64,000 bases of DNA from IMG/VR virus record IMGVR_UViG_3300042466_001016. One strand, written 5' to 3'. This stretch comes from an uncultured virus (IMG/VR IMGVR_UViG_3300042466_001016) (Duplodnaviria > Heunggongvirae > Uroviricota > Caudoviricetes). The notes below the pieces were generated by a model. It did not search any database. It saw only the letters and a program-made list of their open reading frames with translations, and was not told the origin of the DNA. A program made the position numbers and the translations under genes. Positions 1-64,000 of the stretch are shown in pieces (position 1 is the first letter of the stretch; each line of letters begins with the position of its first letter).

Positions 1-71
1 TATTATTATTGTTTCCATATTTTTTTTTTTATTTTTATGTTATGGTAACATCTTAGCTTTATTAATATAAT

Positions 72-98
72 AAAAAAAAGTGCTTAGTAAAGCACTTT
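72..98 (-). terminator. Intrinsic terminator after clpP
   Basis: Inverted repeat AAAGTGCTT/AAGCACTTT with A-run on the left (U-tract on - strand), just past the clpP stop. Confidence 0.7.
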
Positions 99-105
99 GT
101 AAAAT

Positions 106-810
106 TTATTTCTTATCTTTTGCTTTTTTGTTGGTTATGATGTTGTCAATAATACCGTAAGCCTTGGCTTCTTCAGATGACAACCATTTATCACGGCTAG
201 CATCCTTCATAACTTGTTTAGGGTCTTTGTCAGTATACTGACCTAACAACCCAAACAACAACTCATTGTATTTTTCAGCTTCTTGAAGTGATATTCTCAT
301 ATCTTGAATGTTGCCTTCAGCACCACTTGATACTTGGTGAAGCATTACTCTACTGAAACGTAAACTATAACGTTTACCTTTGGTACCAGCACCCAATAAG
401 ATACTACCCATACTAGCCGCCATACCTGTGTTGATGGTTATAATATCCGATGATACGTAGTCCATTACGTCAACAATACTAAGTCCAGATTTAACCGAAC
501 CCCCAGGTGAGTCAACATGCAACGTGATGTCTTTTGTTTCAAGGTTATCCAAAAACATAAGCTGTGCTTGAACCACCGTGCTCATTCTGTCGTTTACTGG
601 ACCAGCCAACCAAATGATACGGTCCATCATCATACGTGAGAAAATGTCCATTTGAGTAACACGCATTTCTCTTTCTTCAAGAATGTATGGTGTCAATGAA
701 GCATTGGCTCCGTAAAGTCTTTCTTGTATTTGTTCCCATTGGTAAAATTCCATTGGTGTAATGCCCATGTGTTTGATGGCATATTCTCTAAATTCGTTGT
801 GTAAATTCAT
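106..810 (-). CDS. clpP: ATP-dependent Clp protease proteolytic subunit
   Basis: DIFSRMMMDRII, SPGG, catalytic Ser in GMAASMG, His in MLHQ, RD Asp; N-terminus EFREYAIKHMGI..TPYILEER resembles Bacteroidota ClpP. Confidence 0.95.
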   Translation of the reverse strand: MNLHNEFREYAIKHMGITPMEFYQWEQIQERLYGANASLTPYILEEREMRVTQMDIFSRMMMDRIIWLAGPVNDRMSTVVQAQLMFLDNLETKDITLHVDSPGGSVKSGLSIVDVMDYVSSDIITINTGMAASMGSILLGAGTKGKRYSLRFSRVMLHQVSSGAEGNIQDMRISLQEAEKYNELLFGLLGQYTDKDPKQVMKDASRDKWLSSEEAKAYGIIDNIITNKKAKDKK

Positions 811-811
811 A

Positions 812-1105
812 TTAAAATTCAGTTGTTATAAAAACAGGTGTAAATTCTCCCATCCAAGCACCCTTTATATTATATTCGAAATGTTCGTAAGCCATTTGAT
901 ATTTTAAGGTTTCAATTGGCTCACCCTCTTCCAATATTTCTTGAGATATTTCTATATCTCTCATAAGAATTTCGATGATTTTTTCTGTACTATAAGCAAC
1001 GACAGGGCCGAGATTGATTCTCTCAGCCATGCCTATAATTGCTTCATCAAATCCATCACACATCAATGCATCTGGATTTATTTCTGCTACTTCTTCTCTT
1101 GTCAT
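812..1105 (-). CDS. Conserved phage hypothetical protein
   Basis: Clean ORF abutting neighbours; DGFDEAIIG...VAYS...AYEHFEYNIKGAWMG motif typical of a small phage protein family. Confidence 0.7.
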   Translation of the reverse strand: MTREEVAEINPDALMCDGFDEAIIGMAERINLGPVVAYSTEKIIEILMRDIEISQEILEEGEPIETLKYQMAYEHFEYNIKGAWMGEFTPVFITTEF

Positions 1106-1563
1106 TAGTAAGCTTTTTGTTTTTTAGCCTTTTCAGTAATAGCCTTGGTTTCTTCTTCAGCATCTTTCTCAGCTTGATAAAGAGTCTTGATTGATTCTCT
1201 TACCACATCAATCACGGCAAATGTGTGTTTGCGTAAGATACCAGTATGAGCCATAAAGTCTGGTTTAGTAATAACCAACTTGTCATTTTCAGTATCAAAA
1301 CTGATATAAGCGATAGCTTCTTCAATCACGATACGTTTTTGCTCAGCTGGTAATTGTTCGAAAATCTTTTCATTCAAAACAATGATTACATCGTCACCAG
1401 TTCTGTATTTAAGAAGTTCATTGGCTTTGTTAATCTTACAGATTTCTTTTTCTTTGTTATTGGTTAAAACTGTGATGTTCACAAATTGAGATAACCCAGC
1501 AGCTTCAATCACTTCATTGAACATTGATTGAGTGTCCTCAAATGGTTCTTCGTATTTTGCCAT
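1105..1563 (-). CDS. Putative phage metallopeptidase-like protein, apparently lacking HExxH
   Basis: DVIIVLNEKIFEQLPAEQKRIVIEEAIAYI...KPDF follows the phage metallopeptidase pattern, but the HELxH position reads EAIAY. Confidence 0.5.
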   Translation of the reverse strand: MAKYEEPFEDTQSMFNEVIEAAGLSQFVNITVLTNNKEKEICKINKANELLKYRTGDDVIIVLNEKIFEQLPAEQKRIVIEEAIAYISFDTENDKLVITKPDFMAHTGILRKHTFAVIDVVRESIKTLYQAEKDAEEETKAITEKAKKQKAY

Positions 1564-1596
1564 AAAATTTGGTTTTTATTTTTGTTATTATTTATG

Positions 1597-1627
1597 CAAA
1601 TATACTACTTACTTTTCTATCTTGCAA
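1597..1627 (-). promoter_or_regulatory. Bacteroidota sigma-A-type promoter
   Basis: - strand TTG-N20-TATATTTG. Confidence 0.7.
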
Positions 1628-1641
1628 GTTTAAACTTAAAA

Positions 1642-2655
1642 TTATTTTAAATCTTTTATCCTCACCAATAATTCCTTCTCAGAATCACTTATAGATTTAG
1701 GCATGTCAATTGTCAAATTAACCATCAAATCACCTCTGTTTTCAGCCTCATATGGTTTTAAACCTTTGTTTTGAACTTTTAAACTTGTACCCACATCACT
1801 AAAAGGTGGTATATTTACTCTAATTCTACCACCATCAATTGTATCAATCTCAACCTTATCACCCAAAACCAATTGAGGATAGGTTAATTTAAGATTCATT
1901 TTTAAATCATCATTAACACGAGTAAAAACTTTATGTTGCAATTCCATTACAGTTATATGGAGGTCACCAGTTTGACCACTTCTTATCGCATGCCCCTTGC
2001 CTTGCATGACAAATGTTACACCATTAAATACACCATGTGGTACATCAATTTCTATAGTTTCTTCTACTTCAGTAACACCGCTACCAGAACACACACCGCA
2101 CTTAACATCATATGACGTACCAATTCCATCACACACATTACATTCAAATGATTGTTGTATATATCCTATTGGAGTATTAAGAATTTTAGTTATAATACCA
2201 GAACCACCACATGTTTTGCAATCTTGTGTGCCAGTACCACCATGACCATTACACCCACCACAACTCTGGGTTCTTTTATACTTATAACGTTTTTTAATAC
2301 CATTATATATTTCTTCAAGAGTCAATTTTAACACAAGGGTCATGTTTTCACCAACCCTAACTTGTTTGTTACGATTTTTAAAGAAATCATAAATGTTATC
2401 AGTTGGTGGGTTAAAACCACCATTTGATGCATGACCAAAACGGTCATATTTGGCTTTTTTATCGTTATTGGACAAATGTTCATAAGCTTCAGATATCTCT
2501 TTAAACTTTTCCTCGGCTTCTTTGTTATCTTGATTTTTGTCTGGGTGCCAATTTTTTGCTAACGTGCGATAGGCCTTTTTGATTTCATCAGATGACGCAT
2601 CTTTTTTAACACCTAATATTTCATAATAGTCTTTTTTCGACATGGTATCATTCAC
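1642..2655 (-). CDS. dnaJ: DnaJ (Hsp40) co-chaperone; ATG at 2643 is a plausible alternative start
   Basis: DYYEILGV J-domain with HPD, four CxxCxGxG zinc-finger repeats, C-terminal GDL substrate-binding domain. Confidence 0.95.
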
Positions 2656-2662
2656 TTTTACA

Positions 2663-2693
2663 CAAAAGTACGTAAATTTATTGAGATTACCAA
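2663..2693 (-). promoter_or_regulatory. Bacteroidota sigma-A-type promoter for dnaJ
   Basis: - strand TTG-N20-TACTTTTG. Confidence 0.65.
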
Positions 2694-2700
2694 ATTATTT

Positions 2701-3357
2701 ATGGAATTTAGAGTGATTTTATTGAGTAATGGTGAGTATAAAAAAACTTTGCATAGATGTAAGACAAGAGAAACCGCTTTTATTAATTTTCATAAGATAA
2801 AAGAAAACAACAACGTCTTATACCCCAAAAAATTTATCAACACCAAAGGGATAAAACCCGTAAAGTATGAGATATGTGTCACCAAACCTACAGAGGATAA
2901 CGACACTTTCAGAATACTAAGGGATGACTATGGAAAATTATATACAGAAAATACTCTAGGTGATTGGACGATACTGCATTCTGATGACTATCTAATAGAA
3001 GAGACGTTTTGGATATATGGGTTGAACTCAAAAGCAAAACGACCTACTATTACAGAGGTCGTTAAACGTTTGATGGTTGGGGCTCATAGCAATAAGATGG
3101 TAAAACAAATAATTATTGTTTATAATAAAGTTTTAATTTACAATGAGAACCAATTTGATATGGTTATATGTAAAAATCTAGAAGATGCCCAAAGACTTCA
3201 CCATACGCTTGCTAAGATAGCTAAAAAACAAAAAATAAAGAGTCTTATGTTTATGGGTACAGCTTCCAAAGCAACCAGAGGTCTTTTGTATGATTTGATT
3301 CATGAACACACTGGCTGGCCTTATAAAAAAATTAGAAGACAAAATACTAGGCCTTAG
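2701..3357 (+). CDS. Hypothetical basic protein (one of only three + strand genes)
   Basis: 218-aa ORF filling the gap, no competing - strand ORF; stop overlaps the convergent gene. Confidence 0.75.
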   Translation: MEFRVILLSNGEYKKTLHRCKTRETAFINFHKIKENNNVLYPKKFINTKGIKPVKYEICVTKPTEDNDTFRILRDDYGKLYTENTLGDWTILHSDDYLIEETFWIYGLNSKAKRPTITEVVKRLMVGAHSNKMVKQIIIVYNKVLIYNENQFDMVICKNLEDAQRLHHTLAKIAKKQKIKSLMFMGTASKATRGLLYDLIHEHTGWPYKKIRRQNTRP

Positions 3358-4034
3358 AATTCAAGTATTACTTTGCCTAGTTTTATAACCAAATTAATTT
3401 TAACCATATCATCATTTTGATATGATAGTTCACCAAAATCTATAGATTTAAACTTACAATCAGACAAATCCCATCTTTCAACAACTACACCAGTCGGGTC
3501 AAGCATTTCTAATTTTAAATCAAATTTATCTTTGATAATTTGTTTTTTTTCATACAAACTTTTATGAATCAAACCCATAAAAGATTGTGATGTTGATGGA
3601 CCAATTGGGTCCCTCATTGATATCAACATATCAGCCCAAATTATTTTTTTAAAAAGTTCAAACCCTAATATTTTTTTGGATTTTATTGTCATATTAGGTC
3701 TTGATGTTTCAACAACAACCCATTGCGGTATGTTAAAATGTTCTGGAAAAGTTATTAAAAATCTATTCATTCTTTTTGGTTCATATCTTGCAATTTCTGG
3801 AATGGTTCTTTTAATTTGCCAATTATTTTCAAAATCTTCTGAAGTCATATTTGTAAGTGCCCATTCAGTAAAAAGTACTTTACAAATTTCTTCATCTATT
3901 GAATAAACAGCAATCAAGTGTTCAACTATGACTGAACCAAAAACATTTTTTTCTAAAATTATATCAAAAAATTTTCCCAGTTCTATTCTGTAATACCTGT
4001 TTAAAAAATTAAATATATTTTCTCTATTATTCAT
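3354..4034 (-). CDS. T4 gp19-like tail tube domain with ~80-aa N-terminal extension
   Basis: EPKRMNRFLITFP..IPQWVV..SRP..W..ISMRDPIGPSTSQ..LEMLDPTGVVVERW..IDFGELSY matches large-phage tail tube proteins. Confidence 0.75.
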   Translation of the reverse strand: MNNRENIFNFLNRYYRIELGKFFDIILEKNVFGSVIVEHLIAVYSIDEEICKVLFTEWALTNMTSEDFENNWQIKRTIPEIARYEPKRMNRFLITFPEHFNIPQWVVVETSRPNMTIKSKKILGFELFKKIIWADMLISMRDPIGPSTSQSFMGLIHKSLYEKKQIIKDKFDLKLEMLDPTGVVVERWDLSDCKFKSIDFGELSYQNDDMVKINLVIKLGKVILEF

Positions 4035-4222
4035 TACTTAAAAAGACTTTCAAGTCTTCCAACCAGCACAGCTATTCTATCGTTATTTTCTTTTATTTTT
4101 TTTTCCACTTCTATCGGAACGTTTGTGATATATTCTGATTTTAATTTAGAATTTTCTCTTTGCAATCTATCGCTTTCACGAATACAATTATCATATAAAA
4201 TAGCTTTTTCTTCTTGTGTCAT
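4034..4222 (-). CDS. Small coiled-coil hypothetical protein
   Basis: 62-aa ORF, stop/start coupled with next gene. Confidence 0.65.
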   Translation of the reverse strand: MTQEEKAILYDNCIRESDRLQRENSKLKSEYITNVPIEVEKKIKENNDRIAVLVGRLESLFK

Positions 4223-4228
4223 ATTTTT

Positions 4229-4549
4229 TTATTTTAACCCTATTAAGGATTTTATGAGTTTAAACAATCGTTTAAAAAAATTATCAGATTGTTTTTTATT
4301 TTTTTTTGTTAATGATGTTACAGGTATCACATATTTACGTTTTATTTGATTATCATCAATTCTAAAATAAAGCATAGCTTGGTCCATCATTCTATCTAAA
4401 TCATCGTCATCATCATGATTATAAGGTGATGGTATAAAAAAATCAGACTGAATGGTTGTTGCAGTGTGAGCTGTAAGGTTAATTTCACCAGTTTTGGAAT
4501 TAATTTTCGGTTTTTTACGTGCCGCTGCCATTGTTAATCGCATTTGCAT
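4229..4549 (-). CDS. Hypothetical protein with a portal(gp20)-like segment
   Basis: LDRMMDQAMLYFRI...KRKYVIPV resembles T4-type portal LxMMEDAxVIYRI.RAPERRVFYIDV; similarity judged by eye only. Confidence 0.4.
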   Translation of the reverse strand: MQMRLTMAAARKKPKINSKTGEINLTAHTATTIQSDFFIPSPYNHDDDDDLDRMMDQAMLYFRIDDNQIKRKYVIPVTSLTKKNKKQSDNFFKRLFKLIKSLIGLK

Positions 4550-4881
4550 TTACCATCTTGATTTTTACCACAATCACATGGTTTTTCATCAAGAATTATT
4601 TCTTCATCTGGTACATTGATATCAATACCAATTGAGAAACTAGCTTTTATATCTTCAACCATTTTATTTATTTCTTCCATATCAACATCTTTAACCATAA
4701 CTGGATTGATACATTCAACTCTTTCCTCACCTTTGGTTGGAATAAAGAAAGCAAGTGCATTGGCCTTTCTTTTTGCCAAGGCATCATTAACCGAATCAGC
4801 AAAAGGTTTTATAATTTTTGGGTTTGACATCAATTCTGAATCAAGATAAAATACGATGATAAGTGGGTATTGTTTTTCCAT
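4534..4881 (-). CDS. Hypothetical protein with C-terminal Cys cluster
   Basis: 115-aa ORF ending CDCGKNQDGKCKCD. Confidence 0.7.
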   Translation of the reverse strand: MEKQYPLIIVFYLDSELMSNPKIIKPFADSVNDALAKRKANALAFFIPTKGEERVECINPVMVKDVDMEEINKMVEDIKASFSIGIDINVPDEEIILDEKPCDCGKNQDGKCKCD

Positions 4882-4885
4882 TTTT

Positions 4886-5137
4886 TTAGTGGGTTAATTC
4901 TTCAAGACTTAATTCTTCAATTATGTCTTCTTTATTTATTGTGTTATTATTATCCATGAAATACTTAGCGATTAACTCATTCACTCTTAAATTTTTAGCC
5001 TCATTACCAATTTCAGTATAGGCATATAATTTTTGTCCGTTAACTAACGCTACATAAATTAAATACTCAGAAATACTTTTATTCTTAAAAGTTTTGCTGG
5101 TATAACGGTCTATTTCTTTTATTAAAATTTTCATCAT
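4886..5137 (-). CDS. Hypothetical protein (start revised from 5194 to 5137/5134)
   Basis: ATG ATG directly follows a TAAATTTG element at 5141-5148; the longer ORF extension runs into a terminator. Confidence 0.65.
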   Translation of the reverse strand: MMKILIKEIDRYTSKTFKNKSISEYLIYVALVNGQKLYAYTEIGNEAKNLRVNELIAKYFMDNNNTINKEDIIEELSLEELTH

Positions 5138-5181
5138 AACCAAATTTACCCAAAATTTTTGAAAGTGTAAAGGGTAAAAAT

Positions 5182-5208
5182 AAAAAAACCCCATAAATGG
5201 AGCTTTTT
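5182..5208 (-). terminator. Intrinsic terminator downstream of the putative RNA
   Basis: - strand AAAAAGCTCCA-TTTA-TGGGGTTTTTTT hairpin plus U-tract. Confidence 0.7.
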
Positions 5209-5209
5209 A

Positions 5210-5359
5210 TTTTGTGTTTATCCAAGATGTTGGGGTATTTACTTCTAACCCTGTAATGAAGTTTTGCCGATTTAGATTAATAGGAATCAGCTCCATAGTT
5301 AATTTGATTTGTATTTGTTTTTAGATTGCAGAATACATCTTTTAACGATAAACACAAAA
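5210..5359 (-). ncRNA. Putative structured ncRNA (Y RNA-like end-paired architecture) downstream of the TROVE-like gene
   Basis: 13-bp perfect terminal inverted repeat (5210-5222/5347-5359), 1x5 internal loop, then a 7-bp helix (5224-5230/5335-5341); internal hairpins GCTGATT/AATCGGC and ACTTC/GAAGT; no ORF in the track; followed by terminator. Confidence 0.5.
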
Positions 5360-5395
5360 AAGATAAAGACGCTAAGCATCTTCACCCTTTTAAAT

Positions 5396-6856
5396 TTAGA
5401 CTGTTACTACTGAGTAACGTGGTGACCCAATAACTTCCATCATCATAGAGAATGGAGTCATTTCCTTACCAGCCAAAAGACTAGTAAGCAACGATGGGCT
5501 AAACCCACTAACGAGGCAAGTACCATTCTTGTCAAATTGTACTGGTTTGTTACTGTCACTTCTTGATTGGATGTTCCAGTATACAATCTTAGGTACTACG
5601 TACCCAGCTTCTGTATACATATTCTCAATCATTTCTTGAGCAGTGTCATCCCAAGATGGTCTTCTAGAACCCCAACCACTACCACGAACAGCTTCATTGA
5701 ATTCCATGTCTGAAAGTATCAACATCATTGTTGGCATTTCTGAAGGTTCAACATTCGCACCTACCGCTTTTTCAAGCAATACTTGGAAAGCACCTTGCAA
5801 GTTGGTTGAACCACCCCATTTAGCACTAGCCATTTGATTGTAACGTTCGTTAAGGTTACCCTTGACAACTTCCAAACTTGGTGAGTCATGGAATGTTATA
5901 AACGCATCTTTGAATGGTCCAACGTTTCTTTCTGAAATATACAATCCCAAAGAGATTGCAACATCCATACAAGTTACGTTAGCGTTACTGCCAGCTGGAC
6001 AGTCCATTGAACTTGATACGTCAACCAAAGGAAGAACTCTTTCTTCGTTGCCATCCATATAGTTTGGCAAGGCATCCCATTGTGCGTTGGCACCACGAGT
6101 ATTTCCTTGTTTTAAGTTTTTAATGATATCGTATGGGTATACAGCACCAGCATTAATCTTGGTTTCACCTTTTTCAAGGCTAGTCAAGTATGCACCGAAA
6201 CGGTCATTGTCATGTTTGCTGAACGCTTTCATCAAGTCGCTCATAGCCTTGGAAGGCAACTTAGAGTATTCGATGATTGACCACTCATTAGCACACATCA
6301 ATTGCTCAACGGTGTTAGAGTTTTCAACCAACATCTTACGGTATTCCTTTGGAGACATACCTAAAAAGTTTCTGAGTGCGTGAGCTTGTCTTTTAGCTTC
6401 ACGGTTTTTTACATTTGGACGTGGCATCCACTTAGCACAAAGGCCATTCTTATCAGCTAATCCCTTGGCGATAACTTCCAACGCATCGTTCTCCAATGGA
6501 GTTCCGATAAACACCAAAAGGTCATCCCATCTACCGAATTCACTCACAAGGTGAATGTTCTTACGCATAACCTCTGTGCGGTTGTTTGCAAGGTAGGTCA
6601 CGATATCCTTGAATATTTGTCTTTCACCAGCACCACCACGCACGTCACGTGCCCAAAACAATAAACGCATAGCTGTCAATTGGTTTTCACCAAAAGCCTT
6701 TGTAAATGCATTTATAAGACGAGTTTTATCTTGTCCTCTCATAGCCCCTATTTGGAAGAACAAATCTACACAGTTGTTAAGCGATGTTGAGTTGGTCGAC
6801 ATACCGTTTTCGGTACGTGAATTTTTTGTTTGCATTGCAGCCAATAAAGTACTCAT
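5396..6856 (-). CDS. DUF2828 family TROVE/Ro60-like protein with C-terminal vWA domain
   Basis: TENG..STS, ARDVRGGAGER, FGRWDDLL, AKWMPR, YPYDII, MIDAS DVSSSM, STN, LSDMEF, IVYWN, SGFSP motifs. Confidence 0.85.
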   Translation of the reverse strand: MSTLLAAMQTKNSRTENGMSTNSTSLNNCVDLFFQIGAMRGQDKTRLINAFTKAFGENQLTAMRLLFWARDVRGGAGERQIFKDIVTYLANNRTEVMRKNIHLVSEFGRWDDLLVFIGTPLENDALEVIAKGLADKNGLCAKWMPRPNVKNREAKRQAHALRNFLGMSPKEYRKMLVENSNTVEQLMCANEWSIIEYSKLPSKAMSDLMKAFSKHDNDRFGAYLTSLEKGETKINAGAVYPYDIIKNLKQGNTRGANAQWDALPNYMDGNEERVLPLVDVSSSMDCPAGSNANVTCMDVAISLGLYISERNVGPFKDAFITFHDSPSLEVVKGNLNERYNQMASAKWGGSTNLQGAFQVLLEKAVGANVEPSEMPTMMLILSDMEFNEAVRGSGWGSRRPSWDDTAQEMIENMYTEAGYVVPKIVYWNIQSRSDSNKPVQFDKNGTCLVSGFSPSLLTSLLAGKEMTPFSMMMEVIGSPRYSVVTV

Positions 6857-6896
6857 AAAATTTGGTTTAAAGATTGGTTGATTGTGTTAAGTGATG

Positions 6897-6927
6897 CAAA
6901 GATACGAATTTTTATATCACTTGTCAA
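6897..6927 (-). promoter_or_regulatory. Bacteroidota sigma-A-type promoter for TROVE-like gene
   Basis: - strand TTG-N20-TATCTTTG. Confidence 0.75.
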
Positions 6928-7543
6928 GTTTTTTTACAAAATTCTTTACATATTGGTCTCTATGGTATTTATTTTTTCCATATTTTTTTAAAGCAATGAT
7001 ATGGTCTGGTGTTAAATAACCTTTATTATTACACCAATTGTATTCTGGGTGAAGCAAATGTAACTTGCACATGTATTCGTCACGTCTTACCTTGGCTATG
7101 ATAGCAGCGGCGGCAATGCATGTATAAGTGTCATCACCCTTTGGAACTAGTGTAAGATTTGAATTGTCGGCATTGGTACCTGTGTAGTCTTCCCAAACAG
7201 TACCATCAACTAGTAGATATTCTGGTTTAATACTAAGTTCATCAATACACTTGTGCATGGTTTTGAACGTAGCTTTGTTGATGCCAAAGTCATTGATATC
7301 TTTGATAGAACCAGTATGACATGATATTGAAATTGCGTTGACTATTATGAGCTCATACGCTTCTTTTCTTTGTTTTTCGGATAGTTTTTTGGAGTCACGA
7401 ATAAGTGGTGATTTAAAACCCCTAGGCATTATAACCGCTGCTGTAACCACAGGTCCAGCACCACAACCTCTTCCAACTTCATCTAAACCAGCAACATAAT
7501 CATGTTCTGGCCAATCTTCCAATAATTTACGTTCTTTCACCAT
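6917..7543 (-). CDS. rnhB: Ribonuclease HII
   Basis: AGLDEVGRGC.AGPV, RDSKKLSEKQR, LLVDG, KGD..Y.CIAAAAIIAKV.RD, NKGY.T..H. Confidence 0.95.
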   Translation of the reverse strand: MVKERKLLEDWPEHDYVAGLDEVGRGCGAGPVVTAAVIMPRGFKSPLIRDSKKLSEKQRKEAYELIIVNAISISCHTGSIKDINDFGINKATFKTMHKCIDELSIKPEYLLVDGTVWEDYTGTNADNSNLTLVPKGDDTYTCIAAAAIIAKVRRDEYMCKLHLLHPEYNWCNNKGYLTPDHIIALKKYGKNKYHRDQYVKNFVKKLDK

Positions 7544-7547
7544 AAGG

Positions 7548-7578
7548 CAAAATTACTAAATCTTTTTGAATTTTACAA
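7548..7578 (-). promoter_or_regulatory. Sigma-A-type promoter, probably leaderless rnhB mRNA
   Basis: - strand TTG-N20-TAATTTTG, only 4 nt before ATG. Confidence 0.65.
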
Positions 7579-7777
7579 GTATACCACCTAACATAACTTC
7601 AAACTCATCAGTGGGTTCAAATTTGGTAGAGAATGGATTAGCCTTGAGAAATAAAGCTTCGTTTATAGCATTATGTTCTTTTTCTGGTAATTCATAAAAA
7701 AGAACCAACCCATTTTTTTTTATCTTCTCATTTTCCACAATTAGTGAAACAGTTTCTATTAATTGTTCATAATCCAT
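7556..7777 (-). CDS. Hypothetical protein
   Basis: 73-aa ORF in tight operon. Confidence 0.7.
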   Translation of the reverse strand: MDYEQLIETVSLIVENEKIKKNGLVLFYELPEKEHNAINEALFLKANPFSTKFEPTDEFEVMLGGILVKFKKI

Positions 7778-7778
7778 A

Positions 7779-8018
7779 TTAAAACTTTGTAAATATTTTT
7801 TTAAGCCAAATCATAAATTTTTCATATCTGTTTTTTTTTATAATTGTAACACGACCACCCGTTTGTTTTATCTCAGAACCCAACCCAGATTTGATATCTT
7901 TTACTAATTGAACTTTGCTGACAGCTGTGGTAATAGTTTCTTTTATCATCGCTTCTTTTTCAAGCTTTATTTCTAAACCAATCTCCACACCTGATAATTG
8001 TTTTACATCTCTTTCCAT
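7779..8018 (-). CDS. Hypothetical protein
   Basis: 79-aa ORF in tight operon. Confidence 0.65.
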   Translation of the reverse strand: MERDVKQLSGVEIGLEIKLEKEAMIKETITTAVSKVQLVKDIKSGLGSEIKQTGGRVTIIKKNRYEKFMIWLKKIFTKF

Positions 8019-8551
8019 ATATTTTTTATTTTTTCACTCATCCCTTCAAATAAAGGTGTGGGTATTTCATTTTTAGCAAACCACCCCCATTTAAGGTTTT
8101 CATTATTCAATGTAGGTTTAAATTCTTCAGAAGTCAAGCCTACATAATAATGAAAAACCATGTTCTTTTTATCTATATTTTCAACACCAATTTTTTTTAA
8201 ATTGATGATATCTGAAGATATTGATAACTCTTCTTTTATTTCACGTTTTAGCGTTTCAAGTGGATTTTCATCTTTTTCCATTCCACCAGCCACACAAGAC
8301 CACGTAGGTGTTTTGTCATTTCTAAGCAACAACAAAATCTTTTGAGTTTTGATACACATAATTAAAGCACCAGCAGATTCAAGTTTTTCTTTTTCTTCTT
8401 TTATATTATCTGGTGTGTTATCAGTACCACACTTATGACAAAAATACATATCTGGGCCACTTTCAGACCTTTTCCATTTCCAACCACATTTTTTACATGT
8501 TATGGTTTTATCAATGGCTTCTTTTAAAAGTTGTTTAATAAATGATTTCAT
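8003..8551 (-). CDS. Nudix hydrolase with N-terminal zinc ribbon
   Basis: Nudix box GGMEKDENPLETLKREIKEELS; CKKC..CHKC ribbon; MKSFIKQLLKEA leader. Confidence 0.9.
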   Translation of the reverse strand: MKSFIKQLLKEAIDKTITCKKCGWKWKRSESGPDMYFCHKCGTDNTPDNIKEEKEKLESAGALIMCIKTQKILLLLRNDKTPTWSCVAGGMEKDENPLETLKREIKEELSISSDIINLKKIGVENIDKKNMVFHYYVGLTSEEFKPTLNNENLKWGWFAKNEIPTPLFEGMSEKIKNIWKEM

Positions 8552-8599
8552 CTTTATAAATATTTACTATTAATGCAAATATACTTATATTTGTTGATT

Positions 8600-8947
8600 A
8601 TGACAACATTATTATTTATTTTAATTTGCTATGGAGCGTGTAACAATATGATTTACGGCTCTATTTTTGAAGGTTGGAGAAACTTTCTATCTAAATTTGG
8701 AAAGGGCGGTTATAGCCTTTACAAACTATTTAACTGTTTCATGTGTTTAGGTACATGGATGGGTTTTGCAATCACAGTAATCATGCGTTTTTTTGATTAC
8801 ACTAAATTTACCCCTATGGGTTCATTAGGTGTTGAAAACATATATCTGATTATTTTTTTTAATGGTTTGATTGCCAGTGCTGGGGTTTGGTTAATCCACA
8901 CATTACAAGAAGCTTTAGAACGAGCTTTTACCAGTAACCAAGAATAA
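8600..8947 (+). CDS. Small membrane protein, DUF1360-like (CxxC.G.W); start revised from 8573
   Basis: Three hydrophobic segments, LFNCFMCLGTWMG; ATG 8600 follows TATATTTG at 8586-8593. Confidence 0.65.
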   Translation: MTTLLFILICYGACNNMIYGSIFEGWRNFLSKFGKGGYSLYKLFNCFMCLGTWMGFAITVIMRFFDYTKFTPMGSLGVENIYLIIFFNGLIASAGVWLIHTLQEALERAFTSNQE

Positions 8948-8975
8948 AAAAAGCCCCTATTAGGGGCTTTTTTAT
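8945..8975. terminator. Bidirectional intrinsic terminator between convergent genes
   Basis: AAAAAAGCCCCTA-T-TAGGGGCTTTTTT near-perfect palindrome with A and T tails. Confidence 0.85.
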
Positions 8976-9718
8976 TAGAGGTCTTTTTTGTCAATGCATT
9001 TGTCACAGGCATCTTGTGTTCCGCAATCACAATCGGAATCATAATCACTATCAGCAATAGCCATTTCAATTTTTCTTTTGGGTGGAAGTTCTACCTTTTT
9101 GACCATATTGTTTACTGGTTTGGTTTTTTTATTGGCGAGAATTTGTCTGTTTTTTTCAGCTCTAGTTTCTTCTTCCAACATTTCTTTTTCTTCTTCAGTT
9201 AATTCAATTTGATTTCCATTTTCATCAAGATATCCAGCACCTTTGATTGGTTGTTCTATAGTATCTTCTTCCGAAGTGGTTTCAACATCTATAGGTGTGT
9301 TTACTGGTGTTAACCCCAATTCATCATCAATATCAAAATCATTTAGATTAGGTATCAAATCTTCATCACCAAAAACAAATTTAAGTCTTGAAAGACTTGT
9401 CAATGAATTTCTTTTAAAAATTTCTTTAAGTTCATTAACTTTTTCACGTAAGAGTTCATGTTTTTTTTCTCTTTCTTGGTTAAGTTTGATAACTCGCTCA
9501 ACATATCCTAATAATTCATCAAGACCAACACCCTTGGCATCACTTAAAATCATATGATAGTTCATACTTTCATCACCTTTAATCCTTTTGATGTTGGGTT
9601 CGTCTGGTACTGACCAACCTTCTTTAAAAACAACATCTACAAGAGGTGTTCCTTCCATATAACGGATACCAATAACGTATGGTTGAAGAGAATCTAGTGT
9701 TTTTTGTATTTTTGACAT
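8975..9718 (-). CDS. Hypothetical acidic protein with C-terminal Cys cluster
   Basis: 247-aa ORF ending DCDCGTQDACDKC. Confidence 0.75.
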   Translation of the reverse strand: MSKIQKTLDSLQPYVIGIRYMEGTPLVDVVFKEGWSVPDEPNIKRIKGDESMNYHMILSDAKGVGLDELLGYVERVIKLNQEREKKHELLREKVNELKEIFKRNSLTSLSRLKFVFGDEDLIPNLNDFDIDDELGLTPVNTPIDVETTSEEDTIEQPIKGAGYLDENGNQIELTEEEKEMLEEETRAEKNRQILANKKTKPVNNMVKKVELPPKRKIEMAIADSDYDSDCDCGTQDACDKCIDKKDL

Positions 9719-9724
9719 ATGTTT

Positions 9725-9937
9725 TTAAATTTTTATACCCGTAAAGATTACCGATAAAATATATGCTATTGACACACCTAAATAAAATAGAGATGTACTT
9801 GAAAGCCTGTACTTAATCGGTTGTTCTTCGGTTGATGTTAGAAATGCTTGGGCGAAATAGTATGTGTGTCTTACAGTCGTTAAACACGACAAAAAGAACA
9901 CGAGAATAAGTACTTTGTTTACCATTTCAATTAACAT
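9725..9937 (-). CDS. Small two-TM membrane protein
   Basis: Two hydrophobic helices in 70 aa. Confidence 0.65.
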   Translation of the reverse strand: MLIEMVNKVLILVFFLSCLTTVRHTYYFAQAFLTSTEEQPIKYRLSSTSLFYLGVSIAYILSVIFTGIKI

Positions 9938-9939
9938 AA

Positions 9940-10125
9940 TTAGTCTTTTTTAGTTTCTTTGTTTTTTTCTGAAACGTCTAATCTTAAACTTTGTGCGATT
10001 GCCTTGACATCTTGAAGACCTTTTCTAAGTCTTACACCAGCAGCTTTGTTATCTTTTTCATAGAATTTAGTCGCATCTTCTTCAAGACTGGCAACCAAGT
10101 TTTTTAATTCATTAAAATTTTCCAT
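9940..10125 (-). CDS. Histone H1-like (Hc1-type) small protein
   Basis: LEEDATKFYEKDNKAAGVRLRKGLQDVK..AQ.LR motif of the Bacteroidota histone H1-like family. Confidence 0.8.
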   Translation of the reverse strand: MENFNELKNLVASLEEDATKFYEKDNKAAGVRLRKGLQDVKAIAQSLRLDVSEKNKETKKD

Positions 10126-10136
10126 TTTTAAGTGTT

Positions 10137-10352
10137 TTAATTATCATTATTGTTATTTATTGTTAGCATACCACTAAATTTAGCAATGCTAATTTCAGTC
10201 AAAGAAATTTGATTTAAAAGAGATTTTATTTTATCCACTTTAACCTCAATCTCATTGTCTGAATTAATTACCCTTTCTAACTCTTCTTCATTTTTCATTT
10301 TTTCTGAAGTCAAATCGGATAAGATTATTTTAAATAGTCTATCTGAATTCAT
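10137..10352 (-). CDS. Hypothetical coiled-coil protein
   Basis: 71-aa ORF. Confidence 0.65.
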   Translation of the reverse strand: MNSDRLFKIILSDLTSEKMKNEEELERVINSDNEIEVKVDKIKSLLNQISLTEISIAKFSGMLTINNNNDN

Positions 10353-10402
10353 TTACTAAAACTAATACATTTTATTTTAAAATCAATAGTAAAACCCTTT
10401 TT

Positions 10403-10867
10403 TTATACAATTTTCAATGATTTATCAAAAATCTTATATATTTCAATGAAAGTATCCATATCTGAATTAGTTTTTAATTTATCATAATCAAAAATTTCAC
10501 ACCATAATTTTAGACTAATTTTATCAGTATAATCTATTAGTTTTTTTTCAGATGAATAAAAAACTTCAAGCATATATTCCAAAAAATACATATATAATTT
10601 ATTGCCCTCAAAACAAACCCCCTCTTCAAAAAAATTATCTCTATTTTTATCCCAACACCATTTAAAATGGTTGATTTGTTCTTCAATACTAGTTACTTCA
10701 TCACCCATATACGTATCAAATGCCAATCTTAATAAAGATTGCACAAAATCGCTATAAAGTTCGCATTTTTCGAACTTTATATTATTAGCATCATGGATAA
10801 CCATAATGCTTTCTTTACTCATGGGGTTATTGATGTAGGCCAAAAAATTACGATGTTTGTTGTTCAT
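10403..10867 (-). CDS. Hypothetical protein (start likely MNNKH at 10867)
   Basis: ORF 10403-10903; ATG 10867 lies just downstream of an ATATTTAT motif (10880-10887). Confidence 0.7.
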   Translation of the reverse strand: MNNKHRNFLAYINNPMSKESIMVIHDANNIKFEKCELYSDFVQSLLRLAFDTYMGDEVTSIEEQINHFKWCWDKNRDNFFEEGVCFEGNKLYMYFLEYMLEVFYSSEKKLIDYTDKISLKLWCEIFDYDKLKTNSDMDTFIEIYKIFDKSLKIV

Positions 10868-10913
10868 ATATTTGTAACGATAAATATAAAAAACAAAAGA
10901 CAAAAATAAACAC

Positions 10914-11528
10914 TTAGTGTTTCAACCAGCCGTAATATCTATTTGTTAGTGAAGTTCTTTCTTCTAAACCGTTCTTACCACCATTGATTGCTTTTGTCAT
11001 CGCCAAAATTGTGTCAGCATTAACACCCTTATCAGCGATTTTCCAAAGATTGTTTTTCTCAAAGAAAAACATAGCAGAATCAAATGCGTATTCACCAGAA
11101 ACCAAATCTGGGTTGGTAAGGATTTCTGGTTTTTTAAGATATTCAGAGAAAGCTTTATAGTTATCCTTACCCGTCAATTGCAATGCACCTCTTCCACGAA
11201 ATTTGAACCCTTCTTGTGAAGTTTCATCACCGTTGCCCATTCTGCTTCCGTATACTCTAGATGCAATTTTAACTGGTTGTCTAGCATATGATTCTGATAA
11301 GTTACCAGGAAAATATTTACCAAAGATTGAAACCAAACCACTAGCACTGTAATTAAGGTTTTCGGTAAAGATGGTAAATCCACCTGTTTCATGTGATGTT
11401 TGTCCAAAAAAGTGTGCTGCTCTTTCTGGTGTCATTTTGTAATAAGCAGCAGCTGCTTTTAATGTTGCTGGGCCGAATGCTCCGTCTGGAGTCGCACCAA
11501 TTTTTGCTTGAAGTTCTTTTAAAGCCAT
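10914..11528 (-). CDS. Endolysin, glycoside hydrolase family 19 with short N-terminal peptidoglycan-binding segment
   Basis: LQAKIGATPDGAFGPAT; AHFFGQTSHETGGF..FTENLNYS; FRGRGALQLTGKDNY; TKAINGG.NGLEER. Confidence 0.92.
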   Translation of the reverse strand: MALKELQAKIGATPDGAFGPATLKAAAAYYKMTPERAAHFFGQTSHETGGFTIFTENLNYSASGLVSIFGKYFPGNLSESYARQPVKIASRVYGSRMGNGDETSQEGFKFRGRGALQLTGKDNYKAFSEYLKKPEILTNPDLVSGEYAFDSAMFFFEKNNLWKIADKGVNADTILAMTKAINGGKNGLEERTSLTNRYYGWLKH

Positions 11529-11542
11529 GGTTTTGTTTTTTT

Positions 11543-12226
11543 TTATTTTTGTTCTTTATTTTCGGATGCATATTTAACACCCATTATTGTACCTACTATA
11601 CTAAAAGCGTTGGTTAACAAAATACCAAACATATTGCTCCATGTTGAGCCAATTATTTGTGTTTCTTTTCCACTAAAGATTGCTATTACGTATAAAAAAG
11701 TAGTTGTTATACCGACTCCAATGATAACAAACAAAGCACTTTTAACAATCGTGTTGATGAGTTCATATTGAGTTTTCTTCTGTAAAATATCCAAGTCGTT
11801 TTCAACATTTTTCTTAGCATTTTCAGCATCCAATCTAGCCAACTCGGATTTTTTCATCTCTTCAACAAGTTCTAGACTCATTCTTTGATTATCTTCCTTC
11901 CAAGCTATAAGTTCTCTGTTCTGTAGTTCTATTTGTTCTTTTGAATCTTCAACACTTTTGATAGTGTTTTGTAATTCACCCATCATGCGTTTATTATCAT
12001 CATTCAGTGTCAACAAATCTTTGTTTTGTATTTGAATCTGTTTGGTGATTTCTAAACGTTTTTTTCTCCCTTCTTTGTCTTTACCGATACACTCATCAAC
12101 ATATTTTTTAAATTCTTCATCATTAGAAACATCTAAAAAACGAGTGATGTTACCTTCCAAACCAATGTTTTTTTGTTGGTAAAGGTCTATCAAAAACTTT
12201 TTTGTCTTATCGTCTAAGATAATCAT
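11543..12226 (-). CDS. Coiled-coil protein with two C-terminal TM helices (holin/antiholin or signalling-output candidate)
   Basis: Long heptad region with internal duplication (QIQIQNKDL..DNKRM..EL / QIELQNREL..DNQRM..EL); TMs ALFVIIGVGITTTFLYVIAIF and MFGILLTNAFSIVGTIMGV; lies between RR and endolysin. Confidence 0.6.
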   Translation of the reverse strand: MIILDDKTKKFLIDLYQQKNIGLEGNITRFLDVSNDEEFKKYVDECIGKDKEGRKKRLEITKQIQIQNKDLLTLNDDNKRMMGELQNTIKSVEDSKEQIELQNRELIAWKEDNQRMSLELVEEMKKSELARLDAENAKKNVENDLDILQKKTQYELINTIVKSALFVIIGVGITTTFLYVIAIFSGKETQIIGSTWSNMFGILLTNAFSIVGTIMGVKYASENKEQK

Positions 12227-12660
12227 TACTTATAAATTTTAAACGGTAATGTTCTATTTTTATAACCTTCATAGTCTTTTCTGAATTCTTCTAATCTAGG
12301 TTCAATTTCATCAGATTTGATAATCCAAAATTGTGCACCAGATTGTAAAGCTTTTGTTTGTTCTGTTGGTTCATCAGATGAAGAGATTATACCAACAACA
12401 ACATTGTTTCCGTATTCAAAATTTATTTTACGAATAAGTTCAATACCATCAAAGGAAGAACCTATTATATTTAAGTCCACAAACACACATTCTGGTTTGT
12501 CGGTACTTTTTTCAGTAAACCATTTTTTAAATAGTTTTTCAGCCTCATCAGCACTGTTAAGGGAAGTTAATGAAAGACTTATGTCCAATAATGAACAAGC
12601 GTCTTCAAAAACCAAGTGGAACAAATCTTCATCGTCCACCAATAAAATTGAGTCAATCAT
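12226..12660 (-). CDS. Stand-alone response regulator receiver (CheY-like)
   Basis: ILLVDDE, phosphoacceptor in VFVDLNI, DGIELI, ISSS, conserved Lys in WIIKS; no output domain. Confidence 0.92.
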   Translation of the reverse strand: MIDSILLVDDEDLFHLVFEDACSLLDISLSLTSLNSADEAEKLFKKWFTEKSTDKPECVFVDLNIIGSSFDGIELIRKINFEYGNNVVVGIISSSDEPTEQTKALQSGAQFWIIKSDEIEPRLEEFRKDYEGYKNRTLPFKIYK

Positions 12661-12670
12661 TTTTTAATTT

Positions 12671-14152
12671 TTATTTTATTTTTATTTTCATTTTAGTACC
12701 AATGTCATTTTTTTCACATGATATATTGAACCCATGTTCTTTTAAAATTGCAACGCATATGTTCAACCCTAAACCAGTACCAGATTCTTTTTGACCTTCT
12801 TTTCTAGTATAAGGTTGTGATAAATAATCGAAGTCTTTTTGTGTTATACCTCTACCATTATCTTGTATAATCATATTATCATCTTCAAAATATAATTTAA
12901 CAAATTTGGTATCCGAATCATTATATTTTAAACCATTACGTATTAAATTATCCACCGCTGTGCAGAATAGCGATTCGTTGACTGAAACACTAGGTAATTC
13001 ATCTATTACTACTTGACTTAAGTAAGAAGTTGATTCTAAATAAGATTTTAAAATTTTAGCTAAATCACAATCTGTTTTTGTTAAAATTGCGTTGGGTTTT
13101 ACTAGATTTGTAAATTCATAAACACCCTTGTAAACTTTTTGAGTATGTTTTAAACCCTCTTTAATCATTTTTAAAGGTGCTTCAATTTTAAGTGCTTCAA
13201 TATCTTCTTTTTTAAGTCTTCTTTCCAAAGAACTTACACCTCTTGGCATGTAGGTGTTGATACCAGAATGCATATCGTGACGAAGAATTTTAGCAGCATG
13301 TTCTAGATATGTATTTTTCTTTTCAATTTCTTTTTGCTGGTTGAAACTTTCAGTGATATCAGTGGCAATTTTCATTACCCTATAAGGCTTACCATTAAAA
13401 TCAATAATAGGGTTATAGGTCGCTTGAAGATATATAACAGAACCATCTTTCTTTTTTCTTGTTATTTCCCCACTAAAAAAAACACCATTTATTAAATTTT
13501 TCCAAAAATCTGCATATTCGGTAGATTTGGTGACATCATCTTTCATAAATATACTATGATGTTTACCCACTAATTCATCTTGTGAGTTGTAACCCATAGT
13601 TTTTAAGAATAAATCATTTGCAAAATAAATGTTGCCATCTAAATCAAATTCAATAACCGCATTAGAACGATTAATAGCATTCATTCTATTTGAAATCTCT
13701 ACTTCTTTTCGTTTTAATTCAGTTACATCTTGTCGAATTGACATAAAACCAATAAGTTTACTATTTTCATCAAATTCCCCTTTGATATAAGTGTCTACAT
13801 GATATAATGAACCATCCTTGGCTTTGTTGGTGCAGATAAAATTCCAAATTTTTTTCTCTTTTATGACTGTTTTGTACATTTCATTCCATAGTTCTTTTGG
13901 ATGGATTCCAGAATTAACTATATTGTGGTCTTTACCTAAAACTTCTTTTAAAGTATAACCAGACACTTGTTCAAACTTTTCGTTAACATAAGTGATTTTA
14001 CCATTTTTGTCAGCTTTAGAAACAATTACTGAATTATCAATAAACTTCTCTAAATCTCTTAAGTTTTTTAACTCTATAGAGTTTTTGCTAGAGTCTTTCA
14101 AAAACCCAAATAAAAAAATTATTTTGTTGAAAAATTTTGGTATGACATTCAT
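12671..14152 (-). CDS. Cytoplasmic sensor histidine kinase with two PAS/PAC domains
   Basis: PAS1 (ITYVNEKFEQVSGY..NKAKDGSLY..IRQDVT), PAS2 (ANDLFLKTMGY..GKHHSIF..FWKNL..ATYNPI..ATDIT), H-box LRHDMHS, N-box NLIRNGLKY, G1 DNGRGI, G2 GTGLGL. Confidence 0.95.
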   Translation of the reverse strand: MNVIPKFFNKIIFLFGFLKDSSKNSIELKNLRDLEKFIDNSVIVSKADKNGKITYVNEKFEQVSGYTLKEVLGKDHNIVNSGIHPKELWNEMYKTVIKEKKIWNFICTNKAKDGSLYHVDTYIKGEFDENSKLIGFMSIRQDVTELKRKEVEISNRMNAINRSNAVIEFDLDGNIYFANDLFLKTMGYNSQDELVGKHHSIFMKDDVTKSTEYADFWKNLINGVFFSGEITRKKKDGSVIYLQATYNPIIDFNGKPYRVMKIATDITESFNQQKEIEKKNTYLEHAAKILRHDMHSGINTYMPRGVSSLERRLKKEDIEALKIEAPLKMIKEGLKHTQKVYKGVYEFTNLVKPNAILTKTDCDLAKILKSYLESTSYLSQVVIDELPSVSVNESLFCTAVDNLIRNGLKYNDSDTKFVKLYFEDDNMIIQDNGRGITQKDFDYLSQPYTRKEGQKESGTGLGLNICVAILKEHGFNISCEKNDIGTKMKIKIK

Positions 14153-14189
14153 ATTAACTATTTACTTTTTTGTTTAATAACACTCAAAA

Positions 14190-14199
14190 TATAAATATC
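14190..14199 (-). promoter_or_regulatory. Putative phage (late-type) promoter motif GATATTTATA upstream of kinase-RR-membrane-endolysin unit
   Basis: Same ATATTTAT motif precedes many virion genes; lies between an upstream terminator and the kinase ATG. Confidence 0.55.
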
Positions 14200-14209
14200 A
14201 ACCAAAAAC

Positions 14210-14240
14210 AAAAAAGCCCTCACAAAGTGAAGGCTTTTTA
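14210..14240 (-). terminator. Intrinsic terminator after the 659-aa gene
   Basis: AAAAAGCCCTCAC-AAA-GTGAAGGCTTTT hairpin (one G-U pair on - strand) with A-run on the left. Confidence 0.75.
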
Positions 14241-14260
14241 TTAATTTATTTTTATCTAGG

Positions 14261-16240
14261 TTATTTTTCCATACTTTGAGTAGTGTGAAGTGTTTCACCT
14301 GTTTTTGGGTCGTAATGTGATTCAGCATATTCATCCAAACCAAAATCAGTTTTTTCAAATGAATCATCTTCATAATCAGCAGCAATATTGGCGGCTTCAA
14401 TTTTTTTAATAATCAACGCAGCTTTTTCAGAACCCTTTCTAGACGAATCAGATGCAATTGATAAGTATTCATCTGGAACTTGAAATTTATCATTTTTAAC
14501 GCTTATCCAATATTGGCCACTAGATGGGCTGAATAATAATTTAGCATCGTTCTTTGATGCTCTCTTTGATGGTTTATTTGGTGGTAATGGGATTTGAATA
14601 TCATCTTCATCATCTTCATCATCAATACCAATTGGAATACCTGTTTTTTTGATGTCAGCAACTGTTGGTTCTTTTTCGTTAGAAGAATCATCATCTTCTG
14701 GTTTATTCCAATTATCTTCTTCTTCTTCTTCTTCTTCTTCTTCACCAGATTCTTCAGAACCTTCTTCGATATCATCATAGGTATCATAATCTTCTCCTTC
14801 CCCATCTTCTTCTTCTTCTTCTTCTTCTTCTTCGTCACTTTGATTCCATGGAGAATTAGGGTCATTTTCAGTTCCTGGAGCATAGTTGCTACCGTCACCA
14901 ATTTCTTTGATAGCCATTTTCTTCATATCTTCTTCAATTTCTTTCATCAATTCTTCGTCAGTCATGTTTTCATTCATTTTAACATGTTTTTTGGCTTCTG
15001 GAGCGTGTGACATTTTGGTATCTTCCCAATGTCCTTGTTTAGGAGCTGAAGTTTCAGTTTCCATCTGTTTTTCACCACCAGATACTTCATCCCAGTTACG
15101 TTGTTTAGCTTTATCAGTTGCTTTGGCAGAACCATTAGCCATGTGTTTTTTAGATTCTGGTGCTTGTGACACAGCTTTATCTAAATCCCCTTCTTTGGCT
15201 TTTGGTGCACTCATACCTTTATCAGTAGATGTTTTACCTTGAACATGTTTGGTTGCTTCTGGAGCTTTTTTAGACGTTTCTTCCCAGTTAGATTCTTTAG
15301 CGTTTGTTGATTCAATATCTTCTTCACTTAAAAGTTCTTTTGATTTATTCCAGATATCACCAAAAACTTTGTTTTCATTGATTCTAGCGTTACCCTTAAC
15401 AAGTCCTAAAGTATCTTGAGATTTATAACCAAATAATTCTTTCATTCTTGTTATGTCTTCATTTACCATCTTCTTGTCAGAAGCAGTAAGTACAACAGCT
15501 TTGCCCTCAGAAAGATTACCTTCCCAACGGATTCTATAAGTTTCGTTACCATCAGTCATTTCAAATGTTTTATTATCTACTCTGTAGCCTTCTGGTATTA
15601 ATTTCAAAGCGTTACCTACGCCTTTGAATTCATTTTTAAATTTTAATCTTTTCATAGATTCTTTTATTTGTGGGTTGTTATTATTTGTTTTGTTATTTTC
15701 TTCGATAGCATACGGTCTATGACCAGTATCTTTTAAATCAGCTTGAATGTCACGACCTCTTAAATTAAGTGTAGGTGTTTCTTCACTTCTCTTATTAGTT
15801 GATGCTTTGATTCTTTTAACCAAGTTTTTACCGAAATCATCTGAAGATGCGCCCCAAGTTGCTTGAGCGTTTCCAATACCACCTTGATTACCCATTTTTG
15901 CACTACCTTCAATAGCTTCAAAGGCTCTTTCTACATAACGAGAATCTGGTTTGCTATCATATTGAAGCATTTCTTGACCATTCATGATTTCCATTTCATC
16001 ATGATAAGTTTTTTCAAATTTATCATCGTAGCTATATTTGTTAGGGGCCATTTTAGACGTATCTTTGTCTTGTTTAAGACTCTTATTATAAGCAATAGAA
16101 TCTTTTTCAACAGCCTTGACACCATCTTTATTAACCTTTGCATTGTCTTTTTTTACTTTGTTGGTTACACTGATTCCAGGTGTAACTTCTTCAGATAAAA
16201 ATCGTTTGCTTAAGTGGTCTTTTATTATTTTCTTGTCCAT
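14261..16240 (-). CDS. Large acidic, repeat-rich protein, probable head-associated/internal protein
   Basis: Many [IL]xE motifs, W[ED]..APE.KKH repeats, poly-Glu tracts, ATATTTAT motif upstream. Confidence 0.7.
   Translation of the reverse strand: MDKKIIKDHLSKRFLSEEVTPGISVTNKVKKDNAKVNKDGVKAVEKDSIAYNKSLKQDKDTSKMAPNKYSYDDKFEKTYHDEMEIMNGQEMLQYDSKPDSRYVERAFEAIEGSAKMGNQGGIGNAQATWGASSDDFGKNLVKRIKASTNKRSEETPTLNLRGRDIQADLKDTGHRPYAIEENNKTNNNNPQIKESMKRLKFKNEFKGVGNALKLIPEGYRVDNKTFEMTDGNETYRIRWEGNLSEGKAVVLTASDKKMVNEDITRMKELFGYKSQDTLGLVKGNARINENKVFGDIWNKSKELLSEEDIESTNAKESNWEETSKKAPEATKHVQGKTSTDKGMSAPKAKEGDLDKAVSQAPESKKHMANGSAKATDKAKQRNWDEVSGGEKQMETETSAPKQGHWEDTKMSHAPEAKKHVKMNENMTDEELMKEIEEDMKKMAIKEIGDGSNYAPGTENDPNSPWNQSDEEEEEEEEEDGEGEDYDTYDDIEEGSEESGEEEEEEEEEDNWNKPEDDDSSNEKEPTVADIKKTGIPIGIDDEDDEDDIQIPLPPNKPSKRASKNDAKLLFSPSSGQYWISVKNDKFQVPDEYLSIASDSSRKGSEKAALIIKKIEAANIAADYEDDSFEKTDFGLDEYAESHYDPKTGETLHTTQSMEK
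14840..14872. repeat. 33-bp exact repeat, copy 1 (copy 2 at 18499-18531)
   Basis: TTGATTCCATGGAGAATTAGGGTCATTTTCAGT, encoding TENDPNSPWNQ in both genes. Confidence 0.9.
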
Positions 16241-16281
16241 TTTTATTTATTTATTTATAAATATCTTAGTTTTGGATAAAG

Positions 16282-19257
16282 TTAAGCTTTCTGACTTTGA
16301 ACCACATCTTTATTTTTGGTATTTCTAGCCGCTTCTTCATCAATTTTACTAATTATGAATTGTGCTACTTTAGATATTACTTCTAAATTACTTTGTATTT
16401 TTTCCTTGTTAGCCTTCCATAAAGCCAAATATGTTGTATGATGCGATACTGGAAGTCCGTAGTGTTTTAATACCACATAAGATACGCTTTCAGCTTGAAG
16501 TTCTTTCAAAGCACTACTACCTCTAACTTCGTCATCTTGATAGAAGATAGATTTGGCTTTAAAGTGCATCAATTCATGAGCAATTTCATGTATCATAGTT
16601 GATAACCTACCAGCACCAGATACGTCCGATGATATGTTGATATGGTCGCCAGCAGCAAAACCTTTCTCACCACCCTTGGCATCTGATTGAGTAACTTTGA
16701 TACCCAAATCTGAAGCAACTTCAGAAGCATACATGAATAATTCATCAGCTGTTTCTGATGGTGTGTTGTCACCCCACCATTGTGGTTCATCTGGTATATC
16801 ACCTCTTTCATCCATTGGTTCGGTATCTGAAATGTCAAAAACGTTAACTGCTCTAAACCCTCTCACATCTTTATCACGATTAAATTCACCCATACCCAAT
16901 GAAGGTTCATCATCTGGAACTGATTTGTCTTTGTTTATAATAGGGGCCAAAATAGTAATAGCTTTAGCACCTTTCTTAACTTGTCTGAATTTTTCTTGCC
17001 ATTTTTTATATGAACCAACTCGTTTCGCATCTGGTCTTTGAATGAAAATAAGTATTCTATTAAAGAAACTGTAATCGTGGAATTTAGAGAAGAAAGTTAA
17101 ATATCTTCTGATTTCAGCTGATAGAGCTGCTTCATCAGTAGCATTGGCCAAATCAGATATATATTGGTCCAATTTAGCTTTCAACAAACTTTTATTATCA
17201 GCTTCTGAACTGTCAATAGCTTCTTCTACGTCTTCCAGTGTGCTAATAAGGTATTCAGCTTTATTGATTAATGAAAGTGTTTGTTTAGCCACTTCTAGTT
17301 TATCTGTAGGGATGGCCCAATTGGTGCCTGTCCAGATGAAACCGTTTTGTTTTAGTACGTTTTTATTTGAAAAGGTTTCTTGACTAGCAGCTTTGCCTTC
17401 CAAGTCTGAAATAACATTAAGCTTGTTATTTTTTTTATCGTGTTGAAGCTTTAGGGCTTCTTTAATAAAAGATTCTGATAAAGATGGAGCATTGATGTTG
17501 CCTTGGGTTTTCTTTAATTTAACCACATTATCTACGGCACCTTGACTACAACCAACACCAGCTGGTTTGTTGTTTAATTTTGTACAATCATTAAATTCAA
17601 CAAAAGCACCGTTAGCATACTGAGTTTTTTTTTCTGCGTTGGTTTTCTTTGAATTCTTAAAACTACCATTACGATTTATTCCTGGTAAAGCATTTGCATC
17701 ATAAGCACCAACACTACCACTACCAGCTGTTGTTTCAGTCAAAGATTCTTTATACCAATTACCAATTAATAATGGGTCTATACCTCTTTTTTGAAGATTA
17801 TTTTTAGATGTGATTAAAAAATCAGATAATTTATTTTCTGGGTATTGGTCTTTTAAATCCAATGATGTATAATGTTTAATTTCATCATTTTCAACACCAG
17901 TATAATCCCAACCATTGGCTATTTTATTAGAATCCTTAAAAAGTGCAAAATGTGTATAGCCGTCACCCAAACCTTCACCAACAACTGGTACATTCAATTT
18001 ATTGGTATCTACTGGCATTTCTTTTTTTATCATTGGCATACTCAAGGCACCAGTGAATGAACCAGACGATGCCGCACCAGTCATCTCTTCAAGACCATTA
18101 GGTGATAAAACCTTAACAATTGATTTGCTTTTATCGTATAATGATATAAGTTCATTTTTTAAAGGTTCGTCAATTTTAACCAACTCATCACCAGATTCAA
18201 AAGAATCAACTCCATTTCCTTTAGATAAACTATTCAAATTAGCATTTATATATCTTTCAAGCACATCCCTATCAATTTCAAAATCACCATATTCGTATTC
18301 TGGATAACCATCTTCATCTTTACCAACATATTTTTTTTCAACTTCAGCATAATCAAAGAATTTATCTTTATCGATAAAGTCATAATTAAACACATATAAC
18401 ACCCCATTTTTACTTTTTAAAATAGCTATTTCACTATTATAAGCTATTGCTATTAATTGAATATTTTTAGGTGTAATTGGTTCTTTATATTCAACATCTT
18501 GATTCCATGGAGAATTAGGGTCATTTTCAGTACCAGCTGGATAATTGCTAGCTTCTGTTTCCATTTGAGGTTCAGAACCCATTAGATTGTGTAATTCGTT
18601 TTCAACAGCTTGGATGGCTTTTTCTGGGCTTCCAGATGTTTTAGAAAGTTCGTATTTACCGTTGTCACCAACAATCAAACCTTTGTTTAATAATGCATCG
18701 CAAATATCGTCAAATGTCAAATCATGTTCAACCCAAAATGGTGAGAAAATTTCTGATTTACGGTATAAATATTTTATTAATTCTATGGTTTCTTTTTTGA
18801 TAGAGTCATCAACTCTAGTTAAACCATCACTCATATCAGTATTTTCCTTGATGAGCCCAGAAGCAAACAATCTATTATATTGCTCTTTGGTAATTTTAAC
18901 TATATTTTTTTTTGATTCTTTAAGTGCTTTGGTTAACGATTTCTTTTCAAACACTATTGTAGGGTCAATAGATGCAATTGCATTTTTGATATGTGGGAAT
19001 TTGTATTCACTAACAGTACCAACTATTTTTCCTGATGTTTCGTAAAAACTAAGATTTGAGTCTGGGTCTTTTTTTTTGATACTACTAATAACAAAATCAT
19101 GTTTTTTTTCAACGATACCATTATAAATAACAACACGGATTGGATTTGCTCCTAATGAACTACCAACTGATTTTAAACCAGACTCATCATCATTTTCGTT
19201 TATCTTTTTAATATTCAATAATTTAGATTGTCTTTCTGTAATCTTAAGTTTTTTCAT
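16282..19257 (-). CDS. Polyvalent-type protein with C-terminal ArdC-like ssDNA-binding domain and zincin metallopeptidase (MPTase/ImmA-like)
   Basis: FHDYSFFNRILI..Q.PDA..V.SYKKW...RQVKKGAKAI.ILAP..F..VNVFDISDT (ArdC-N); TMIHEIAHELMH..ELQAESVSYVV...G...YL..W (peptidase). Confidence 0.85.
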   Translation of the reverse strand: MKKLKITERQSKLLNIKKINENDDESGLKSVGSSLGANPIRVVIYNGIVEKKHDFVISSIKKKDPDSNLSFYETSGKIVGTVSEYKFPHIKNAIASIDPTIVFEKKSLTKALKESKKNIVKITKEQYNRLFASGLIKENTDMSDGLTRVDDSIKKETIELIKYLYRKSEIFSPFWVEHDLTFDDICDALLNKGLIVGDNGKYELSKTSGSPEKAIQAVENELHNLMGSEPQMETEASNYPAGTENDPNSPWNQDVEYKEPITPKNIQLIAIAYNSEIAILKSKNGVLYVFNYDFIDKDKFFDYAEVEKKYVGKDEDGYPEYEYGDFEIDRDVLERYINANLNSLSKGNGVDSFESGDELVKIDEPLKNELISLYDKSKSIVKVLSPNGLEEMTGAASSGSFTGALSMPMIKKEMPVDTNKLNVPVVGEGLGDGYTHFALFKDSNKIANGWDYTGVENDEIKHYTSLDLKDQYPENKLSDFLITSKNNLQKRGIDPLLIGNWYKESLTETTAGSGSVGAYDANALPGINRNGSFKNSKKTNAEKKTQYANGAFVEFNDCTKLNNKPAGVGCSQGAVDNVVKLKKTQGNINAPSLSESFIKEALKLQHDKKNNKLNVISDLEGKAASQETFSNKNVLKQNGFIWTGTNWAIPTDKLEVAKQTLSLINKAEYLISTLEDVEEAIDSSEADNKSLLKAKLDQYISDLANATDEAALSAEIRRYLTFFSKFHDYSFFNRILIFIQRPDAKRVGSYKKWQEKFRQVKKGAKAITILAPIINKDKSVPDDEPSLGMGEFNRDKDVRGFRAVNVFDISDTEPMDERGDIPDEPQWWGDNTPSETADELFMYASEVASDLGIKVTQSDAKGGEKGFAAGDHINISSDVSGAGRLSTMIHEIAHELMHFKAKSIFYQDDEVRGSSALKELQAESVSYVVLKHYGLPVSHHTTYLALWKANKEKIQSNLEVISKVAQFIISKIDEEAARNTKNKDVVQSQKA
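18499..18531. repeat. 33-bp exact repeat, copy 2
   Basis: Identical to 14840-14872. Confidence 0.9.
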
Positions 19258-19258
19258 T

Positions 19259-19501
19259 TTAATTGTTTTTATTGGTTAGGCTATTCTTCCAAGTTGCTCG
19301 TTTTATCCAAAGTGTCTTATAAAGCTGAGTCAATACGTTTCCTGTTATTTCAACAACTTTATCCTCTAATTCTTTTTCGTTTTTAATCCTATCTTTTACT
19401 ATTTTCTCAATTTTAGCCTTAAAATCTTTGCTATCCATATAGATTTTAACCTCCTTGGTTACATCAGATTTGGTCATATTCTCTTGAATTTTAGTTTTCA
19501 T
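19259..19501 (-). CDS. Hypothetical protein
   Basis: 80-aa ORF with ATATTTAT motif at 19524-19531. Confidence 0.7.
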   Translation of the reverse strand: MKTKIQENMTKSDVTKEVKIYMDSKDFKAKIEKIVKDRIKNEKELEDKVVEITGNVLTQLYKTLWIKRATWKNSLTNKNN

Positions 19502-19543
19502 ATATAGGTTTAATCTTTTCTATATAAATATGCTTATTTTATC

Positions 19544-19568
19544 AAAAAAAAACCCCAGCTGGGGTTTT
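19544..19568 (-). terminator. Intrinsic terminator
   Basis: A-run then AACCCC-AGCT-GGGGTT. Confidence 0.75.
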
Positions 19569-19593
19569 AATTTTATAATATTTAAAAGATGAC

Positions 19594-20064
19594 TTATTTT
19601 ATTGAAATGCCGACCAAAAGTGTAGCTACTGGAAGTGCTACGTCACCTATAAGTGCTATCATTTTGATAATCTTTTGTTTTCTAAGTTCTTTTTTTTGTT
19701 TTTTTATCACATCACTCAAAATCTCATTCTCACTTTTTAAATTATCTATGATACTGTTTAGGTTATTTACAATTTCTGTTAAATTATTTTTCTCATTTTG
19801 AAGAATTTCAATTTTATCAACAAGTAATGTGATTTTGTTTTTATTAAGGCTATCAACAACCGTATAAACATCAAGTAAACTATCGTTGATTTCTTTTTCT
19901 AATAATGATTTAAGTATTGTTTTAGCATCAGATAAACTCATCTGAATTACGGTATCACCGTATTCATTAATGACTGATTGTACTCTTTGTTCTTTCGATA
20001 TATTTTGTGAGCGAGCTGGCAACGCCATTAGCAGACAAAACATTAACATGATTAGGTATCTCAT
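19594..20064 (-). CDS. Secreted coiled-coil protein with C-terminal hydrophobic anchor (spanin-like candidate)
   Basis: Signal-peptide-like MRYLIMLMFCLLMALPARS, coiled coil, C-terminal hydrophobic tail; overlaps upstream gene by 98 nt. Confidence 0.5.
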   Translation of the reverse strand: MRYLIMLMFCLLMALPARSQNISKEQRVQSVINEYGDTVIQMSLSDAKTILKSLLEKEINDSLLDVYTVVDSLNKNKITLLVDKIEILQNEKNNLTEIVNNLNSIIDNLKSENEILSDVIKKQKKELRKQKIIKMIALIGDVALPVATLLVGISIK

Positions 20065-20350
20065 TTTTTCTTTTTTTTAGTAATTGAATTTGTGATTCTT
20101 TTTCCGTTATTTCTTTATTATTTGCTTCGATAAGCAAATTAATTTTAGCTATTTTTTTTTCTAATTTATCATTAAGGATAAATAAACTATCGTTTTTACC
20201 CAATAACTTATCATTTTTAGCATGAAGTTCTTTAATCTCATCTTTACGGTAATTAATCTTATTTTTTTGCCCTAAAAAAAAGCTAATAATTAACCCTAAC
20301 GATAAAATTATAATAAAAACAGTTTTAATATCAAGTTTTTTTAAATCCAT
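19967..20350 (-). CDS. N-terminal TM plus coiled-coil protein (inner-membrane spanin-like candidate)
   Basis: TM VFIIILSLGLIISFFLG followed by heptad repeats. Confidence 0.5.
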   Translation of the reverse strand: MDLKKLDIKTVFIIILSLGLIISFFLGQKNKINYRKDEIKELHAKNDKLLGKNDSLFILNDKLEKKIAKINLLIEANNKEITEKESQIQLLKKRKNEIPNHVNVLSANGVASSLTKYIERTKSTISH

Positions 20351-20826
20351 TAGTCTTGTGTTTGGTTGAATTCTGTGGTTATTTTCTTAGCCCATTCATT
20401 TTTCCAATTTTTGAAATAACCTTGTAATTTTTTAAGGATTTCATTGTTGTCATCATTTAACCCAATAGTACCCGTATCAATTTTAACTTCATCTTCTTTT
20501 AACTCCATTTTAAATTGAGCACGATTGCTCAATATATTACCTTCAATAATTGCGTTTTTATCAACTGGATATATCTTAAAATTAGTTATTTCGGCACTTG
20601 GGTCAACTATTTCAGAAAGTTTTTTGTATTCATCGTTAAACACATAATCACCTCTTTTTGGTGTTATGGTATCTTTTTGGTCACCAGCATCTGATGAAAG
20701 GTCTGTTTGAGGAGTGGCTGCTTGATTTTGTTCGTCAGCTTCTGTAATAAGTCTAGACTTATACCCACCTCTGATGATATCCATCATCTTTTTGGTCATG
20801 TCATGTTCGTTAATATTATCCTTCAT
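20350..20826 (-). CDS. Hypothetical protein, possibly head-associated
   Basis: 158-aa ORF with INE/LITE motifs. Confidence 0.65.
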   Translation of the reverse strand: MKDNINEHDMTKKMMDIIRGGYKSRLITEADEQNQAATPQTDLSSDAGDQKDTITPKRGDYVFNDEYKKLSEIVDPSAEITNFKIYPVDKNAIIEGNILSNRAQFKMELKEDEVKIDTGTIGLNDDNNEILKKLQGYFKNWKNEWAKKITTEFNQTQD

Positions 20827-21433
20827 GGTTTTCTATTTTGTTTTTAAATAATTCACAATTCCAACTTGGGTTTATATCAGTGTAATATTTTTCTATGTTA
20901 CTTTTATACATAACTCCCTTATAATCACTTAAATTATCAACCTTGGTGTTATGGTTGATTGCGAATAAGGGTATTTTGAACTCATTACATAATGATTTTA
21001 CCAACTTTGTTGTCGATTCAAATTGTTTTTTAGTGTATGGGGCCCAAAAATTATAACCCCTCCATCTTTTTTCAACAACCTTGCTCGGTTCTTTATAAAT
21101 ATCACCAATCCACGTAATAAATTCGTTATTTTCAGAATTTTTAATTAACCAACCATCATTTTCCAATAAAATAACGATACTTTTTGAGTTTGATTGGTAA
21201 TCTTTAAAATAATTAGAATAGAATTTAGGGTCAAAGTGTTTATAAATTAAACCAACAGAACTTATTGTAAACGCTGCTGTTTTTTTATAGTGTCCATTAT
21301 ACCTTTTTAACCAACCATTATAGTGACGCATGTCATGATTAAACGTATGACCAATAATTATCTGTTCTTTTTTTGATTCTATTGGTATATAGTTTTGAAT
21401 AGGTAACACATGTGTTTTATCATCTATTAACAT
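20816..21433 (-). CDS. N-acetylmuramoyl-L-alanine amidase (Amidase_2)-like protein, possibly inactive
   Basis: QIIIGHT, AFTI...G.IYKHF, SIVILLEN, YTKKQFEST..LV..LC..F.IP, TDINP. Confidence 0.7.
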   Translation of the reverse strand: MLIDDKTHVLPIQNYIPIESKKEQIIIGHTFNHDMRHYNGWLKRYNGHYKKTAAFTISSVGLIYKHFDPKFYSNYFKDYQSNSKSIVILLENDGWLIKNSENNEFITWIGDIYKEPSKVVEKRWRGYNFWAPYTKKQFESTTKLVKSLCNEFKIPLFAINHNTKVDNLSDYKGVMYKSNIEKYYTDINPSWNCELFKNKIENHEG

Positions 21434-22680
21434 TAATCACGCTTAAAAAATACTTTATTGTTATCACCATTTTTAACTAATTTGTTTGAACCTATTCTTT
21501 CAATAGTGTTGCTAGTTTTAGGTTGAGGTACGTTTACCGAATAACCTCTATCTTTGATTTCTTTAATGTCTTCTAAATGTATTTTACCTGTTGGTATTAC
21601 AGGTGTTCTTTCTTTTACAAGTTCAACTACAGGTTCTATAACTGGCTCAACCACATCCACATTTAATTTATCATCATGTTGTTCATCTGGTCCTAATCTA
21701 ATATCCCATGGTTCAACCACATCATCATTTAATTCATCATCATGTTGTTCATCCTGTAGGATAGGTTCTTCAATGGTTTCATTTGCTTCAATAACACTTG
21801 TTGACTCTTCTTTATGTTTTTTTTTCAAAATATTGACAGCATCTTCCAACACATATTTGGTTTTGTCTTTAGGTTCCAAAGGATTATCTTCATTCTCAAT
21901 CTCAAATATTCTATTGGTCATTAAAACCAAAGCAACCGCTAATGGGTCAAACACAAATATAAGTAATAAAATAAGGATGTTGACAATCTTGGCCATTGGT
22001 GTCCCAGTAAGCTCTGAGATGTATTTCAATGGACCTACTTCACCAGCAACTTCACTATTGGCATTAAGTTCTAAAACACTTGTATTGTATTTGCTTATTG
22101 AATCGGATAAATAAGCATTTTTTAAACTTAACCCATCAATATCATTTGTCAATTTCTGAATTTCATCATTTGAGATTTTAATATCAACCCTAGCACTGTT
22201 TTTATTGCGATTGTTTTCAGCAGCATCCAAACGAGATTCTTGGTTTCTTCTTAATTCTGATAATTGGTCGATGCGTTTATTCTTTTGGTCAATGATTTTT
22301 TGATTGTCATCAATATTTTTTTGAAACAAATCTTTCTTACCATTCAATACTGATACTTGACCATTTTGTATTTCTAATTTGTTTGCCGTTTTTTGATAAG
22401 CATTGGAGAGAAAACCGTAAATACCAGCTGATGTAATAAGCATTAAAACAACCACACTAATGGTTAGATAAGTTTTTAACAATTTTGATGTTTTATTCCA
22501 ATATCTATGCAAGGCCGTAGTGGTTATTATTTTAGCAACTTCCAAACCCGTGGCCATTATGATTACAGCGGTACTAGCACCAGCAAATAATTGACTCAAA
22601 CCCCATACTGAAAAATAACCAGCACACCCAGCTACAACAAGGGCCAAGAACAACATTACATAACCAAATCTTATTTTCAT
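21433..22680 (-). CDS. Multi-pass membrane protein with long coiled coil and acidic tail
   Basis: Three N-terminal TMs, coiled coil, EVGPLKYISE then TM ILILLLIFVFDPLAVALVL. Confidence 0.75.
   Translation of the reverse strand: MKIRFGYVMLFLALVVAGCAGYFSVWGLSQLFAGASTAVIIMATGLEVAKIITTTALHRYWNKTSKLLKTYLTISVVVLMLITSAGIYGFLSNAYQKTANKLEIQNGQVSVLNGKKDLFQKNIDDNQKIIDQKNKRIDQLSELRRNQESRLDAAENNRNKNSARVDIKISNDEIQKLTNDIDGLSLKNAYLSDSISKYNTSVLELNANSEVAGEVGPLKYISELTGTPMAKIVNILILLLIFVFDPLAVALVLMTNRIFEIENEDNPLEPKDKTKYVLEDAVNILKKKHKEESTSVIEANETIEEPILQDEQHDDELNDDVVEPWDIRLGPDEQHDDKLNVDVVEPVIEPVVELVKERTPVIPTGKIHLEDIKEIKDRGYSVNVPQPKTSNTIERIGSNKLVKNGDNNKVFFKRD
21643..21753. repeat. Imperfect 45-bp intragenic duplication (66-bp period)
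   Basis: DEQHDDELNDDVVEP / DEQHDDKLNVDVVEP; copies at 21643-21687 and 21709-21753. Confidence 0.8.
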
Positions 22681-22712
22681 ATCAAAAGTTTTTTCTTATA
22701 AATATCTTAAAT

Positions 22713-22737
22713 AAAAAAAGGGGATAACCCCCTTTTT
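22713..22737 (-). terminator. Intrinsic terminator after sigma gene
   Basis: AAAAAAAGGGG-ATAAC-CCCCTTTTT. Confidence 0.75.
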
Positions 22738-22738
22738 A

Positions 22739-23563
22739 TTAGTTTATCAAGCAAAATAAATTATGAGCATTATGTCTTAATTTTCTTATCGCTTTTTCTT
22801 TTATTTGTCTAATACGTTCTTTGGTCAAACCGTATTTTTCACCTATAGCTTCCAACGTCATTGATTCAAAATTTGTGTTGATTCCAAAATAACATTCGAT
22901 TATAACCCTTTCTCTTTCGTCAAGAACTGATAACGTGTTGTTTAACTCTGTTTTGATTCTTTTATCAACAACCAATCTATCTTCTTCCTCCTCAACACTA
23001 ACCAATTCAATAAGCTCATCACCATCTTCATTTATCGTTTCGTTTAATGAAGAACATTTAGGATAATGAACCAAAACCATCACTTCGTTATTTTTACCAA
23101 AGATTTCACCATATACTGGTTCTCTCTCATTTTCCATTTCAAACTTGACAATTTCTTTTTTTAAATGTGAAATTTTATTGATGACATTCGCTGGTAATCT
23201 TACCATTCTAGCGTTATCATTTAAACTTTGTATTATTGATTGTTTTATCCACCATACAGCATAAGAGATAAACCTAAAACCTTTTTTGTGGTCGAATCTT
23301 GTAGCGGCTTTAACCAAACCGTAGTTACCTTCACTAATTAAATCTGAAAGTGATAACCCTTGACCTTGATAATCTTTTGCGATTGAAACCACAAATTTTA
23401 AATTTGCCTTTACTAATTTATCAACTGCTGATTGGTCACCTTCGTTTATTCTTCTCGCCAATTCAACTTCTTCTTTTGGTGTTAAAATGACTGATTTTCT
23501 TACGTCTTTAAAATACTTTGAAATACTATCATCAGCATCAAAATTTATAAACTTTTTACTCAT
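22739..23563 (-). CDS. RNA polymerase sigma-70 factor, RpoD/SigA-like (short form without region 1.1)
   Basis: Region 1.2 SISKYFKDV, region 2 ANLKFVVSIAK..DLISEGNYGL..RFISYAVWWIKQSI, VRLP, region 4 TLEAIG..GLTKERIRQIKEKA. Confidence 0.92.
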   Translation of the reverse strand: MSKKFINFDADDSISKYFKDVRKSVILTPKEEVELARRINEGDQSAVDKLVKANLKFVVSIAKDYQGQGLSLSDLISEGNYGLVKAATRFDHKKGFRFISYAVWWIKQSIIQSLNDNARMVRLPANVINKISHLKKEIVKFEMENEREPVYGEIFGKNNEVMVLVHYPKCSSLNETINEDGDELIELVSVEEEEDRLVVDKRIKTELNNTLSVLDERERVIIECYFGINTNFESMTLEAIGEKYGLTKERIRQIKEKAIRKLRHNAHNLFCLIN

Positions 23564-23650
23564 TAATACTTACACATTTTCATCTTTTTTTGTTATTTTT
23601 GGTTATTTAAATATAAGGTTTTTTCTTTAAAAGTCAAGCGTTTAAGGCTA

Positions 23651-24169
23651 TTATTTAACCAATAAAGGAAGTAATTTTTTATCGGATTCTGTTAGGTTTT
23701 CTAACCCAGAATCTATCAACTCATTTAACAATTCTTGTTTCTCAGACTGACTTAATTTTTCAATATTTTTCGGGTCTAATTTATTTTTCTTTTTCAGTGA
23801 ATCACGAAGAGGTTTTTTAACTGTTTTAATGTCTTTGGTTTCCGATGATAACGAAATACTTTTTAAAAAATCATCATTCATTTCGTTTGTATTCACACTT
23901 TTTAAAAAACCAAATAAACCTTCATGTATTTCTTTTTTCGTAATGTTGAAACCAGAATTATCTTTATCCAAATCAAATATTAAAAAATTTCTATTATTTT
24001 CAGTAAACCATGCGGTTAATTCACTTGGTTCGGCAAAAGATGTAAAAGTTGCTATTAAAACTCCTTTGGCATCCAATATGTTAGGGGTACCTTCACATAT
24101 TTTGGTTATTTCCAATTGAACACCAGAAGTACTTCCCATCACAACAATACAATAATTTCTAAATTTCAT
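23651..24169 (-). CDS. Hypothetical protein
   Basis: 172-aa ORF with its own promoter at 24188-24218. Confidence 0.75.
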   Translation of the reverse strand: MKFRNYCIVVMGSTSGVQLEITKICEGTPNILDAKGVLIATFTSFAEPSELTAWFTENNRNFLIFDLDKDNSGFNITKKEIHEGLFGFLKSVNTNEMNDDFLKSISLSSETKDIKTVKKPLRDSLKKKNKLDPKNIEKLSQSEKQELLNELIDSGLENLTESDKKLLPLLVK

Positions 24170-24187
24170 ATATATCTTTATTTAAAA

Positions 24188-24218
24188 CAAAGGTACGCTT
24201 TATTTTTGTCTTTTCCAA
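24188..24218 (-). promoter_or_regulatory. Bacteroidota sigma-A-type promoter
   Basis: - strand TTG-N20-TACCTTTG. Confidence 0.7.
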
Positions 24219-24219
24219 A

Positions 24220-26580
24220 CTATTTAAAAGATATACTCGAAATATTTTTTTCTTTTATAACCGTAACCATATTATCAGCAAAATCTTTAACAAGGTCATT
24301 ATGTGTAATTAAAAATACTATATCATACATATCCTTTATCTTATCAAACAACGTTTTCAATTTTTCAATATTTTCTACCGCCACTTTACCCAAAACTTCA
24401 TCAAAAGTAATGAAATTAGGCATTGGTAAGGTTGACATTTTACCTAAAATAGCTCTTAAAGCTAGACTAGAGGCTGTTTTTTCAAAACCACTAGCCGATT
24501 TAAGCAATTTGGTGGTATCATCCTTATTTATCAAAAATTGAACATCGTTCTTATCATCTATAAATATCTCGACTTCAAAATCACAAACATCTTCTAGTAA
24601 CCTTTGCACTTCAGAATTTATAATCGGCAGAACAGAACGTAGTACCAATTTGCTAACCCCCTTCTTACCTACTAGGTCTATATATATCTTAAAAATACGG
24701 TCTATATCTTCTTCTTTTTTAATGGTTTCAATAAGCTTGGTCTTGGTAGCTATATTAGTAATATGGTTTTGCATATCAGAAGATACCCTTTCTATCTTGG
24801 TGATAGTATCAACCTTGGTGTGTTCACACACCGCTATATCAGTTTTTACCTTAGATACAACTATATCAACTCTTTTATTGTGTTCTATAGCCTCTAAATT
24901 AAGATTATACTTCTTTAAATCATTCATTTTAGATGAAACTTGATTTCTAAGAGCACCAATTTCAACTTCTAACCTATCCTTATCCAACTCCAAACGATTT
25001 TTTATATCAATTTTACTCTTCATTGAATTCAAACCCAATAATTCGTCATTGATTGTAACCAAATCTTCAGTCAAAGTTAATATTTCACCTTGAACCCTTT
25101 TGATTTCATGGTTATGTTTGTTGATATGTTCAGAATTATCAACGTTATCCAGTTTTCTATTACATGATTGACATATACCACCAGCTATAAGGTCAATCAC
25201 TACTTTATTTAAACGATTGACTTCAGCTTCCTTGACGGCTTTTTCAGACGTTTTGACCGATAATTCCTTGGTAAGTTGATGGTGTAGGTCTTCATCAAAC
25301 TCAATACCCCACATTTCACTTATTTTGATAGCCATTTCACCCATCTTGGTCTTCAACGCCACACCTTTTATACTCAAAGTATCAATTTCTTCTTGTAATT
25401 TAGATGGGTTTAATGCAGATATGGTAACATCTATCTTCTCTTTGCTGTTCAATAACCTATCATTCTCATCATTAAGTTCAGCTATACTAGTTTTTGCACC
25501 CTCAAACTTTATTTTTAATAACTTTTTAAGTTCTTCATTCTCAGTAACTTTTATTTCATGTTCAGCTATATCACTAGTTAGGGTAATTACATCATAGTCA
25601 TTGGATTTTTTCTTCCTTGCAAAGTCATTATACATGACCCTGGCAGCCGCTTCTTTAAGTTCTAGTATTTCTAACCCTATAAGACGGGTCAATATCTTAC
25701 CAGATTCACTAGTGGTTAACCCAATTAGGTCGTCAAGATTATTTTCGGTGGCCAACACCAACATCTCAAAGTCTTTTTCACTACCTATAGTTTCTTTTAG
25801 CTTTGACGTGGTTCTTTTGGCATCTTCCTCGTTTAATTCTTCTTCATCACCATCTGGTAATAACTTGTAGTAGTTGACTTTATTGGTTACATTCCAACCT
25901 TCACCTTTTTTGACGGTACGTTTCATCTTGCGCTCAATAATCAATTCTTCACCTTCAATCTCAATCATACCACGAACAACCAATTCGTTCTTACCACTAA
26001 ACGAATTAAATATTTGTTCGTTCTTATCTGTCTTGGTTGTAGTACCATGTAATAAGAACTTTAATGAATCTATACACAATGACGTTTTACCACCAGTATT
26101 GCTTGGGATTGAGTTTACCACCGTTAAACCTTTAAGTTTGCTAAACGGAACATAATTGTTCTCACCAAATGATAAGAAATTATCAATCATTATCCATTTA
26201 ACAGACCAACTTTTATGTTGTGATTGAGTGAGGTCGATGTTTAATTCACCGTTGACTTTATCATCCAAGGCAACGATTCTATTAAAATCAACAACCTTGT
26301 TATCTCTAGCTATCACTTCCTTCATCAAAGCACGTTGATGATTAACATCCATGATGTTTTCTATGTTTGCACCAGATACCTCAACAGCATCTCCTTTATC
26401 ATTATATTTGATTGGACGATAAACAACTATAACGTTATTTTTGTTTACACCATACTTATTCGCAAAGTGGTTACGAACTTTGTTTTTGGCTTCTTTGGAA
26501 TAATTTTCTGGTCGGTCTGACCACTCCACCTTAATTTTTGAATAAGATGATATTTGTATTTTTGTTAGTGTGTCTTGCAT
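24220..26580 (-). CDS. sbcC: SbcC/Rad50 (T4 gp46-like) ATPase with ~120-aa N-terminal extension
   Basis: IDNFLSFG, atypical Walker A SNTGGKTS, zinc hook CQSC, signature ASGFEK, Walker B FITFDE, H-loop ITH. Confidence 0.9.
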   Translation of the reverse strand: MQDTLTKIQISSYSKIKVEWSDRPENYSKEAKNKVRNHFANKYGVNKNNVIVVYRPIKYNDKGDAVEVSGANIENIMDVNHQRALMKEVIARDNKVVDFNRIVALDDKVNGELNIDLTQSQHKSWSVKWIMIDNFLSFGENNYVPFSKLKGLTVVNSIPSNTGGKTSLCIDSLKFLLHGTTTKTDKNEQIFNSFSGKNELVVRGMIEIEGEELIIERKMKRTVKKGEGWNVTNKVNYYKLLPDGDEEELNEEDAKRTTSKLKETIGSEKDFEMLVLATENNLDDLIGLTTSESGKILTRLIGLEILELKEAAARVMYNDFARKKKSNDYDVITLTSDIAEHEIKVTENEELKKLLKIKFEGAKTSIAELNDENDRLLNSKEKIDVTISALNPSKLQEEIDTLSIKGVALKTKMGEMAIKISEMWGIEFDEDLHHQLTKELSVKTSEKAVKEAEVNRLNKVVIDLIAGGICQSCNRKLDNVDNSEHINKHNHEIKRVQGEILTLTEDLVTINDELLGLNSMKSKIDIKNRLELDKDRLEVEIGALRNQVSSKMNDLKKYNLNLEAIEHNKRVDIVVSKVKTDIAVCEHTKVDTITKIERVSSDMQNHITNIATKTKLIETIKKEEDIDRIFKIYIDLVGKKGVSKLVLRSVLPIINSEVQRLLEDVCDFEVEIFIDDKNDVQFLINKDDTTKLLKSASGFEKTASSLALRAILGKMSTLPMPNFITFDEVLGKVAVENIEKLKTLFDKIKDMYDIVFLITHNDLVKDFADNMVTVIKEKNISSISFK

Positions 26581-26966
26581 TATCCTTCTCCGTATATGTC
26601 TTTTTTATTTTTTTGTATTTCAATACCCAGTTCTTTTGTTATTCTTACATTTTCACCTTTCAAATTTTCAAATTCAGTTTGTAAACTTTCGTATTTTTTT
26701 ATGAGTTCTGTGTATTTGTCAGATAGCTCTGTATCTACCATATTTACTGGTACTTCAACTATCTTTTCAACTATCTTTTCAACTTCCACTTCTACTATTT
26801 TCTCAACCTCTTTTTCTATGGTTTTAATCATGGGTGTTGACCCAAACTTCTCGCTTGTAAACCCTTGTTTTAAGAGCTTTAACGTAAACTCATCAATATT
26901 GGTTATATTGTTGGCACGACAATAATCCCAAATTTCACCTTTTAAATCATTAGGAATTTCCATCAT
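26580..26966 (-). CDS. Hypothetical protein with EK(I/E)VE(V) repeats and coiled coil
   Basis: IEKEVEKIVEVEVEKIVEKIVEVPV. Confidence 0.7.
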   Translation of the reverse strand: MMEIPNDLKGEIWDYCRANNITNIDEFTLKLLKQGFTSEKFGSTPMIKTIEKEVEKIVEVEVEKIVEKIVEVPVNMVDTELSDKYTELIKKYESLQTEFENLKGENVRITKELGIEIQKNKKDIYGEG

Positions 26967-27183
26967 TCATACTTGTTTTAACATCTTCACGTGTTTGATG
27001 CAATAATAAAATCTCTTTATCATTTTTATCAACTGTAATCATAAGCACAGGTTTATCAGCACGATAAACAAGACTATTTTCATCATTAGGGTCTAAAAAC
27101 CCGTATTCACCATTTACCACAATATAGTCATCAACGTCTTGTGGGAGCTTATTGATGAATTCTTTTAATTCTGCAAGTGTCAT
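26950..27183 (-). CDS. Hypothetical protein
   Basis: 77-aa ORF overlapping both neighbours. Confidence 0.65.
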   Translation of the reverse strand: MTLAELKEFINKLPQDVDDYIVVNGEYGFLDPNDENSLVYRADKPVLMITVDKNDKEILLLHQTREDVKTSMNDGNS

Positions 27184-27992
27184 AAATTTGTTATTTTTTC
27201 ATTACCAGTCTCTAAGTCTTCTAGTGACTTTATTTTAAATTGATATAACGGGTGTTTATTTTCTACGTCATGTTCTGTAAATGTTTTATCCTCAACATCC
27301 CACATAAGAAACCCATGTTTGCTTACATTCTCACCGAAATTTTGTTGGATAAGTGAAGAGGGCATAACTATTTGGATGTCATTAAACATTAATTTTTGAC
27401 GTTGGTGAATATCTCCACACATAACTAGGTCACACCCATCAAATTGCTCTAATTCAACCCCATGGTCTATAGTATAACCTATATCTGTTTTGGCACCTAT
27501 TAGTGGACCGTGGAATAAACCAATATATGTTTTGTCTGAACCAAATTCAACTCTTGCTGATTCAATGTCTGGTCGTTCGTTGTTTTCAAAAATGGAATAA
27601 ACACACCATACAATGTTATCATCCAAATAACATTTGCTTTCTTTGAAGTAGTTGATGTTTTCGTCTGGTAAAAATTGAACCATTGGGGTAATGCTGTCCA
27701 TACGGTCTTTATTGTTCTCCAAAAGGTCATGGTTCCCAGCTATTATAACCACTGGAGCTATTTGTTCTAAGCTTCTTAGTAACCAAGTTCCCAAGATAAG
27801 TTGTTCATTGGATATGATGATTTTTTGGTGAACTAGGTCACCAGCAATTACAACCCTTATTTCATCTCTATCGTAACCTTCTACTAGTACTTTTATATCT
27901 TTGATTAGAGTCTTGAAAACATCTTTGTATTCATCATGGAGTCTGAATGTTCTGATGTGTATGTCAGCTAAATGTATTATCCTTTTAACCAT
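27180..27992 (-). CDS. sbcD: SbcD/Mre11 (T4 gp47-like) metallophosphoesterase nuclease
   Basis: HLADIH, AGDLVH, AGNHD, FHG, GDIH, SLIQQNFGE. Confidence 0.9.
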   Translation of the reverse strand: MVKRIIHLADIHIRTFRLHDEYKDVFKTLIKDIKVLVEGYDRDEIRVVIAGDLVHQKIIISNEQLILGTWLLRSLEQIAPVVIIAGNHDLLENNKDRMDSITPMVQFLPDENINYFKESKCYLDDNIVWCVYSIFENNERPDIESARVEFGSDKTYIGLFHGPLIGAKTDIGYTIDHGVELEQFDGCDLVMCGDIHQRQKLMFNDIQIVMPSSLIQQNFGENVSKHGFLMWDVEDKTFTEHDVENKHPLYQFKIKSLEDLETGNEKITNL

Positions 27993-28770
27993 TATCTTTC
28001 ATTATATTATAGTGATGTAATTCTATTAATTTCTGAGCTTCGTGCTTGAGGTACATTATTTGTATTTTTTCAAATGATTCTTTTACTTTATCCCAATACA
28101 AAACATATATTTGTCTACACTTACGGTTTGGGAATTCCATTTCATATAATCTAGCATACACGCTTAACTGTAAGGTGTATATTGACCATTGGCAAGATTG
28201 CAAATGGTCAAACGGTTTATAAAGAGTTTCAAAACCATAAGGATTGAAGAAATTGAAAACACGATTGGTTTTGTAATCACCAACGTCAAAGAAAACATCG
28301 TTGATATCTATGATAAGGTCGGAAGTACCAGCCAACTGATATTGCTCTGAAAAAAGAATACGTTCTGGCCACATTGCCATACCTTCATCAATGTTCAACG
28401 CATTATAACCATCAATTACTTTTTGTTCAAACGCACCCTCATTTGTTTCTTCTGGGAAATACCATTTATCAGCCAATAAATAACGCTCAACAATATCATG
28501 AACCCTTGTACCATAAACATTGGCTTCATCATTAAGAAATTGCCAGTAGTCTAGTATTTGTTGTTGAGTCATTCCAATATAACGTTCTTGTTTAACCTTA
28601 TCTGGTTGTCTGGTTATAGCCAAAGAAACAGCTTCTGAATCAAAGTGAGGTTCTATTGATGCCAGAGTTGTGGTGACAGATTTGTATATCTTACCTGTTT
28701 CTCTGTGATGATACTTATGTGCGATTGGTTCGAGATAAATAATTGATTCCCATTTTTTTATTCTACTCAT
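27985..28770 (-). CDS. PD-(D/E)XK exonuclease
   Basis: SVTT, GTRVH..E, E, AGTSDL, DYKT, Y.LQLSVY. Confidence 0.85.
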   Translation of the reverse strand: MSRIKKWESIIYLEPIAHKYHHRETGKIYKSVTTTLASIEPHFDSEAVSLAITRQPDKVKQERYIGMTQQQILDYWQFLNDEANVYGTRVHDIVERYLLADKWYFPEETNEGAFEQKVIDGYNALNIDEGMAMWPERILFSEQYQLAGTSDLIIDINDVFFDVGDYKTNRVFNFFNPYGFETLYKPFDHLQSCQWSIYTLQLSVYARLYEMEFPNRKCRQIYVLYWDKVKESFEKIQIMYLKHEAQKLIELHHYNIMKDNG

Positions 28771-28782
28771 AATTACTTTTTA

Positions 28783-28813
28783 CAAAGATACTACTTTTTA
28801 CTTGTTGTTGCAA
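28783..28813 (-). promoter_or_regulatory. Bacteroidota sigma-A-type promoter
   Basis: - strand TTG-N20-TATCTTTG. Confidence 0.7.
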
Positions 28814-28834
28814 GTATTTATTATAAAAACTAAA

Positions 28835-29329
28835 ATGAAAAAATTCATTAAATCAAAGATACGCGAAGCTATTGTTATTCCGTCATTTAGACTACCTAAA
28901 ATTGTTGATTTAAAACCAGAAGAGATAAACGCTATAAAAAATATTGCTTGGAATGATTTGGGTGTTGATGATTTGGGTGGTAGTGGTAAAATTGCCCATT
29001 TAGCTATTACCTTTCCTTTTAAAACTGAAGCTAGTAAGGGTATTGTTGTTGATATACAATTAATAAGAGACACTGTATATCAAATACACATACACATGTC
29101 TGAAAATTTACGTGGTTTGGGTCTAGGGTATAAGATATATAAAACCCTTGTTAATGATTTAGGTCATTTATACTCTGGAAAGGGTAGTAGACTGAACCCA
29201 CATGTAACAAAAATATGGGATAAACTAAAAAACGACCCAGATTTTGATTGTATATCTAACCAAAATGGTGATTTATGTATGATTAAAAATAATTCTGACC
29301 AAGATAGACTAACAAACTTCATGCGTTAG
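28835..29329 (+). CDS. GNAT-fold acetyltransferase-like protein (start revised from 28802)
   Basis: Motif A IHMSENLRGLGLGYKIY, LYSG, KIWDKL; MKKFIKSKIREA leader; GTATTTAT motif at 28814-28821. Confidence 0.7.
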   Translation: MKKFIKSKIREAIVIPSFRLPKIVDLKPEEINAIKNIAWNDLGVDDLGGSGKIAHLAITFPFKTEASKGIVVDIQLIRDTVYQIHIHMSENLRGLGLGYKIYKTLVNDLGHLYSGKGSRLNPHVTKIWDKLKNDPDFDCISNQNGDLCMIKNNSDQDRLTNFMR

Positions 29330-30285
29330 TCTAATTCATCATATTTTAAGAACCTTGCCGACATTAAAAGTTTAACAATTCCTTTGGCACCCAATTTTTC
29401 GTGAATTTTTGATGGGTCATAATCTTCTGGACATTTTACAATCTTGATTCTATTCCTTAAATCACCAAAATTTAATTGTGTGTAAAGATTTTTAGCATCT
29501 TTGTAAGCATCGTCATCAAGAACAATCACAATATAACCCATCGCATGGTCATGTAACAACTCCAAAAGCTTAGGTGAGATATATTTCCCCAATAATGGTA
29601 TTGAATTTGGGGTAACTATATGGTCTGTAGCCCCTTCAACGATATAAATTGTAGCGTCAAGGTTCAATTTCCCTTCATTGAAGATAACCTCTTGTTTTTC
29701 AGCATCTGGGTTTAAATATTTTAACTTGGTTTTATCTTTTGAGAACCACCTACCTATGAAATAATTTAATTTTCCTTCAAAATCATAGGATGGTATTATG
29801 ATTCTATTATAATACTTACCATTGGTGGTGTACCCTATATCAAATTCTTTGATTATTTCATCTGTAATACCACGCTCATATAGGTATTTTTTGGCCATAT
29901 CTGATTTATAATCTTTAGAAGTACATTCGGATAATTTTTTGTACCCCTCTGGTATGGTAACTACAATATCTTTATGTTCTTTATCATGAACATCACCAGC
30001 ATCTGGCTTAAGTAGTAAATAATCACGGATATTTTTAGGTGTGGCGTATCGTTTTAATAGCCTCATGACAGAGCCATGCATGTTGTTGACATCTTGACAA
30101 ACCCAACATCTAAATTTCCCTAAATTGTAATTAATTTCTAGATTGCCCTTGCCATCACCATCTGGCATAGATTTATCATCCGAACAAGCTGGACAATCAA
30201 ATTTCGTTTGTCCTGTATCTTCATTATGACCTCGACATTCACCAAGGAAACTTTCTAGAACATCTATTAATAAAAATTGTGACAT
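29326..30285 (-). CDS. DNA primase (zinc finger + TOPRIM)
   Basis: CPAC..CWVC, YLYERGI, RIIIPSY, YFIGR, KYLNP, IVEGATD, LDDDA. Confidence 0.9.
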   Translation of the reverse strand: MSQFLLIDVLESFLGECRGHNEDTGQTKFDCPACSDDKSMPDGDGKGNLEINYNLGKFRCWVCQDVNNMHGSVMRLLKRYATPKNIRDYLLLKPDAGDVHDKEHKDIVVTIPEGYKKLSECTSKDYKSDMAKKYLYERGITDEIIKEFDIGYTTNGKYYNRIIIPSYDFEGKLNYFIGRWFSKDKTKLKYLNPDAEKQEVIFNEGKLNLDATIYIVEGATDHIVTPNSIPLLGKYISPKLLELLHDHAMGYIVIVLDDDAYKDAKNLYTQLNFGDLRNRIKIVKCPEDYDPSKIHEKLGAKGIVKLLMSARFLKYDELD

Positions 30286-30289
30286 CCAA

Positions 30290-30320
30290 CAAAGGTACGA
30301 AATATTTTTTAAAAAAACAA
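30290..30320 (-). promoter_or_regulatory. Sigma-A-type promoter, probably leaderless primase mRNA
   Basis: - strand TTG-N20-TACCTTTG, 4 nt before ATG. Confidence 0.7.
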
Positions 30321-30375
30321 GAAGCTAGCTAATTTTACATAAAAAACTCTTAAATCGATATTACTAGGTAAATAT

Positions 30376-31032
30376 TTATCTAGGCCAAACCCCAATCATA
30401 TTCATATAACCAACACCACATACGTAGGCATCTGTTGTATCAAACGTTTCTTTCTTAAGTTTGTTGTTTTTGTCGTAGAACCAACTTACTTGTGGTTCTA
30501 GTTCGGCCACTTTTTCCCAAAGCACATATTTTTTGTCAATTTCGAAATCATACCCACCAAATAAAACTGGGGTGTTTTTAGCTATTTGTTTTTCGGCCAA
30601 TGGGGTACCATCTTTTTTGAATCTCCTTAACGCCATCAATTCTGGAAAAGCGTATTTACGAGCATCATAAGATGAAATGAATTCTGGTACAACACCTATG
30701 GTATCAAATACTGATTTGGATATCATGCCGTTAAAACGTAAAAGAGTTGCAATTGTATAAACGTTATTGGATTGAAGAAGTGGTTCTTCAATAATAACTT
30801 TGGTAATACCAAAATCAGCATACTTGTTCAAAAATTCAGTTTGGAAGATTTCAACTTTCTTGAATAATTCTTCCATCTTGTTTTCTGGTTGTGGTTTTAC
30901 CTTCGGACTTACATGGTGAAGCAATTTCAAATCACCTTTTGTTCCTAAATCTTCAAATAAAGCAATACCGATGCAACTGGTTGAAATATCCAAGCTTAAC
31001 AAATAGTTTTTATTTTCGTATTCTTTTCCCAT
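30376..31032 (-). CDS. RuvC-like Holliday junction resolvase
   Basis: LSLDISTSCIG, VIIEEP, LLRFNG, ARK, D..DAY. Confidence 0.8.
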   Translation of the reverse strand: MGKEYENKNYLLSLDISTSCIGIALFEDLGTKGDLKLLHHVSPKVKPQPENKMEELFKKVEIFQTEFLNKYADFGITKVIIEEPLLQSNNVYTIATLLRFNGMISKSVFDTIGVVPEFISSYDARKYAFPELMALRRFKKDGTPLAEKQIAKNTPVLFGGYDFEIDKKYVLWEKVAELEPQVSWFYDKNNKLKKETFDTTDAYVCGVGYMNMIGVWPR

Positions 31033-31079
31033 AAATGTTTTTTATTATCAATTTAAGGGTGGTTTACCAAAGGTAAAGC

Positions 31080-32279
31080 TTATAACGTAATTTTTACGTT
31101 AAAGGCCTTAAACTCATTAACATTCTTGGTAACGTGACGGTCTGTTTTGGCCATTGCAATCAAATTACCTAAATTATCGTATAACCCAAGTTCACTAATT
31201 CTAGGAATGTCTGAAGTTGTAAATGTTGGGTTGGTAGAACCGCCAAATTCACCTCTACCAGCAATACATGTTATGTTTTGAAATACGGAAGTTGATACAC
31301 TATCAAATGTCGCTACCGCTGCTGCTGCTGTAGTTGAATCGTAATTAGCAACTATTTGTGGGTGTGTAATAACAATAAACCCTTTGTCTAGATATGCAAT
31401 ACCAACTACCGTATCAGCTGATTGACCTAAGTTTGAATCAGTCAATAGATTATAAAATTCTTTAGCGTTGTTGGTAAATGGTTTAACTGTATTGTATCCA
31501 GTGGCCCATGATAATGAACCAGAACCACCGTTGGGTGTCTTGATATTATCAGAAAACAATAAAACTATGTTGGTATCTATATTAGCTGTAACGACTGATG
31601 TTTCTATTATATTGGCATCTTCTACGCTTGTTGACAAACCTTTATCTTGGAACGTACTATAAATAGTATAAGTTCCAGCTGAAGTTGGTAGAGATAATTT
31701 AACTGTTTTTCCATCTAAACACTCACCATAACTTGTATTCTTGATACCAAAAACAATTATCTTGGTTTGGGCTAATCCGCTTAATGCTGTATCTGAATAA
31801 CCACCATTTGTATAAGTCACACCAGTATAAACATTGTCATCACTAGAATTTAATGGCAAACCAAATGAATAAAATAAATTAACAAGACTATCAGAATTGT
31901 AATTGTTTCTATCAATAACAACTTGTGATAAATTGGTTCCGCTTACGCTTGTAACACCATTAGATGATTGTTGAACTGAAACAAGTGTTGATTGATTTTC
32001 AACTGGTTTTGTTAAAGAACCATTATTTACAATCAATCTACTTTTGATATTAGCATTTAATGTAGTGCTATTACTTACAGATGCATTTGACCCAATTTCA
32101 CCAGCTTCTGCTGGAATTTGACCTGTTGTTAAGGTTAACGGTACGTTATAGTTGGCATCTGAATCACCCAATGAAAATGATGAAATCAATGCGTTATTTG
32201 TAGACACTAGTCTTTGTCTGCCAATAGGTGTTAACTTGGCTGTAAGTGTTATTGTATTTGCTGTTGTATTAAATCCCAT
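31080..32279 (-). CDS. Virion structural protein (tail/baseplate-associated)
   Basis: AKLTPIGRQRL..FSLGDSDANY N-terminus and ISELGLYD..GNLIAMAK C-terminus typical of tail-fibre attachment proteins. Confidence 0.7.
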   Translation of the reverse strand: MGFNTTANTITLTAKLTPIGRQRLVSTNNALISSFSLGDSDANYNVPLTLTTGQIPAEAGEIGSNASVSNSTTLNANIKSRLIVNNGSLTKPVENQSTLVSVQQSSNGVTSVSGTNLSQVVIDRNNYNSDSLVNLFYSFGLPLNSSDDNVYTGVTYTNGGYSDTALSGLAQTKIIVFGIKNTSYGECLDGKTVKLSLPTSAGTYTIYSTFQDKGLSTSVEDANIIETSVVTANIDTNIVLLFSDNIKTPNGGSGSLSWATGYNTVKPFTNNAKEFYNLLTDSNLGQSADTVVGIAYLDKGFIVITHPQIVANYDSTTAAAAVATFDSVSTSVFQNITCIAGRGEFGGSTNPTFTTSDIPRISELGLYDNLGNLIAMAKTDRHVTKNVNEFKAFNVKITL

Positions 32280-32294
32280 TTTTATTAATATTTT

Positions 32295-34430
32295 TTAGAA
32301 GTCCATAGACAATTCCAACATTATTGTGTTTCCAGCTGTCAATGGAACTGGTTTGCTAAGTTTACCAATACAAACCAAATTTTGAGCCGAATCATAAATA
32401 CCAACATCAGTTATTTTAATATCTGGTGGATTGGTAGTTGGGTCTTGGCTTCTAGTCGGATTGGTTGTAGCGTTGAATTGACTAGAGTTAACTCTGATAT
32501 CAAATATTGTCTTATAAATTGTTGCACCAATGTATGTTTCTATATTGCCATAGAAAAATCTTTCATCACCAAATTGCAGATAAGTTGGTTGATTGTTTGG
32601 TGCCATATTAAGCAACGAAACCAAATTAAAGTTTGTTGAAGCCGAATATTTAAGACTATCCAATAAAAAACCTGTTACCAAAGGTGATTGATTTTCTAAT
32701 AATTTAGGGTCAATTGTTTGACCAGAAGTTGTTATTATAGCATTGCTTGTGTAATCAAAAACTTTCCAAGAAGAAGAATCTGGTCTTGTTGTTGTATCTG
32801 AAACTATTTGATATAACAATTTGAATTTGTTAGAGTAAAAACCATAACCATCATAACTAGCACTTTCAAATTTACGCATGTATGGTAATAAATCAGTTTC
32901 ATTCATTCTAAATACAACGTCTTTAGCAGCTGAAGTATTATTTGTAATTTTTATGTAATTTTGACAAGGCAAACTGCTAGTTAAACCAGTAGTCGCTGTA
33001 TTTTCTAAACTATACGTCAAATAAATTGTTTCATTGGGTTGTAACACACCAGTAGATGTACCACCAGAAGGTGATTGTATGTTTGCGGCCAAAGCTGGAA
33101 GTGTCCAATTTCTATTTGATTTATAAGACATAGCGGCTACAATCTCATCATCATGAAATACGATTGTTTTTAATTGTGGGAATACTTTACCAACAACCAT
33201 AGTTGTTGTGTTTGCAGTTGAAATTAAATCTGGGTCTTCAACCAAATCAATGTATTCTATTTGGCTAGTTCCAAGTAATTGTGTTGCACCAGAAGCAATA
33301 AACGTCATACCCATTGTTGTACCACTATTGGTTGCATAACCACTTCTATGATACATCAAATTAGGCATGTTTACTTTAACCATTTTGCTGTTGGTTGCGT
33401 CAACATATAAAAATTCACCATAAAGATTTGAAATAGTATTATTTGTATAATGAATTATTGAAATAGATTTAGATACATCATCTGGGTAACTGATACCAGG
33501 ACCGTTACAGTTAAAATTTGTAGATGTTCCTGTGCTTTCACACAAATATTCAAAATAAGGGTTTTTAGAACCCAAATATGGGTAAGAACCGAATTTGGTA
33601 TAATCTTCATAGGCTGTATTTGCACTCATACCAGCCATATTTTCACACCAAACATTATTCATGTTCCAAACTGGTACATCATGACATGTAACGTTTACAT
33701 TTGAATTGAATGAAAGCGTTCCAGAATCCCAATATGCTGTTGTATTTCCAGTTGCAATTGTATCATAAACTTCACCGCTTTTATAAAAAATAATTTGAGA
33801 TGAAGCTGTTTGGGCTGAATAGTTAGGTAGTGTTCTGTCAACAGTTACCAAAGTACCTACAATGCTTTGAACTTTAAACCATAAGTTAGGAATGGGTTTT
33901 GTAGTATCGGTTGATGTTAAGGTTCCAACTTTATCATTGGTTAATTTTATCATCATATAATCACCTACCGCAATAGAAGTAGCACCCGTTAAATTAAAAC
34001 TTGTACTACCAGTAAATTTAGTGTCTGACACCAATTCTTGATATGGTGTCAAGGTTGAATTTATTGTTGTTGTAAACCCAGTTGCACTTTGGTCAAAAAA
34101 ACCTCTTTCGGCTGCTTCGTTATTAACAATGGCCTTTACAACATTCATATTACCAGCATTTACTGTTTGATATTGAGAAGTTGCATTGCTTGGCGTAATA
34201 AAATACTTGATGTTAGGTTGTCTGTCAAATGGTCTCATCACTTTGCTCGTAGCTGATAACGTTACATCTGTTGGATTTGCATCCACGATTGCTTCCCTAC
34301 CATAATTGATTTCAGAGTCACCTATACCCCAATATGAGAAGTTAAGCTGACCCAATGCAAGTTGTTCTCGACCTTTTTCTGTCAATTTTATGCTGACAAA
34401 TGGATTTGTGTTGTTAATTATGTAACTCAT
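32295..34430 (-). CDS. Virion structural protein, paralogous termini to 31080-32279
   Basis: KLTEKGRE.LA.G..FSYWGIGDSEINY; ITDVGIYDS..NLVCIGKLSKPV. Confidence 0.7.
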   Translation of the reverse strand: MSYIINNTNPFVSIKLTEKGREQLALGQLNFSYWGIGDSEINYGREAIVDANPTDVTLSATSKVMRPFDRQPNIKYFITPSNATSQYQTVNAGNMNVVKAIVNNEAAERGFFDQSATGFTTTINSTLTPYQELVSDTKFTGSTSFNLTGATSIAVGDYMMIKLTNDKVGTLTSTDTTKPIPNLWFKVQSIVGTLVTVDRTLPNYSAQTASSQIIFYKSGEVYDTIATGNTTAYWDSGTLSFNSNVNVTCHDVPVWNMNNVWCENMAGMSANTAYEDYTKFGSYPYLGSKNPYFEYLCESTGTSTNFNCNGPGISYPDDVSKSISIIHYTNNTISNLYGEFLYVDATNSKMVKVNMPNLMYHRSGYATNSGTTMGMTFIASGATQLLGTSQIEYIDLVEDPDLISTANTTTMVVGKVFPQLKTIVFHDDEIVAAMSYKSNRNWTLPALAANIQSPSGGTSTGVLQPNETIYLTYSLENTATTGLTSSLPCQNYIKITNNTSAAKDVVFRMNETDLLPYMRKFESASYDGYGFYSNKFKLLYQIVSDTTTRPDSSSWKVFDYTSNAIITTSGQTIDPKLLENQSPLVTGFLLDSLKYSASTNFNLVSLLNMAPNNQPTYLQFGDERFFYGNIETYIGATIYKTIFDIRVNSSQFNATTNPTRSQDPTTNPPDIKITDVGIYDSAQNLVCIGKLSKPVPLTAGNTIMLELSMDF

Positions 34431-34491
34431 ATGTTATAAATATATTGTTTTTACCTTTATTTTAGTTATAAATATCCAATTGTCAATAATT

Positions 34492-35913
34492 CTAGTAGGA
34501 ATTTATTGCATTTGTTTGGATTATTATTGGTATTATGTCACTATACGCTGTAGATGTTATCACATCACCACAAATTGTTACATAATTTTTTTGATTTTTT
34601 ATTCTGTAATATAAATAAGTACCCACTGAACCAGAAGCAACAAATGTGTCATAATAATCTGTTTTACCAACCACATAATCTTGTGAACTAGAGCTATATA
34701 ATGTTGAAAAACTGGAACCACTGCTTATTTCTAACGTATACGTACCATTTATAAGTTGTGGTGCTTTTACTGACCATGAAACCACTGGATTGTTGGTCAA
34801 AAGACCATTGATTACTGAAACAGATGGAAAATATACCAGTGTTATTATATCACCAACCACCAAATTTCCTTGTAATATAATTCTTTTATCGTTTGATATT
34901 GACTGATAATAGTCAACACCATTGGCTAGTGTTACCCCGTTTATCATTACAAGAATTGAACCACCAGTTTCTGGTGAAACGCTTGCATAAATTTCATATT
35001 TTCCTTGTGTTGTGTTATAATAAGCTTGATTTGTACCTTGGTTATCAGTCGCACCACTTGAAATTGTAGAAGTTATGTTAATATTATCACTTGTTAATGT
35101 ATTTCCACCACTTGTTGTATAAATTATTGTAACAATATCACCTTTTACGGTTGAATCAACCATTGTAATAACACTTCCACTTATTGTGTAATCATAATTA
35201 AGAGCCAAAACCAACCCATTCAATGTCAAAACAAAATCACCTACTATACCAAAATTAATAATAAAGTTTTTTTGTCCTTCAGTTGGTATAATAACTTGTT
35301 GAAATAATTTACTAGCTAAAGGTGTATTGCTACCACTATTTAATAATTTAGGTGTATCGGCCTCGGTCATAGCTATAAAATAAAAATCTAAATCATTATC
35401 ATATAAACCATATTCTTTTCCACTTCTATAAGTAATGGTATTCACCGTTTTACCTAGTAAATTTAAAAAATTTGTACAGGCACTAAATTGATAGTAACCT
35501 TTAATCAAATATTCACCATCCAACCCTAATTTACTAATAGCTACATTTTCTGACACCACACTAGTACCACTGAAACCAGAATAATTAAAGATACTAGATT
35601 GATATACTGGTGGCAACGCAAAACTACTAGCATTTGAGTTGTATTTATAAATTTCATAATTAAAAGTAGCACTATTTGCTGTAAACGAATTGGTGTTGCC
35701 AGTAAAATAAAATGATAAAGGAATTGTGGTTGCTGTAGAAACAACATACGTAGTACCAGTTGTACCAGTGCAATCTATTTTAGACGCACCACTCATTGTG
35801 AATAAAGGCGCACCAAAAATACAAACATCAGAACTCATGTTGACATTTAGAATGTCTTTGTTTCTAACAGCACTATTGTCATTTTGTATGTATATTGGTT
35901 CTTGGTACCTCAT
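34492..35913 (-). CDS. Virion structural protein, beta-rich
   Basis: Repeated [LI]NG.[VT]L...DY..S...GDI[VI]T..Y modules, FN3-like end (YYRIKN); T/S-rich. Confidence 0.65.
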   Translation of the reverse strand: MRYQEPIYIQNDNSAVRNKDILNVNMSSDVCIFGAPLFTMSGASKIDCTGTTGTTYVVSTATTIPLSFYFTGNTNSFTANSATFNYEIYKYNSNASSFALPPVYQSSIFNYSGFSGTSVVSENVAISKLGLDGEYLIKGYYQFSACTNFLNLLGKTVNTITYRSGKEYGLYDNDLDFYFIAMTEADTPKLLNSGSNTPLASKLFQQVIIPTEGQKNFIINFGIVGDFVLTLNGLVLALNYDYTISGSVITMVDSTVKGDIVTIIYTTSGGNTLTSDNINITSTISSGATDNQGTNQAYYNTTQGKYEIYASVSPETGGSILVMINGVTLANGVDYYQSISNDKRIILQGNLVVGDIITLVYFPSVSVINGLLTNNPVVSWSVKAPQLINGTYTLEISSGSSFSTLYSSSSQDYVVGKTDYYDTFVASGSVGTYLYYRIKNQKNYVTICGDVITSTAYSDIIPIIIQTNAINSY

Positions 35914-36155
35914 TAGTAATCTATATTTAACGTTTTAAGTTGTAAATTATATTTGTTTTTTAATCCATATGGGTATGGTTGTGTTAATTCAGACGTATGT
36001 TCTGTTTTAGAAAAATTTTGTAAATACGCAACAAAACCACCCATATTGATATAATCTTCTTCTTGTAATTCACCAATGACAGATTTAACCAAAATAACAT
36101 CGTTTGCTATGTCGTTGGTTAAGTCTGATTCTATTTTTTTAATTAATTGTGGCAT
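35913..36155 (-). CDS. Hypothetical protein in structural operon
   Basis: 80-aa ORF coupled to next gene. Confidence 0.65.
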   Translation of the reverse strand: MPQLIKKIESDLTNDIANDVILVKSVIGELQEEDYINMGGFVAYLQNFSKTEHTSELTQPYPYGLKNKYNLQLKTLNIDY

Positions 36156-36160
36156 ATTTA

Positions 36161-36943
36161 TTATGATTTTCTGAATAACGCCCCACCAGTTGTTGTGACT
36201 GTGTAAACCCCACCACTTGGTAATGTTGCATCAGCAGAAGCAGCAACATGACTAACATAATCTCTTACAGTTGTTAATACAAGGGTTGGTACATAAACAG
36301 TATTAAGTTCAGTACCAGTTATGTTATTACCCAAAACAATAGTTGTTGTGCCAGATGCTGTTGAGCCAATACCATGAACAAAACTATAAGCACCAGAAGC
36401 TGTTGAACCAGAACCAGAAGCTATTGAACCAAGACCAGAAGCTATTGTACGGTTACCTTGGGCATGGCTAGCATTACTACTAGCAATTGTTAAAAAACCT
36501 TCAGCATGGCTTGCTGTACCACCAGCTGTTGTTTGGTTACCTTCAGCGTGGCTTGAAGTTCCAGAAGCGGTTGTAGCATAACCTTCAGCATGACTTGCAA
36601 AACCAGAAGCTGTAGTAAAATAACCTTCAGCGTGGCTTGAAGTTCCAGAAGCGGTTGTTTTAGAACCTTCAGCATGACTTGCAAAACCAGAAGCGGTTGT
36701 TCCAGACCCCTCAGCAATTGAGTAATCACCTGTTGCGTTCAATCCAGTTCCATTATTGGCCTTTATTGAATTGGTACCTGTTGAGCCAGATGTAAAATAA
36801 CTTGGTACTAAGTCAATAACTTTTTGTAGTGTCATTTTATATGAACTACCAGCTGCATTTTGTGATGTATCTGTAGGTCTCACAACGTGAATCAAATCTG
36901 TAGTGGTTGCTGCTGAATATTCTATTCTATCTGTTAATTTCAT
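36161..36943 (-). CDS. Tail fibre/adhesin with YadA-head-like 14-aa repeats
   Basis: About nine T[TI]ASG..SHAEG-type repeats. Confidence 0.75.
   Translation of the reverse strand: MKLTDRIEYSAATTTDLIHVVRPTDTSQNAAGSSYKMTLQKVIDLVPSYFTSGSTGTNSIKANNGTGLNATGDYSIAEGSGTTASGFASHAEGSKTTASGTSSHAEGYFTTASGFASHAEGYATTASGTSSHAEGNQTTAGGTASHAEGFLTIASSNASHAQGNRTIASGLGSIASGSGSTASGAYSFVHGIGSTASGTTTIVLGNNITGTELNTVYVPTLVLTTVRDYVSHVAASADATLPSGGVYTVTTTGGALFRKS
36539..36694. repeat. Near-exact 84-bp tandem duplication within the 42-bp repeat array
   Basis: 36539-36574 equals 36623-36658 and 36580-36610 equals 36664-36694. Confidence 0.85.
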
Positions 36944-37010
36944 GTTTTTTGTTTATTTATAAATATCTATTATGGCGTTAAATTATCCATTTATTATAGT
37001 ATTGTTTTTA

Positions 37011-39422
37011 TTATTGTTGTGGTATGTTAAATTCTGTTGTTATTGAACAACAATTGGCATCAATAACTGTTACTGAATAATCACCTACGCTTACAAATGA
37101 TGTTGTTTGAGATGTATCACCGTTGCTCCATTCAAAAATAACTGGTGTTGCAGCACCAATTAAATTGGCCGTTGCTATTAAACCTTCTAAAGAAACTGAT
37201 ACCTGTAATGTACACTCACTAATAGCTGGACCATCTAAATTACTACAAACAGTTGACCCCATGATGCTAACAGTACCAATGAATTCAGAACCAGAATTCA
37301 TTTGAGCAATCCAAACTTTATCACATACGATAGGTGGTGAACTTGTTACACATGTTTTTCCTGTTGTTGGTAAGGTCAATGTAGTCATTGATACATCAAC
37401 TGTTTCAAATTCACCTATATTTGTATTGATAGGGTTCAAGACATTATCACCGTAAAAAGGGTTACTACATAATAATGTTGAATAAGACTTGTATTTGAAT
37501 TTTTGTTGGTCAAATATTGTATTTGAATAAACCTTAACACTACCCCAAAGTGTTGTTGAAGGTATTACTTGTTCAATAATATCAACCCAATAATCACCAA
37601 CCAAATTAGCAAATTGGTCTATAGTTAAATAATCAAAAGCTGAACTCTTGGTACCACAAAAATCTAAACTACTCAAATATCTATCATACAAAGCTCTAAG
37701 CGTTGGATAACCAGAGATTGTTTGTCTATTTTTGACATCAATCAACTCTGAAGTAAGATAATATTCAAAATCCTCAACAACTGTAACCGCTGATAAAGGT
37801 TGGGTTAATAATGAGTTAAAATCCAGACGATTGTCACCACAACAATCATTTGTGTATGCTGACCCAGAGTATGTACCATCCATGAAAATATAAGGATTAC
37901 CATCCATGAATTCAAAACATTCATTATCTTGAAAAGACTTATATTGACAATCACCACATGGGTCACAATTTGTAACACCAGTCAATAAACATGGGTTATC
38001 AACCACATAACACCACACATCTGTTTCAATTGCAGATGCCAAACTAATATCTAAATCAATTTCTTTAGAGTTAAGAACCAAACGTTCATCTTCTACATTA
38101 TAATTTGTTTGACGGATAGCATTTGAACCATTGTTATTGGTTATTTTAAAATCTCTGTTTGTAAGAACATCTTTTTTTATCCATGATTTTTTATTATCAC
38201 GAAGTTTTTCGATTTCAAACCCTGGTGAACTTGTTACAAATATATTTGTTTCTTTTACTGATGTACATGATTTGTTAAACACTATATTATCAAGCAATAT
38301 ACAAATGTTTGAACATGTATGGTTAATCTTTAAACTAACTTTTATTTTTTTATTAGCTATAAGGTCAATGATATTTGGGTCGGTTATTGACGTGTTAAAT
38401 TTTAACCAATTAGAGGCAAATATATTATTGGATAAACTATTTGAAAAAGTCGTGCTAAAGCTAGTACAATCATCTGTAGTTGCACTTAAACCAGACTCTT
38501 CATACAATGATTGAACTAGACCATCTAATATGTTTGAACAATCAGTGTTGTTGATAGTTGGCAAACCAGTCAAATTCAAATTTAATGGTATACATGGGTC
38601 ACCACCACATACATAAAAACCACTATTTGGGTTATTTGTCAAGTATGTATATAAATTACCGCTACCTATTGCTGGGTGAAAGTCATTATTTTCATAAACT
38701 GTTTCCAAGGTATTTGCACTAGTAACTATGTCCAATGTCATAGAAACATCCAATGACTCAAAAAAATCAATTGGTTTTGAACAAGTGATTGTTTGTGTTG
38801 TCGCACTAGTATTTAAATTGGTTAGTAAAAGATTTAAAGATTGTAAAATTGATTCACATTCTTGTTGAAGGGTGGTTTGTTCTGACAAAGACATTGTAAG
38901 TTCATCAATATTATCAATTTGTGGTTGATTTAGTTGATTTTGGTAATAACTTATTTTATTAGCTATTGTTTCACATTCAACAATTTGTTGTTCAATTTGT
39001 ATTTGTAACGCTGTTATTTGACTTTGTATGTTTGGGTCGGTTATTGATTGATAAGATACCGAATCACCCAACAACATATTTGATAAGGTTTCACATTTTA
39101 CTTTGAATAAATAATCAAAATCAATATCTAAAACACATGTTTCACCAGAAAAACTAGGAACTTCAAATATATTTCCATCGTTACCTTTAGGGTTTAGAAT
39201 TACCTTGAAGACATTCTCAATATCACACTTCTGTTTTTCAGACCACAGACATTCTTGTGTGTTTACGTCAAAAATATACCTAGGATTTAAAGCTAAACAA
39301 CAGTATTTGGTGGCAACAAGGGGTATAAACCCTCCAAGGCTATTTGGCCTAAAAACGGACACGGTACCGTCTAGGTTTTCAACAACCTTTGGATTTACAT
39401 AACAACTTGTGTTTGATGGCAT
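37011..39422 (-). CDS. Large Cys-rich virion (baseplate-region) protein
   Basis: 803 aa, coiled coil, WVDIIEQVIPSTTLW, C-terminal SprB/PKD-like FEWSNG..GDYSVTVIDANCC. Confidence 0.65.
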   Translation of the reverse strand: MPSNTSCYVNPKVVENLDGTVSVFRPNSLGGFIPLVATKYCCLALNPRYIFDVNTQECLWSEKQKCDIENVFKVILNPKGNDGNIFEVPSFSGETCVLDIDFDYLFKVKCETLSNMLLGDSVSYQSITDPNIQSQITALQIQIEQQIVECETIANKISYYQNQLNQPQIDNIDELTMSLSEQTTLQQECESILQSLNLLLTNLNTSATTQTITCSKPIDFFESLDVSMTLDIVTSANTLETVYENNDFHPAIGSGNLYTYLTNNPNSGFYVCGGDPCIPLNLNLTGLPTINNTDCSNILDGLVQSLYEESGLSATTDDCTSFSTTFSNSLSNNIFASNWLKFNTSITDPNIIDLIANKKIKVSLKINHTCSNICILLDNIVFNKSCTSVKETNIFVTSSPGFEIEKLRDNKKSWIKKDVLTNRDFKITNNNGSNAIRQTNYNVEDERLVLNSKEIDLDISLASAIETDVWCYVVDNPCLLTGVTNCDPCGDCQYKSFQDNECFEFMDGNPYIFMDGTYSGSAYTNDCCGDNRLDFNSLLTQPLSAVTVVEDFEYYLTSELIDVKNRQTISGYPTLRALYDRYLSSLDFCGTKSSAFDYLTIDQFANLVGDYWVDIIEQVIPSTTLWGSVKVYSNTIFDQQKFKYKSYSTLLCSNPFYGDNVLNPINTNIGEFETVDVSMTTLTLPTTGKTCVTSSPPIVCDKVWIAQMNSGSEFIGTVSIMGSTVCSNLDGPAISECTLQVSVSLEGLIATANLIGAATPVIFEWSNGDTSQTTSFVSVGDYSVTVIDANCCSITTEFNIPQQ

Positions 39423-39475
39423 ACTACTAATTTTTTATTTATAAATATTGTTTATCTTTTTTTATGTATAATAAT

Positions 39476-42187
39476 TTAATTACCTATTTTTGTTGGTGGG
39501 ACTGGTGGGACTGGTGGTTTTGATGATTTTGGTGGATTAAAACAAGATGTTTTACCTGTTACCCTATTTTGATAAAAAGTATACATATCACCAGAAGTAC
39601 CCAAAGCCAAATCACTTAAACCAGCCGTTGTTAATTGACAACCATAACCTATTTGACCATTGTATGGGTCAACAACATTAGGAACACGTGTTGTATAGCT
39701 AGCGTTGCAATTACAACCATCTGGTGATACGACTGCCATCGTACCATCTGGTTTTATAAATTGCAAATAAGTGTTTTGTGGTCCAGTATACGTTGATGTC
39801 AATGGTGGTAATGAAATAGAAATAGTATCCATCATCCATTTACACGCAATTGTACAACCACATTTACCAGTTTTATCACAACATGCATAACCAGTATTTG
39901 TAACAACACCATCAGTTGTTTCATCATAAAGAAACGGAACACCACCATTTAATGTACAACATTCTTTTGGTGTATAATAACTTGTGTTATATATTGGACC
40001 ACTTTGATTTGAATATATAGTACCATCAGTTTTATATTGATAATAATTGAATACGTAAAGACCTATAGTTGTATCATCAATTGGGATAGTAGCTAACGAA
40101 TCACCACAAGGGTTAGGTTGTATAGATTTAGGGCTTTTGTCGATACAAAGACTTAAAATATTATCACTAGTTGGCGTTTCACAACCACAATCATTTAATA
40201 CTGGTGTTGGATTAGGGTCCAATTCAATAGATGGTGTAAATACAATACAATCGTTGATATTGATACCGTTTTCGCTAAGAATAGATACCGTATCAACTGT
40301 AGTTTCTGTTGACACACCATTATTAAAGCTACCAGAATCATAATTTGTGTATAAATTTTGAGTATTGACGGTTGTTTCTATAGAACTAACAGTAACTGGT
40401 AAAAAATTAGGTATAAGACTTTTAAACTGATTAAAATACTTGTACCCACCGTCATAAGGACCAACATGTGGGTTGTTGCCAGTTAATATATCTATTGTTG
40501 AATTGGAACCACCTGTTTCTCTATACCAAAGACCATCATTTTGAAAATACATATTTACCGTATCAGCCAAAGGTCTTGGGTAACCTTCAGAATCTATAGG
40601 GTAAAAGGATATGTCATCGTTTAAACCATTAAGTCTTAACACCTCTCTAAATAAATCAACATTTATTGGTCCTTCAGCTTTATAAACATATTCATTAAAA
40701 TTTACCAAACCTTTAGGTGCACCAATAAATCTAAGCAAGAATTCAATTGATTTACGAGCACCTTTTGATTTCCATAACCATGGTGAATTTAAGATGATTC
40801 TTCTCCAAAGTTCTATGTCTGCTTCAACAGCTGTTAACCCAACGGATTGACCGCTGTAAGTGGATGGTCTTGTTGTAACATAATTTGCCAATAAATCATT
40901 TTCTAACACTGAGGATACCAAATCCCAACCCAATACTCTAGCCAAATCTTTCAAATAAACATCTGGTGTGTTATCTTCTTTATCGTAACTTACTGTATTT
41001 GCAAACTGAATCCCAGAAATAAATTTATTTATTTCATCAAATTCAACTCCATATAATTGAAGTGTTTTGTTCATTTTTTGACCAGTAGTGTCTTCATCTG
41101 ATGAAGATACATATACTGGTGTTGTGTCAAATTGAGTTATAGATTCTGATACCAAAAATCTATTCATCAAGTTACTAGATACCAAATCATTTGATGATGA
41201 TAATTCAAATAAACTAGATGCATATGTGTTATAATCTGTTGTGTTAAAATCAATATTATACCCATCTGATACTGGCCACGTTAAAGTCTTAGACGTATAT
41301 AAAATAACACCTTGTTCTGTTTTTATAGGGTATTTGAAGACGGCTGTATATATGGGAAAAACATTTCTATTCAACAAAAAAGCCTCTAAATCTGGTAAAG
41401 TATTAAAGAATTTGTCTGAATTAAGTTTACTGGGTTTAATGTGATAATAATTAACTGAATCACTTACACCAGAAAATGGGTCACCTTTGACAGAAAAATA
41501 AGTGTAATCATTTGTTTCATATGTTGATGCTGTATAATTTAAAATAGGGTATTCAATTCCGTTTATTAAAACAACATAAGATTTATAATTTACAGTAAAA
41601 TTTCTTAAATCGTTTGTTGCATTAAATGTGTTTGCTATACTACCATTTGATGTGTAAATAATTTGAAACGTATTATTGATAAATGTTGTGTTTATTTTAA
41701 AATTAGCAATTTCATTTATGTTATCATAAACATAGTTTTCAGCCGTATAGCCAGTAATATTAAAACCAGAATTAGAAATAGCTATCGGTTTTAAATATAA
41801 GGATGCTGGCCAATTGATGATAATGTTTTCAAGTGCTATTCTCATATATTCACTTAAAGAACCAAATAAAGCGTAGTAATTTAAATTACTTTTATTTAAA
41901 TTAAGGAATACACCAGCATTATCAGCCAATAATGTTTTTGTTTCTTCTAAAGATACCTTTAAATCATCTAAGGTTAAAAACTCAGAAAACTTAGATGTAT
42001 TATACGTCTTGTTTAATTTAGGGTCAAAGTTTGTTGTAATAGCAAAATTACCCATTGTTAATAACGGGGTACCACCATTACTAGCTAACTGAAGACCAAC
42101 TAAATCTGGTGTAAAATTTCTATACTCAATTCCATCAGTATAAGAAACCTTTTGTGCATAACCAACTACTTTTATTCTATCTGACAT
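39476..42187 (-). CDS. Baseplate wedge/tail protein I-like large virion protein
   Basis: PDVYLKDLARVLGW, LWKSKGARKSIEFLLRFIG motifs; Cys-rich C-terminus. Confidence 0.7.
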   Translation of the reverse strand: MSDRIKVVGYAQKVSYTDGIEYRNFTPDLVGLQLASNGGTPLLTMGNFAITTNFDPKLNKTYNTSKFSEFLTLDDLKVSLEETKTLLADNAGVFLNLNKSNLNYYALFGSLSEYMRIALENIIINWPASLYLKPIAISNSGFNITGYTAENYVYDNINEIANFKINTTFINNTFQIIYTSNGSIANTFNATNDLRNFTVNYKSYVVLINGIEYPILNYTASTYETNDYTYFSVKGDPFSGVSDSVNYYHIKPSKLNSDKFFNTLPDLEAFLLNRNVFPIYTAVFKYPIKTEQGVILYTSKTLTWPVSDGYNIDFNTTDYNTYASSLFELSSSNDLVSSNLMNRFLVSESITQFDTTPVYVSSSDEDTTGQKMNKTLQLYGVEFDEINKFISGIQFANTVSYDKEDNTPDVYLKDLARVLGWDLVSSVLENDLLANYVTTRPSTYSGQSVGLTAVEADIELWRRIILNSPWLWKSKGARKSIEFLLRFIGAPKGLVNFNEYVYKAEGPINVDLFREVLRLNGLNDDISFYPIDSEGYPRPLADTVNMYFQNDGLWYRETGGSNSTIDILTGNNPHVGPYDGGYKYFNQFKSLIPNFLPVTVSSIETTVNTQNLYTNYDSGSFNNGVSTETTVDTVSILSENGININDCIVFTPSIELDPNPTPVLNDCGCETPTSDNILSLCIDKSPKSIQPNPCGDSLATIPIDDTTIGLYVFNYYQYKTDGTIYSNQSGPIYNTSYYTPKECCTLNGGVPFLYDETTDGVVTNTGYACCDKTGKCGCTIACKWMMDTISISLPPLTSTYTGPQNTYLQFIKPDGTMAVVSPDGCNCNASYTTRVPNVVDPYNGQIGYGCQLTTAGLSDLALGTSGDMYTFYQNRVTGKTSCFNPPKSSKPPVPPVPPTKIGN

Positions 42188-42419
42188 TTTCAGTTAATAA
42201 TTTATCTTCAATTTTTTCATTATAAGCTATTCTAATAAGTCTTATTTTATTATCTTCACAAAAATTATTTTTTATTTTATCTTTTTTTTGTCTATTTAAT
42301 AACCCAATTTCACCACCCCAAATTTTAAACGCTTTAAAATGTTGTATTCCATCATATTTAGACCCATGAATTAACATTGCCTTTTCGATAAAAATATTTT
42401 TTGTGTTTTGTTTACTCAT
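42177..42419 (-). pseudogene. Internally deleted homing-endonuclease remnant (DUF723-type repeat + Vsr-like nuclease end)
   Basis: FIEKAMLIHGSKYD fused directly to (Y)DGIQHF..GG...Q.KD.IK..FC..N.I.LIRI.Y; middle of the protein missing. Confidence 0.7.
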
Positions 42420-42425
42420 TTCTTA

Positions 42426-43346
42426 TTATATTGTTGTAATACTATTAAACGTTTTAGTAAAATCTATTGAGGTTCTTTGTTCTCTAACTTCAAATAATGG
42501 TTTACCGTTAAATTTATCTTTGATTTCATACAAATCATATTGTTTGTAGATATCATTATTAAAGTTGTAAATTGTATAAATACCATCTTCAAGAGATTTT
42601 GTTTGATTACCAAACAATGCAAATGCAAGTGTTTCAATATCATGTTGGACCATTTCAACTTCAATCATAATTGGATTGAAGAAAGTATTTGTTAATATTA
42701 TTTGTTGATTAGGTTGACCAATATACGGCAATGCATTTGGTTTAACATTGGCAGCTGATGACGGTGACACAGTGCAAAACGTAAGTGTTGAATTATCATT
42801 GAATCTATAACGAATAGACTTTTGGTTGCTGTTGGTTAAATTTTGATTAACAGGTTCAGACCTGTTATTAGATGTTATTACTCTAAAAAAATTATTTATC
42901 TTTGCATCTGAAGAAGGGTTAGGGTTCAAATATTCAATTCTATACCCAACCAACCCATTATTTTCAAATTTAGCTACAAAATTTTGTGGGATTGATGATA
43001 TGTCAAATAAGATACCACTGGTATCTGGAAATGCTGATAACACACCAATATCAACTATTTTGGTCCTAATTTCAATTGGTTTGATTATAATACTATAAAA
43101 ACCCTTTATACCAAAAGTTGCAACTGGTAATTTTAACGTATACATACCCCCAAAAATTTCAAACCCAGTAATGTTGGATTGAGACTTGTTTGGGTTGTCC
43201 ATTTTCATCAATACATCGTTAGAATTTAATTTAATCAATGATGTGTTGCCTATTTTATCCCTAGATGGTGTGTAATGGTAAAAAACCTCTACATCATCTG
43301 GTGTTATATCTGCTGGTCTTACTATACCATAAGTTCCTGTTGCCAT
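42426..43346 (-). CDS. Virion structural protein (hypothetical)
   Basis: 306-aa ORF in structural block. Confidence 0.7.
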   Translation of the reverse strand: MATGTYGIVRPADITPDDVEVFYHYTPSRDKIGNTSLIKLNSNDVLMKMDNPNKSQSNITGFEIFGGMYTLKLPVATFGIKGFYSIIIKPIEIRTKIVDIGVLSAFPDTSGILFDISSIPQNFVAKFENNGLVGYRIEYLNPNPSSDAKINNFFRVITSNNRSEPVNQNLTNSNQKSIRYRFNDNSTLTFCTVSPSSAANVKPNALPYIGQPNQQIILTNTFFNPIMIEVEMVQHDIETLAFALFGNQTKSLEDGIYTIYNFNNDIYKQYDLYEIKDKFNGKPLFEVREQRTSIDFTKTFNSITTI

Positions 43347-43350
43347 ATTA

Positions 43351-43476
43351 TTATATTTTTTCTTTTAAAGCTTTGATTAATACTTTTCTTTCATTATTAT
43401 TCATTGATATTATTTCACCTAAAGATAAGTGTAAATGTTTCATAAGTAAGTAGTATTCTTTGTATAATTCTTCCAT
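43351..43476 (-). CDS. Small 41-aa ORF below the ORF-track cutoff, baseplate-hub/tail assembly chaperone-like
   Basis: MEELYKEYYLLMKHLHLSLGEIISMNNNERKVLIKALKEKI fills the gap between two genes. Confidence 0.6.
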   Translation of the reverse strand: MEELYKEYYLLMKHLHLSLGEIISMNNNERKVLIKALKEKI

Positions 43477-43478
43477 TA

Positions 43479-44351
43479 TTATTTTGTCAAGTTATAAAAA
43501 CCGTTACCGTATCTACTCAACTGACCCAAATTTTTAATTTCTGAAAGTCTTAGGTGGATATCCATAACACTTGTAACCCCTCTATCAATAAATACACCGT
43601 TTTTAACTTCTGGTGAGGAAATTATTCCAAATAAATACTCTTCTTTTGTTAAAGCTGATAAAGAAACGTTGGTTTTGTTTTGACCTTCACCTACATATCT
43701 AAAATTTGATAGCTGTGTTACGTTGTTTAAATTGTTAAAATCTTCAGTTATTGTGTTGGCACTATAATCCATATATTGTAACCCATATATTTGATTAGTA
43801 GTACCCATATTTAAGTCATTTACCGTATCAAATACATATACTTTTGGGTCGCTATTAGATATAATCCGACTAACACCGTTAACTGTAACATCTTCATAGT
43901 TAATGTATGTTTCTTTTTCCATATCAAAACCTATTCTATATCTAGCTAATTGATTATAAGACCTTAAATCGTCAATTTTACTATCCGTAATCCCAGTTAT
44001 TGCTAAATTTGTATAATTATAGAAGTCAGATTCTGTTTCTGATGGTAATCTTAAAGTAAGTTTGTCTGTTTCTGTCAATCCAGTTGTTGGATATACCTCT
44101 AACCCACTCATAAATGGAAATGTATAACCACTTAAAAGTAGTTTTGATGTTAAAATTGAATAATCTACTGGTGTTGGATTGCTAGTATTAGCTGAAAAAT
44201 ATTCAATATCAGTAAATAAACCCATATCATCAACGTTTTGTGTCAAAAAAACATTGATATAGAAAGTATTGGCGGTTATCGAACCCCAATTTGGACTTTT
44301 AAATGTCCTATCTATACTGTTTTCTAATAATATTTTGCGTTTAACTACCAT
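43479..44351 (-). CDS. Virion structural protein (hypothetical)
   Basis: 290-aa ORF in coupled structural operon. Confidence 0.7.
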   Translation of the reverse strand: MVVKRKILLENSIDRTFKSPNWGSITANTFYINVFLTQNVDDMGLFTDIEYFSANTSNPTPVDYSILTSKLLLSGYTFPFMSGLEVYPTTGLTETDKLTLRLPSETESDFYNYTNLAITGITDSKIDDLRSYNQLARYRIGFDMEKETYINYEDVTVNGVSRIISNSDPKVYVFDTVNDLNMGTTNQIYGLQYMDYSANTITEDFNNLNNVTQLSNFRYVGEGQNKTNVSLSALTKEEYLFGIISSPEVKNGVFIDRGVTSVMDIHLRLSEIKNLGQLSRYGNGFYNLTK

Positions 44352-45226
44352 TACAATGCATTTATTTTATAAAGATTAACAGTAACCGTATTTTGAATAG
44401 GGTTATAAGTATATGTGACGTTATTTGTACCAGTAAAAGCGGAACTACCTTGGTATGTATCATCTATTTCATAATAATAACCAGTAGCGTTACGAACCAA
44501 TTTATACCTAGTATATAATTGATGAACTAATTCATCAATTGGTTGTGCCGTATTTCTAACCATTGTGTTGGTAGTTGTTCCAAGTTTTGCATTTTTGAAA
44601 GTGGCTCTCATATATAAATACTTAAAATCACCAATATTTAGCTCATCTTTATAATCATATATATGATATCCTTCAGCAAAACCTATAGGGTTTGTTAAAG
44701 GACTTTCTAAGATAAACCTTAATGGTATCATACTAGCTGGTTTAGGTTGGCCAGGTATACCTAACGGATATCCATATTCATAAATTTGAGTAGTTGAGTC
44801 TGGAAGAAGATTATCGCTAGTTAATTGAGAATATAGGGTGATATTGTTAACCAAAATTTGAGTCAACGGGTTGTCAGAATCATAAAAATTAAGATTAAGA
44901 AAAGTTTGTTTAAAGGCTTCAGTTTGAAATTTAATATCATCATTTGTAAAACCTATTGCACCATAGTCGGTTGCACCAAGCAAATCAACATTATAAATTA
45001 TTTTATCTATATATACACCTTGTAAATCCAACGGTAGATACCTAGCGTTGTCATAATCAATAATTGGATTGATGGCTTTTTCGGTTTCTATATTCACAAA
45101 CACTCGTTTAACCAATTCAGATTGGTCCACCAACTGAAATTCCATATTTATTGGAATATTAATAGTTGTAGCTGTGGCTCCACTTGAAAGTGTGTTTGTA
45201 TTTATTTGATAATGATTAATTAGCAT
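44351..45226 (-). CDS. Virion structural protein (hypothetical)
   Basis: 291-aa ORF, FYDS..P motif, YMRATFKNAK.G. Confidence 0.7.
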   Translation of the reverse strand: MLINHYQINTNTLSSGATATTINIPINMEFQLVDQSELVKRVFVNIETEKAINPIIDYDNARYLPLDLQGVYIDKIIYNVDLLGATDYGAIGFTNDDIKFQTEAFKQTFLNLNFYDSDNPLTQILVNNITLYSQLTSDNLLPDSTTQIYEYGYPLGIPGQPKPASMIPLRFILESPLTNPIGFAEGYHIYDYKDELNIGDFKYLYMRATFKNAKLGTTTNTMVRNTAQPIDELVHQLYTRYKLVRNATGYYYEIDDTYQGSSAFTGTNNVTYTYNPIQNTVTVNLYKINAL

Positions 45227-47013
45227 ACGTCTTGTGCTGAATTTGTATTAAATTTAGTTGTCATTCTTTCACCGATTGGGTCCGCTGGGTATTTTGAATA
45301 ATATAAATCCCAATTATCAAACGGGTCTTGTCTTCTAACAGTAAAACAATAATTATCATACATATAGTGACACCCATTTAAAAAAGGGTAATTTAAAGTC
45401 TTGGCGTTAGATTCATTAAACCCTATATCTAATAAATCTCTCCATAAATATCTGCCATCACCTAAATCAACAGCGTAATCTGGTATACCTACAGTATATT
45501 GGTCTCCAGTTTCAACATATGTTGAGAAGTCTCTTATTTTTATCAAATGATGAGCTTTATAAAAATAACCTTCTTGTCTAGGGCCAAGACTTACAGTAGC
45601 TGTTGTTGGAGGTGTATAATTAGGGTTATTTGTACCCAAATTAATCAAGTAGGTCATACTTGGTGAAGACAACCTATTGGTTGTGTTGAATCTATGAGAT
45701 ACATCGGCCAATACAGTTTCTATTAATTGATTTGGATTATAGTCAACCAAATCACCATAAAAATCAGTACCGCTATTGGTAAACGTTACGTTTGTTTCCA
45801 AAGGAATATGTGAAGGAAATGGTAAAGAACCTGTTGTGTAACCACCATTATGAATCTTATTTATTGCTGGAATATCTAACAAATAAGGGTTTGCAGTTGC
45901 ACTAGTATTTAATTTGGGTATGTATGGTGTTTCAATACCAGAAGATACTGTTGTGAAAACACCATAACTATCTGTTTTTATTATAGTTAAATATAATTCA
46001 CTCAGTGGTCTACCTAAATTATCTTTTAGACCGTTTACATTGATATCCTCATTAAAAACAAATTGTTCTATACTGTCATTGAAGTAATTTTCACTAAAAG
46101 CTAATTTATAAGTTTCATAATCATCTTGTTCAATTACTGATGTGTTTCTTGTTTTTATTTTTCTAAACTTTCTAAAATAATATCTTGACTCCACACCACC
46201 AAACATTCTCTTCATTCTTGATATAGGAGAAACCGAACCAGTAGGAGGTAAATCCAAAACAAAATAATATCCTTGTAAATCACCATTATCTAAACCAGTT
46301 CTAACCACGACATGTTCACCATTATAGCCTGTGGTTCCAGATATTCTAACCACATCACCAACATTTAAGTTGTGTAAACAAGGCATACCAAACGCTGTCA
46401 TACTTCTCGTAGACAACACTACTGGTACTGCGTCTACTATTAGCAACCCATTATTCACCATTACGTGAGTACTGTCAATAGAGGCTGGGTATGTTATTGT
46501 TAATTCCCAATTTTTTACTGGTGGTGTGTTATCACCATTGTATGGATTTATATCTGGAACAAAACTAAATCTTTGTCTCTTTGGTTCCATATCAAAGAAA
46601 GTACATAAACCAGATTTTGAAATTTCTGGGTTAAAATAACCAAACCACCCATCTTTTTCTTTCAAATATTTGTTTATAATATTTGGATAAACAGAGTCAT
46701 TGAATCTAAATTTATCTGTTGATGTATCTTTATAATTAAAACCACTCCACGTATATTTGTCTAAAAATAAATTATCACTAAGATTGAACAAAGCGTTTGA
46801 AATATTTGGATTTATCGTCCCTAATATTCTATAAAAAGAATTTTCTTTTCTTTCATTATCAAATCTTTCACCTACGTTAACTATTTGATTGATGATATCT
46901 GGTGGTAAAATTCTTTGTTCACCATCTAGATTAATTTTCAAATAGATATCTGTATTTACAGAATTTTTTGATTTTTCTACACTTAATCTTTGTTGTATTC
47001 TATCTGTATTCAT
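45220..47013 (-). CDS. Virion structural protein (hypothetical)
   Basis: 597-aa ORF, LKDNLGRPLSELYLTI, WRDLLDIG..YPFLNG.HY. Confidence 0.7.
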   Translation of the reverse strand: MNTDRIQQRLSVEKSKNSVNTDIYLKINLDGEQRILPPDIINQIVNVGERFDNERKENSFYRILGTINPNISNALFNLSDNLFLDKYTWSGFNYKDTSTDKFRFNDSVYPNIINKYLKEKDGWFGYFNPEISKSGLCTFFDMEPKRQRFSFVPDINPYNGDNTPPVKNWELTITYPASIDSTHVMVNNGLLIVDAVPVVLSTRSMTAFGMPCLHNLNVGDVVRISGTTGYNGEHVVVRTGLDNGDLQGYYFVLDLPPTGSVSPISRMKRMFGGVESRYYFRKFRKIKTRNTSVIEQDDYETYKLAFSENYFNDSIEQFVFNEDINVNGLKDNLGRPLSELYLTIIKTDSYGVFTTVSSGIETPYIPKLNTSATANPYLLDIPAINKIHNGGYTTGSLPFPSHIPLETNVTFTNSGTDFYGDLVDYNPNQLIETVLADVSHRFNTTNRLSSPSMTYLINLGTNNPNYTPPTTATVSLGPRQEGYFYKAHHLIKIRDFSTYVETGDQYTVGIPDYAVDLGDGRYLWRDLLDIGFNESNAKTLNYPFLNGCHYMYDNYCFTVRRQDPFDNWDLYYSKYPADPIGERMTTKFNTNSAQDVC

Positions 47014-47014
47014 A

Positions 47015-50000
47015 TTATCCTGTTTTAGTTATAGTACAACCTATGTTATCTGTTACCGTTACAGTTATCGTTGGATTAGAATCAGTAAATAAACCGCTTG
47101 AATAACCTCCAGAATATGTGTATGGGGCTATTCCACCAGTAGGTGATGAAATAGCGTGTGTATAAGTACCAAAACCAGAGCTAGTCGTGTTTATATTAAA
47201 GTTTAATGCATAAGATGGTAACACCATTTGACTTGTTGTGTATGTTAATACATTACTATAACATGTATATGTTGGTGTATCACTAAATTTAATCTTAATA
47301 TTTGAACTAATTGATATTTTTGGAATAGTAAAAATAATAGGTAATGATGAACTAGTATATACTTGTGGACTTGGTAAATTTTGCCAAGCACCAGAATCAA
47401 TTTGATATGAAATATAGGCCGTACCATCAGTTGGTAAAGCGATATAAACAGGTATATTGTAGTTATCGGGGTCACATTGTTTAGATAATTGAACTGATGT
47501 GGGCATGTTGATTAGTAATTGTGTGTGTAAATCAATCAAGTTTGTAGTTATCGTTTGAGTCTGTGATGGTGAATTAGAATCAACAACTGTCGTTACGTAT
47601 GCGCCACGTCTTAAATTTGTCATATTTGGGGATAAACTTTCGTAACCACCAATACCAGTTGTTGTGATATTATATGGTGCGGTACCACCATTTATTATAA
47701 GGCTTATCTTACCATCTTGTCCGTTATAACAAGTAACATCTACGTGTGTTTCTGATAAAGTTAAATACGTTGGCCCACTAATTGTTAAACCAGTTGTTGT
47801 ACATGTGTTAATACCATCCGTAACACTCACTATATAACCATCCGTTGTGTTGACAGCTAAACCATTAATTATTTGTGGGTTTGTTGTTATAATACCACTA
47901 CTTGGAACTCCAACTGGTACACCAAAAAAGTCAGTTACTGTAAAATTAAGTGTTGGACCACCACCACCAGCATTAATTGATATTTGGCCATCATTGGTTC
48001 CTAAAGTTGTACAATTTTGAGTTACATTTGCTGAACAATAAAACGGTGTTGGACCAGCAACAACAACTGTTTGTGTTACTGGATTACCAGAATCATCAAT
48101 TACTGTTATTACATAACTACCAGCGGCCAATGTACTTAAAATAACTGGCAAAGAATTATCTATGTTTAATGGGTCAGAATTGACAGTACCACTATTTGAA
48201 TAGCCATTTGAACTATTTATTGTATATGTATACGGTCCATGACCACCAATCACCGTAAACGTAATAATACCAGATGATGTACTTGTTAAATCTGGTGTTT
48301 CAGATGTTTCTAAAAGCATATCGTTTCTCGTAAGTACTTTACAAGTAGTAAAATATCTTTGATTCATTTTGTCCAAAGATGTTTTGCCTGGCAAGGCACC
48401 AAAATAAAAATAAAACGAATGTTTTGGTTGTGCATAATTATTGGAAGACGCTATACCTCTAAAGTTGATATAATCTATACCATTATATGTTGTAGATTGT
48501 GCAAAATCATAAAAACCTAATGAGTTGTTTATATTAAAATTACTTGATAGGCCGTCAATATTTAAAGGGGTTGTTGGGAAAACTGAACTTTTATTCAAAG
48601 TTAAAAAAAAGTTTCTTATTTCTTCATTCAAATCACCATTTATATCATCAGAACCTATAATACCATCTGCTGGGTGTATAATAGCCCCAGTAATTGGGTC
48701 TTCTAATAATTCATCTAAATCCACACCAAGTTCACATATGTGTCTAATATTCATAGCTTGAGTCCCGTTCACATGTAAACCTAAACAATTTACATCGAAA
48801 AAATCACCTAACACAGTTCCACCTTCGAAAACCATACCAGTAGCACTTACGACATCAGTTCCGCTAGATGTTTGAGAAACTTCGGCAACATCTGGAGGTA
48901 ATTTATAACTTGTTGGTACGAGATATTGTTGTATTTTAGGTAAACCTTGCCAATCACAATCAAATACCGACCCTAAACAAATAACATCAGTTGCAAATAA
49001 TTTTTTTGAAGCATCATGTAGTGTTGATGCATAATAAAGTGTACCATCATATTTTTTAATCAAACCATCTCTAAATGTTCTATAAACTTTATATTCTTTT
49101 TGACAATCTTCATGACTGCTATTATCGAAAAGCGTATCCGCAAACATATGGTTATGACAATCATTATCTGGAATACCATTATCATTGCCATCTACACCGC
49201 TATAATTTGGGTCAGATGTAAAATCACTGCAATCGTATTCACAAAATTTTTCCCTACCCTTTCTTTTTTTCTTATATTTTAAAAGATAACTGAACAACGT
49301 ACCATTTACCCAATCATTATAAAAATCAAATTGGAATAAATTTAATGCTTTGGCTAATTCAAAAGCAACACAATCAGTCCAACCAACATCATCCCCAAAT
49401 TTACACGTATGACCTAATGAATCACCACAGTATCTAGTGGGTTGTGGATTGGCTGCGCTATAACCTTCGTCATCAGATGAACAACCTGGAGCATAATAAA
49501 CAGTACCATCATCAGTTTCACACTGAACCGTAATACATGGAACATAATCTAATAAATCAAGACCAGCACCCAAAACATTTATAAATTCAATGATACGGTT
49601 AACCAATTTTATTATTTTATTAATTAACTTTATAACGGTTCTGTTTATTAACCATACAATAAACCCTATTATTTTCATAATCAAACAAATAATAAAAAAA
49701 ATAGGGCTGGTTTCGGTCATAATCCTATTATACGGAAAAGGCGTTTTATCACCAGCACAAGCATCAACGTCTTTAATGGCCATCATATTTTTGGCTGGTG
49801 GGCCATTTGTATTATCAAGGCCAAATCTAGTTATAAAGTTAGAAACACTATAAATTTTGTTCCAATATAAATCTTTAAAACTACTATTTTTTGTTTTGGT
49901 ACCGAATTCGTAATCAATTTCGTTGGTTGTTTGTGGGTTATTTGGTACCAAATAACTTGCTCTGGTTCTCAATCGCCCTTCACCGCCAGTCTCATCCATA

Positions 50001-51076
50001 GAAATTTTAAACCTAACACTAGTCCTTGTAGGAATACCAATATTTGGGTCTTGTGATAATATCATCGTACCGTCTTCGGCAGTGACCATATAATCTAAAT
50101 TCATAGGGATTTGAAATGCCCACGCACCATCATCGTCAATAACTCTACCACCATCAACATTAAAATCTTCAATTTCATTGTCAATGTTTTTCCTTACAAT
50201 ATCAATTGAACCAGATGAAGTTATTTGTTGACACATTTGACCCAAAGCTTTTCTTGGACGGCAACGTTTATTGATGCTATGTTTATCTTGGTCACCAAAT
50301 ATACTACCAATAAAAATAGCAGCTGGTGTTAGATTGTAATTTAAATCAATGTCTACTCTGGTTATACCTATTTCACAATTTTCGGTATCACCCCAAAATG
50401 GTTGAACGTTGACACCAACATTTGATGTTTTAACTTGTGGTAATTTATCTAGATTTGTACCACCTTTGAATTTGGTTGGACTATCAAATAATTTAGTTGG
50501 TGCTCCTTGTCTAATTAAATCATAGGGTCTTTGAGAAGCATCACCTATGTCAGAAATATCTGCATCAACATGAATTGTATATGTTCCAAGTGGCACACCA
50601 AAAATCATAAAATCACCAGCATAGTTTGTAGTAGTTGTGAATTTATAATATTTACAGTAAATATTTAATATTGTATCATTGTCCAACACTTCTCTTTTTG
50701 TTGGAAATGTTCCTATTGGTGTGAAACAATCATTATTGGTTTCAGATTCTTTAGGGAACAAATTATAACGAATACCATCACCATCTTTATCTGTAATCAC
50801 TTCAAAAGGATATAAACCATTTATCAAAGGGTCATTTTTATCAATATCATCAATAGGTATAAAAACACTAACCTTGGCATTGGGGACTCCAAAACCACTA
50901 TTTATGATGACTCTACCTACAATTGTACCATAATCAGAGCAAAATTTTGTATAAACATCTTCTTGTGATAACCTTAAAGAAAGGATTTCAATAAAATCAA
51001 AATCTTGGTCTAATTTTACCTTTAAATATTTATCGCTACCATTTGGTGACGTATTTATTCTTATTGTATTTGACAT
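47015..51076 (-). CDS. Very large Cys-rich virion protein with N-terminal carboxypeptidase-regulatory-like domain, central hydrophobic helix and C-terminal SprB-like repeats
   Basis: GTIVGRV..GVPNAKVSVF, GDFMIFGVPLG; PIFFIICLIMKIIGFIVWLI; VTCYNGQDGKISL...GGTAPY..Y.VTV.D repeats. Confidence 0.75.
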   Translation of the reverse strand: MSNTIRINTSPNGSDKYLKVKLDQDFDFIEILSLRLSQEDVYTKFCSDYGTIVGRVIINSGFGVPNAKVSVFIPIDDIDKNDPLINGLYPFEVITDKDGDGIRYNLFPKESETNNDCFTPIGTFPTKREVLDNDTILNIYCKYYKFTTTTNYAGDFMIFGVPLGTYTIHVDADISDIGDASQRPYDLIRQGAPTKLFDSPTKFKGGTNLDKLPQVKTSNVGVNVQPFWGDTENCEIGITRVDIDLNYNLTPAAIFIGSIFGDQDKHSINKRCRPRKALGQMCQQITSSGSIDIVRKNIDNEIEDFNVDGGRVIDDDGAWAFQIPMNLDYMVTAEDGTMILSQDPNIGIPTRTSVRFKISMDETGGEGRLRTRASYLVPNNPQTTNEIDYEFGTKTKNSSFKDLYWNKIYSVSNFITRFGLDNTNGPPAKNMMAIKDVDACAGDKTPFPYNRIMTETSPIFFIICLIMKIIGFIVWLINRTVIKLINKIIKLVNRIIEFINVLGAGLDLLDYVPCITVQCETDDGTVYYAPGCSSDDEGYSAANPQPTRYCGDSLGHTCKFGDDVGWTDCVAFELAKALNLFQFDFYNDWVNGTLFSYLLKYKKKRKGREKFCEYDCSDFTSDPNYSGVDGNDNGIPDNDCHNHMFADTLFDNSSHEDCQKEYKVYRTFRDGLIKKYDGTLYYASTLHDASKKLFATDVICLGSVFDCDWQGLPKIQQYLVPTSYKLPPDVAEVSQTSSGTDVVSATGMVFEGGTVLGDFFDVNCLGLHVNGTQAMNIRHICELGVDLDELLEDPITGAIIHPADGIIGSDDINGDLNEEIRNFFLTLNKSSVFPTTPLNIDGLSSNFNINNSLGFYDFAQSTTYNGIDYINFRGIASSNNYAQPKHSFYFYFGALPGKTSLDKMNQRYFTTCKVLTRNDMLLETSETPDLTSTSSGIITFTVIGGHGPYTYTINSSNGYSNSGTVNSDPLNIDNSLPVILSTLAAGSYVITVIDDSGNPVTQTVVVAGPTPFYCSANVTQNCTTLGTNDGQISINAGGGGPTLNFTVTDFFGVPVGVPSSGIITTNPQIINGLAVNTTDGYIVSVTDGINTCTTTGLTISGPTYLTLSETHVDVTCYNGQDGKISLIINGGTAPYNITTTGIGGYESLSPNMTNLRRGAYVTTVVDSNSPSQTQTITTNLIDLHTQLLINMPTSVQLSKQCDPDNYNIPVYIALPTDGTAYISYQIDSGAWQNLPSPQVYTSSSLPIIFTIPKISISSNIKIKFSDTPTYTCYSNVLTYTTSQMVLPSYALNFNINTTSSGFGTYTHAISSPTGGIAPYTYSGGYSSGLFTDSNPTITVTVTDNIGCTITKTG

Positions 51077-51083
51077 TGTCTAA

Positions 51084-51425
51084 TTATTTGTTTGTTATAT
51101 CCTCAACATCTAATAATATTACATTATCTTCTGTTAATTCTTCATAGTCGTCATCATCATCATCATCATCATCTTTTTGTTTAAATTTATTTCCCAAAGA
51201 TAATAACATAGGTTTTACATCAATTTTTTCATTTAACACCAACATATTAAACATAAGCCAAACTATATATAAATTTATTAGTGGCAAAGCCGCTACAAGA
51301 ATTAAAAAACCTAAAACTTTTAAGGTATATTTTATTATTGTTTGACCTACAGATTTAGGTTTTTTATTTTCATTTTCAAGCATGGAATCCATGCTTTGTC
51401 CGTTTTTACAATTACAGCCGCCCAT
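51084..51425 (-). CDS. Small membrane protein with N-terminal GCNCK motif
   Basis: Long hydrophobic segment, acidic tail; TATATTTG element at 51462-51469. Confidence 0.7.
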   Translation of the reverse strand: MGGCNCKNGQSMDSMLENENKKPKSVGQTIIKYTLKVLGFLILVAALPLINLYIVWLMFNMLVLNEKIDVKPMLLSLGNKFKQKDDDDDDDDDYEELTEDNVILLDVEDITNK

Positions 51426-51494
51426 ATGTTACGATTTTATTTTTTTAAAACATTATTTGTACAAATATAAGGATTAAAACTTTATAAGGAAACC

Positions 51495-53315
51495 TTAATT
51501 TTTAACCCTTACTTTGATATCTAATGTTGGAAATTTAATTTCAAACATGCTTACTGGGTCACCAAAAAGAGTGTAATCCGCAGAAATATCAACTTGTTTA
51601 GTTGTATTATCAATATAAGGTTGTGAAATTTCGTTAAGACTGTAATTCCCACCAACCTTATTATATACTCTAAGGTCAATTACGTTAAGAACACCACCAG
51701 CATTATTTATAGTTTCAACCAATGGTGATAGATATATGTTTTCACCCATTTGATAAGTGTTAATATCCATAAATTTTTGAACATCAGTAATAACTTGGCT
51801 AACTATTTGAGACTGGGGTGTTTTTTTATCAACATATAAATCAATTTCAAACGATAAATTTATTATTTTACCATTGTCAATTTGAACGTAGTCGTTTAAC
51901 ATTCTATAATCAGCTAAATACGTTGCTATGTTGTTCATCATTGTGCTTGTTGAACTATTTGAAAGAGTTGAATTTGCATCTAAACCTAAAGTGTATATTT
52001 TTATTTTGTTTTGTTCTTCAAATACACCACATCTAAACGGAACACCAAAATTACCTGGCATCATTGAAATTCTAGCTTGATAATCTTTTATTGTTACAGC
52101 TCTATTTTGAGATGCAAAATTATATTTAACTAGGTTTCTAATTTCTTCTACACTAGGTTCATCTCTACCACCCAAAGCTGGAAATGCATTGTTAACCTTT
52201 AAAGATGTTTTAATAGCATTGTTAATATTTTGAACTGGGCCGTTAATTGTCATATTAATTAAACCAATACTTGTCAAGACATTGGTACCTAAATTTGTAT
52301 CAGCACCACCACCAACTCTATATTTAACAAATATAGTTGTATTGGGTGTTAAAGTTTCACCCAACGACATATTATTGATAAAATCACCAATTTGATTTAC
52401 CAAAGCCTTATTTGTGTCAAAATCACAAAGACTAGAAGTGTCTTGAGTTCCACCACCAAAGGTTATCTTGGTAAACCCTAAATCTGTATATTCAGATATA
52501 AACTTTTTTGTAGTTGTAATCCATTTTCCAGCTGTTACACCAGGATTGTCACTGGCTATTGTATTATCTTGAATAAAAATTTGACTTTCAGCCAACGCAT
52601 CCATTTCATACCATCTAAGTGATGAGTCTAAAAATTGACTATTTGTTGGAACCGTAGTATAATTGGTTCCTTGTAATGCTATAATCGAATCAATAGATAT
52701 AACGTTATCATCTGGTAATATAACGGTCAAGAAAGGTTTTACATCAGAAGCCGTAATCACTCTATTAAAAATTTTGGTAAACCCATTGACAACCATTTCT
52801 CTTTTTACGATGGTATAATTATTTAATATACCATTTGAATTAAAATTAGGTAAAATTAATCTATTTGGAATACCTCCAATTGTAAAAGGATTTGAAAAAT
52901 CAATATCGTTTGTGGTTTCAAATATTTTACCACCACCAGAAACTTGTGCACCACTAGCAATAACAGGACAATATGATATGTCAAATGTATCACCAAATGG
53001 CGGTACTGTAACTGAAAAATCAACAATTGTAACGCTTGGACGTTTTCCTGGAACTTTAAGACCAAATGTTCTCGCCATTGATAGAATAGATTTTTTTTCT
53101 TGTGCGTAATCTATCTGGGTTTCTTGAAATAACCTATCTGTGTTAAATGATAGCATATCACCAACGGCAGCGTTTAATTCAAGAAGCATCATACCAACTG
53201 ATGCATCGTTATAGTCATTAAAAATATCTGGATAATACTGTTTGGCCATATTGACCAAATCAATTCTGATATCAGCGAAGTTTCGTGAAGTATAATTTAT
53301 ACCTGTATTTGCCAT
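51495..53315 (-). CDS. Baseplate wedge subunit (T4 gp6 / baseplate J-like)
   Basis: YTSRNF..IR..L, ASVGMMLLEL.A.VGD.LSF..D, YRVGGG, GG.DEPSVEEIR, QNRAVTIKDY. Confidence 0.9.
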   Translation of the reverse strand: MANTGINYTSRNFADIRIDLVNMAKQYYPDIFNDYNDASVGMMLLELNAAVGDMLSFNTDRLFQETQIDYAQEKKSILSMARTFGLKVPGKRPSVTIVDFSVTVPPFGDTFDISYCPVIASGAQVSGGGKIFETTNDIDFSNPFTIGGIPNRLILPNFNSNGILNNYTIVKREMVVNGFTKIFNRVITASDVKPFLTVILPDDNVISIDSIIALQGTNYTTVPTNSQFLDSSLRWYEMDALAESQIFIQDNTIASDNPGVTAGKWITTTKKFISEYTDLGFTKITFGGGTQDTSSLCDFDTNKALVNQIGDFINNMSLGETLTPNTTIFVKYRVGGGADTNLGTNVLTSIGLINMTINGPVQNINNAIKTSLKVNNAFPALGGRDEPSVEEIRNLVKYNFASQNRAVTIKDYQARISMMPGNFGVPFRCGVFEEQNKIKIYTLGLDANSTLSNSSTSTMMNNIATYLADYRMLNDYVQIDNGKIINLSFEIDLYVDKKTPQSQIVSQVITDVQKFMDINTYQMGENIYLSPLVETINNAGGVLNVIDLRVYNKVGGNYSLNEISQPYIDNTTKQVDISADYTLFGDPVSMFEIKFPTLDIKVRVKN

Positions 53316-53316
53316 A

Positions 53317-53703
53317 TTAAATGTTGATTATTATAAAGTCTGTTGCGTTAAAGACATCATTTGTTATTGTGTAATCTATTCTTACAACAGCAGCATAATC
53401 ACTTTCTGTTGATTGTTCGACCGTTAAATTATTTATTTTAAGATTTGGTAAATACTTTTTAACAGATGTGTTTACTTCATCCTTAACACTATTTAATGTT
53501 AACCCATCTTCTGGTTCAAAAATATATTTCAATAAGTCAGTACCAAAATCTGGATTATAAAGTCTTTGACCCTTTCTGGTTATTATCAAATGCATTAGGT
53601 CAGCTTTTATCGCTGCGTTTAAATCTGAATTCAAATCCAGAAAAAAACCCTTATCGCTATTCTGAAAGGGATAGTTTATATTTATGTATTTACCGTTTGC
53701 CAT
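53317..53703 (-). CDS. Baseplate protein gp25/GPW family
   Basis: IKADLMHLIITRKGQRLYNPDFGTDLLKYIFEP. Confidence 0.92.
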   Translation of the reverse strand: MANGKYININYPFQNSDKGFFLDLNSDLNAAIKADLMHLIITRKGQRLYNPDFGTDLLKYIFEPEDGLTLNSVKDEVNTSVKKYLPNLKINNLTVEQSTESDYAAVVRIDYTITNDVFNATDFIIINI

Positions 53704-53754
53704 ACCATCTTTTTACATAAATATAATAAGACATTATTTTTATAAGTAAATATA

Positions 53755-53788
53755 AATAAAAAAGGCCCCAAAAGGGCCTTTTATTTTT
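53755..53788 (-). terminator. Intrinsic terminator after nrdA
   Basis: AAAAAAGGCCC-CAAAA-GGGCCTTTT with A-run on the left. Confidence 0.8.
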
Positions 53789-53796
53789 AGTATATG

Positions 53797-55959
53797 TTAA
53801 GCTGTGCATCCAAAACACTCAAATTGAGTATCCTTTGGTTTTGGGGGTTGGGGTATCAGTGTTATTTGATTGGATGCTAGTTTGGTGTTGGTGCCCAGTT
53901 TTGACTTGGTTCTGGTGTAATAAACACCTGTTTTAAGCCCACCCTTCCATGCATACATCAAGGCACTTGCTATCTTGCCATATTTGGCATCAGAATGATA
54001 AACGTTCAATGATTGAGATTGGTCAACATATTTGTTTCTAATAATTGCCAAATCCAATAAGGTTTTTTGAGATATTTCCCAAACATCCTTGTATCTAAAT
54101 CTGATATCTTCTGGAATTTCAATGATATTTTGAATACTTCCTTTATTTTTGATAAGTTTATCAATCATCTCAGAATCCCAAAGTTCATTTTCAAGCAATT
54201 CATTAACCAAATATTTATTTACAATCAAGAATTCACCTTGTCCTACACGTCTTGTAAACAAATTAGAAGTAACTGGTTCAAATGATTCAAACACACCCAA
54301 TAAAATAGCTGATGATGCTGTAGGCATAAGACCCAAGAACAAGCTATTATAAAGCGGAATAGGTTCTCCAGCTGGTCTCGGTGACCAACCTTCAATGTAT
54401 GTTTCACCTTTTGAATAACGACTACCTTCCCACGATGGATAATTTTCACCTTTCTCTTCAGCAATTTTCATTGATTCTTCAACAGCAGCTTTGTACATGG
54501 TTTCGAAGATATCATGATTCCATTTTTTAGCTTCTTCACTTTCAAAAGAAATCTTTTTCTTAGCAAAGAAGTCAGCCAAACCAGCAACACCTATAGCCAA
54601 AGCTCTTTGGTCAAGACCAGCATCCTTGCTCCAATCATCACTCCATTTATTTTTGTTAATGACTTGATTTAAACCTCTAACCATAACTCTTGTACTTTTG
54701 TCAATACTTTTCAAACCATAATGTTCAGCTAAGTTTATCGAACCCAAAGTGCATTGTGGTGTATATTTAGGTTTTGAAGCTTGAAATACTTCAATGCACA
54801 AGTTTGATTGTTTGATTGGGCCGATGTTGTCTTGCATATTACGCTTGTTCGCATTGTCTTTGAACATTACATAAGGACGACCACTTTCAACTTGTGATTT
54901 AACAATTGAGTCAAATATTTCTTTAGGGTTGACCTTTTTACCAATACCCAAAGAAACAGCTTTCTCATACTCAGCATCAAATTCATCACCACAAAGGTCA
55001 TATAAGGGTTTTAAACCAGCTTTTTTGATGTCGTTAGGGCAGAATAAATACCAATCTTCTCCAGCTTCAAGTTTTCTCATAAACAAATCATTTATGATTG
55101 CCGAAGTAAATAAATCACGACTCCTCATTTGTTCATCACCAATAGGCAAGGTAAGTTCCAAGAATTCAAATATGTCTTTGTGCCACACTGATAGGTATAA
55201 CGCACAACTTCCAGAACGTGAACCTTGTTTATAGAAACGCATTTTAGATTGAACCATATCTGCTAATCTAATAACACCACCAGCATTGCCTTGAAAAGAC
55301 TCCACAACGCTTTCTTTGCTTCTCAGTGGGTCAATCAATAACCCAATACCAGAACCTTCTTTTGAGGCAGCTGCAATCTTCGTAAGAGTATTTTCAATAC
55401 CCTCAAACGAATCTTCTTCCAAATGTGTAAGGTTGCAACTAATCATACCACCTCTTTTGTTAATACCAGCATTGGTGTATATAGGAGTTGCAAAATTTGC
55501 TTTTTTAGATTCTAATTCTTTAAGAAGTTCTTTTCTTTGTACATCATCATCATCATGTAAATGTTTAACAACACGTTCATACATACACGAAGGTAATTCA
55601 ATAGGAGCTTTTTTATTGTCTCTCATCGAATACTTTTGCAAAAATGTAGTAGCGGCAAAAAAATCATAAGTTAAATCAACGTCTTTTAATTCTTTACCTA
55701 TCAATTTAGATTGACGACTTAAAAGAATCCGACCACCCAATAATGAATAATCTGGATGTTGAATGATTTTATCAGCAGCTTTAAAGGCTATTATTTCATC
55801 AATTTCAGTTGTGGTGATATTATCACTAATCAAGGGTATTACCTCTTGAAAAAGCGCATCTGAATCAACTTTTAAACCATTGGCTTGGGTTTTGATTCTA
55901 CTAAGAATCTTATTAGGCATGAACGCCTGTGTACTGTTGTCTCTTTTTAATATTCTCAT
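53797..55959 (-). CDS. nrdA: Ribonucleotide reductase class Ia alpha subunit
   Basis: ATP cone, ATP..NAG, SC, QSNLCIE, CTLGSINL, LMPTASSA, DQSQS, LKTGVYY, C-terminal CFGC. Confidence 0.95.
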   Translation of the reverse strand: MRILKRDNSTQAFMPNKILSRIKTQANGLKVDSDALFQEVIPLISDNITTTEIDEIIAFKAADKIIQHPDYSLLGGRILLSRQSKLIGKELKDVDLTYDFFAATTFLQKYSMRDNKKAPIELPSCMYERVVKHLHDDDDVQRKELLKELESKKANFATPIYTNAGINKRGGMISCNLTHLEEDSFEGIENTLTKIAAASKEGSGIGLLIDPLRSKESVVESFQGNAGGVIRLADMVQSKMRFYKQGSRSGSCALYLSVWHKDIFEFLELTLPIGDEQMRSRDLFTSAIINDLFMRKLEAGEDWYLFCPNDIKKAGLKPLYDLCGDEFDAEYEKAVSLGIGKKVNPKEIFDSIVKSQVESGRPYVMFKDNANKRNMQDNIGPIKQSNLCIEVFQASKPKYTPQCTLGSINLAEHYGLKSIDKSTRVMVRGLNQVINKNKWSDDWSKDAGLDQRALAIGVAGLADFFAKKKISFESEEAKKWNHDIFETMYKAAVEESMKIAEEKGENYPSWEGSRYSKGETYIEGWSPRPAGEPIPLYNSLFLGLMPTASSAILLGVFESFEPVTSNLFTRRVGQGEFLIVNKYLVNELLENELWDSEMIDKLIKNKGSIQNIIEIPEDIRFRYKDVWEISQKTLLDLAIIRNKYVDQSQSLNVYHSDAKYGKIASALMYAWKGGLKTGVYYTRTKSKLGTNTKLASNQITLIPQPPKPKDTQFECFGCTA

Positions 55960-55970
55960 TTTTATAATTT

Positions 55971-56924
55971 TTAAAATTCTTCTTCAAATATACCATCAAT
56001 CGATGTTGGAATATCTACTCTAGTATACTCACCTTCTCTTTTTTCAAAAAAATTATTTTTTGACGATAAACCAATACGTGACATATATTCCAATGGGTTT
56101 GTTACTTTGAATTCAGTTTCACAACCAAAATCATTAAGTACAATATCAGTAACATATTGAACGTATTTGACCATGTCTTCTTTGGTGATTCCTTGCAATC
56201 CATCTGGTGTACTTTCTTCAACAAAGGTTTTTTCCACATCATAACAATTTAAAACAACTTTTCTAATTTCTTCTTTGGATAACTTGTAATCGTCTTTTAA
56301 ATAGTTATTATACAAGTTCAAAGCAAATTCATAATGAAACGTTTCATCTCTAAGAATAAGTTCATTCATGGCTCCAAGACCTGGCATCTTATTACGGCTT
56401 CTAAACCAGAACACACCAGAGAATACGCTTGAAAAAGCAATTCCCTCAACACAAGCAAAAGCCAGTAATCTGTGAGCAAATGACGGATGTTGAATCCAAT
56501 TTTCAGCCCATTCAGCTTTTTTGGCAACCGCTATGTTTGTTTCCATTGAATTGAATAGCTCATCCTTTTCATGTAAATTTTTGATATACGTATCAATCAA
56601 TAAAGAATACCCATTGGCGTGAACTTGTTCAATAAAGGTCTGATGACCATAAAAATATTGAGCCTCAAGCAATTCAACCTCATTTAAGAAGTTTGTGGCT
56701 AGGTTATCAATAACCAAACCATCAGAAATAGCAAAAAATGCCAATATGTTTTTTAGATAAATTTTTTCATTATCTTTTAACTCATCAAATTTATCTTTGC
56801 TTAAATCAATTTCTTCAGCTACCCAAGTTTGCGACTCGGCTTTTTTATACATTTGCCATAAATCATCATTTATGATTGGAAAAATGGAATAACGTTTTTT
56901 TAAATTTTTATCTTTTAAATACAT
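55971..56924 (-). CDS. nrdB: Ribonucleotide reductase class Ia beta subunit (start likely MYLKD at 56924)
   Basis: W..EEIDLS.D, FFAISD, E.VH..GY, VEGIAFS..F, NELILRDE..H, NFFEKR..EY. Confidence 0.95.
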   Translation of the reverse strand: MYLKDKNLKKRYSIFPIINDDLWQMYKKAESQTWVAEEIDLSKDKFDELKDNEKIYLKNILAFFAISDGLVIDNLATNFLNEVELLEAQYFYGHQTFIEQVHANGYSLLIDTYIKNLHEKDELFNSMETNIAVAKKAEWAENWIQHPSFAHRLLAFACVEGIAFSSVFSGVFWFRSRNKMPGLGAMNELILRDETFHYEFALNLYNNYLKDDYKLSKEEIRKVVLNCYDVEKTFVEESTPDGLQGITKEDMVKYVQYVTDIVLNDFGCETEFKVTNPLEYMSRIGLSSKNNFFEKREGEYTRVDIPTSIDGIFEEEF

Positions 56925-56934
56925 TTTTTTTATT

Positions 56935-58359
56935 TTAATTGTTTGGTTGCACTCCATTAAGTGCTTCTTTTCTGTTTTTCATAGATTCTAAAACTGCGTT
57001 TACTCTTAATTGTTCAGAGTCTTTTGTGTCTTGTTTGAATTCTGTTCTTGTTCTACCACCCTTGCTTTGACCCATATCAATTTGAATCTTGGCATTATCG
57101 AAAGTAATATCTTCAAATACAACACCATCCTTACCAAAACGTGATTTAAGGATAGCCATTGTTGCGGTACCGTTTTCTTTTTGGTCTAAGTTTTTTGCTA
57201 TTGATACTATAAAGTGACCTATTTGTCCTTTCTTGATTGAACCACCCATTTGGTTTGCCTCTACTACGCTTGCACCTATAGAACTTCTATTGCCTTGTAC
57301 AGCTGTCCACCCAACTAGGTCAAATTCAACAAGCATTGATTCAAATTGTCTCATTACATTACCTTCACCAGCATATACATCATCGAAATGTTTTGAAGGT
57401 TGAACCACATCTATGTAATCCAATAATACCATGTCTGGTCTAAACCCTTCTGCTATAAGCTTTCTGATATATTGTCTAATAATAGGAATAGTAGTACCAT
57501 CACTAGGAAATTTTTTTAATTTTATTATACCACCACCTTCTTTTGAAGCAATTTGTTTTTCACGACATAAACCCATAATTTCTTCTTTGTGAATTGATAA
57601 ATTGTTCAATTCAATCCCAGTCCAACAAGCCAAGTGTTTTCTTTGAATTACCTTTGGGTTGTCTTCAAAAAATATTTGTAAAACATTATGACCATCGTTT
57701 TTAGCAGTGTTTGCCAATTTGGTAATCATGGTCGTTTTTCCAACCCCAAAAGCAGCCAAAATAACACCCAATTCTCCCTTTGATAAACCACCATCCATGT
57801 ATTCATCTAAACCGTTGATACCTGTCCTAATTGGTTTTCTGAAATCGTCCATCAACACATCTTTTATGTTATCAAAGACATCCATACCATCGTCTTTGCT
57901 ATCGCCGTGCTCTATGGCTTTTTTTAAGATTTCTTCACATTCATCATACCTTTCAATATCACCAGTATCAATAATCTTTTGGATTTGTTTTATTGATTTT
58001 TTTAGCTCTTGTTGCTTACAGAATTTCATTGCAATATCTTGCACCTTTAATGTATCATATAAACTAGCTTCTTTTACCCTAGCAAGTTGTTTGATTACAA
58101 ATTTTTGTTGTACATCGTCTTTTATATCTTCTAACAATCTAAATTCGATGCTACCCATGTCTGGAACAATATCGTCTTTAACTTTGGCATCTTTTATAAC
58201 AGCCGCCATTACCTTCATATAGGGGTCCTCAAAATAATTAGGGTCAATTATATCAATTATTGAGTTGGCGAAACGTGTATCTGTTAAGATTTGAGCCATT
58301 AATCTTAGTTGATAATCGTAACCTAAATACCCTAAATTATCTTTATTTATTTTTGCCAT
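56935..58359 (-). CDS. dnaB: Replicative DnaB-like (T4 gp41-like) helicase
   Basis: TGINGLD...GGL..GELGVILAAFGVGKT, FFE, LDYID, WTAVQGNR, ILKSRFG. Confidence 0.92.
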   Translation of the reverse strand: MAKINKDNLGYLGYDYQLRLMAQILTDTRFANSIIDIIDPNYFEDPYMKVMAAVIKDAKVKDDIVPDMGSIEFRLLEDIKDDVQQKFVIKQLARVKEASLYDTLKVQDIAMKFCKQQELKKSIKQIQKIIDTGDIERYDECEEILKKAIEHGDSKDDGMDVFDNIKDVLMDDFRKPIRTGINGLDEYMDGGLSKGELGVILAAFGVGKTTMITKLANTAKNDGHNVLQIFFEDNPKVIQRKHLACWTGIELNNLSIHKEEIMGLCREKQIASKEGGGIIKLKKFPSDGTTIPIIRQYIRKLIAEGFRPDMVLLDYIDVVQPSKHFDDVYAGEGNVMRQFESMLVEFDLVGWTAVQGNRSSIGASVVEANQMGGSIKKGQIGHFIVSIAKNLDQKENGTATMAILKSRFGKDGVVFEDITFDNAKIQIDMGQSKGGRTRTEFKQDTKDSEQLRVNAVLESMKNRKEALNGVQPNN

Positions 58360-58413
58360 TAGTTATATTTAACTTTAAAAAACATGTTATAATAAATATC
58401 TAAAAACGTTAGC

Positions 58414-58914
58414 TTAGGCTAACACTTTAGTATATTTTTTTTGACTCAAGAAATAACGTATCTCACCCATAATTAATGGAATGATTTCTTTGATGTCAAC
58501 AGCATATCTAACTTTTGGTGGGAAGAAATTACCAGAAAACATTGATTTTCCAACCATTTTCTTATCTATTTTGATTTCAAATTGAAAGTTGTCAATTCTT
58601 TCGAAAATATTTCTTGGTATTTGGTCTTGGTTAGAAGAATACATGTTATGATAACCCCATAAGTAATCAATAGCTTTGTTTTTTAGGTGTTTAGGTATGA
58701 TACCCATTTCACCATATGAACCCATACTCATACTACAAATAGAATCCATCAAATTTTTCATTTCTAAAGATGAAATAGATTCTTCGTTAAAGTCACGGAT
58801 GTCAAAATACCGTTGGCAGATGATTTTGTTGTTAATGTAAAGAATAAATTCGAATCTTTGTTCTTGAATTTTTTTAGGTTCGAAAGTTGTTTTGTTTGAT
58901 GGATTTGTTGTCAT
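58414..58914 (-). CDS. Hypothetical protein (start likely MTTNP at 58914)
   Basis: ORF 58414-58983; longer start overlaps the exonuclease gene. Confidence 0.7.
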   Translation of the reverse strand: MTTNPSNKTTFEPKKIQEQRFEFILYINNKIICQRYFDIRDFNEESISSLEMKNLMDSICSMSMGSYGEMGIIPKHLKNKAIDYLWGYHNMYSSNQDQIPRNIFERIDNFQFEIKIDKKMVGKSMFSGNFFPPKVRYAVDIKEIIPLIMGEIRYFLSQKKYTKVLA

Positions 58915-58930
58915 CGTTTTGTTTTTATAA

Positions 58931-59980
58931 TTAAAAAATATTTTCTCTATTGATAAGTTTTTTGAACGGAAATAAGAAGTCATTGAATCTTGCCTCGCCT
59001 AGTGACTTATCTAACCCATCTCTTTTCATCATACTAAAAACATTCTTAAGTTCTCGGCCAGATGAGTCAAGGGTACCTTCTATTAAATGTTTTATCTCTC
59101 TTATTCCGTCTTCAGTCATCATTGGTTGATTCAGATTAACAAGTCGTTCATTTATTTCATAAATCTTGTCTTTTTGAACACCATCAGTTATTTTGTTTAT
59201 GATATTATCCAATATCTTAAGAGGTTTCTTTTTGTTTTCGATTCGTTCTAATTGTTGTTTTTTCGCATTGTCTATTATTTCATTTAAAGTTACTTTTCTT
59301 TCTTTCAATTCTGGGAATAATTTAACCAACGTATCTTCACCTAAACCTTTTATACCTTTGATTGTATCACTGGTATCACCCACCATAGTTTTCATAAGAA
59401 CTGAATTACCTTGGTGAAAACAAAAGTACGAAGAATAATTGGATAAACCAACATATTCTTTTAAATCTAAGAAATAAATACGTATGTCGTTGGATATGAG
59501 TTGTAAAAAATCACGGTCTGTTGACACGATGGTTATTTTTTCGTTCACCCGTTTGTTTAGACAACAGTATGCTATGAAATCATCACTTTCAATAATCTCG
59601 TGCTTTAGCTGTCTTACATACATTTCACTTAAATATTCCCAAACAACCCTACGTTGCTGTAATTCTGATTCGTCTATTGGGTGAGTTCCGTTTATATAGT
59701 CTTTGCCCCTACCACTCTTATATGGCTCGTAAATATCATATCTAAGTTTACCACTTAGGTTACCGTCCCAGAACACATATACTCTGTGGTATAAATCATC
59801 AATTAATAACTTTCTAAGTATTGTTAGGAACGCATATAAACCACCAATGTGTTGACCATGCTCGTTGTATGTATTTTTAGCACCGAAAAAGCCATGTTTA
59901 AACAAGGCATTTCCGTCTACTAAAAGTGTGTTTTGTGTCTTCTCAACGATTTCACCATTACGTGGTGGTCTTCTATTCAC
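58931..59980 (-). CDS. 5'-3' exonuclease / flap endonuclease (PolA N-terminal, T4 RNase H-like)
   Basis: LLVDGN, FWDG, YK.GR, ESDDFIA, STDRDFLQL, GDTSD.IKGIKGLGE.T. Confidence 0.92.
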   Translation of the reverse strand: MNRRPPRNGEIVEKTQNTLLVDGNALFKHGFFGAKNTYNEHGQHIGGLYAFLTILRKLLIDDLYHRVYVFWDGNLSGKLRYDIYEPYKSGRGKDYINGTHPIDESELQQRRVVWEYLSEMYVRQLKHEIIESDDFIAYCCLNKRVNEKITIVSTDRDFLQLISNDIRIYFLDLKEYVGLSNYSSYFCFHQGNSVLMKTMVGDTSDTIKGIKGLGEDTLVKLFPELKERKVTLNEIIDNAKKQQLERIENKKKPLKILDNIINKITDGVQKDKIYEINERLVNLNQPMMTEDGIREIKHLIEGTLDSSGRELKNVFSMMKRDGLDKSLGEARFNDFLFPFKKLINRENIF

Positions 59981-60000
59981 ATTATTATATTAAAGGGTTA

Positions 60001-61125
60001 TTACTCTTTTTCGTATGCGTTCGTATCTAAATCATATTCTTTGATATCGAAGTCGTCAAAGTTTGTGTTTAGTTTTTTGTTGATAAAATCTTTTTGTTCT
60101 TTTACATAGTTATTCTTTTCACTTGGATTAATAAAACCATGTGGTGTTGAACAAATACTACCCATTAACTCAATACCATTTACGTGATTTTTCACACACT
60201 CGATATCAGTCATCACACCAAATTGATAATCTTTACCACCTTGCGTTGCACTAAGTTTCTTGGCACTAGATGTAGACTTACCACCCATGTGGAATATCAT
60301 ACGTACACCATATTTGAAACCTTCACCACCATTGTGCATGATTGTTGGTTGCCCTACAGCGTTTGGTCTTAACCAAATCTTTTGTACCACAACGAATGTG
60401 TTGATATAAGGAGCACCTTCTCTTCTTGATGCTGGAATTCTGTAATTAAGAATTGATTCAAATTCTCTTTTTAAAGCACCAGCGGTCCACATGTTGTTAT
60501 TTGTGTTTGACATAGCACCTTGGTAACAACCAATTGAACCAATTGAATCCCAAAGAAATGTAATATTGTGAGGGAATTCACCCTTAGCTTGTTTGTCAAG
60601 AATTTCATTGATTAATTTAGCGATATCTTCAACCACTGGAATAAATCTTTGTGGTTCTGTTTTCATCTTGGCATCTTTGTAATCATAGTTTTGATACAAA
60701 GCTAATAAATCACTACCGCCAAAGTACATAAAATCTGGTCCATCATAATCAACAACTACACCATCTTCATCAATAATTTCTTCAAATTTAAAACCCACTA
60801 ATTTAGCGTGTTCCCAGTTAAAACTACCTTCAGTGTCAATGATGATACAATAATCACCTAATTTTTGTGCACCAGCTAACGATTCATAAATACCTGTTGA
60901 TTTACCAACATCAGAGAACCCTCTAAATTGCGTTGTATACCCACGAGGAACTCCAGGGACACCCACCGCATCATGAAACGCTTTTTTAAAAGGTATCCAC
61001 GTTAATTCTTTTTCTTTTACAACTTGCGAACCTAAACCCAAGTTCTTTTTAAATGACGTGTTGTCAAATGATTTTTTTCCGATTGACTCTGTTTTTTCAC
61101 CAGTTTTGCTTGGTTTCTTACTCAT
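60001..61125 (-). CDS. RecA/UvsX-like recombinase
   Basis: GVPRG, Walker A GFSDVGKST, IDTEGS, Walker B FLWDSIG, GGEG, KNH. Confidence 0.88.
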   Translation of the reverse strand: MSKKPSKTGEKTESIGKKSFDNTSFKKNLGLGSQVVKEKELTWIPFKKAFHDAVGVPGVPRGYTTQFRGFSDVGKSTGIYESLAGAQKLGDYCIIIDTEGSFNWEHAKLVGFKFEEIIDEDGVVVDYDGPDFMYFGGSDLLALYQNYDYKDAKMKTEPQRFIPVVEDIAKLINEILDKQAKGEFPHNITFLWDSIGSIGCYQGAMSNTNNNMWTAGALKREFESILNYRIPASRREGAPYINTFVVVQKIWLRPNAVGQPTIMHNGGEGFKYGVRMIFHMGGKSTSSAKKLSATQGGKDYQFGVMTDIECVKNHVNGIELMGSICSTPHGFINPSEKNNYVKEQKDFINKKLNTNFDDFDIKEYDLDTNAYEKE

Positions 61126-61160
61126 TTTATAATAATTTTATTTTTGTTATTTTCTAGTAC

Positions 61161-61185
61161 AAAAAAAGGAGATTTCTCTCCTTTC
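61161..61185 (-). terminator. Possible terminator after ssb
   Basis: AAAAAAAGGAGA-TTTC-TCTCCTTT hairpin. Confidence 0.6.
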
Positions 61186-61207
61186 CTTGTTTAATGTAAA
61201 ACACTAA

Positions 61208-62104
61208 TTAAAATGGGAGGTCATCGACTTCATCTTCAGTAGATGTTGTAATTGGGTTCAAAGTTGTTGTAACAGTTTTTACACCAGCTTTTACATTTTC
61301 AACACCTAGTGTCAACTCACTATTCAAATTATTATCTTCTTCAGTTGCAGCTAAAGATACCTTATCAACAAAACATTTATTCTCTTTGTCCCACGCTGGA
61401 GTTCCACCTTTTACGATGATTTCCAAGTAGTCGTAAGTTTTAACAGCATAAACATCTTCCCATGTTCTTGTATCGGCCAACCATTCAGCTGATTGTGTTG
61501 CATCTTCAGAAAGCGGTGATGGGTCCAATGAAGCAACAGCAGATACAACTGGAACATTGTTTTGATTTCTATTGATACTCAACACAAGGTCACGACCAGT
61601 TTCAGCATTCGTAATGTCTTTTTTAATCGCATTAACAACACCTATGATTTTGTCATAGATACCTTCTTTACGATAGTCATGGTTAAATCTCCAGAATTTA
61701 ACACCTTCTTCTTGGTTCTCTCTGTCAATTACTTTGACGATATACATCAATTTGGCGTTGTATTTTTTAGCTAATTCTTTATCAGTATCTTTGCCAGTAG
61801 ATAATAAAGCTGCACGAGCTTCGCAGAACGGACAAGCTTCATTTTTTTCATGTTGTAAACACGCAAATGTTTTCCATTCACCATCAACTTGGATTTTATG
61901 ACCATAAAATTCTGTGAATGCTGTGCCCTTTGCAACTGGAAGGATTCTGATTGTTTTTGTTGCAGACTTAACACCTTCTTTAATAAAGGTATTAAAATAA
62001 TTTTTAAGGTCGTAAACCTTATCAGTTTTCTTTTCGTACTTGGGTTTGTTGTTGGCCTCGTACTGTTCTAGCATAGCTATTAGTGGGTTTTGTTCTGTAC
62101 TCAT
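61208..62104 (-). CDS. Single-stranded DNA-binding protein, T4 gp32-like
   Basis: TIRILP, H..C..CPFC zinc ligands, VKVIDR, GVKFW, TGRDL, acidic tail ending DDLPF. Confidence 0.85.
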   Translation of the reverse strand: MSTEQNPLIAMLEQYEANNKPKYEKKTDKVYDLKNYFNTFIKEGVKSATKTIRILPVAKGTAFTEFYGHKIQVDGEWKTFACLQHEKNEACPFCEARAALLSTGKDTDKELAKKYNAKLMYIVKVIDRENQEEGVKFWRFNHDYRKEGIYDKIIGVVNAIKKDITNAETGRDLVLSINRNQNNVPVVSAVASLDPSPLSEDATQSAEWLADTRTWEDVYAVKTYDYLEIIVKGGTPAWDKENKCFVDKVSLAATEEDNNLNSELTLGVENVKAGVKTVTTTLNPITTSTEDEVDDLPF

Positions 62105-62156
62105 TTTTTCTTTTTTTTGTTTATATATAATTGTTATTTTTCTCTTTTAGTTATTA

Positions 62157-62271
62157 CAAATATACGATATTATCTGTAAAAGTCAAGCAAAATCTACAAC
62201 TAAATTTTACCCAAAAAGGCTTGTTTTAGCGGTATTTTTACAAAGATACGAATCATTTTTGGATATTGCAA
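62157..62271 (-). promoter_or_regulatory. Tandem sigma-A-type promoters for the ssb-recA replication operon
   Basis: TTG-N19-TATATTTG (62157-62186) and TTG-N20-TATCTTTG (62241-62271). Confidence 0.75.
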
Positions 62272-62300
62272 GTTGCCAAATAAAAATAACTTATAAAAAT

Positions 62301-62329
62301 AAAAAAGCCCCTAATTAGGAGCTTTTTTT
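62301..62329 (-). terminator. Intrinsic terminator
   Basis: AAAAAAGCCCCTA-AT-TAGGAGCTTTTTT. Confidence 0.75.
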
Positions 62330-62345
62330 ATTTGTGTATTTTTAT

Positions 62346-63110
62346 TTATACGTCTTCTTCGTCATAATCCCGTATGGTTTCTTCATCATAAGGATTATCA
62401 TTTATAGAAAATGATTTTCTAAGGTTGGCATCACTATATGATGAATCAACATCATCTTTGGTTAGCACATATTCTTTTGGTTTTTCTTTGCCCATGACAT
62501 CATAAGCACCTCCTTTGTCGGCCCAATAATCAGTTAATTTTTGATTGAAAGGATAAGAACTCAAAGACCTCATTTCCATTTTTTCAACTGGTGTGGGGTT
62601 GCGTTTGATGATTTCTTTTTCCAAACCTTCGATTTTATCAGAAATCTTGGACATACTAGCGACACGTGATTCTAAATCAGTTAATTTTTGTAAAAGCATT
62701 TCAGAGTTTTTACTAGCCATGTCAGCAGCACGTTTGGCTTCTTCTGAACCCTTTACCAAAGAAGTAACATCAACTTCAACATCATTACTAGCTGGAGCAG
62801 CTGGTTCTGGTGTAGGTTCTTCAGCTGGAGCATCTGGTTCTGGAATATCACTAGTAGATTCTTCACCATCAGCATCACCAGCATCAACACCCAAATCAGC
62901 GGCTACTTTATCAGCAGCACTATTTGCATTGTCTTCTGGTTTTAAATCACTTGGTGCTTCGTCAGCCTCTTCCAATTGTTCATAACCTAGTATAAGGTCT
63001 TTGTACTCTGGTATTTCTTTTTTTTCTTGGTAAAAATCATATTCAGTTAAGAATTTGAATTTTCCAATTTCTTCTTTCAATAATTCTGGGTTAAATTTTT
63101 TCTTTTTCAT
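62346..63110 (-). CDS. Acidic Pro/Ala-rich protein with coiled coil, probable prohead core/scaffold-type
   Basis: LLKEEI..F..L..Y N-terminus, LEE, EPDAPAEEPTPEP linker, EVEVDVT.LV, coiled coil. Confidence 0.6.
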   Translation of the reverse strand: MKKKKFNPELLKEEIGKFKFLTEYDFYQEKKEIPEYKDLILGYEQLEEADEAPSDLKPEDNANSAADKVAADLGVDAGDADGEESTSDIPEPDAPAEEPTPEPAAPASNDVEVDVTSLVKGSEEAKRAADMASKNSEMLLQKLTDLESRVASMSKISDKIEGLEKEIIKRNPTPVEKMEMRSLSSYPFNQKLTDYWADKGGAYDVMGKEKPKEYVLTKDDVDSSYSDANLRKSFSINDNPYDEETIRDYDEEDV

Positions 63111-63113
63111 AGA

Positions 63114-63314
63114 TTAAAATAATAATTGTCTTCCGTCTTCTGTTATTATCTTTTTATTGATTCGCTCAACTAGGCTCTTATCACCTTTTATGATACAAAC
63201 ACCAGAACTACAATCCATATCTGGATTTTGACCATTTTCTAACATAGCATCCAAGGCTTTATTTAAAACCTCAGCTTTTTTATCATCATTTTTTTTATTT
63301 ATTTTGTTTTCCAT
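63114..63314 (-). CDS. Hypothetical protein
   Basis: 66-aa ORF ending ERINKKIITEDGRQLLF; ATATTTAT motif at 63346-63353. Confidence 0.7.
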   Translation of the reverse strand: MENKINKKNDDKKAEVLNKALDAMLENGQNPDMDCSSGVCIIKGDKSLVERINKKIITEDGRQLLF

Positions 63315-63363
63315 AACTTATAATTTTATTGTCGTTATTTTTACTATAAATATCACGAATCTA

Positions 63364-63765
63364 TTAAAAAACCCTTTCAATGTTGAAAATGCCTAGCTCT
63401 TTACCGTTTATAAGTATGATTTTGTTTTGGTATTCATCCCAATTAATCTTAAATGACTTATAATCGGTATTTCCAGCTGAAGTACCCATGGTTTGGTCAA
63501 TAAGTTTATTAAGTGCGTTGATTGTATATAGGGCATTGCCCTTTTTGTGGATAGGGATAGCACTAGGGAATAAATCTTTTAGATTCATTCGCTTGCCTTC
63601 TGGTATTATCAATTTAAATGTTATAATAACCTTGGATTCATCATCTAGGTTTTTATAACAAAAAACTTTGTTTTTGGTAATATTAAATTTGGCCTCAAGG
63701 TATTCAAGGAACCATTCAACTCTCTCTGGAAATATGAATGAGGCTAGTAGTATTGTTTTGTCCAT
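63364..63765 (-). CDS. Hypothetical protein
   Basis: 133-aa ORF with IHKK...LYTINALN motif. Confidence 0.75.
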   Translation of the reverse strand: MDKTILLASFIFPERVEWFLEYLEAKFNITKNKVFCYKNLDDESKVIITFKLIIPEGKRMNLKDLFPSAIPIHKKGNALYTINALNKLIDQTMGTSAGNTDYKSFKINWDEYQNKIILINGKELGIFNIERVF

Positions 63766-64000
63766 TTCTTATCGAATATAAAAAAGGTAGATACCTTACT
63801 TTGTTATCCAAAGCCTCAATATTTTTTTTATATTCTATAAGTATCTTAGTTTCATCCAAAAAGACTCTACTAATTACGTTGATTCTACTTTTTATTTTGT
63901 TTGTGTCAATACCCATGAAACCCAATAGTTTCAAGTCAATTCCGAATATAAAACCCTCACCATAAACATATAACATTTGTTCATTTAAAAAAGCAATCGG
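63716..64000 (-). CDS. Hypothetical protein, 5' end probably outside the window
   Basis: Reading frame stays open from 64000 to the stop at 63716. Confidence 0.6.
   Translation of the reverse strand, partial: PIAFLNEQMLYVYGEGFIFGIDLKLLGFMGIDTNKIKSRINVISRVFLDETKILIEYKKNIEALDNKVRYLPFLYSIRNGQNNTTSLIHISRES

Follow-up and report, generated by a model that had tools for sequence, protein, structure and literature searches.

A putative phage-encoded signaling path from a PAS-domain kinase and a lone receiver to a membrane hairpin protein of lysis cassettes

Gene anatomy of the locus

The window, a 64,000-nucleotide stretch of the IMG/VR record IMGVR_UViG_3300042466_001016, represents part of the genome of a giant, uncultured lake phage of the about 320-kb class, whose host probably belongs to the Bacteroidota. 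In one lake metatranscriptome, 66% of the words sampled from the window are found as contigs. On its minus strand lie four tightly packed genes, coding in order for a PAS-PAS histidine kinase of 493 aa (14152..12671), a single-domain response regulator of 144 aa (12660..12226), a 227-aa protein that combines a coiled coil with a two-helix membrane hairpin (12226..11543; henceforth MEM), and a GH19 endolysin of 204 aa (11528..10914). The kinase and receiver genes are separated by a 10-nt gap, the receiver stop and the MEM start share one nucleotide in a TAATG junction, and MEM occupies the classical holin position, 14 nt ahead of the endolysin. The latter is recognized by both Pfam (Glyco_hydro_19, 5.6e-09) and PHROGs (phrog_181 endolysin, 2.5e-56), and shows 66% nucleotide identity to a Flavobacterium phage endolysin.

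Upstream of the kinase, at the end of a 659-aa gene, we found an intrinsic-terminator-like hairpin (14239..14211, minus strand) with a 13-pair stem including 5 GC pairs, a loop of 3 and a T-rich tail. It is followed by the promoter-like motif GATATTTATA (14190..14199, minus strand), located 38 nt upstream of the kinase start. Eight copies of this motif are present in the window, all on the minus strand, against 0.56 expected, and six of them are intergenic and stand 13-40 nt ahead of an ATG; the other genes that it precedes had no match in PHROGs. An earlier sequence-only reading of this DNA, which had taken those other genes for virion genes and had described four co-oriented, closely spaced genes with these same junctions, a terminator at 14210-14240 and a motif at 14190-14199 ahead of the genes, is thus confirmed as to the layout of the locus.

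The histidine kinase and the receiver

In the kinase, Pfam detects PAS_3 (2.9e-22), PAS_9 (5.4e-20) and HATPase_c (1.6e-13); the Pfam HisKA model gave no score, and alignments to CpxA and HK853 cover the DHp region. The features of a classical two-component kinase, namely the H-box histidine of the DHp region and the N, G1 and G2 boxes, are all present and are kept in 61 distinct relatives: the H-box region LEHAAKILRHDMHSGINTYMPRG (RHDMHSG), the N box NLIRNGLKYN, the G1 box DNGRG and the G2 box GTGLGL. No hydrophobic segment is detected in the protein even at a lax threshold, and we predict it to be soluble. In searches of the PDB, its first PAS domain (PAS1) recovers 3ewk (MmoS, 1.8e-22), 8dik (Aer, 5.8e-15) and 2gj3 (NifL, 2.6e-11), and its sequence falls in this flavin-type PAS subfamily; the NCBIfam NifL model matches the kinase with 2e-33, yet under its equivalog cut-off.

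Response_reg is the only Pfam family that the receiver matches (1.4e-08; 35.3 bits, the cut-off being 30.2), and its best solved relative is 3ilh (1.7e-06). About 30 conserved C-terminal residues extend past the receiver domain. Its acidic pair, phospho-accepting aspartate, Ser/Thr and lysine are all in place: D9, D10, D62, S93-95, W112 and K115 are invariant in 50 sequences, over which the mean column identity is 89%, across phages whose MEM proteins are only 50-77% identical. Hence, intact kinase boxes, a kinase without a clear transmembrane helix, an Aer/NifL-like PAS domain, and a regulator that retains its phosphorylation residues and lacks a DNA-binding domain, all points on which the sequence-only reading had relied, held up. 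When 50,697 deposited phage records were searched with tblastn, the kinase gave matches at the PAS level only, and neither the receiver nor MEM gave a match.

MEM, a membrane hairpin protein

MEM had been read as a coiled-coil protein with two C-terminal transmembrane segments coupled to the regulator stop, which agrees with the TAATG overlap and with two hydrophobic helices placed by hydropathy at about residues 153-187 and 196-220. In the AF2 model, one helix extends over residues 37-185 and a second over 190-226. The protein consists of a small N-terminal domain with a LEGNI motif, a variable coiled coil, a conserved juxtamembrane helix and a near-invariant two-helix hairpin; among 56 sequences, the coiled coil varies with 7-residue indels, and the second membrane helix with the loop (IIGSTWSNMFGILLTNAFSIVGTIMGVKY) is almost invariant.

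MEM had no match in Pfam, PHROGs or NCBIfam, and no known holin family matched it. A fold search of its model against the PDB yielded nothing at E <= 0.001, and when PDB sequences were searched with a profile, all that emerged was coiled-coil noise (at best 0.012). In the Atlas, the whole protein recovers unnamed viral clusters only, and residues 135-227 no usable named match; the clusters containing the hairpin are 96-100% viral. Thus, MEM has two transmembrane helices, where a holin has at least one, and is encoded beside an endolysin, and it stands outside every described holin family in Pfam, PHROGs, NCBIfam, the Atlas and the fold searches; likewise, no sequence match to the antiholins RI or RIII was obtained in PHROGs or the PDB.

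The earlier proposal that the receiver docks on the cytoplasmic coiled coil does not sit well with the variability of that region, and the conserved N-terminal domain is the likelier site. Complex predictions for MEM residues 1-165 with the receiver scored 0.00, 0.46 and 0.00 in three uncontrolled runs, which weigh on neither side of the question of binding. A contig of a Bacteroidetes MAG offers a pertinent context: there, the gene that comes after a PAS kinase and a receiver encodes the MEM N-domain fused to HisKA and HATPase_c, with the same 1-nt overlap as in the window, and the receiver and kinase core are 69% and 63% identical, respectively, to those of the window. This is the one such locus in genome contigs, on a single MAG contig; viral contigs hold no full-length fusion of this kind, and a metagenome scan gave N-domain matches only. 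Among genomes sampled from the MAG's phylum, 1 of 401 gave a match to the N-domain, as did 1 of 201 from its family, where a further match at 7.3e-4 is marginal. Taken at the level of sequence, this context suggests that the N-domain is a receiver-coupled input and likely the docking site.

The conserved kinase-receiver-MEM unit

Relatives of MEM occur at 260 places in viral contigs, from which 80 loci were kept, with genes called by our own longest-ORF script rather than a gene finder. The receiver gene directly precedes MEM in 76 of them, its stop overlapping the MEM start by 4 nt in 37, by 1 nt in 33, and lying 3-5 nt apart from it in 6; two of the other four loci are truncated and two have other genes before MEM. 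This recurrent junction supports the receiver and MEM as a fixed pair that is probably coupled in translation. Where kinase and receiver are both present (66 loci), the kinase gene immediately precedes the receiver gene in 61, and in the other five a GIY-YIG homing endonuclease is inserted between them. Two complete 322-kb relatives have exactly one receiver gene and one HATPase_c gene each, both at this locus, and complete relatives yielded neither a further receiver nor a DNA-binding regulator; one 74%-complete relative has MEM without kinase or receiver.

The conserved unit is therefore kinase-receiver-MEM: the synteny of kinase, receiver, membrane protein and endolysin that had been envisaged holds for its first three genes and fails for the last, with MEM directly adjoining the endolysin in 3 of the 80 loci (L003-L005), which form one clade with 100/97 support. 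A looser linkage to lysins stood in part. Among 86 split-type loci (64 distinct), a lysin is encoded at most three genes away in 43, and in 17 with full flanks, two complete genomes among them, lysins are lacking within about 6 kb. The GH19 orthologues of two large relatives are encoded about 55 and 75 kb away from MEM, and in a complete 321-kb genome GH19 was not found, the nearest PG_binding_1 protein being about 35 kb away.

Hairpin fusions in lysis cassettes

A profile search of 1.84 billion proteins recovered 261 members of the MEM family and uncovered forms in which a sensor domain is fused directly to the hairpin: PAS-PAS+hairpin (371 aa), PAS+hairpin (251 aa) and GAF+hairpin (360 aa). 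The fusion form was found at 253 places. Its PAS domains are 51% identical to the second PAS domain of the kinase (PAS2), up to a common ATD(I/V)TES linker, so that PAS2 is of the type fused to the hairpin in other phages; its hairpin portion shares 48% identity with MEM, and the second helix is almost the same in both. In the AF2 model of the fusion (pLDDT 81.7), the last PAS strand leads into a single helix (246-326) that includes the first membrane helix. Five phage records of the fusion type, three of them at least 90% complete, contain no receiver and no HATPase_c. Two further architectures, P0075 (N-part+FecCD) and P0009 (MEM+RNA polymerase piece), were set aside, as they look like chimeric calls.

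Of the 80 PAS-fusion loci, which comprise 59 distinct proteins, 32 have an adjacent lysin and 66 have one at most three genes away; these are raw counts and, given the shared phylogeny of the loci, do not represent independent events. Of the others, five have full flanks and no lysin, and nine have short flanks. The nearest lysin in the 66 loci is a GH19 protein in 42, Phage_lysozyme/GH24 in 11, Peptidase_M15_3 in 8 and a PG_binding_1+phrog_3000 type in 5; hence, the type of lysin changes while the position holds. In 25 of the 80 loci the lysin gene follows immediately on the same strand, with gaps of mostly 7-29 nt, and the proximity spans phages of 120-320 kb with differing neighbors. These neighborhoods support the assignment of the hairpin family to phage lysis cassettes. 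The split-type loci alone had raised the possibility that the endolysin is an accidental neighbor, which we dropped in light of the fused forms and their surroundings.

Phage_holin_4_1-like genes and proteins of spanin-like layout are also present in these clusters. Another small membrane protein is encoded within two genes of the hairpin-lysin pair in 61 of the 66 fusion cassettes, and 15 of those 61 carry a Phage_holin_4_1-like gene; hence, the hairpin need not be a holin. The description of MEM as a holin-like protein in a lysis cassette thus survives as regards the cassette, and is weakened as regards the holin by these other candidates. A search of the window for the small membrane proteins and the spanin-like proteins of the related cassettes gave no homologue. 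Another candidate for the holin is a 70-aa ORF with two hydrophobic helices (9725..9937, minus strand), which lies four genes past the endolysin, is conserved in L004 and L005 and matched no family. By hydropathy, a 156-aa ORF (19594..20064, minus strand) begins with a signal-like segment and ends in a membrane helix, in our reading a layout resembling that of a unimolecular spanin, and it has no homology to the spanin-like clusters of the related loci.

A proposed signaling path and its alternatives

We propose that the kinase-receiver-MEM genes (14152..11543) specify a self-contained phage signaling path. The soluble kinase would read a cytoplasmic signal via its two PAS domains, the first of the flavin-type MmoS/Aer/NifL kind, and phosphorylate the lone receiver; this in turn would act on the N-terminal domain of the translationally coupled MEM, from where the signal would run along one long helix to the near-invariant membrane hairpin as the output. 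Such a path would most likely advance or delay host lysis according to the redox or energy state of the host. As the sensor, relay and hairpin precede an endolysin, and relatives fuse sensor and hairpin in lysis clusters, these phages probably tune bursting to the state of the cell. On balance, we favor by a modest margin a phage-encoded path that modulates lysis through the hairpin, with phosphotransfer, receiver docking and the nature of the signal as its presumed elements. The coupling, the sole receiver, the lysis-cassette hairpin family and the type of PAS1 speak for the phosphorelay-lysis connection originally suggested, and direct endolysin synteny and coiled-coil docking have to be given up. 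If lysis is indeed modulated, we lean slightly towards the hairpin as a regulator over a holin or co-holin.

The strongest competing explanation, which we consider unlikely though deserving of attention, is that the hairpin has a membrane function apart from the timing of lysis: it might exclude superinfecting phages, control the membrane potential or the ion flux while the host is taken over, or contact a membrane complex of the host. Its proximity to lysins would then be a matter of gene order inherited within a variable region of these large phages that is devoted to membrane and envelope. The 17 split-type triplets without a nearby lysin and the other holin-like genes in most cassettes are compatible with this. 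Moreover, the near-invariance of the hairpin is unlike fast-evolving holins and fits a conserved host target. It is opposed by an adjacency that outlasts both the exchange of four lysin types and the 120-320 kb range of phages with differing neighbors, and by the lysin following as the next gene, closely spaced, in 25 of 80 fusion loci. Still less probable is an accessory or scaffolding role of MEM in the two-component system, as a membrane anchor or an upstream sensor modulating the kinase, with the phosphorylated receiver targeting something else. Third-gene membrane accessories are common in two-component systems, and the N-domain, which can be fused to a kinase core, would fit a kinase input or docking domain. 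However, PAS+hairpin and GAF+hairpin proteins occur in phages without kinase or receiver, where the hairpin cannot be a kinase accessory; 29 nearly invariant residues would be needless for a mere anchor; and the receiver has no output domain, in complete relatives that have no other receiver or DNA-binding regulator. That the module is a recently captured bacterial operon, a passenger without a phage-specific role, is very improbable despite the homologous pair on the Bacteroidetes MAG contig, given the 260 and 253 viral-contig places of MEM relatives and fusions, the viral hairpin clusters, the rarity of the N-domain in the phylum (1 of 401 genomes), and a receiver conserved at 89% across phages with far more divergent MEM proteins.

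Returning to the signaling path, a bolder reading, which we offer tentatively as a possibility short of probable, is that it represents an undescribed class of signal-gated lysis proteins, in which a phage-only hairpin forms or blocks the lethal hole and interchangeable PAS, GAF or kinase-receiver inputs set the time of bursting from redox or energy state. Phage fitness is set by lysis timing, and T4-type lysis inhibition is, to our knowledge, the only well-understood case of signal-responsive lysis. Such direct wiring of sensor domains, or of an entire phosphorelay, to a membrane protein of the lysis cassette would point to control of lysis by intracellular cues in abundant lake phages, by a modular and testable system with swappable input (PAS, GAF, relay) and output (hairpin). 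A literature search, with subscription journals largely outside its coverage, returned no paper that connects lysis with a kinase or receiver encoded by a phage, and none on a PAS-bearing holin.

Relationship to known systems

In T4 lysis inhibition, the antiholin RI acts on the holin T, sensing superinfection in the periplasm and binding the periplasmic domain of the holin (PMC11413866). The likeness to the path proposed here lies in a signal-driven delay of lysis via a dedicated protein acting post-translation on the hole-former (PMC11413866). In contrast, the sensors here (PAS, GAF, kinase-receiver relay) are cytoplasmic and joined by a helix to the membrane hairpin, and MEM has no sequence or fold similarity to T and RI in Pfam, PHROGs or the PDB.

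In the bacterial LytSR system, LytS is a multi-pass membrane kinase and LytR a DNA-binding regulator acting on transcription, whereas here a phage encodes a soluble kinase and a receiver without a DNA-binding domain, with control proposed at the protein level; the kinase has no membrane segment and the receiver is Response_reg only, with no LytTR. What is shared is the tie of a two-component system to membrane state and holin-like proteins, as is reported for staphylococcal LytSR with the holin/antiholin-like LrgAB and CidAB (PMC4830213). Similarly, the CckA-ChpT-CtrA phosphorelay controls the release of RcGTA, a phage-derived element with the endolysin/holin pair rcc00555/rcc00556, and thereby affects lysis, the relay being host-encoded and acting on gene expression (PMC5721377). 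The relay of the window is instead virus-encoded beside a lysis gene.

CheY-type single-domain receivers work by protein contact, and the lone receiver shares their intact acidic pocket, phospho-Asp, Ser/Thr, aromatic switch (W112) and Lys; here, the receiver is proposed to target a new domain at the N-terminus of a membrane protein, and motor and chemotaxis genes are absent. PAS1 resembles MmoS, Aer and NifL in an alignment that includes the GxDHxIVNSG stretch. The outputs of Aer/NifL-type PAS domains are chemotaxis or NifA control, whereas here the predicted output is a kinase acting on a lone receiver. The Flavobacterium phage vB_FspM_immuto provides a simpler counterpart of the last two genes, in which a membrane protein gene immediately precedes that of a homologous GH19 endolysin in the same orientation (gp190/gp191); its annotated holin has 138 aa and no sensor or coiled-coil parts, whereas MEM, with its 227 aa, has a cytoplasmic part of about 150 residues and is coupled to a receiver.

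The four-gene cassette and its control elements

The four ORFs, with the spacing and family assignments given to them in the sequence-only reading, were all recovered: on the minus strand, a kinase gene (14152..12671) is followed by those for a receiver (12660..12226), a 227-aa membrane protein, hereafter MEM (12226..11543), and a GH19 endolysin (11528..10914). The kinase has, as had been described, an intact H-box region and N, G1 and G2 boxes, no membrane segment and two PAS domains, the first of which aligns with MmoS (1.8e-22), Aer (5.8e-15) and NifL (2.6e-11). The receiver likewise proved to be a receiver domain alone, with invariant catalytic residues. Searches of Pfam, PHROGs and NCBIfam assigned MEM to no family. 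Its predicted model (pLDDT 85) displays a small helical N-terminal part, a helix spanning residues 37-185 and a second helix spanning 190-226, and hydropathy marks residues 153-187 and 196-220, approximately, as its two membrane helices.

Upstream of these genes, the reported terminator-like hairpin and strand-specific motif GATATTTATA are both real. The motif occurs in eight copies against 0.56 expected, all on the minus strand (14190-14199, 16256-16265, 21094-21103, 22697-22706, 24559-24568, 34467-34476, 36958-36967 and 63345-63354). Six of the eight are intergenic, with an ATG 13-40 nt downstream, and a terminator-like hairpin precedes two; GATATTTATA probably serves the phage as a promoter element.

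Conservation of the kinase-receiver-MEM unit

A MEM scan of viral contigs detected 260 relatives, from which 80 loci were kept, the window's own record among them; ORFs in the related loci were called with our own script and then clustered. The receiver directly precedes MEM in 76 of the 80 loci, the exceptions being two truncated loci and two others (L071 and L077) with other genes at that place. Their stop-start junction is a 4-nt overlap in 37 loci and a 1-nt overlap in 33, with the genes 3-5 nt apart in six. Of the 66 loci with both kinase and receiver, 61 have the kinase gene immediately before that of the receiver, and in L016, L032, L035, L059 and L069 a 240-aa GIY-YIG/NUMOD3 homing endonuclease (phrog_314, 7.5e-21) separates the two. 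Two kinase paralogues occur in 22 loci (e.g. L026 and L040), the second, of ~440 aa, adjoining the receiver; in 19 two-kinase loci a ~205-aa signal-peptide protein (cluster c6) is encoded between the two kinases. Two inputs may converge on one receiver in such loci. The kinase relatives have conserved cores and variable PAS parts; mean column identity is 89% for the receiver, as against 50-77% identity of the MEM relatives to the window's MEM. The complete 322-kb relatives code for a single receiver and a single kinase, both at this locus.

L071 and L077 belong to a 177-kb contig rated 74% complete (record G006), in which MEM occurs with no receiver or kinase anywhere; two unrelated genes coding for 297 and 427 aa lie upstream of MEM. 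In 22 related loci, the neighborhood of the triplet also encodes a protein of ~620 aa (cluster c5, e.g. L050:4159-6024), DnaK/Hsp70-like by eye.

The MEM N-domain and the direction of the signal

Conservation in MEM is concentrated in the N-domain (LEGNI, D36, F39, Y42, RxxRL), the juxtamembrane helix and the hairpin, the middle coiled coil being variable with heptad-length indels. We observed the N-domain in a different setting on a Bacteroidetes MAG contig (L329:3669-7050; GC 0.40, with chromosomal-looking neighbors), where genes for a PAS kinase and a homologous receiver are followed by one coding for the N-domain joined to a kinase core. The L329 kinase core and receiver are 63% and 69% identical to those of the window, and the receiver and N-domain-kinase genes overlap by 1 nt, as do those of receiver and MEM in the window. 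The receiver-coupled gene hence starts with one N-domain in both settings and ends in a hairpin in one and in a kinase core in the other; this fits the N-domain as a receiver-facing input. The L329 locus looks like a kinase-receiver-kinase cascade of a kind rare in bacteria: the N-domain was found in one of 401 sampled genomes of the same phylum and in one of 201 of the same family, plus one marginal match.

Domain-swapped forms of the hairpin and the N-domain

A search with a profile built from 56 MEM sequences against 1.84 billion representatives (E of 0.001 or below) retrieved 261 relatives. Several are fusions, in which the MEM juxtamembrane helix and hairpin are joined to PAS-PAS (371 aa), PAS (251 aa) or GAF (360 aa) domains; five clusters of 318-349 aa combine the N-terminal ~110 residues of MEM with HisKA and HATPase_c. 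The domain-swapped clusters have 1-8 members each, on contigs of up to 100 kb. PAS2 of the kinase and the fused PAS domains share 51% identity, the similarity extending to the same linker, and the hairpin part of the PAS fusion is 48% identical to MEM. In the model of the PAS-PAS fusion (pLDDT 81.7), the last PAS strand continues into one helix (246-326), of which the first membrane helix is a part. This form is common in viral contigs, with 253 relatives, from which 80 loci were kept; the contigs reach 272 kb. Neither a receiver nor HATPase_c occurs in five PAS-fusion records, three of which are at least 90% complete; in these, the PAS domains and the hairpin constitute a one-protein path.

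Association with lysis genes

Among the 80 PAS-fusion loci (59 distinct proteins), a lysin gene is adjacent in 32 and within three genes in 66; none was seen in five with full flanks and nine with short flanks. The split type, with kinase, receiver and MEM as separate genes, comprises 86 loci (64 distinct proteins), namely the 80 from the MEM scan and six further triplets (L086-L091): a lysin is adjacent in four and within three genes in 43, none was seen in 17 with full and 24 with short flanks, and two more have their sole lysin over three genes away. The three GAF-fusion loci include none with an adjacent lysin, two with one within three genes and one with none in short flanks. By rough expectation, a random gene in such genomes would lie this close to a lysin less than 10% of the time.

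The nearest lysin in the PAS-fusion set is GH19 in 42 loci, GH24 in 11, M15 in eight and of the PG_binding_1+phrog_3000 type in five; it is the next same-strand gene in 25 of the 80, mostly after gaps of 7-29 nt. Across the hairpin family, the recurrent neighbors are GH19 with PG_binding_1, Phage_lysozyme (3.2e-43), Peptidase_M15_3 (7e-21), a PG_binding_1+phrog_3000 protein with a further match to the endolysin family phrog_33083, a four-helix protein resembling Phage_holin_4_1 (27.4 bits; cut-off 22.2), a number of small proteins with two helices, and proteins that open with a signal or lipobox and carry a membrane helix at the C-terminus, a layout that we read as unimolecular-spanin-like. 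A lysin-side position kept despite changes of lysin family is hard to explain by inherited gene order alone, and it is mainly for this reason that we place the hairpin in the lysis cassette.

The sequence-only reading had further proposed a phosphorelay-gated lysis cassette, in which host redox or energy state would be read late in infection and the receiver would dock on the MEM coiled coil; the idea is supported in part. The wiring of the relay to the membrane protein and the link to lysis have strong comparative support, mainly through the fused forms, and the receiver-MEM order is conserved; what did not generalize is the direct MEM-GH19 adjacency, which is confined to a single small clade (L003-L005; support 100/97 in a MEM tree of 79 rows). 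In the other split-type loci MEM and the GH19 gene are one to four genes apart, in at least eight different arrangements, or the flanks lack GH19; on two large contigs the distance between them is about 55 and 75 kb, and a GH19 search of one complete genome gave no match, the nearest PG_binding_1 protein being about 35 kb from the receiver. An early reading of the endolysin as an accidental neighbor, drawn from the split-type loci, was abandoned in view of the domain-swapped hairpin forms and their neighborhoods.

Regulator or holin

The hairpin could itself be a holin, co-holin or antiholin, or else a regulator; we lean to the regulator because most cassettes hold another small membrane protein near the pair. 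Such a protein is encoded at most two genes from it in 61 of 66 fusion and 31 of 43 split cassettes, and among these a Phage_holin_4_1-like gene lies at most four genes away in 15 fusion and eight split cassettes. As to a holin role, no membrane protein other than MEM is encoded beside the endolysin in the window, and a 70-aa two-helix ORF four genes downstream is the next candidate. In the second MEM helix, small and polar residues recur at roughly four-residue intervals (G201, T205, S209, G212/T213 and G216), which might form a helix-packing face.

In a literature search, no paper was found that connects lysis with a kinase or receiver encoded by a phage, or that describes a holin bearing a PAS domain. 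In the accessible text of a jumbo-phage survey (PMC7824862), the only related mention is of a divergent receiver that is never linked to kinases. Among the closest known systems are T4 lysis inhibition (PMC11413866), LytSR with LrgAB (PMC4830213) and the CckA-ChpT-CtrA control of RcGTA release (PMC5721377).

The window and its phage

The window is a piece of a giant phage, as a 38-kb virus record with 100% identity over the region is rated only 11% complete and the contigs of relatives are up to 321-322 kb long, with terminal repeats present in one. The region is AT-rich (GC 0.29-0.37), and the minus strand carries 68 of the 71 genes in our ORF call; among the PHROG matches are ribonucleotide reductase, a DnaB-like helicase, SbcC, a baseplate wedge protein, a UvsX-like recombinase and an exonuclease. 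The stretch was found in lake-water metagenome runs from 19 studies. The host is likely a member of Bacteroidota, given that the GH19 gene shares 66% DNA identity with its Flavobacterium phage counterpart and that a Bacteroidetes MAG contig carries the nearest cellular receiver.

Directly upstream of the kinase, the window codes for a 659-aa protein (14261-16240, minus strand) with long Glu/Asp runs, which has no match in Pfam or PHROG and is kept only in the closest relatives (46% in L004). Beyond it lies a gene for a 991-aa protein (16282-19257, minus strand), which has a long N-terminal extension and over its C-terminal third matches anti-restriction proteins of the ArdC type (ArdcN, 2e-08; phrog_7245, 1.1e-19). 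On the other side of the cassette, a terminator-like hairpin (10753-10781, minus strand) falls within the region annotated as the start of the next ORF after the endolysin (166 aa), and the TTG start of this ORF may be wrong.
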